A DNA stretch of 7,470 nucleotides, taken from Amoebophrya sp. A120 (lineage: Eukaryota; Protista; Dinoflagellata). The stretch covers positions 1 to 7,470 of the forward strand of contig CAJINV010000101.1 in assembly GCA_905178155.1 (NCBI GenBank). The letters run 5' to 3'. Shown here in pieces: positions 1-7,470 of this stretch. The notes beneath the pieces are model-generated. The model worked only from the letters and a program-made list of their open reading frames with translations. It did no database searches and was not told the DNA's origin. A program made the position numbers and the translations under genes. How positions within the stretch are numbered: position 1 is the stretch's first letter; each line of letters opens with the position of its first letter.

Positions 1-30
1 TTCCAGACCCAGACATATTTGCACTTGATA
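1..30. mobile_element. Right TIR of a family A introner (partial; same sequence as 7376-7405)
   Basis: TTCCAGACCCAGACATATTTGCACTTGATA followed by presumptive DR CACAA (31-35). Confidence 0.85.
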
Positions 31-383
31 CACAACGTCTCTCTGCAAGACTTGGTGAAACTTCTCTCCATCGCGTACTTCCCGTACGAGAGCGACAAGG
101 CACTCCACGCCGCGGTCCAGGATGAATTCACGCAATTTGACCACAGCAGCCCGGAAGTGACGGCCAACAGTACCACTACACAGAGCGGCACGGGTAATCG
201 ACTTCTAAATCAGCCCGAACAGATTTCCTCCCGGTCGCCATCTAAATTGTCGGAAGCGAGCGTGAAAAGCGACAAAACAACAAGCTCATCGACCACGAGC
301 GCGATTTCTGCCAAAACCTTGAATCTCCTCCGCACACCGACGAAGAAAGAGAGAACCCAGGCGCTGCTCCGGTTCCGCGAAGT
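31..383 (+). CDS. ovoA: ovoA exon 1 (first visible; N-terminal extension and Ser/Thr-rich linker)
   Basis: HNVSLQDLVKLLSIAYFPYESDK...KERTQALLRFREV, in frame with exon 2 after removal of 384-643. No ATG start; preceded by the right end of an introner. Confidence 0.75.
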
Positions 384-3300
384 TATCAACTGCAAATATG
401 TCTGGGTCTCGAAGAAGGCAAGATTTTTCATCCTCAGCTAGCATGATTCTCAAGTCTGTCATGCACGTTACCCAAGAGCCTCGCTTTTCTGTCATGCGGA
501 AACGCAGTTTGTCATGCAGAATAGACTACAGTCCGACCACATCAGAAACTTGTCATGCTGGAACGGCACTTGCGGCACCCTAATCATTCGCCAAACAGCA
601 TCACAAGTTTCCAGACCCAGACATATTTGCAGTTGATAGAAGTGTTGAAGCACCAATTCCTGCAGACCTTCAACATCTACGAACGGCTTTTCTCCACCAT
701 CGCGACCTATCATTTGTAAAAACGTCCCCACACCAGGGTTGTCATGCAGATTTGCAACGACAGGAACATTTGTGATGCGCATCTCCATGAAAGGTATTTT
801 TAGTCGTGTTTTGGAATTTGTAATGCTGTAACCAGGATAGGCCGATGGATTTGTGATGCGTTTGTCCTTGCTACCCTGCACTTCACTACGAACTCCAACT
901 TGTGATGCGTGAGAACCAAAACTTCTAGGTTTGTGTTGCAAAGTCCCCATCTTGACTCTGTCGTGGGGACGTTTTTCCTTTTGATACGACCCCCGGACTG
1001 TTCTACCGCGCGGAGCGGTTGCGACACCACTTGATTTTCTATCTCGGCCACACTGCGGTTTTTTACTGGAACAAACTGATCTCCGCTGGCTGGGTGTGTG
1101 CGAACCAGCGCTTGCACGAGAAATTTGAAGCGATTTTCGCAGTGGGGGTGGACGAAATGAGCTGGGACGACCTGTTGGAAGATAATTACGACTGGTGCGG
1201 GTTTTCGGTGGAGCAGCAAGAGAACTATCGGAAGGAAGTGGAACAGTACAGGGCTTCCGTGCGGGAAGAGGTGTGTCGCCTGATCGACGAGTACGTGCTG
1301 GAGGAAGATATCACTGTTGGTCGGACGAATCCACGGACTGCACCAGATGAAAACAACACCTCTTTCCTCGCCTTTCAACCGGACGAACGGACTGTGGAAA
1401 AAAAGAACAGCAACATGAAAAAACCACATCAGCTATCAATTGCAAATATGTCTGGGTCTGGAAACTCGTGATGCTAAAATGTGCATGATGGAACAACTTC
1501 CGAATGCAGACCAGCATGACAACTTTCCGAAGCACTTTCTGATATGCTGCCCGCATGAGAAACTGCGTTTTTGCATGACAAAAATGGGTGCGGCTTTTGT
1601 CGGTTATGCAATACAGATTTCCCGGGAATGTAAAGCTAGCATTACAAGTTCCAACTTTCCAGACCCAGACATATTTGCATTTGATATCAGCAAGTGCGCG
1701 ACAACGCGCCACTGTTAAAGGCGACTTGCGGGAAACTCGTGTCGGAGTACATTTTGAAGTATCAAAAGGAAAAATCCCCCCTCCCCATATCAAAACGAAA
1801 TTTCTGATGCTGGATTTGGATACACAAATCAAATTTGTGTTGCAGTAGAGGAATGCACGCAGATCCTGAGCCTAGGCGGGGGCCTTTTGGTGTAGGCGCC
1901 TAGCATAGTAGACGGCTACCTTGTAGGCCGCAGAGCATTACAAATCGCCTGCATAACGTGGCGGCCAGCCTGAGTGTGCCTGCTTGCAAGACAGACCCGA
2001 TTTGTGGTCACAAATCAGCAACACAAATTATCGGAAACATACCTTTTCGATATGGGGAGAGGGGATTTTTCCTTTCGATATAAAGTACTGCACAACTACG
2101 TCCGCTACCAGCAACTTAGGTGGTGGAACCAACAACGCCCCCCTTGCGAAGCAGTTGCAAAATACCATGATCTGGATTCTGCTGATGGGCGCCGAGCACG
2201 AAAAGATCCACCAAGAAACCAGCTGCCCCATCCTGTCCCAGATGCCCTTGCAATACTTGAACAAGACACACCGGTGGCTGTACCCGATGGCAGAAGTCAA
2301 GACAAGTTCGTCCTCTTACTACGAAAGATCCGGCAACCCGCTGGTGCCCGTGAAAATGACGAGCTTGCTGAACACGGAGGATGAAGAACCCGCGGTGCAG
2401 CTCAGGTTCGGGAAAAACCACCTCGAATCGGATTTCTACGGGTGGGACAACGAGTTTGACAGTGAGCAGGCGAGTTTGTTGCCGTTTCAGGTCAGCCAAA
2501 CGCTGGTGTCCAACGCGGAGTTTTTAGAATTTGTGTTGGACGACGGGTACAAAAAAAAGCACTTCTGGACGGAGGAAGGGTGGCGGTTCGTCCAGGACCT
2601 CAACGTGGACCGGCCGCGGTTCTTATGCAAGAAGAAAAGTGTGGAAGTGTGAGTCTGTAATGCATAAGTGCGTACCACAATTATCACTTGTCATGCTAGC
2701 CAGCCACGATGTCCTTTTTTCATGAGTGTTTTTGAGTACTAGCTGCGCATGACAGGATTTCTTTGTCATACAGAGCAAATTTGTCATGCAGTCATGGCAC
2801 AAGACACGTTCACTAAACACAGTTTTTTTCCTTTGGACACTTCTGGCTCGACGCGGATAACGAAGTCGAAATGCAAACCGGCCGACCGTATAAAATGTAA
2901 AAATGTCTGGGCCTGGAAGATTCCCAGGCCTGTCATGCAGATTTTCCATGATCCATGTCGTCTGGAATGCAGGACCTAGCATGACAGGTTCTGTGAGAGT
3001 TCTATCATGCCTATCCGGCATGAGAAACTGCCTCTCACTTAGATCAAAATTGGACAGCTTTTGGCATTCATGCAACACAGATTTTTGCACGATCCAGAAT
3101 TAGCATTACAAGTTGCAACCTTCCAGACCCAGACATATTTGCAGTTCATAGACCGGTGACCAGCAGCGTGACGAAAGCTGAGCTGGACCAGGTTTTACTA
3201 CAACTTGATGGTAAGAACAAAAACCACGAGCAGATGCAAAAGAAACAGGACAAGCACAAAAATTTCGTCTACCGGGCCATGCTCTCCATCATCCCCATGC

Positions 3301-6300
3301 CGTGGGACTGGCCGGCGGAGGTCAACTATGCACTGCAAATCTGTTTGGTGTTCTGGAACAATGCTTAAATTTGTCATGCCTTTCTAGCATGACAACTCTG
3401 AGGTTTCTTATGCCCTCTTGCCTGTCATGCAAAAACGCACTCTCGTCCCAACATGCGGAATTCGCAAAACATCAGAAATTTGTGATGCGTGGCTGCATTT
3501 TCAAGTACGCTCATCAATCGCAGACTTGCATCACAAGTTCGTCCCAGACCTAAACATTTTTGCATTTGATATGAACCAGCTCGAGGCAGCGGCGTTTTGC
3601 AAGTGGAAGGCGGAGAAATTGAGCCAGCCGGATTTGCGACTGCTGGGGCATCCAGAGCAACTGTACCTGGCGCTGCATTGCGAAAAGGGGTTTGGGAAGA
3701 ACGCAAATTTAGCAGGTTTTGCGTCGCCGACCAGCGTGAATGTGCACTATGGGTACAGCAATTGTAGTACACCGTCGGAGGTGGATTCATCATCGTCAAA
3801 TAACCCGAAAGAGAAAAAAACGAAAATCTACGACATTGAGGGGAATGTTTGGCGGCACTCGATCTCCGTACTCACCCTAATGGACGGGTTTCAGCCGCAC
3901 ATTGCCTACGACGATTTTACCCTCCCTACCATTGATGGGGAGCACAACTTTATCGCAAGAAAAACTGTCTCAGTCTCAAAACTTTGCAGACGCAGCAATA
4001 CAAATTTGCCAAGCAAGAAACAAAAAATCTGTGATGCGTTCAAACATCAAGGGATAACACGTAAGGAAGGACGTCTTTCTTGATGCATTTCCGGCATGAC
4101 AAAAAACTGTCTCAAGGAAGTTGCGCATTACAGCTTGAGAGTGAGTAGACTGTGACAGTTTTTTCTCGCGACAAGTTTTATCCTGGGCGGGTCCTGGACC
4201 AGTATTGGAAACTGCGCGAACCCGGGGTCCAGGTACGGGTTCCGCCGGCACTTTTACCAGTACGCAGGGATCCGATTCTGTAGCGACTTCGGCGGGAAAA
4301 ATCTGCCGGTACTTCTTGTTTTTCGTACGAACTTCTCGATGTAAGTTGTAGCCATTTTATACGGAGGACCTTTCGTCCAGTACAACGACCCACATGAGCT
4401 ATTCAAACTATTGTGTTCATAATTCACATTTTTGGGAACGACCGTTTAATTTGATGTTGATCACACGAGACAAAGCAGAAGAAACAACTTTTCACGGTCT
4501 TCTTCCACCTATCCCCTACGAAAAACCTCTCGTGGTCTTGCAATAAAAGGGCGAAATACTAGAAACGAGTCGGTACTAGAGTGGTGAAAGTATATGTGCT
4601 TGTCTCGCGCAAAAATACAGAGGCTTCATTTGTTCGACCTTCTCTCACCAAAAACAGATGATCCACACGTCTGCACCCAAGATCCACGCGGCGACCCCGC
4701 TGGGCGTGAAACTTTCGGAGCACTACTACGAACTGTACGAGAGTCCAAACGCACTGCTGGGGCTGGATCAAGCCTACCTCGAACAGTACTTGCAAAAAGA
4801 TCACAAGCCGGTGTCCAACTGGCCACGGCTCTTCGGCGAGATTGCTAGCTACGTCGTCGATGCGGTGCAGCAAGGGACGAAACAGGATGAAGGAGGACCA
4901 CAGCCAATAAACACGAATAACAACACGGGTTCCCCTATCCTGAGGAAAAACGTCCCCACCCCAGAGTTGTCATGCAGATTTGCAATGACAAGGAAATTTG
5001 TGATGCGCATACCCATGGTAGACATTTCCAATCGTATTTTGGAATTTGTGATGCTGATAACAGGATAAGCAAATGAATCTGTGATGCGGCTGCACTTGCT
5101 AACCTGCACTACACTGCGGAGTGCAACTTGTCATGCGTGACTCCCAAAACTCCTAGGTTTGTGTTGCAAAATCCCCATCCTGACTCTGGTGTGGGGACGT
5201 TTTTGCTCAGGATGTCCCCCCGCCTGAAAGTCCTGGTCGCAAACGGGTCCGTCGGTCGCTGCTCGTTGGATATCACACAGAAAAAAGCAGGCAGGTCAAA
5301 CTTGTAATGCGACAATAAATAGACAAAAAAAATCTGTGTTGCATGTCCTGAACGGCATGCTACGGGGTTGCGCATGACAGATTTTACTGCGTATTCATTT
5401 TTGCATCACAAACATGCCCTGCCTGGTTTTTTCTGTGGGATATTGGAGTTGTTGAAGAAGTGCAAGAAGCTCGACGTGACCCACACGGACCCTATCGAAT
5501 GCAAATATGTCTGGGTCTGGAAGGTCGCAAGACTTGTCATGCAGGTTTTCCATGACAAATGCGGTCTGTCACATATGAACTAGCATGACAGATTCTGCGC
5601 CACCTCTATCATGCATCGTCTGCATGAGAAACTGCCTCTCAACTTGGTCAAAAGTGGGCAGTTGTTGGTAATCACGCAACACAGATTTTTGCACTATCCA
5701 GAATTAGCATGACAAGTTCCAGCGTTCCAGACCCAGACATATTTGCAATGCATAGACCCAACGGCGAATCTGCTCGCCCCGTTACAAGAGCTGTTGGACT
5801 CGGGGAAAGTGCAGTGGCGACAGACGATCGAGGGCGAGATCTGCGACCAAAGGGAGTACTTGCTGATGTCGGACGATAAAAATTCTATCACAGACGACAA
5901 CCATGGCAGCAACAGCAACACCACAAAGTCTTTTTTAGAAAAAAACGACAACACCTGCAATTTGGTTCAGATCCAAGACTACAAAACGTCATTGAACAAG
6001 CTCCCGACGAACCAGACCTTCGACATTTTACTTGCCGATTTCCGCTACACGAACTGCGAAGAAGAGCTAGCTGTTATCGTAAGGAAAAATCCCCCCTCCC
6101 CATCTTGAAAAGAAAATTTGTGATGCTGATTTGTGACCACAAATCAGCTTTGTCTTGCGTACAAGGCAAACGGCACCCATGTGGCGCATTGGAAAGCGAG
6201 TCTGTCATCCGTTTTCGCCTATGGCAGACTTGTTTCCCATGCTCATCTGCTAGCCGGGTGAGTAGTCACATGGGCTCAGAATCTGCCGGCAACCTGTTGC

Positions 6301-7151
6301 TGCAATACAAAGCTCATTTGTGTACACAAATCCAGCAACACAAATTGTCTTTTGAATATGAGGTGGAGCTTTTTTCACTTTGATAGCCGCCCTCGCCTCC
6401 CGCTGCCACGGAGTTCTACTGCTCGCGACGCTGCATATCAAATGCAAATATGTCTGGGTCTGGAAACTTGTGATGCTAAAACGTGGATGATAGAAACAGT
6501 CCCGAATGCAACCCAGCATGACAACTTTCTAGAACGCTTTCTCATAGGAAATCCGCATGAGAAACTGCGTTTTTGTATGTACAAAAGAGGCCGCGACTTT
6601 TGCTGGTTACGCAATACAGATTTCCTAGGTATCGAAAGCAAGCATTACAAGTTCCAACCCTCCAGACCCAGACATATTTGCATTTGATACTGCACAAAGT
6701 CGAGCAGCTCCCCGGGTTCGAAAAGTCGGATTTGCTGGACAGCGTCCGCGCGGAGGCCCTCGGTTTTTTCACCTCCAATGGCGACCGGGAGCCGGAAAGG
6801 ACGAAATCTATCAAATGCAAAAATGTCTGGGTCTGGGAGATCGCGAGACTTGTCATGCTACTCTGGCATGACACTGGAATCTGTGTTGCGTAGCCGCATA
6901 GAGCTCCTCTTCCTTGTCATGCAAAAACGCAGTTTCTCATGCGGAGGACGCAATTCAGAACCACGAAAAAACTTGTCATGCTTGGCAGCGCATTACAGCG
7001 TGCTCGCTATTCCTTTCCTTGCATCACAAGTTTCAAGACCCAGACATATTTGCAATGCATAAAGTCCCATTGGAGACGAATGCGGGCGAAGGGGGTGGCG
7101 CACTTGGAGAAGCAAACGATCCACAAACACCAGTTTTTCCGCAGTTACCTT
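31..7151 (+). CDS. ovoA: OvoA-like 5-histidylcysteine sulfoxide synthase / methyltransferase (ovothiol synthase), multi-exon, 5' and 3' partial
   Basis: Manual join of 31-383, 644-707, 992-1433, 1692-1759, 2086-2623, 2845-2888, 3156-3326, 3577-3950, 4179-4308, 4658-4935, 5220-5270, 5448-5492, 5760-6074, 6391-6435, 6695-6808, 7067-7151 gives 3117 nt (1039 codons) with no stop. Motifs recognised from memory as OvoA-family, in the expected order: LRHHLIFYLGHT, FAVGVDEMSWDDL, MGAEHEKIHQETS (HX3HXE), YGWDNE, VSNAEFLEFV, MPWDWPAEVN, GNVW, YDDF, GGSWTSIGN, RRHFYQYAGIR, then a methyltransferase-like region. Exact junctions can slide within the 5-nt DRs. Confidence 0.92.
384..638. mobile_element. Family A TIR introner, 255 nt (non-canonical intron 1, orientation R)
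   Basis: Perfect 26-nt TIR TATCAACTGCAAATATGTCTGGGTCT; DR GAAGT at 379-383 and 639-643. Confidence 0.92.
644..707 (+). CDS. ovoA: ovoA exon 2
   Basis: LKHQFLQTFNIYERLFSTIAT, resembling the first helix of the OvoA DinB-like domain; in frame on both sides. Confidence 0.85.
708..986. mobile_element. Family B TIR introner, 279 nt (intron 2)
   Basis: TATCATTTGTAAAAACGTCCCCAC ... GTGGGGACGTTTTTCCTTTTGATA; DR CGACC at 703-707 and 987-991; colinear with and the same length as 4936-5214. Confidence 0.92.
992..1433 (+). CDS. ovoA: ovoA exon 3 (DinB-like domain)
   Basis: PGLFYRAERLRHHLIFYLGHTAVFYWNKL...FEAIFAVGVDEMSWDDL; overlaps ORF 1019..1471. Confidence 0.93.
1434..1686. mobile_element. Family A TIR introner, 253 nt (intron 3, orientation F)
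   Basis: TATCAATTGCAAATATGTCTGGGTCTGGAAA ... TTTCCAGACCCAGACATATTTGCATTTGATA; DR TCAGC at 1429-1433 and 1687-1691; close relative of 6436-6689. Confidence 0.92.
1692..1759 (+). CDS. ovoA: ovoA exon 4
   Basis: QVRDNAPLLKATCGKLVSEYILK; open and in frame between two elements; no recognised motif. Confidence 0.75.
1760..2080. mobile_element. Family C TIR introner, 321 nt (intron 4)
   Basis: TATCAAAAGGAAAAATCCCCCCTCCCCATATC ... GATATGGGGAGAGGGGATTTTTCCTTTCGATA; DR TGAAG (1755-1759) / TAAAG (2081-2085). Confidence 0.9.
2086..2623 (+). CDS. ovoA: ovoA exon 5 (HX3HXE iron motif, start of FGE-like domain)
   Basis: IWILLMGAEHEKIHQETS...FYGWDNEF...VSNAEFLEFVLDDGY...WTEEGW...RPRF; overlaps ORF 1984..2652. 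Confidence 0.93.
2624..2839. mobile_element. Degenerate TIR introner, 216 nt (intron 5, tentatively family D)
   Basis: TATGCAAGAAGAAAAGTGTG ... CACAGTTTTTTTCCTTTGGACA, a decayed IR; DR GTTCT (2619-2623) / CTTCT (2840-2844); internal TGTNATGC motifs. Confidence 0.75.
2845..2888 (+). CDS. ovoA: ovoA exon 6
   Basis: Completes PRF-W across the junction, then LDADNEVEMQTGRP; in frame. Confidence 0.8.
2889..3150. mobile_element. Family A TIR introner, 262 nt (intron 6, orientation F)
   Basis: TATAAAATGTAAAAATGTCTGGGCCTGGAAG ... CTTCCAGACCCAGACATATTTGCAGTTCATA; DR GACCG at 2884-2888 and 3151-3155; same length as and colinear with 5493-5754. Confidence 0.92.
3156..3326 (+). CDS. ovoA: ovoA exon 7
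   Basis: ...YRAMLSIIPMPWDWPAEVN; overlaps ORF 3156..3368. Confidence 0.9.
3327..3571. mobile_element. Family A TIR introner, 245 nt (intron 7, orientation R, decayed)
   Basis: TATGCACTGCAAATCTGTTTGG ... CCAGACCTAAACATTTTTGCATTTGATA; DR TCAAC (3322-3326) / TGAAC (3572-3576). Confidence 0.87.
3577..3950 (+). CDS. ovoA: ovoA exon 8 (FGE-like domain)
   Basis: QLEAAAFCKWK...YDIEGNVW...GFQPHIAYDDFTLPTIDGEHNF; overlaps ORF 3418..4083. Confidence 0.92.
3951..4173. mobile_element. Family D TIR introner, 223 nt (intron 8)
   Basis: TATCGCAAGAAAAACTGTCTCAGTCT ... AGACTGTGACAGTTTTTTCTCGCGACA; degenerate DR AACTT (3946-3950) / AGTTT (4174-4178); contains an in-frame stop (4081-4083). Confidence 0.85.
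4179..4308 (+). CDS. ovoA: ovoA exon 9 (end of FGE-like domain)
   Basis: ILGGSWTSIGNCANPGSRYGFRRHFYQYAGIRFCSDFGGKNLP; absent from the ORF track. The 3' boundary could instead be 4340. Confidence 0.88.
4309..4657 (+). other. Probable canonical GT-AG spliceosomal intron (intron 9)
   Basis: CCG|GTACTT ... AAAAACAG|ATG, phase 0, in frame; more AT-rich than the exons; no TIR, DR or TGTNATGC motif seen. An alternative in-frame pair is GTAAGT at 4341 with TACAG ending at 4620. Confidence 0.65.
4658..4935 (+). CDS. ovoA: ovoA exon 10 (start of methyltransferase-like region)
   Basis: MIHTSAPK...KLSEHYYE...NWPRLFGE...NTGSP, preceded by AAAAACAG; overlaps ORF 4658..5068. Confidence 0.78.
4936..5214. 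mobile_element. Family B TIR introner, 279 nt (intron 10)
   Basis: TATCCTGAGGAAAAACGTCCCCACCCCAGAGT ... ACTCTGGTGTGGGGACGTTTTTGCTCAGGATG; DR TCCCC at 4931-4935 and 5215-5219. Confidence 0.92.
5220..5270 (+). CDS. ovoA: ovoA exon 11 (degenerate SAM motif I)
   Basis: RLKVLVANGSVGRCSLE, comparable to the typical LDLGCAVGRxSFE. Confidence 0.82.
5271..5442. mobile_element. Family E TIR introner, 172 nt (intron 11)
   Basis: TATCACACAGAAAAAAGCAGGCAGG ... CCTGCCTGGTTTTTTCTGTGGGATA; DR TTGGA at 5266-5270 and 5443-5447. Confidence 0.9.
5448..5492 (+). CDS. ovoA: ovoA exon 12
   Basis: LLKKCKKLDVTHTDP; in frame on both sides. Confidence 0.8.
5493..5754. mobile_element. Family A TIR introner, 262 nt (intron 12, orientation F)
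   Basis: TATCGAATGCAAATATGTCTGGGTCTGGAA ... TTCCAGACCCAGACATATTTGCAATGCATA; DR GACCC at 5488-5492 and 5755-5759. Confidence 0.92.
5760..6074 (+). CDS. ovoA: ovoA exon 13
   Basis: TANLLAPLQELLDSGKVQWRQTIEGEI...FDILLADFRY...EELAV; overlaps ORF 5743..6108. Confidence 0.82.
6075..6385. mobile_element. Family C TIR introner, 311 nt (intron 13, inverted relative to intron 4)
   Basis: TATCGTAAGGAAAAATCCCCCCTCCCCATC ... ATATGAGGTGGAGCTTTTTTCACTTTGATA; DR GCTGT (6070-6074) / GCCGC (6386-6390). Confidence 0.85.
6391..6435 (+). CDS. ovoA: ovoA exon 14
   Basis: LASRCHGVLLLATLH, comparable to the methyltransferase LxPGGxLxL strand; in frame. Confidence 0.78.
6436..6689. mobile_element. Family A TIR introner, 254 nt (intron 14, orientation F)
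   Basis: Perfect TIR TATCAAATGCAAATATGTCTGGGTCTGGA; DR CTGCA at 6431-6435 and 6690-6694. Confidence 0.93.
6695..6808 (+). CDS. ovoA: ovoA exon 15
   Basis: KVEQLPGFEKSDLLDSVRAEALGFFTSNGDREPERTKS; in frame. Confidence 0.78.
6809..7061. mobile_element. Family A TIR introner, 253 nt (intron 15, orientation R)
   Basis: TATCAAATGCAAAAATGTCTGGGTCT ... AGACCCAGACATATTTGCAATGCATA; DR AAATC (6804-6808) / AAGTC (7062-7066). Confidence 0.92.
7067..7151 (+). CDS. ovoA: ovoA exon 16 (last visible, near C-terminus)
   Basis: HWRRMRAKGVAHLEKQTIHKHQFFRSYL, loosely similar to the OvoA C-terminal VPFVIRETxRKFQH segment; no stop codon reached. Confidence 0.72.
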
Positions 7152-7405
7152 TATCAAATGCAAATATGTCTGGTTCTGGAAGGGTGTAAGTTGTAATGCT
7201 GCATTTGGATTCCAAAAAAAATCTGTGTTGCAGGAATAGCAAAAGGGGTGCGTTTTTTGCCACGCGGAGGGAGTATTTCTCATGCAGTATGGGCATCAGA
7301 AAGCCGTCACAATATCTGTGACGCTAGGGCATGCATCACAGACATCGCCGGTGATACAAAATGTGCATGACAAACTTCCAGACCCAGACATATTTGCACT
7401 TGATA
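7152..7405. mobile_element. Family A TIR element, 254 nt, apparently hybrid (closes the circle; orientation R)
   Basis: Normal TIRs, but the flanks ACCTT (7147-7151) and CACAA (7406-7410) do not match and the junction is out of frame. Confidence 0.85.
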
Positions 7406-7470
7406 CACAACGTCTCTCTGCAAGACTTGGTGAAACTTCTCTCCATCGCGTACTTCCCGTACGAGAGCGA
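7376..7470 (+). repeat. Exact 95-nt terminal direct repeat of 1-95 (circular or tandem contig overlap; unit 7375 bp)
   Basis: TTCCAGACCC...GTACGAGAGCGA is identical at both ends of the window. Confidence 0.95.

Follow-up and report, generated by a model that had tools for sequence, protein, structure and literature searches.

The window, by which we mean the whole stretch of 7,470 nucleotides analysed here, carries a fragment of an ovothiol-synthase (OvoA-like) gene of Amoebophrya sp. A120, interrupted by 15 elements with terminal inverted repeats (TIRs) and 5-nt direct repeats (DRs) and by one GT-AG intron (Table 1). Its product shares 915 identical residues with the Amoebophrya sp. A120 protein P0001, which matches OvoA 8khq with an E value of 6.9e-90. 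A Pfam match of exon 1 to CDI-domain (E 0.008) lay below the cut-off and was taken as chance, and neither the viral contig search nor the Rfam search returned a match.

Table 1. Host gene, elements and canonical intron in the window, with direct repeats (left/right where two are given) and the evidence for removal of individual elements.
Feature	Position	Strand	Details
Host gene fragment, OvoA-like sulfoxide synthase/methyltransferase	31..7150	+	16 exons, 1038 codons; no stops once elements removed
Family A	384..638	- (reverse)	DR GAAGT/GAAGT; missing from X3 contig (length arithmetic) and from P0001
Family B	708..986	.	DR CGACC
Family A	1434..1686	+ (forward)	DR TCAGC
Family C, reference orientation	1760..2080	+	DR TGAAG/TAAAG
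Decayed element E	2624..2839	.	DR GTTCT/CTTCT; 3' end ACA; 43-nt gap in X3 and X7 contigs
Family A	2889..3150	+ (forward)	DR GACCG
Family A, decayed	3327..3571	- (reverse)	DR TCAAC/TGAAC; X3 pieces 3151-3323 and 3574-3948 adjoin
Decayed element E	3951..4173	.	DR AACTT/AGTTT; 3' end ACA
Canonical GT-AG intron, no TIR (internal control)	4309..4657	+	X3 joint 4307-4657, GT..AG
Family B, orientation as copy 708	4936..5214	.	DR TCCCC; 3' end ATG; joint 4930-5215
Family D	5271..5442	.	DR TTGGA; joint 5265-5443 in X3 and X7
Family A	5493..5754	+ (forward)	DR GACCC; joint 5487-5755 in X3 and X7
Family C, inverted relative to 1760	6075..6385	-	DR GCTGT/GCCGC; joint 6072-6389
Family A	6436..6689	+ (forward)	DR CTGCA; joint 6430-6690 in X3 and X7; fold z -11.3
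Family A	6809..7061	- (reverse)	DR AAATC/AAGTC; joint 6806-7065 in X3 and X7; fold z -5.5
Family A, misjoined tip and right flank	7152..7405	- (reverse)	circle-closing assembly misjoin

Positions 1-95 of the window are identical to 7376-7470, and the gene piece has been circularised by an assembly misjoin. The element at 7152-7405 takes its tip and right flank from another family A copy, with mismatched flanks (ACCTT versus CACAA), and its interior is reversed relative to the gene despite the misjoin. A true DNA minicircle or a permuted gene was rejected: the transcript-like X3 contig continues beyond 7150 with an exon that the window does not contain, another such exon precedes its entry at 7406/31, and P0001 has matching neighbours.

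All 15 elements show a terminal inverted match of 12-29 of 30 nt. The TIRs, 25-30 nt long, bear an inverted-repeat motif, TAT-N7-AAA, which is present in the window and in related loci; the end motifs are nearly symmetric, and the inverted-repeat stems are predicted to fold. The DRs are perfect 5-mers in 8 of the 15 elements and agree at 4 of 5 bases in four and at 3 of 5 in two, the remaining element being the misjoined one. With TIRs, target site duplications (TSDs), short length, many copies and no coding capacity, the elements have traits of the MITE type. Comparing G-U with A-C gave no sign of selection on an RNA stem (ratio 1.17, p=0.2; against the interior p=0.55), decay did not differ significantly between arms (p=0.14), the directions of 58 DR mismatch events were uninformative, and an asymmetric raw count at TIR bases 15-28 vanished when scored per element. 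We do not read the excess of G at DR bases 4-5 (35% and 37% versus 29%) as a splice signal, since bases 1-2 show an equal rise in C, the pattern expected from a palindromic target preference.

The first-pass annotation had read family A in both orientations, and this was borne out, with four forward and four reverse copies in the window and all ten elements that it delimited in families A and C coinciding with exact element ends. The family A marker is exact in the forward direction at 1554, 3019, 5623 and 6556 and in reverse at 6929, has one mismatch in reverse at 504, and is decayed in the other two reverse copies (3 of 14 mismatches in 3327-3571 and 4 of 14 in 7152-7405). Once oriented, the eight copies align end to end. 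The alignment of all copies in both orientations that the annotation had proposed gave the predicted orientation of TIR-trimmed interiors in 26 of 28 pairs, both misses involving the decayed 3327 copy with scores near shuffle. The two family C copies, also described there as mutually inverted, scored 220 inverted against 172 direct, with identity in 204 of 322 alignment columns.

Related loci were surveyed with an element finder that, ahead of filtering, made 8 hits in shuffled DNA (231 kb) and that overlooked 3 of the 15 window elements; filtering and removal of duplicates reduced its 528 raw calls to 379 unique elements in 145 loci, with host strand confident for 332 and not for 47. Strand-assigned copies, forward to reverse, numbered 66:98 for family A, 13:17 for B, 12:10 for C and 3:2 for D, and both orientations occurred together in 21 of the 34 loci with at least two family A copies. 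The reverse excess of family A is modest (p=0.015), and neither B nor C is biased in orientation.

From the transcript-like X3 contig (6083 nt), all elements are missing whichever way they lie, each together with one of its DRs, and so is the GT-AG intron; eight anchor points match the spliced model at a single constant offset, and X3 holds seven direct joints, of which X7 shares 5. Since X3 has also lost the GT-AG intron, it behaves as an mRNA. X3 and X7 are contigs of a single study labelled RNA by guess, with none of the matching runs listed being recorded as RNA, and the raw RNA runs yielded 41 reads in X9, none on exons, and 0 reads in X10 and X11. Reverse copies (384, 3327 and 6809) and forward copies are gone from the same X3 contig, and removal confined to one orientation was thus not seen. 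That one orientation splices well while the other is poorly removed, or that the mixture of orientations is an assembly artefact, would be in keeping with the misjoin at 7152-7405, with the skew of family A and with the match of an X3 contig to the interior of that element at depth 21 versus 324; we regard it as highly improbable, given that the same three reverse copies are also missing from P0001 and that frames are left open after removal (at least 30 codons each side) at similar rates in forward (47 of 66) and reverse (64 of 98) copies.

DNA-like X1 records, with a depth of 39-48, run from exons into elements at exon depth, one of them covering the entire reverse element 3327..3571 at depth 41.3, and element words in X1 reach a summed depth of about 10^5. 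The elements are thus likely removed at the RNA level, in both orientations, and the IES-like excision from DNA that the first-pass annotation had also entertained found no support, as DNA-like contigs keep the elements. Excision of this ciliate kind, in which transcription would start from a somatic gene already rid of the elements, would suit inverted ends that start with TA and orientation-blind removal, and X1 is of unrecorded kind, rare forms drop from contigs and 1148 X1 joints lie outside those shown. It appears very remote all the same, because exon-element junctions and a whole element stand at exon depth in X1, X3 has lost the canonical intron too and the junctions retain no TA. Amoebophrya is not known to have a separate somatic nucleus.

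Since both orientations are removed, the signal for removal cannot reside in the element interior, which leaves the TIR ends as the necessary basis of recognition, as had been proposed from the first reading of the window. Two-way removal stands, but the step from it to strand-symmetric removal does not: the TIRs have room for directional signals at either end of the element, and spliceosomal two-way introners have been described (Roy et al. preprint 10.1101/2020.10.14.339549). Nor need the chemistry be symmetric for removal to be orientation-blind, because the TIRs present the same ends whichever way the element lies.

The cut lies off-centre in the DR, after base 3 or 4, as set by the 6072-6389 joint across the family C element 6075..6385, whose two DRs differ. 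Base 4 is the likely position, since each of the 9 predominant sites that Farhat et al. 2021 (PMC7789003) list for A120 has T second. A register that mirrors element orientation stays compatible, as all four forward family A copies have perfect DRs. Whether cut at 3 or 4, none of the 15 window elements has GT-AG ends, and no enrichment of GT, GC or AG was found in 277 perfect DRs.

End conservation is weakly directional (a 5' +2 U and a 3' A; Fisher p=0.0055), a signal first noticed in the window and then tested on related loci, which consists of 20 deviant ends, with single positions at p=0.04 and 0.07, two deviants from one locus and some that may be boundary errors. TIR base 1 deviates in 1 of 332 elements at the 5' end and 8 of 332 at the 3' end, and base 3 in 9 and 2 of 332, respectively. 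Thirty canonical donors predicted in silico read G|GTA(T/C), with A at +3 in 80% and T at +4 in 46%, and the 5' N|TAT of the elements is a suggestive match to these predictions, small as the counts are. A branch consensus was absent, T standing two bases before the candidate A in only 46%. The element end N|TATC resembles the U12 donor. Farhat et al. (PMC7789003) report no minor spliceosome, and they give IR/DR structure for 15% of A120 canonical introns.

We consider it fairly probable that a relaxed spliceosome reads signals borne by the TIRs, identical either way, so that these non-autonomous elements are lost from mRNA. The elements, whose anatomy includes the 5-bp target duplication, would have inserted in either direction by DNA transposition. 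In pre-mRNA, either direction presents DR-UAU-N7-AAA ... UUU-N7-AUA-DR, with a long end-to-end stem predicted, and RNA-level removal would keep to the one off-centre position, past DR base 3 or 4, that is seen where the DRs differ. The resulting 5' end, N|UAU, would lack nothing of a donor but the +1 G. Distance would define the 3' end, which would lie 4 nt past AUA and have no AG; a candidate branch point is the first A of AUA (-7), and the interior would play no part. A branch at -7 within a stable stem would probably be sterically awkward.

A spliceosome-independent removal from RNA is possible though doubtful. In it, the base of the TIR stem would serve as the ruler: a nuclease with a ligase, or else the RNA on its own, would make cuts 1 nt ahead of it and 4 nt beyond it and then seal the exons. 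Such a mechanism does not need GT/AG, it accords with near-symmetric end motifs and with the pairing of 18-30 of the first 30 nt with the element end in all 15 elements versus 0 in the GT-AG intron, and it has been proposed likewise for euglenid nonconventional introns (review PMC11282704). The fit of the 5' N|TAT to predicted canonical donors and the directional end conservation argue against it, as do TIR bases 4, 5 and 7, paired in only 35-50% of copies, and the absence of a wobble bias. The splicing machinery of A120 can be read either way, being nearly complete (83 of 89 spliceosomal proteins, with U2, U4, U5 and U6) while U1 snRNA was not found (Farhat et al., PMC7789003). Only tentatively, we also envisage an orientation-blind splicing that uses no exon or junction sequence, finds the stem capped by TAT-N7-AAA and cleaves a set distance away from it; its chemistry would involve no lariat and would be new to eukaryotic mRNA. 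Such a route, if true, would make these transposons harmless at any site in either direction.

The present analysis bears on a question that Farhat et al. (PMC7789003) leave open, namely how Amoebophrya removes its introns without GT-AG, which make up 60% or more of the total, and narrows it to RNA-level removal with an irrelevant interior, a fixed register and two testable bases, +2 U and -7 A. If an element is neutral wherever in an exon it lands and whichever way it faces, the spread of about 30,000 copies would be accounted for too.

The window elements are the introner elements (IEs) of Amoebophrya sp. A120 already published by Farhat et al. 2021 (PMC7789003). They share with these the organism (by protein identity), inverted repeats that pair the intron ends (defined as 8-20 nt), a 3-5 nt DR, TAT-N7-AAA ends, a length of about 250 nt and RNA-supported non-canonical sites in introns repeated in families. 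Those authors also proposed a hairpin model, with splice sites variable relative to the hairpin, whereas the register here is fixed at DR base 3-4; in the portions of their text covered here, passages on orientation concern genes, and none gives that of elements relative to the gene.

Ciliate IESs have TA-starting ends, a transposon origin and precise removal, and leave the DNA with one TA kept. Here, DNA-like contigs keep the element and a 5-nt DR stays at the junction; the X3 and X7 joints do not hold one TA, and absence from somatic DNA was not seen in X1 contigs, to which rare or stage-specific forms are invisible. Euglenid nonconventional introns (PMC11282704) likewise have a TIR stem joining the ends, TSD-like repeats, non-canonical junctions and a proposed MITE origin, but carry CAG/CTG at +4..6/-8..6, not seen in our element end logos, and are excised as circles. 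The non-canonical introns of Fritillaria borealis, also MITE-derived with TIR/TSD, are removed by an adapted spliceosome (PMC11282704) and prefer AG-AC/AG-AT ends, whereas ours have no preferred dinucleotide beyond T at +2. The TSD-flanked introners of Polarella glacialis and Aureococcus anophagefferens are likewise introns in both orientations, and spliceosomal ones (Roy et al. preprint 10.1101/2020.10.14.339549); their donors (GT/GC/GA) and acceptors (AG) are supplied by the element or by a TSD under constraint, whereas here the DR is unconstrained and no canonical site is carried by the element or taken from the TSD, and every two-way class of the described group (6, 8, 10) has an orientation bias, whereas our families B and C are unbiased. 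Since the elements, the hairpin idea and the two-way introners of other lineages are already in print, what we gain is a sharper model of a known system rather than a new one.

The 15 elements in the window (172-321 nt) have inverted ends, mostly TAT...ATA, and are flanked by 5-nt direct repeats (DRs); they are accompanied by one GT-AG intron. The coordinates given in the first-pass annotation are correct, and its proposal that family A is inserted in both orientations was borne out, with 4 forward and 4 reverse copies: in pairwise alignments with the terminal inverted repeats (TIRs) trimmed, the predicted orientation was upheld in 26 of 28 pairs, both misses involving the decayed copy starting at 3327. 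Alignment also confirmed that the C copies are inverted relative to each other. The decayed E elements 2624-2839 and 3951-4173 may form another inverted pair, since their motif maps mirror each other.

Elements discussed (named by start) and cut positions located from mismatched DRs, with DR bases counted in transcript direction
Feature	Position	Orientation	Cut
GT-AG intron	4309-4657		
Family A	1434	forward	
Family A	2889	forward	
Family A	5493	forward	
Family A	6436	forward	
Family A	384	reverse	
Family A	3327	reverse	at or after base 2
Family A	6809	reverse	at or after base 3
Family A	7152	reverse	no later than base 4
Family C	1760		at or after base 2
Family C	6075		after base 3 or 4
Decayed E	3951		at or after base 3

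A pattern scan retrieved 145 related loci, 144 of them from one public assembly; their best copies share 68-91% identity with those of the window. They yielded 379 unique elements, 332 with a host strand confidently assigned by a codon model, whose within-locus consistency was 99%. Forward:reverse counts relative to the gene among these 332 were 66:98 for family A (p = 0.015), 13:17 for B, 12:10 for C and 3:2 for D, and both A orientations occurred in 21 of the 34 loci having at least two A copies. From restored reading frames, not RNA, we infer that the elements of these loci are spliced out. Strand-assigned A copies closest to 7152 and 6809 were reverse-skewed (14:33 and 10:21), and those closest to 2889 were balanced (27:26). 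All families carry a degenerate TGTCATGC-like 8-mer (14.9 per kb inside elements versus 0.11 in their flanks). Across the elements of the window and these loci, 301 of 738 same-direction gaps measure 31-33 nt, about 3 DNA turns; the 8-mers are possibly transposase or chromatin binding sites.

Once the GT-AG intron and every element with one DR are deleted, a 3117-nt stop-free frame remains on the + strand. One exon has 100% identity with P0001, a public protein labelled Amoebophrya sp. A120 and classed from its sequence as ovothiol-synthase-like (OvoA-like), which matches the gene model over 728 + 187 residues spanning 11 of the 15 junctions; the other 4 lie inside 123 residues without counterpart in the P0001 annotation. 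These three exons (4658-5490), skipped by P0001 yet present in a contig of sequencing run X3, are probably missing through annotation error. Residues 1-618 of P0001, upstream of window position 31, form a long N-terminal extension that matches no Pfam family at E 0.001, and the protein's best match to a methyltransferase falls beyond the downstream end of the window; P0001 may be a fusion, or two gene models merged. Window positions 1-95 recur as 7376-7470, which closes the window into a circle. In the transcript-like X3 contig and in P0001, however, its first and last exons have other neighbours, so the circle results from a misjoin that linked two family A copies at or close to the last TIR. 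Introner-rich genes can give false circles.

Eight anchor points in the X3 contig (6083 nt, depth 324), from a run that the search tool guessed to be RNA, agree with the spliced model under a single offset. Within 4174-7470 the contig shows seven direct joints, among them those of forward 5493 and 6436, reverse 6809, the inverted C element 6075 and the GT-AG intron; five of the seven recur in X7, a second sample from that study. The X3 contig lacks all four forward A copies as well as reverse 384, 3327 and 6809; 7152 is visible on its 5' side only. The interior of reverse copy 7152 (7197-7398) is matched by X3 contigs at depth 21-25 versus 324 for the mRNA, possibly partial retention or excised RNA. 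Raw RNA runs X9-X11 gave no coverage of the exons. The alternative raised in the first pass, DNA-level excision as for IESs, is not supported in bulk: contigs of run X1 (DNA-like, run type not on record; depth 39-48) pass from exons into elements, one covering the entire reverse copy 3327. This evidence is confined to a minority of the X1 joints and to assembled contigs, from which rare forms drop out, so excision may still occur rarely.

As the same ends are presented in both orientations, orientation-blindness shows just that the interior goes unread. On the proposed recognition through an RNA stem, all elements are predicted to fold end to end, but selection on the stem was tested and none detected. 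Removal by a stem-measuring nuclease and ligase seems rather unlikely to us. We lean, with moderate confidence, to the spliceosome, because the end deviations are directional and N|TAT is donor-like. The window's three end deviations are all 3', each with the first A of ATA intact; in the loci, deviations at TIR base 1 number 1 (5' end) and 8 (3' end), and those at base 3 number 9 and 2, respectively (p = 0.0055). Thirty canonical donors from noisy in silico prediction read G|GTA(T/C), resembling the elements' N|TAT. Against the spliceosome stand the lack of a branch consensus, the small counts behind the directional signal and the fact that lariats are unseen.

In all nine predominant A120 sites of Farhat et al. 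(Table S4, PMC7789003, consulted in part) T is second, which fits a cut after DR base 4; such a cut would lie 1 nt outside the stem on its 5' side and 4 nt outside it on its 3' side. None of the 15 window elements gives GT-AG at either register, and no GT, GC or AG enrichment was found in 277 perfect DRs. Since the forward A copies all have perfect DRs, the register could still mirror with orientation. The only element without T as first 5' base (CAT; L134:294-552, in a related locus) is immediately preceded by G, and would have a GC donor under a base-4 cut.

The feature belongs to an already published introner system, the element ends matching the A120 signature of TAT, seven variable bases and AAA in the portions consulted of Farhat et al. 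(PMC7789003). Neither there nor in the other partly accessible sources did we come across any mention of Amoebophrya elements being spliced in either direction; subscription papers and figures S19-S25 of PMC7789003, which may bear on register or orientation, fell outside the search. As far as the accessible texts go, introners in either orientation with ordinary splice sites are described in Polarella (Roy et al., preprint 10.1101/2020.10.14.339549) and, by citation therein, in Aureococcus, and the method of PMC9860276 permits pairs in opposite orientation. The two orientations, the fixed register and the directional end bases each appear unreported, and they make the open removal mechanism testable.

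Follow-up and report, generated by a model that had tools for sequence, protein, structure and literature searches.

Amoebophrya has tens of thousands of introns to remove that lack GT-AG ends, and the locus analysed here, a 7,470-nt stretch of the Amoebophrya sp. A120 genome (contig CAJINV010000101.1, hereafter the window), presents the problem within a single gene. Farhat et al. (2021) reported A120 introners with a TAT-N7-AAA motif and 5-bp direct repeats and, in the accessible part of the text, described the position of the border as unknown (PMC7789003). Gozashti et al. (2025), in the portion available, distinguished 58 introner families in A120, mostly with non-canonical sites, and an ORF-bearing family, family 38, has been reported (PMC12130899, accessible text). 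None of the accessible sources settles the catalytic mechanism. The accessible main text of Farhat et al. mentions neither lariat, imperfect nor template switch (PMC7789003), and among the papers listed in a literature search covering few subscription journals, none gave a register or a branch point for A120.

The window derives from strain A120 itself, in keeping with the link to Amoebophrya drawn in the original prediction. The protein search suggested there for taxonomy returned A120 protein CAD7946966.1 (P0001; 1872 aa), to which exon 2086-2622 is 100% identical, and the in-window product matches this protein at 100% identity across 728 + 187 residues. A single frame is open from 31 to 7150 (1038-1039 codons) after deletion of each of the 14 elements with 5 further nt, plus one GT-AG intron. 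It had been predicted that removing element plus 5 nt would restore the frame; the four junction motifs listed at the time are rebuilt, and the prediction needs to be extended by the GT-AG intron. Similarly, the predicted 1039-aa spliced protein does have an open frame, yet it is only the middle fragment of a protein of ~2000 aa. P0001 is probably an OvoA-type sulfoxide synthase with methyltransferase: it scores 396 bits against TIGR04344 (cut-off 400; E 2e-118), compared with 78 and 77 bits for the EgtB and SenA models, and a relative, P0004, exceeds the cut-off at 406 bits. The top structure match of the orthologue P0002 is a solved OvoA. For the C-terminal methyltransferase model TIGR04345, whose cut-off is 170, the score is 100 bits (E 1e-28) and the match falls in sequence beyond the window; weak Pfam matches on single frames, under the cut-off, were disregarded. 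Between the in-window product and the orthologue from a transcriptome, 559/949 aligned residues are identical; these data support an intact and conserved gene. The 123-aa stretch missing from P0001, which falls between the two matched blocks, is present in transcript-type contigs and is identical to the orthologue at 67/111 positions. A donor at 4341 for the ordinary intron was rejected, as the contigs place this intron at 4309-4657.

All 14 predicted inserts with inverted repeats were recovered, with lengths of 172-321 nt and the same eight perfect 5-nt repeats, the other six repeats being imperfect (3-4 of 5 matches). Direct repeats agree at 62/70 positions, for which the chance is ~4e-27 at 0.27 per base. 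Every element starts with TAT, and the ends are ATA in 11, ACA in two and ATG in one; the TAT-N7-AAA end motif is exact at 13/14 left ends and 11/14 right ends. In the terminal inverted repeats, 12-20 of the first 20 positions pair ungapped in 14/14 elements. GC content is 44% in the elements and 54% in the exons, and three pairs of elements (2/9, 3/13 and 6/11) form families within the window at 80-84% likeness. As had been predicted, GT-AG or GC-AG boundaries are obtained for 0/14 elements at any length-preserving register from -8 to +3. A search of Rfam gave 0 matches, as did a search for the end motif among viral contigs. Long hairpins are predicted for 2/14 elements (z -11 and -13). The count of 14 elements stands for the range originally given, just past which lies a fifteenth (Table 1).

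Table 1. Features of the window, with the direct repeats given as left / right copy
Feature	Positions	Strand	Direct repeat	Skipped in RNA-type contigs (nt)	Remarks
OvoA (ovothiol synthase) fusion gene, middle part, Amoebophrya sp. A120	31..7150	+			16 exons in window, 3116 coding nt
Element 1, 255 nt	384..638	+	GAAGT, perfect	260	
Element 2, 279 nt	708..986	+	CGACC, perfect	284	83% like element 9
Element 3, 253 nt	1434..1686	+	TCAGC, perfect	258	84% like element 13
Element 4, 321 nt	1760..2080	+	TGAAG / TAAAG	326	left copy retained to position 2 or beyond
Element 5, 216 nt	2624..2839	+	GTTCT / CTTCT	221	ends ACA; left copy at position 1
Element 6, 262 nt	2889..3150	+	GACCG, perfect	267	80% like element 11
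Element 7, 245 nt	3327..3571	+	TCAAC / TGAAC	250	left copy retained to position 2
Element 8, 223 nt	3951..4173	+	AACTT / AGTTT	228	ends ACA; left copy to position 3
Ordinary GT-AG intron, 349 nt	4309..4657	+			without inverted repeat; skipped in RNA-type contigs
Three exons (123 aa) omitted by public gene model P0001	4658..5487	+			seen in RNA-type contigs and orthologue
Element 9, 279 nt	4936..5214	+	TCCCC, perfect	284	ends ATG
Element 10, 172 nt	5271..5442	+	TTGGA, perfect	177	
Element 11, 262 nt	5493..5754	+	GACCC, perfect	267	
Element 12, 311 nt	6075..6385	+	GCTGT / GCCGC	316	position 3 from left copy, position 5 from right
Element 13, 254 nt	6436..6689	+	CTGCA, perfect	259	predicted long hairpin, z -11
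Element 14, 253 nt	6809..7061	+	AAATC / AAGTC	258	left copy to position 3
Element 15, 254 nt	7152..7405	+	none; flanks match 1/5		likely two introns fused by assembly
Exact 95-nt repeat of window 1-95	7376..7470	.			circular contig overlap

The inserts are copies of miniature inverted-repeat transposons: across the window and a related strain they combine a target duplication of fixed length, terminal inverted repeats, a lack of coding capacity and insertion in both orientations. They are almost certainly the published A120 introners, with which they share the strain, the motif, the 5-bp repeats, a length near 240 nt and RNA-supported removal without GT-AG (Farhat et al. 2021, PMC7789003), and from which they show no difference in kind. 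The published class has terminal inverted repeats of 8-20 nt and direct repeats of 3-5 nt at its borders, and the window elements fit both ranges. The suggestion that these families and their shared code might be undescribed is thus not upheld, given the motif and repeats of Farhat et al. 2021 and the 58 families of Gozashti et al. 2025; the intron type is already known and its elements have been published for A120. According to the accessible texts, the introners of Micromonas and Aureococcus are also short non-autonomous transposons with terminal inverted repeats that duplicate their target and are spliced out with the protein unchanged, but they carry or co-opt GT/GC and AG, whereas the A120 elements have neither (PMC11282704, PMC7789003).

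The same element families are found in a relative of A120. A 30-nt end motif occurs in 86 stretches of metagenome contigs, and among the matches listed all loci come from one assembly, whose protein identity to A120 is 86-100% per piece (mostly 91-97%). In 776 kb of this related strain, 13/14 window elements have at least six near-full-length relatives and element 8 has one, counts that are skewed because the loci were picked by the end of one family. The same 776 kb contain 756 candidate elements, 393 of them with perfect 5-nt repeats, and repeat length is sharply 5, with a mean match of 0.74 compared with 0.25-0.30 at lengths 2-4 and 6-9. Element lengths show no preference for multiples of 3. 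By means of a codon model we oriented 425 of 541 elements with good repeats (neighbours agree in 218/221) and left out the remainder; GT/GC-AG is possible in at most 9/425 at any register. Each of the 12 largest families is present in both orientations, which indicates that the signal resides in the ends. Among copies found by their interior alone (n=400), TAT is conserved at 98.1% and AAA at 96.9%, compared with 86.2% for the interior. TAT changes in 1.9%, and the repeat copy inside the intron changes in at least 4.7% (p 2e-7). Across loci L001-L084 the median nearest-copy identity is 87% and two copies reach at least 98%, so most insertions are not very recent. As a separate observation, the raw-read runs X9 and X10 contain 41 and 0 reads matching the window, solely on element-like pieces; X9, an RNA run without the OvoA gene, carries reads that are 90-95% like element 11 (window 5668-5719) and have foreign flanks, and we read them as the transcript of a relative with element 11's family.

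Eight sequencing runs contain part of the window, none of them recorded as RNA. Runs X3, X4 and X5 represent one sample and X7 a second sample of the same study, and the RNA type of all four is predicted. X3, X4 and X5 each contain one contig of 6083-7077 nt that skips 14/14 elements, each by element length plus 5 and with no other letters involved, and that also skips the ordinary GT-AG intron; X7 has 9/14 element+5 joints. Since the ordinary intron is also missing, the X3-X5 and X7 contigs are likely mRNA. The contigs of X1 retain the elements, and one of them spans element 7 without any difference. In eight of the 14 cases element+5 nt is not a multiple of 3, and because the frame is conserved and intact the cell must remove the elements to make the enzyme. 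We conclude that removal very probably takes place at the RNA level, and the precise non-canonical removal that had been predicted is borne out by the 14/14 joints in runs of predicted RNA type, the route not being GT-AG. These contigs conceal minor forms and may not be independent of the public annotation.

The cut is invisible where the repeat is perfect, whereas imperfect repeats reveal it and so provide a simple readout of its true position. The left-copy letter is kept at position 1 in element 5, at position 2 in elements 4 and 7, and at position 3 in elements 8, 12 and 14, and the letter at position 5 does not come from the left copy in elements 12 and 15. With the left copy at position 3 and the right copy at position 5, element 12 by itself places the cut after position 3 or 4. 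All seven informative junctions have only a cut after 3 or 4 in common, which is favoured ~39-fold over a random register, although a cut at 5 is excluded by just two junctions, and at one of them, element 15, the right repeat proper is unseen. We therefore regard as probable a single fixed register, with the cut either 3 or 4 nt inside the left repeat. Such a cut puts the start of the intron 1-2 nt ahead of TAT and its end 3-4 nt past ATA, regardless of the letters there. The public gene model fits a cut at 2-4 and disagrees with 0, 1 or 5. None of the window repeats differ at position 4. In a cross-strain protein comparison (30 ORFs, one of them P0001 itself; six strain ORFs each matched to an A120 protein; four informative sites) position 4 is split one each way, and the sites at positions 2 and 3 point to the left copy; one further homologue search for this comparison found none. 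The direction of repeat mismatches among related-strain copies, judged by codon score or GC content, gave no register signal. Insertion phase is uneven across loci L001-L084, the first base of the repeat being a third codon position in 146/309 perfect-repeat copies (p 8e-7), and target-site base preference is slight; the phase bias is not counted in favour of a cut at 4, because a symmetric target preference would favour the same phase.

The two ends of the elements differ in what they tolerate. Among 418 gene-oriented copies (from 545, excluding 107 unoriented copies and 20 whose repeats were poor), the 5' end carries 1, 2 and 10 mismatches at positions 1, 2 and 3, and the 3' end 8, 4 and 1 (p 0.001). 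The 5' end thus tolerates change at its third base and the 3' end at its last two, the third-last A being changed in 1/418; a strand-shuffle test on an overlapping set gives p 0.002, and the variants come from unlike copies. TAC at the 5' end (8) is more frequent than GTA at the 3' end (1), the opposite of what pairing alone would favour. The three variant ends in the window likewise retain the third-last A. This asymmetry comprises 26 mismatches, noticed post hoc in the other strain and with predicted strand calls, and it singles out one base as a candidate branch point. The fixed register, the use of both orientations and the asymmetry between 5' and 3' ends are additions to the published description of A120 introners. 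The ends are no better conserved in gene-oriented copies than in others (25/836 vs 8/192 changed, p 0.37), and base composition at positions 4-6 does not differ between the two ends, with no sign of branch-box selection around the A. Better conservation of the entire TAT at the 5' end was rejected (410 vs 415 of 425); only the difference by individual position holds.

The asymmetry in conservation suggests a divergent spliceosome guided by the hairpin of the element ends, and, taken as a whole, we lean towards the following account. A transposase would insert the element and leave a 5-bp target duplication. In the pre-mRNA, the paired ends would form a stem that joins both cut sites and replaces recognition by U1. 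The cuts, after position 3 or 4, would be set by the distance from the paired TAT...ATA, so that one repeat's worth is removed and the protein remains unchanged. A divergent spliceosome would then excise element+5, with the third-last A of the element as candidate branch point. If the cut falls after position 4, the intron would start N-U-A, with U at +2 and A at +3, the places they have in GUA. The conserved A would then lie 7 nt before the 3' cut, or 6 nt before it if the cut falls after 3. Given the place of the branch A within the yeast and Trichomonas motif, 6-7 nt is within the range of fixed distances from branch to acceptor in some yeasts and Trichomonas. For Yarrowia, Candida guilliermondii and Trichomonas, the accessible text describes branch points held at such a short distance from the 3' end (PMC2483917). 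A120 retains nearly all spliceosome proteins and U2, U4, U5 and U6, and U1 was not detected, according to the part of the source available (PMC7789003). Neither G at +1 nor terminal AG is kept in the elements. The known spliceosome core requires both G at +1 and AG at the intron end. In the stems of related-strain copies, G-U pairs number 294 and A-C pairs 296, and this lack of an excess of G-U gives no sign of selection for RNA pairing. We give even chances to spliceosomal removal with the third-last A as branch. A tentative extension, which we hold to be possible rather than probable, is that the A120 spliceosome disregards both boundary dinucleotides and that the end hairpin substitutes for U1 and U2 site recognition, offering U-A immediately within the 5' cut and a branch A at a constant 6-7 nt from the 3' cut, so that inserts would be born as clean introns in either orientation and at any site. 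If the spliceosomal reading is true, it would widen the range accepted by the splicing core and would explain how a transposon family can fill genes harmlessly. Together, the register and the lead on the branch point make the question of removal directly testable.

The strongest alternative retains the same ruler at the RNA level but assigns the cutting to a non-spliceosomal nuclease and ligase, or to a one-off ribonucleoprotein, acting at the base of the stem, with the intron leaving in linear or circular form as proposed for euglenids. The fully degenerate boundary dinucleotides and the long, stable stems (z -11 and -13) would suit such an enzyme, as would the precedent of Euglena, whose nonconventional introns, in the accessible texts, rely on a paired motif that lies a set distance from the cuts (PMC12501133) and leave as circles with no lariat form (PMC11282704). 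The likeness extends to free boundary dinucleotides, a suspected MITE origin and slidable repeats (Nomura et al. 2025, PMC12501133, as far as accessible). However, Euglena belongs to a lineage unrelated to Amoebophrya, and the motif given in the accessible text is N3-CDG ... CHG-N5-6 with a purine at the exon start, compared with N1-2-TAT ... ATA-N3-4 in A120 (PMC12501133); the window elements, which end in TAT ... ATA, do not carry the euglenid signature. A stem joining the intron ends, a euglenid trait, is predicted here in the folds of two of the 14 elements. The bases kept at each specific end match U at +2, A at +3 and a branch-like A, which counts against a nuclease, although it merely tilts the odds because a nuclease might also read asymmetric bases. 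We consider removal by nuclease and ligase somewhat unlikely.

It is less likely still that the cut slides inside the direct repeat by repeat homology, 3-4 being merely the commonest outcome. In the accessible text of Farhat et al., the location of splice sites with respect to the hairpin is given as variable (PMC7789003), the two cross-strain comparisons at position 4 conflict, and the contigs display the major form only, all of which a sliding cut would accommodate. Yet 7/7 junctions are compatible with 3 or 4, and the printed variability may stem from aligner ambiguity in perfect repeats. Moreover, the repeat copies decay approximately neutrally, with half of their mismatches (68/136) at third codon positions, so that repeat identity is not strongly held.

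Template switching by reverse transcriptase at hairpins with flanking direct repeats is a very improbable source of the joints: hairpins and direct repeats do favour this artefact, as the accessible text describes (PMC4176328), but a single 6083-nt contig lacks all 14 elements together, elements 12 and 14 were joined with just 1-2 shared letters, and the exons are conserved and intact in frame, yet 8/14 inserts shift the frame. Least probable of all is excision from the DNA of an expressed genome copy, as with the internal eliminated sequences of ciliates, since, despite the transposon-like ends, the single repeat copy left behind and the merely predicted run type of X3-X5, the same contigs lack the ordinary GT-AG intron too, as in mRNA, X1 contigs retain the elements at an even depth near 40 and end conservation tracks gene sense, although a rare joined DNA form may exist beyond the joints listed.

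The contig itself is circular, and the circle closes via element 15, whose flanks probably come from two different introns. Transcript-type contigs have other neighbours both where they enter the window, at 31, and where they leave it, after 7150; they extend 2238 nt before 31 and ~730 nt after 7150, and P0001 shares these sequences. The circle is likely an assembly join of two similar introns at element 15, and it may instead be a real excised DNA circle. Closure through this element would require two introns of the same gene, ~7.4 kb apart, to share a long and nearly identical stretch, which may reflect recent local copying, gene conversion or a genuine circle of DNA. We rejected the reading of a true circle carrying a permuted gene that starts at 4658, because transcript-type contigs run through 4307-4657 and exit both window ends. 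In run X3, the window's own letters inside element 15 (7246-7356) are covered at a depth near 21-25, unlike those of other elements; this coverage may represent a retained intron, an excised intron or an identical copy elsewhere.

Finally, the encoded protein departs from known OvoA in its architecture. A sulfoxide synthase region is followed by a methyltransferase, as in OvoA (TIGR04344, TIGR04345; PDB 8khq), but the A120 protein has ~2000 aa, with an extra N-terminal domain of ~620 aa and an additional region ahead of the last methyltransferase domain. The N-terminal domain (P0001 residues 1-620, upstream of window 31) is fused before the OvoA part, is conserved in the orthologue P0002 and matches weakly a PLP-enzyme model of the cysteine-desulfurase family (E 8.5e-5); judging from sequence, it is possibly the C-S lyase of the ovothiol pathway, present in one polypeptide with the synthase. 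The region before the last P0001 domain looks methyltransferase-like when judged by eye. The last ~40 residues of P0001, beyond the window, are unlike the end of the orthologue, and this divergent C-terminus perhaps reflects another missed intron.

What the first reader, a model, noticed from the sequence alone, without database searches (positions are those of the whole stretch)
384..7166. Five TIR families share one terminal code: TATC-N6-AAA(A/T)A plus a 5-bp duplication
Seen, first 15 nt: A TATCAAATGC-AAATA, B TATCATTTGT-AAAAA and TATCCTGAGG-AAAAA, C TATCAAAAGG-AAAAA and TATCGTAAGG-AAAAA, D TATCGCAAGA-AAAAC, E TATCACACAG-AAAAA. The right ends mirror this, while sequence beyond about nt 15 is family-specific. 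Inference: one transposase lineage or one removal machinery reads positions 1-4 and 11-15. TAT..ATA ends with a 5-bp TSD do not match a eukaryotic DNA transposon superfamily I recognise (Transib has 5-bp TSDs but CAC..GTG ends; Tc1/mariner duplicates TA only). No transposase is encoded in this window.
Basis: partly seen in the sequence, partly recalled or inferred. Interest (0 to 1): 0.72.

Follow-up and report, generated by a model that had tools for sequence, protein, structure and literature searches.

The report
Known Amoebophrya hairpin introns
The repeats are real, but they are already described: they are short inverted-repeat elements, likely transposon-derived, that interrupt a gene of the marine parasite Amoebophrya A120 and are missing from a probable RNA copy of that gene, so they likely act as introns without the usual GT-AG ends.

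Summary
Fifteen inverted-repeat elements fill 52% of the window; 26 of 30 ends read TAT-N7-AAA and 20 of 30 read TATC-N6-AAAWA. The DNA between them encodes residues 619-1534 of an Amoebophrya sp. A120 OvoA-like protein (915 of 916 aligned residues identical). One contig of a probable RNA run skips exactly element plus 5 nt at 14 of 14 complete elements, none with a GT/GC-AG register. Farhat et al. 2021 (PMC7789003) describe these A120 introner elements with this end motif and 3-5-nt direct repeats.

Small additions: the repeat is strictly 5 nt in a related assembly (272 of 817 pairs, against 6 and 0 for 4 and 6 nt); mismatched repeats place the cut after base 3 or 4 (p about 0.05); an interior heptamer is shared across families; TA..TA ends resemble IS3EU/GingerRoot, whose duplications are usually 6 bp. 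The window's circular form is likely an assembly artefact. No transposase was found, and removal at DNA level was not tested. The scan earlier noted a similar fixed-position intron family in another genome.

The parts
1..95 (.). 95-nt overlap identical to 7376-7470; likely an assembly closure, not a real circle
   Evidence: the transcript contig and P0001 run on with other sequence at both ends
31..383 (+). Exon, P0001 residues 619-735 (exon limits are given up to the elements; the cut lies inside the 5-nt repeat)
   Evidence: 117 of 117 aa exact
384..638 (.). Family A element, exact 5-nt direct repeat
   Evidence: (skip 260)
639..707 (+). Exon, P0001 735-757
708..986 (.). Family B element, exact repeat
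   Evidence: skip 284
987..1433 (+). Exon, P0001 757-904, OvoA N-terminal part
   Evidence: (TIGR04344 E 1.3e-27)
1434..1686 (.). Family A element, exact repeat
   Evidence: skip 258
1687..1759 (+). Exon, P0001 904-927
1760..2080 (.). Family C element, repeat differs at base 2; the transcript uses the 5' copy
   Evidence: (skip 326)
2081..2623 (+). Exon, P0001 927-1106
   Evidence: (E 7.8e-34)
2624..2839 (.).
   Evidence: (skip 221)
2840..2888 (+). Exon, P0001 1106-1121
2889..3150 (.). Family A element, exact repeat
   Evidence: skip 267
3151..3326 (+). Exon, P0001 1121-1178
3327..3571 (.). Divergent family A element, repeat differs at base 2
   Evidence: (skip 250)
3572..3950 (+). Exon, P0001 1178-1302
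3951..4173 (.). Family D element, repeat differs at bases 2 and 3, right end starts TGT
   Evidence: (skip 228)
4174..4308 (+). Exon, end of the OvoA sulfoxide-synthase region, P0001 1303-1346
4309..4657 (+). Ordinary GT-AG intron, 349 nt
4658..4935 (+). Exon absent from the public model P0001 but present in the X3 contig and in homolog P0002
   Evidence: 59% identity, E 9e-29
4936..5214 (.). Family B element, exact repeat
   Evidence: skip 284
5215..5270 (+). Exon absent from P0001
5271..5442 (.). Family E element, exact repeat
   Evidence: skip 177
5443..5492 (+). Exon absent from P0001
5493..5754 (.). Family A element, exact repeat
   Evidence: skip 267
5755..6074 (+). Exon, P0001 1347-1452
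6075..6385 (.). Family C element, repeat differs at bases 3 and 5; brackets the cut to after base 3 or 4
   Evidence: (skip 316)
6386..6435 (+). Exon, P0001 1452-1467
6436..6689 (.). Family A element, exact repeat
   Evidence: skip 259
6690..6808 (+). Exon, P0001 1467-1505
6809..7061 (.). Family A element, repeat differs at base 3
   Evidence: (skip 258)
7062..7151 (+). Exon, P0001 1505-1534; the gene continues outside the window
   Evidence: (loose end behind 7150)
7152..7405 (.). Family A element without a direct repeat; likely a hybrid of the two A copies that flank this stretch in the genome
   Evidence: hybrid origin inferred

Best explanation
[quoted passage not shown] Shown: anatomy, host gene, exact element+5 skips in one probable-RNA contig, and no GT/GC-AG register. 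Predicted: the ends pair into a long terminal stem (RNA folding). Inferred: (1) they arrived as non-autonomous DNA transposons, the repeat being a target-site duplication made by an enzyme encoded elsewhere, most plausibly an integrase-type DDE transposase; (2) removal is positional: the stem, with its TAT and AAA blocks, holds the ends together, and the cut falls 1-2 nt upstream of the first TAT and 3-4 nt downstream of the last ATA, whatever the bases there; (3) the 7375-nt circle is an assembly closure through two similar family A copies. I put the identity at 0.95, RNA-level removal at 0.9, a fixed ruler cut at 0.6 and an integrase-type mobiliser at 0.4.
For: Exon 2083-2622 is 100% identical to P0001, named Amoebophrya sp. 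A120; 915 of 916 aligned residues match over 13 exons. Removing element+5 nt at all 14 elements plus the GT-AG intron gives 1039 codons with no stop; +0, 1, 3, 4, 6 or 7 gives 19-27 stops, and +2 or +8 also stay open. One 6083-nt contig of run X3 skips exactly element+5 at 14 of 14 elements and also skips the GT-AG intron, as a spliced mRNA would. No junction offers GT/GC..AG (0 of 14). Farhat et al. give the A120 motif as TAT, seven less-conserved bases and at least three A, with 3-5-nt direct repeats over the boundaries. All 7 informative junctions fit a cut after repeat base 3 or 4. In related loci an exact 5-nt repeat flanks 272 of 817 short inverted-repeat pairs, and copies lie in both orientations to the inferred transcript (12:7, 2:4, 2:4). 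12-20 of the first 20 bases pair with the far end in the predicted fold of each of 15 elements.
Against: The RNA evidence is one assembled contig from one run whose RNA status the tool only guesses; three raw-read RNA runs under the same species label laid 4, 0 and 2 reads and tested nothing. X3 need not be independent of the data behind P0001. No DNA run was laid, so a joined form in DNA is not excluded. The common cut register has p about 0.05 under independent random cuts, and Farhat et al. call the splice sites variable relative to the hairpin (Fig. 3 legend). No transposase was found: the longest candidate, 1104 nt in L018, holds only low-complexity frames by eye. Farhat et al. report putative transposases only in A25 and argue against general transposase mobilisation. 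9 of 29 end clusters lack a TAT-N7-AAA consensus.
Confidence: 0.92

Rival explanations
1. The elements are removed from DNA in a developmental stage, like ciliate internal eliminated sequences, and the joined contig is rearranged DNA.
For: Precise removal of element plus one repeat copy, and symmetric ends in either orientation, would suit a DNA excisase; X3 is only guessed to be RNA.
Against: The same contig also lacks the GT-AG intron 4309-4657, which points to spliced mRNA. Farhat et al. called these introns by mapping RNA-seq on the genome (methods passage).
Confidence: 0.04
2. A modified U2 spliceosome with relaxed site choice removes them; the stem only brings the ends close and the cut slides within the direct repeat.
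For: Most spliceosome proteins and U2, U4, U5, U6 are present in A120 (PMC7789003 section 10 passages); the gene also has a normal GT-AG intron; sliding inside an exact repeat leaves the mRNA unchanged, so 8 of 14 junctions cannot tell.
Against: All 7 informative junctions fit one register. In related loci 16 of 41 repeat mismatches are synonymous, as expected (0.39) if one copy is free of coding constraint, not more as sliding would predict (weak).
Confidence: 0.35
3. The end code is read only by a transposase; splicing needs just a stem of any sequence.
For: The bipartite pattern (bases 1-3 and 11-13) is one helical turn apart, as in DNA-binding sites (inference); some clusters lack the AAA block yet keep TAT and the 5-nt repeat.
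Against: Old copies only 50-80% alike inside still keep TAT and AAA at most ends, which would fit continuing selection. Not tested directly.
Confidence: 0.4
4. The window is a real extrachromosomal circle formed by recombination between two family A copies.
For: 95-nt terminal overlap and a family A element without a direct repeat at the joint.
Against: An assembly closure gives the same picture; the transcript and P0001 continue linearly on both sides; P0001 lies on a contig of 11.8 Mb.
Confidence: 0.07

Closest known systems
Introner elements among the non-canonical introns of Amoebophrya sp. A120 (Farhat et al. 2021, PMC7789003)
   Same: Same organism by protein identity, same TAT-N7-AAA end motif, direct repeat over the boundaries, non-GT-AG ends, repeated families, lengths near the 240-nt average for A120 non-canonical introns, mixed with canonical introns in one gene.
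   Different: Nothing in kind. The paper gives repeats of 3-5 nt and variable splice positions; here the repeat is 5 nt and the cut fits one register. Its main text has no hit for 'subterminal', and I saw no interior motif in the sections read.
IS3EU/GingerRoot DNA transposons (PMC10045372)
   Same: TA..TA termini, occasionally TG..CA in GingerRoot, as here (two ends start TGT).
   Different: Their duplications are usually 6 bp; here an exact 6-nt repeat flanks 0 of 817 pairs. No transposase was available to compare.
Amoebophrya A120 introner family 38 (Gozashti et al. 2025, PMC12130899)
   Same: A120 introner with terminal inverted repeats and ORFs resembling Copia/Gypsy sequences; a candidate for the missing mobiliser.
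   Different: Its termini and duplication length were not in the passages I saw; a link to families A-F is untested.
Nonconventional introns of euglenids (review PMC11282704)
   Same: Non-GT-AG junctions, terminal inverted repeats pairing at RNA level, duplication-like repeats at the junctions, removal mechanism unknown.
   Different: Different lineage and end motif (CAG/CTG at +4-6 and -8-6); their excised introns are reported as circles, which was not tested here.
Transib
   Same: 5-bp duplication.
   Different: CAC..GTG termini are absent.

Membership tests
Amoebophrya A120 introner elements | Host is Amoebophrya sp. A120 | tested here: met
   915 of 916 aligned residues identical to P0001, named A120 by its sources
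Amoebophrya A120 introner elements | Inverted repeat starting TAT, seven variable bases, at least three A | tested here: met
   26 of 30 ends; definition
Amoebophrya A120 introner elements | 3-5-nt direct repeat overlapping the exon/intron boundary | tested here: met
   5-nt repeat at 14 of 14 complete elements, 8 exact; every joint can lie within it
Amoebophrya A120 introner elements | Removed from RNA without GT-AG ends | tested here: met
   14 of 14 skipped in one contig of a probable RNA run; 0 of 14 with a GT/GC-AG register
Amoebophrya A120 introner elements | Repeated in families, hairpin-forming | tested here: met
   interior identity 0.78-0.80 for three pairs; predicted terminal stems in 15 of 15
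Non-autonomous TIR DNA transposon (MITE) | Terminal inverted repeats and fixed-length target duplication | tested here: met
   272 of 817 pairs with an exact 5-nt repeat against 6 (4 nt) and 0 (6 nt)
Non-autonomous TIR DNA transposon (MITE) | Cognate transposase element with the same ends | tested here: inconclusive
   3 long candidates in 614 kb of loci, none shown to encode one; no whole genome held
Non-autonomous TIR DNA transposon (MITE) | Empty sites in DNA of related strains | not tested
   no orthologous genomic locus was fetched
IS3EU/GingerRoot | TA..TA termini | tested here: met
   TA at 27 of 30 ends; definition
IS3EU/GingerRoot | Usually 6-bp duplication | tested here: not met
   0 of 817 exact 6-nt repeats
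IS3EU/GingerRoot | IS3-like DDE transposase | not testable with these tools
   no autonomous copy at hand
Transib | CAC..GTG termini (recalled) | tested here: not met
Canonical U2 intron | GT/GC..AG ends | tested here: not met
   0 of 14 elements in any allowed register; met by the separate intron 4309-4657
Ciliate-type eliminated sequence | Joined form exists in DNA | not tested
   no DNA run was laid
OvoA (host gene) | TIGR04344 and TIGR04345 domains | tested here: inconclusive
   P0001 scores 396 bits (cut-off 400) and 100 bits (cut-off 170); E 2e-118 and 1e-28; OvoA-like, activity untested

The most novel reading that the evidence does not exclude
A120 introns are cut by a sequence-blind ruler machine, independent of U1 and of splice-site bases, that measures 1-2 nt before TAT and 3-4 nt after ATA from the terminal stem, helped by a repeated interior heptamer; and the elements descend from an undescribed TA..TA, 5-bp-duplicating lineage of integrase-type transposons.
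Probability: 0.3. Interest if true: 0.75.

Novelty: already known. Interest (0 to 1): 0.27.

Why it matters
The elements and their end motif are in print, so the finding is a rediscovery. The open question behind it is real: how Amoebophrya removes tens of thousands of introns that lack GT-AG ends while U1 snRNA was not detected (PMC7789003). Mismatched direct repeats offer a way to map the true cut genome-wide from existing RNA data, and a strict 5-nt duplication with TA..TA ends narrows the search for the mobilising enzyme. Such windows also mislead gene finders (the public model skips three exons) and can assemble into false circles.

Tried and rejected
No whole genome is held for this window, so genome-wide logos were replaced by 151 loci (614 kb, overlapping in part, chosen by the family A end and so biased to it) from a related assembly whose copies match the window's elements at 68-90% at best. 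The family A end pattern found nothing in viral contigs. No listed holder is on record as RNA; raw-read RNA runs X9-X11 laid 4, 0 and 2 reads and gave no test. My first reading, a single 1050-aa gene on a 7375-nt circle starting at 4658, was rejected: 4309-4657 is an intron and the gene runs on at both ends. Repeat mismatches in related loci fall on all five positions (13, 8, 7, 7, 6) and do not locate the cut. The two stop-making mismatches lie in the 3' copy, but frames were chosen under that register, so I give this no weight. Frame keeping alone fixes the repeat only modulo 3. The long candidate in L018 was read by eye and by ORF list only; no family scan of it was completed. A Pfam CDI-toxin-like hit on 1-438 (E 0.009, below cut-off) is treated as chance on a low-complexity linker. 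Nothing was noted earlier for this genome.
Full report
Observation. The window holds 15 inverted-repeat elements of 172-321 nt that cover 52% of its 7375 unique bases. It fits 20 of 30 element ends, while TAT-N7-AAA fits 26 of 30. With each family weighted equally, positions 1-4 carry 1.35-2.0 bits, positions 11-15 carry 1.4-2.0 bits, positions 5-10 at most 0.96 and positions 16-25 at most 0.55. A 5-nt direct repeat flanks 14 of 15 elements, exactly in 8. One element (2624-2839) was not among the five families.

What they interrupt. The stretches between the elements are exons on the + strand. Five of 11 exons scanned hit the OvoA model TIGR04344 in order along the profile. A search with exon 2083-2622 returned P0001, 1872 aa, named Amoebophrya sp. 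A120 by its sources, 100% identical over the query; the next hit was 48%. Thirteen of 16 exons match P0001 residues 619-1534 in order, with 915 of 916 aligned residues identical; the other three (4658-5492) are absent from that model. The one difference lies inside the repeat at 6070-6074, where the model follows the 3' copy, as the X3 contig does. P0001 scores 396 bits on TIGR04344 (cut-off 400) and 100 on TIGR04345 (cut-off 170), so it is OvoA-like, an ovothiol-biosynthesis enzyme by family annotation.

Removal. One 6083-nt contig of run X3, which the tool guesses to be RNA, skips exactly element plus 5 nt at 14 of 14 complete elements. The same contig skips 4309-4657, an ordinary GT-AG intron, which is what a spliced mRNA would show. 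No element offers GT or GC with AG in any register that the joint allows (0 of 14). Three raw-read RNA runs laid 4, 0 and 2 reads and tested nothing. No DNA run was laid, so removal from DNA is not excluded by my own data. Removing element+5 everywhere gives 1039 codons without a stop; +2 and +8 are also open, the other six values give 19-27 stops.

The circle. The window ends in a 95-nt overlap. Element 7152-7405 has no direct repeat, X3 has loose ends behind 7150 and before 7406, and these translate to the residues that follow 1534 and precede 619 in P0001 (compared by eye). The gene is therefore linear and longer than the window. The last element is most simply a hybrid of the two family A copies that flank the stretch, joined by the assembler (inference); a recombination circle is not excluded.

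Known status. Farhat et al. 2021 (PMC7789003; I saw the abstract, sections 11, 12 and 16 whole, passages of section 10 and the methods, and part 2 of 5 of the supplement, legends and tables only) define introner elements in A120: non-canonical introns with 8-20-nt inverted repeats and 3-5-nt direct repeats over the boundaries. They report 29,850 copies in 1954 families, whose motifs start with TAT, continue with seven less-conserved bases and end with at least three A. That is the finding. They did not detect U1 snRNA, found putative transposases only in A25, and leave both splicing and origin open. Gozashti et al. 2025 (PMC12130899, passages) report an A120 introner family with terminal inverted repeats and ORFs resembling Copia/Gypsy sequences. 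Kojima and Bao 2023 (PMC10045372, passages; the author names are partly recalled) give TA..TA termini and usually 6-bp duplications for IS3EU/GingerRoot. A review (PMC11282704, passages) describes the parallel case in euglenids.

Wider sample. A pattern scan returned 151 loci (614 kb, partly overlapping, biased to family A) from another assembly whose copies match the window's elements at 68-90% at best. Of 817 short inverted-repeat pairs starting TAT or TGT, 272 have an exact 5-nt repeat, 6 an exact 4-nt and 0 an exact 6-nt repeat. In a scan with no start-letter rule, 308 of 368 pairs begin TAT at one end or both; shuffles of 40 loci gave 6 hits against 156. The 60 pairs with neither end TAT were dropped before clustering. 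Across the 29 clusters positions 1-3 carry 1.7-2.0 bits, 11-13 carry 1.1-1.6, and 4, 14 and 15 only 0.7-0.85; 20 of 29 consensus ends and 520 of 616 single ends read TAT-N7-AAA, 252 of 616 the stricter code. The shared code is real but looser than the title says. Three pairs of 1.0-1.9 kb with an exact repeat were found; none was shown to encode a transposase.

Mechanism. Shown: anatomy, host gene, exact skips, no canonical ends. Predicted: terminal stems in all 15 elements, with 12-20 of the first 20 bases paired to the far end. Inferred: insertion by a transposase acting in trans, which left the 5-nt duplication, and removal by position rather than by sequence. Where the two repeat copies differ, the transcript takes bases 1-3 from the 5' copy and base 5 from the 3' copy at all 7 informative junctions (six complete elements plus the loose end at 7150), so a cut after base 3 or 4 fits all. 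Independent random cuts would share some register with probability 0.049, so this is suggestive only, and the paper describes splice sites as variable. In related loci 16 of 41 mismatches are synonymous against 0.39 expected if one copy is free, which fits a fixed cut but is weak. Copies lie in both orientations to the inferred transcript, as a symmetric signal predicts. An interior heptamer, T[GC]TVATGC or its reverse, occurs 61 times in elements and 0 times outside (pattern chosen after seeing the window). In the related loci it occurs at 13.4 against 1.0 per kb, and in every copy of 13 of the 14 largest clusters, including two that lack the AAA block (overlapping loci counted twice). It suggests one ancestry or one binding protein for all families. 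I found no mention of it, or of the register, in two paper searches and a term search of the 2021 paper, but that paper's figures were not visible.

Against my reading. The RNA support is one contig. No transposase was found. The first repeat base falls on codon position 3 in 96 of 178 frame-called elements in related loci but in only 2 of 14 in this gene, which I cannot explain.

Verdict. A real feature, already known: Amoebophrya A120 introner elements acting as non-canonical introns. Interest 0.27 for the small refinements and the still open splicing mechanism.

Noticed in passing
window 4658-5492: Three exons (123 aa net) are skipped by the public model P0001, which joins 4308 to about 5755, but they are in the X3 contig; the first matches homolog P0002 at 59%. 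The public model is likely incomplete.
   Followed up: yes
P0001 residues 1-618, upstream of window 31: The N-terminal region aligns at 27-30% with proteins that carry an aminotransferase class V domain (P0005, P0006, P0008, P0009), so the gene may be an OvoB-like lyase fused to OvoA. PMC8433421 (passages) calls the Hydra fusion the only case reported so far. P0001 itself had no such Pfam hit at E 0.01.
   Followed up: partly
inside all 15 elements; loci L001-L151: Interior heptamer T[GC]TVATGC shared across families, 1-7 copies per element.
   Followed up: partly
loci L001-L151 against window 384-7061: Codon-phase bias of insertion: first repeat base on codon position 3 in 96 of 178 elements (p 3e-8), but 8 of 14 on position 1 in this gene. 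Unexplained.
   Followed up: partly
window 4936-5492: After the sulfoxide-synthase region the gene seems to carry a first, degenerate methyltransferase-like stretch before the C-terminal one that Pfam detects at P0001 1657-1818 (resemblance by eye; for the second).
   Followed up: no
L018:505-1608: A 1104-nt element with TAT ends, an exact 5-nt repeat and no AAA block; its interior is GC-rich and repetitive, with no convincing ORF.
   Followed up: partly
window 1-95 and 7376-7470: The terminal overlap makes this eukaryotic gene fragment look like a complete circular element.
   Followed up: yes

Follow-up and report, generated by a model that had tools for sequence, protein, structure and literature searches.

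The window, a stretch of 7,470 nt of DNA from the marine parasite Amoebophrya sp. A120 analysed here at its full length, is on sequence comparison an internal piece of one linear Amoebophrya fusion gene for the synthesis of ovothiol, an antioxidant. Its introns are the introners known from A120. We consider it likely, with a probability of about 0.68, that the closure is artificial and was made through a 30-nt terminal repeat by the assembler or in the library. The end of a 7,375-bp internal fragment would have been joined to its start via the terminal repeat that is common to two of its own introners. The living genome probably does not contain this hybrid closure.

The repeat that closes the unit is exactly 95 nt long, and positions 1–95 are identical to 7376–7470, as an earlier note on this DNA had claimed. 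Each copy (no strand assigned) consists of 30 nt from the end of a family A terminal inverted repeat and 65 nt of exon, and the first is an assembler overlap; the length would equal k − 1 for an assembler run with k = 96. Fifteen inverted-repeat introns whose repeats begin with TAT break up the plus strand. Fourteen of them are ordinary introners with matching 5-nt flanks, lying between 384 and 7061 with no strand assigned: seven of family A (384–638, 1434–1686, 2889–3150, 3327–3571, 5493–5754, 6436–6689 and 6809–7061), those of family B (708–986 and 4936–5214) and family C (1760–2080 and 6075–6385), and others at 2624–2839, 3951–4173 and 5271–5442. When these fourteen, each with one copy of its flank, and a canonical GT-AG intron (4309–4657, plus strand) were removed, a single open frame of 1,039 codons with zero stops ran from 31 to 7151.

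All exons lie on the plus strand. The first stretch (31–383) encodes the end of a lyase-like domain, a linker and the start of OvoA, and contains zero in-frame ATG codons. Eight OvoA sulfoxide-synthase exons occupy 644–4308 (644–707, 992–1433, 1692–1759, 2086–2623, 2845–2888, 3156–3326, 3577–3950 and 4179–4308), with borders uncertain within the 5-nt repeats. Seven exons between 4658 and 7151 (4658–4935, 5220–5270, 5448–5492, 5760–6074, 6391–6435, 6695–6808 and 7067–7151) encode a first, divergent methyltransferase-like part, a label based on position and a weak second stretch of similarity to TIGR04345. A permuted whole gene with its stop at 4342–4344 and its start at 4658 was considered and rejected, because the coordinates of a spliced contig (X3 record 9, described below) fit an intron at 4309–4657 and not intergenic DNA.

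At the join an exon ending in phase 0 meets an exon that needs phase 2. Removing the junction element did not restore the frame: if it is spliced like the other 14, the frame shifts and a stop follows after 29 codons, at 123–125. The spliced contig gives the exon at 31 another upstream partner, and it agrees with the neighbouring introners up to 6072. The ring is not predicted to yield a product of its own, since it lacks a start codon and normal splicing across the join would run into a stop after 29 codons. The phase mismatch had been described correctly from the sequence alone, as had a unit with no start codon, stop codon or intergenic DNA.

The element at the join (7152–7405, no strand assigned) resembles a family A introner in length, terminal repeats and hairpin. 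It is 254 nt long, a normal length as previously noted, since the other seven family A copies in the window measure 245–262 nt. Its left and right 30-nt terminal inverted repeats (7152–7181 and 7376–7405, likewise unstranded) start with TAT, as in A120 introners, and are complementary at 28 of 30 positions, with 2 mismatched columns. They close a hairpin of −101.9 kcal/mol, the other introners giving −68.5 to −103.2. The element is also repeated, with 7 further copies in the window and 118 distinct ones in control loci L001–L085, the closest of these control copies being only 80% alike. It lacks the direct repeat at its borders. The left flank, ACCTT (7147–7151, plus strand), is the copy of the target site belonging to the downstream parent intron, after which the A120 protein P0001 resumes at residue 1535, and the right flank, CACAA (7406–7410, equal to 31–35, plus strand), is that of the upstream parent intron at P0001 residues 619–620. 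These flanks differ at 4 of 5 letters, whereas the other 14 introns show 0–2 mismatches (0 in eight, 1 in four and 2 in two). At the pooled divergence of those 14, 0.114 per site, at least 4 mismatches have P = 8e-4. Neither 5-mer was found again within 14 nt on the opposite side of the element. It is therefore the only one of 15 with unrelated flanks, as the earlier note had observed.

The left flank is that of the intron following residue 1534 and the right flank that of the intron at residues 619–620, so the flanks come from two different introns. Their comparison thus supports the view that two family A introns of the same gene contributed to the junction element, which makes it a hybrid. 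Its interior likely came from the parent on the downstream side. A search for a breakpoint within the element gave none, the two-parent gain being 7 against 0–12 in 42 control tests (one control element was tested twice); this test had low power because no close relative of the element was sampled. Among the pieces listed in a filtered comparison of contigs with the whole window, none bridged 7152–7405. In X1, a DNA-like sequencing run, no contig carried the window's letters at 7246 and 7261, a hole like those in other introners, while X3, a second run, had the window's letters at 7246–7356 at depth 21–25, which may represent unspliced message or a similar copy; neither observation was used. 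Searches of viral contigs with the junction motif and the family C motif gave zero matches.

The host gene was identified through P0001, an Amoebophrya sp. A120 protein of 1,872 aa encoded on a contig of 11,760,491 bp. The window exons match it at 100% over 728 aa and at 99.5% over 188 aa, and the exon at 989–1432 (approximate borders) is 100% identical. They correspond to residues 619–1534, so that 618 residues precede them and 338 follow; the exon before the join is accordingly not close to the C-terminus, as had been thought. The P0001 model lacks 123 codons of 4658–5492 that the spliced contig supports. The gene comprises an N-terminal PLP-lyase-like domain, an OvoA sulfoxide synthase and methyltransferases, including a C-terminal one. 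P0001 scored 396 bits against the sulfoxide synthase model TIGR04344 (cut-off 400) and 100 bits against the methyltransferase model TIGR04345 (cut-off 170), and its best solved relative was 8khq_A (E 7e-90). Residues 9–613 match the hydrozoan protein P0019 at 29% identity (E 3e-61). P0001 is predicted to work like OvoA.

Elsewhere the gene is linear. P0001 runs through both parental junctions on a chromosome-scale contig with one copy of the window exons, and a related protein, P0002, is colinear across both. X3, like another run, X7, was taken as RNA by guess, and its record 9 behaves as a spliced contig. This contig of 6,083 nt matches the splice model at 7/7 of the pieces listed and extends 2,238 nt upstream beyond window position 31, the loose end there coding for the P0001 residues that precede 619. 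Its coordinates and length indicate that it reaches 728 nt beyond 7151, the pieces being listed only to 6072. The parental junctions predicted by the earlier note were thus both found at the protein level, the upstream one also in the spliced contig, at its loose end. Because the gene is colinear elsewhere on both sides, the window is a closed internal fragment. A linear parent locus, as seen in P0001 and X3 record 9, is expected equally under an artefact.

Seven X1 contigs, with 4,115 letters and 0 differences from the window, had depths of 39–48, and other loci in X1 about 41–50; these depths are contig means rather than true copy numbers, and the window may come from a source other than X1. 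As the unit has a depth like that of other loci, there is no sign of excess, amplification or duplication, and the comparison of coverage proposed earlier gave nothing in favour of amplification. These data bear on a heritable intragenic tandem duplication, in which upstream exons, the unit, the hybrid intron, a second unit and the downstream exons would follow one another. Its assembly graph would have the same shape as that of a circle (scenario S4 below), but doubled depth was looked for in X1 and single-copy depth was found, and P0001 contains the window exons once. The X3 contig is unbroken from the true upstream exon into 31 and, by its length, beyond 7151; an abundant second spliced form should have interrupted it, which argues against the duplication. 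We regard the duplication as improbable. The message of such an allele would end 29 codons past the join, without the last methyltransferase domain.

For controls, 85 loci were fetched with a family C motif (849,462 letters, about 0.72 Mb distinct); the 79 with listed names share one assembly prefix and may not be of the window's strain. The host gene was absent from these 85 loci, in which tblastn matches were only to introner sequence read into the end of P0001. Over 236 control ends of family A, conservation fell from 0.90 in column 30 to 0.69 in column 31. Column 30, the inner border of the 30-nt terminal repeat, is exactly where the contig begins, and an arbitrary cut would fall within 2 nt of the repeat edge with P of about 0.0007. 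We also built a toy graph (k = 96) from simulated parents under several scenarios, among them S1, S2, S4, S5, S7 and S8. Where the parents shared long blocks (S1, S2 and S8), nodes arose at 7152, 7247 or 7311 and never at 1. A node at position 1 was obtained (S4 and S5) only when sharing was confined to the terminal repeat and junction molecules were present. Scenario S5, with junction molecules and the upstream parent present and the downstream branch missing, returned the window exactly, which is true by construction.

The most likely site of the join is the right terminal repeat (7376–7405), because conservation falls at the contig start and the models of repeat collapse have no node there. 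The flanks, the drop in conservation and the graph nodes agree with the crossover between two family A copies, possibly in the right terminal repeat, that had been suggested. Family A end pairs were identical over repeat columns 8–30 in 8.5% of cases; of 27 control ends identical over these columns, 9 broke at column 30 and 18 at column 31.

Pure repeat collapse would require that the parent introns, through recent local copying, share at least 95 identical letters that the assembler folded into a loop. There are 97 identical introner pairs in A120 (PMC7789003), and loss of both outer flanks would leave a pure cycle with an arbitrary start, as in S7. However, the start of the contig at the inner repeat edge fits plain collapse poorly, given the P value and the node positions above. 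An exact 95-mer was shared by only 1/6,903 control family A pairs, and the best control relative of the junction element is no more than 80% alike. The argument that the copies are too diverged to have about 95 identical nt in common agrees with these figures, and we hold collapse to be improbable.

Mismatched flanks were rare among the control copies. Of 118 family A copies, 115 had 0–2 flank mismatches, 1 was a shifted low-complexity repeat and 2 were unmatched. Only 1 of 59 family B copies had 3 mismatches, and 2 of 95 family C copies had at least 3, one of these two with its repeat displaced by 3 letters. Relatives at 93–95% exist for both unmatched A copies and for the unmatched C copy, and misjoins and recombination explain these copies equally well. 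Contig ends were counted in the same loci, with duplicate ends dropped and L080–L085 left out. Among 107 true ends, 22 lay inside an introner, and 3 of the 107 were 26–34 nt from an element end, as is the start of the window contig. Since ordinary contig ends stop at the same repeat position, a dead end there needs no circle.

These counts weigh on the alternative of a natural extrachromosomal circle, which we judge unlikely. A break or a replication slip would have been repaired via 23–30 nt of identity between introner ends separated by 7.4 kb, so that the middle of the gene was looped out and the hybrid introner stayed on the ring. The precise join, the element of normal length and its normal hairpin would all fit. 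The contig begins at the last conserved repeat column, where the branch of the upstream parent would enter, and a node arises at position 1 in S4 and S5; the control copies with unmatched flanks could be reciprocal deletion scars, and repeat-mediated circles are known from yeast (PMC4751563). Against this, a rare circle would normally not dominate over the chromosomal path in an unenriched assembly, X1 shows no excess of depth, the ring lacks a promoter, a start codon and any evident selective value, and ordinary contigs end at the identical position. It is doubtful, too, that the 30-nt repeats of the thousands of introners in Amoebophrya act in vivo as genome-wide sites of short-homology recombination that loop out multi-exon circles and leave hybrid introners, the 1–2% of copies with unmatched flanks being their chromosomal scars. 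The linear gene, its single-copy depth and the circle-free contig ends at this position speak against the earlier proposal that introners here serve as substrates for exon shuffling or gene-fragment amplification.

An artificial closure therefore remains the preferred reading, and only prior odds and the controls separate it from a rare circle. The earlier note had left the choice between a circle, a tandem duplication and a chimera; the chimera now ranks first, and a circle or an amplified fragment is not supported. In an artificial closure the downstream intron would supply the body of the element, with the change to the upstream intron lying in the element's final 30 nt or less. Assemblers can close gaps or contigs on short overlaps. 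By the first route, to which we assign about two thirds of the probability of an artefact, the assembler would have closed a linear contig both of whose dead ends lay in family A terminal repeats. By the second, with about one third, a polymerase would have switched templates at the repeat during library amplification. A natural circle would also yield the junction molecules of S5, which counts against the artefact, and the rarity of short-range direct chimeras in displacement amplification (11/475 chimeras were direct joins of less than 10 kb; PMC1855051) counts against the library route.

If the closure is an artefact, it warns that a 'circular' contig in an introner-rich genome can be a gene fragment closed via a 30-nt tip shared by introns, and that a target-site repeat whose copies do not match offers an easy way to recognise such joins. 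If it is real, introners would rearrange exons via their terminal repeats, and under the recombination reading they would be agents of exon deletion, duplication and shuffling. In a shallow check of titles and abstract openings, none of the matches listed concerned introner-mediated circles or hybrid closure.

The window's elements resemble the A120 introners of PMC7789003, which are repeated, non-canonical introns of about 250 nt with TAT-start inverted repeats, short direct repeats of 3–5 nt at their borders and a hairpin, and its exons match an A120 protein at 99.5–100%. The junction element has no such direct repeat, its ends deriving from two separate insertion sites. The passages of that paper on these elements describe neither hybrids nor circles, and its main text uses the word 'recombination' 0 times. 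The protein is comparable to the hydrozoan OvoB-like/OvoA fusions (PMC8433421; P0019 and P0030), which also combine a PLP-lyase-like N-terminus, OvoA and a methyltransferase in one chain; the Amoebophrya protein is longer and intron-rich by comparison, and the window holds only its middle. In the Ty LTR-LTR circles of yeast (PMC4751563), as here, a single hybrid copy closes the DNA that lay between two copies of a repeat. However, the homology described there is a whole LTR and is here likely 30 nt or less, and those circles carry the transposon, whereas the present ring, known from assembly sequence, carries a gene fragment. A parallel to the preferred reading is found in amplification chimeras (PMC1855051) and false circular contigs, in which segments less than 10 kb apart are joined at a short shared sequence so that the downstream segment comes first; the overlaps of 2–21 nt in the chimeras, and the small share of direct joins under 10 kb among them, set them apart from the present case.

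Three exons of the window lying within 4658-5492 were missing from the gene model of P0001, the 1,872-residue Amoebophrya protein of the linear parent gene. The first of the skipped exons was seen directly in the spliced contig (record 9 of sequencing run X3), and the other two were recognized by length. At the end of the protein, the model likely runs on into a final intron, because the C-terminal ~45 residues (1827-1872) match introner DNA at many loci.

The last three letters of three older introners in the window have drifted, to ACA (2624-2839 and 3951-4173) and to ATG (4936-5214), and the lengths of all three still agreed with the spliced contig. GTGAGT was found near one end of the introners at 2624-2839 and 3951-4173. 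The flank copies of introner 6075-6385 have also diverged, with GCTGT on the left (6070-6074) and GCCGC on the right (6386-6390). Since P0001 reads Ala-Ala at this repeat and the left copy agrees with the spliced contig up to 6072, splicing likely occurs within the 5-nt repeat, after letter 3 or 4. Introner splice sites can be mapped through diverged flank repeats.

Introners with unmatched flanks were found in other loci of the control assembly: L058:366-616, L070:834-1093 and L047:9469-9791, each with relatives at 93-95%, and L030:4430-4733. These copies may have arisen as misjoins, or they may be scars of recombination. Inside the junction element of the window (7152-7405), letters 7246-7356 were present in X3 at depth 21-25, possibly as a retained intron or a similar copy elsewhere. 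At most of the listed places in the other introners, X3 had no matching contig.

A PLP-lyase-like domain precedes OvoA in one chain in P0001 (residues 9-613, upstream of window position 31) and in the related colinear protein P0002. Among the matches listed in the literature search, no paper dealt with this. PMC8433421 describes the Hydra fusion as the sole reported case and states that an alveolate homologue of the domain was not found. Sequence comparison of P0001 residues 9-613 with the Hydractinia fusion gave 29% identity (E 3e-61), and the DGTQ and STHKW motifs are common to both. This resemblance suggests that the entire PLP-lyase-like-OvoA fusion may be common to hydrozoans and alveolates.
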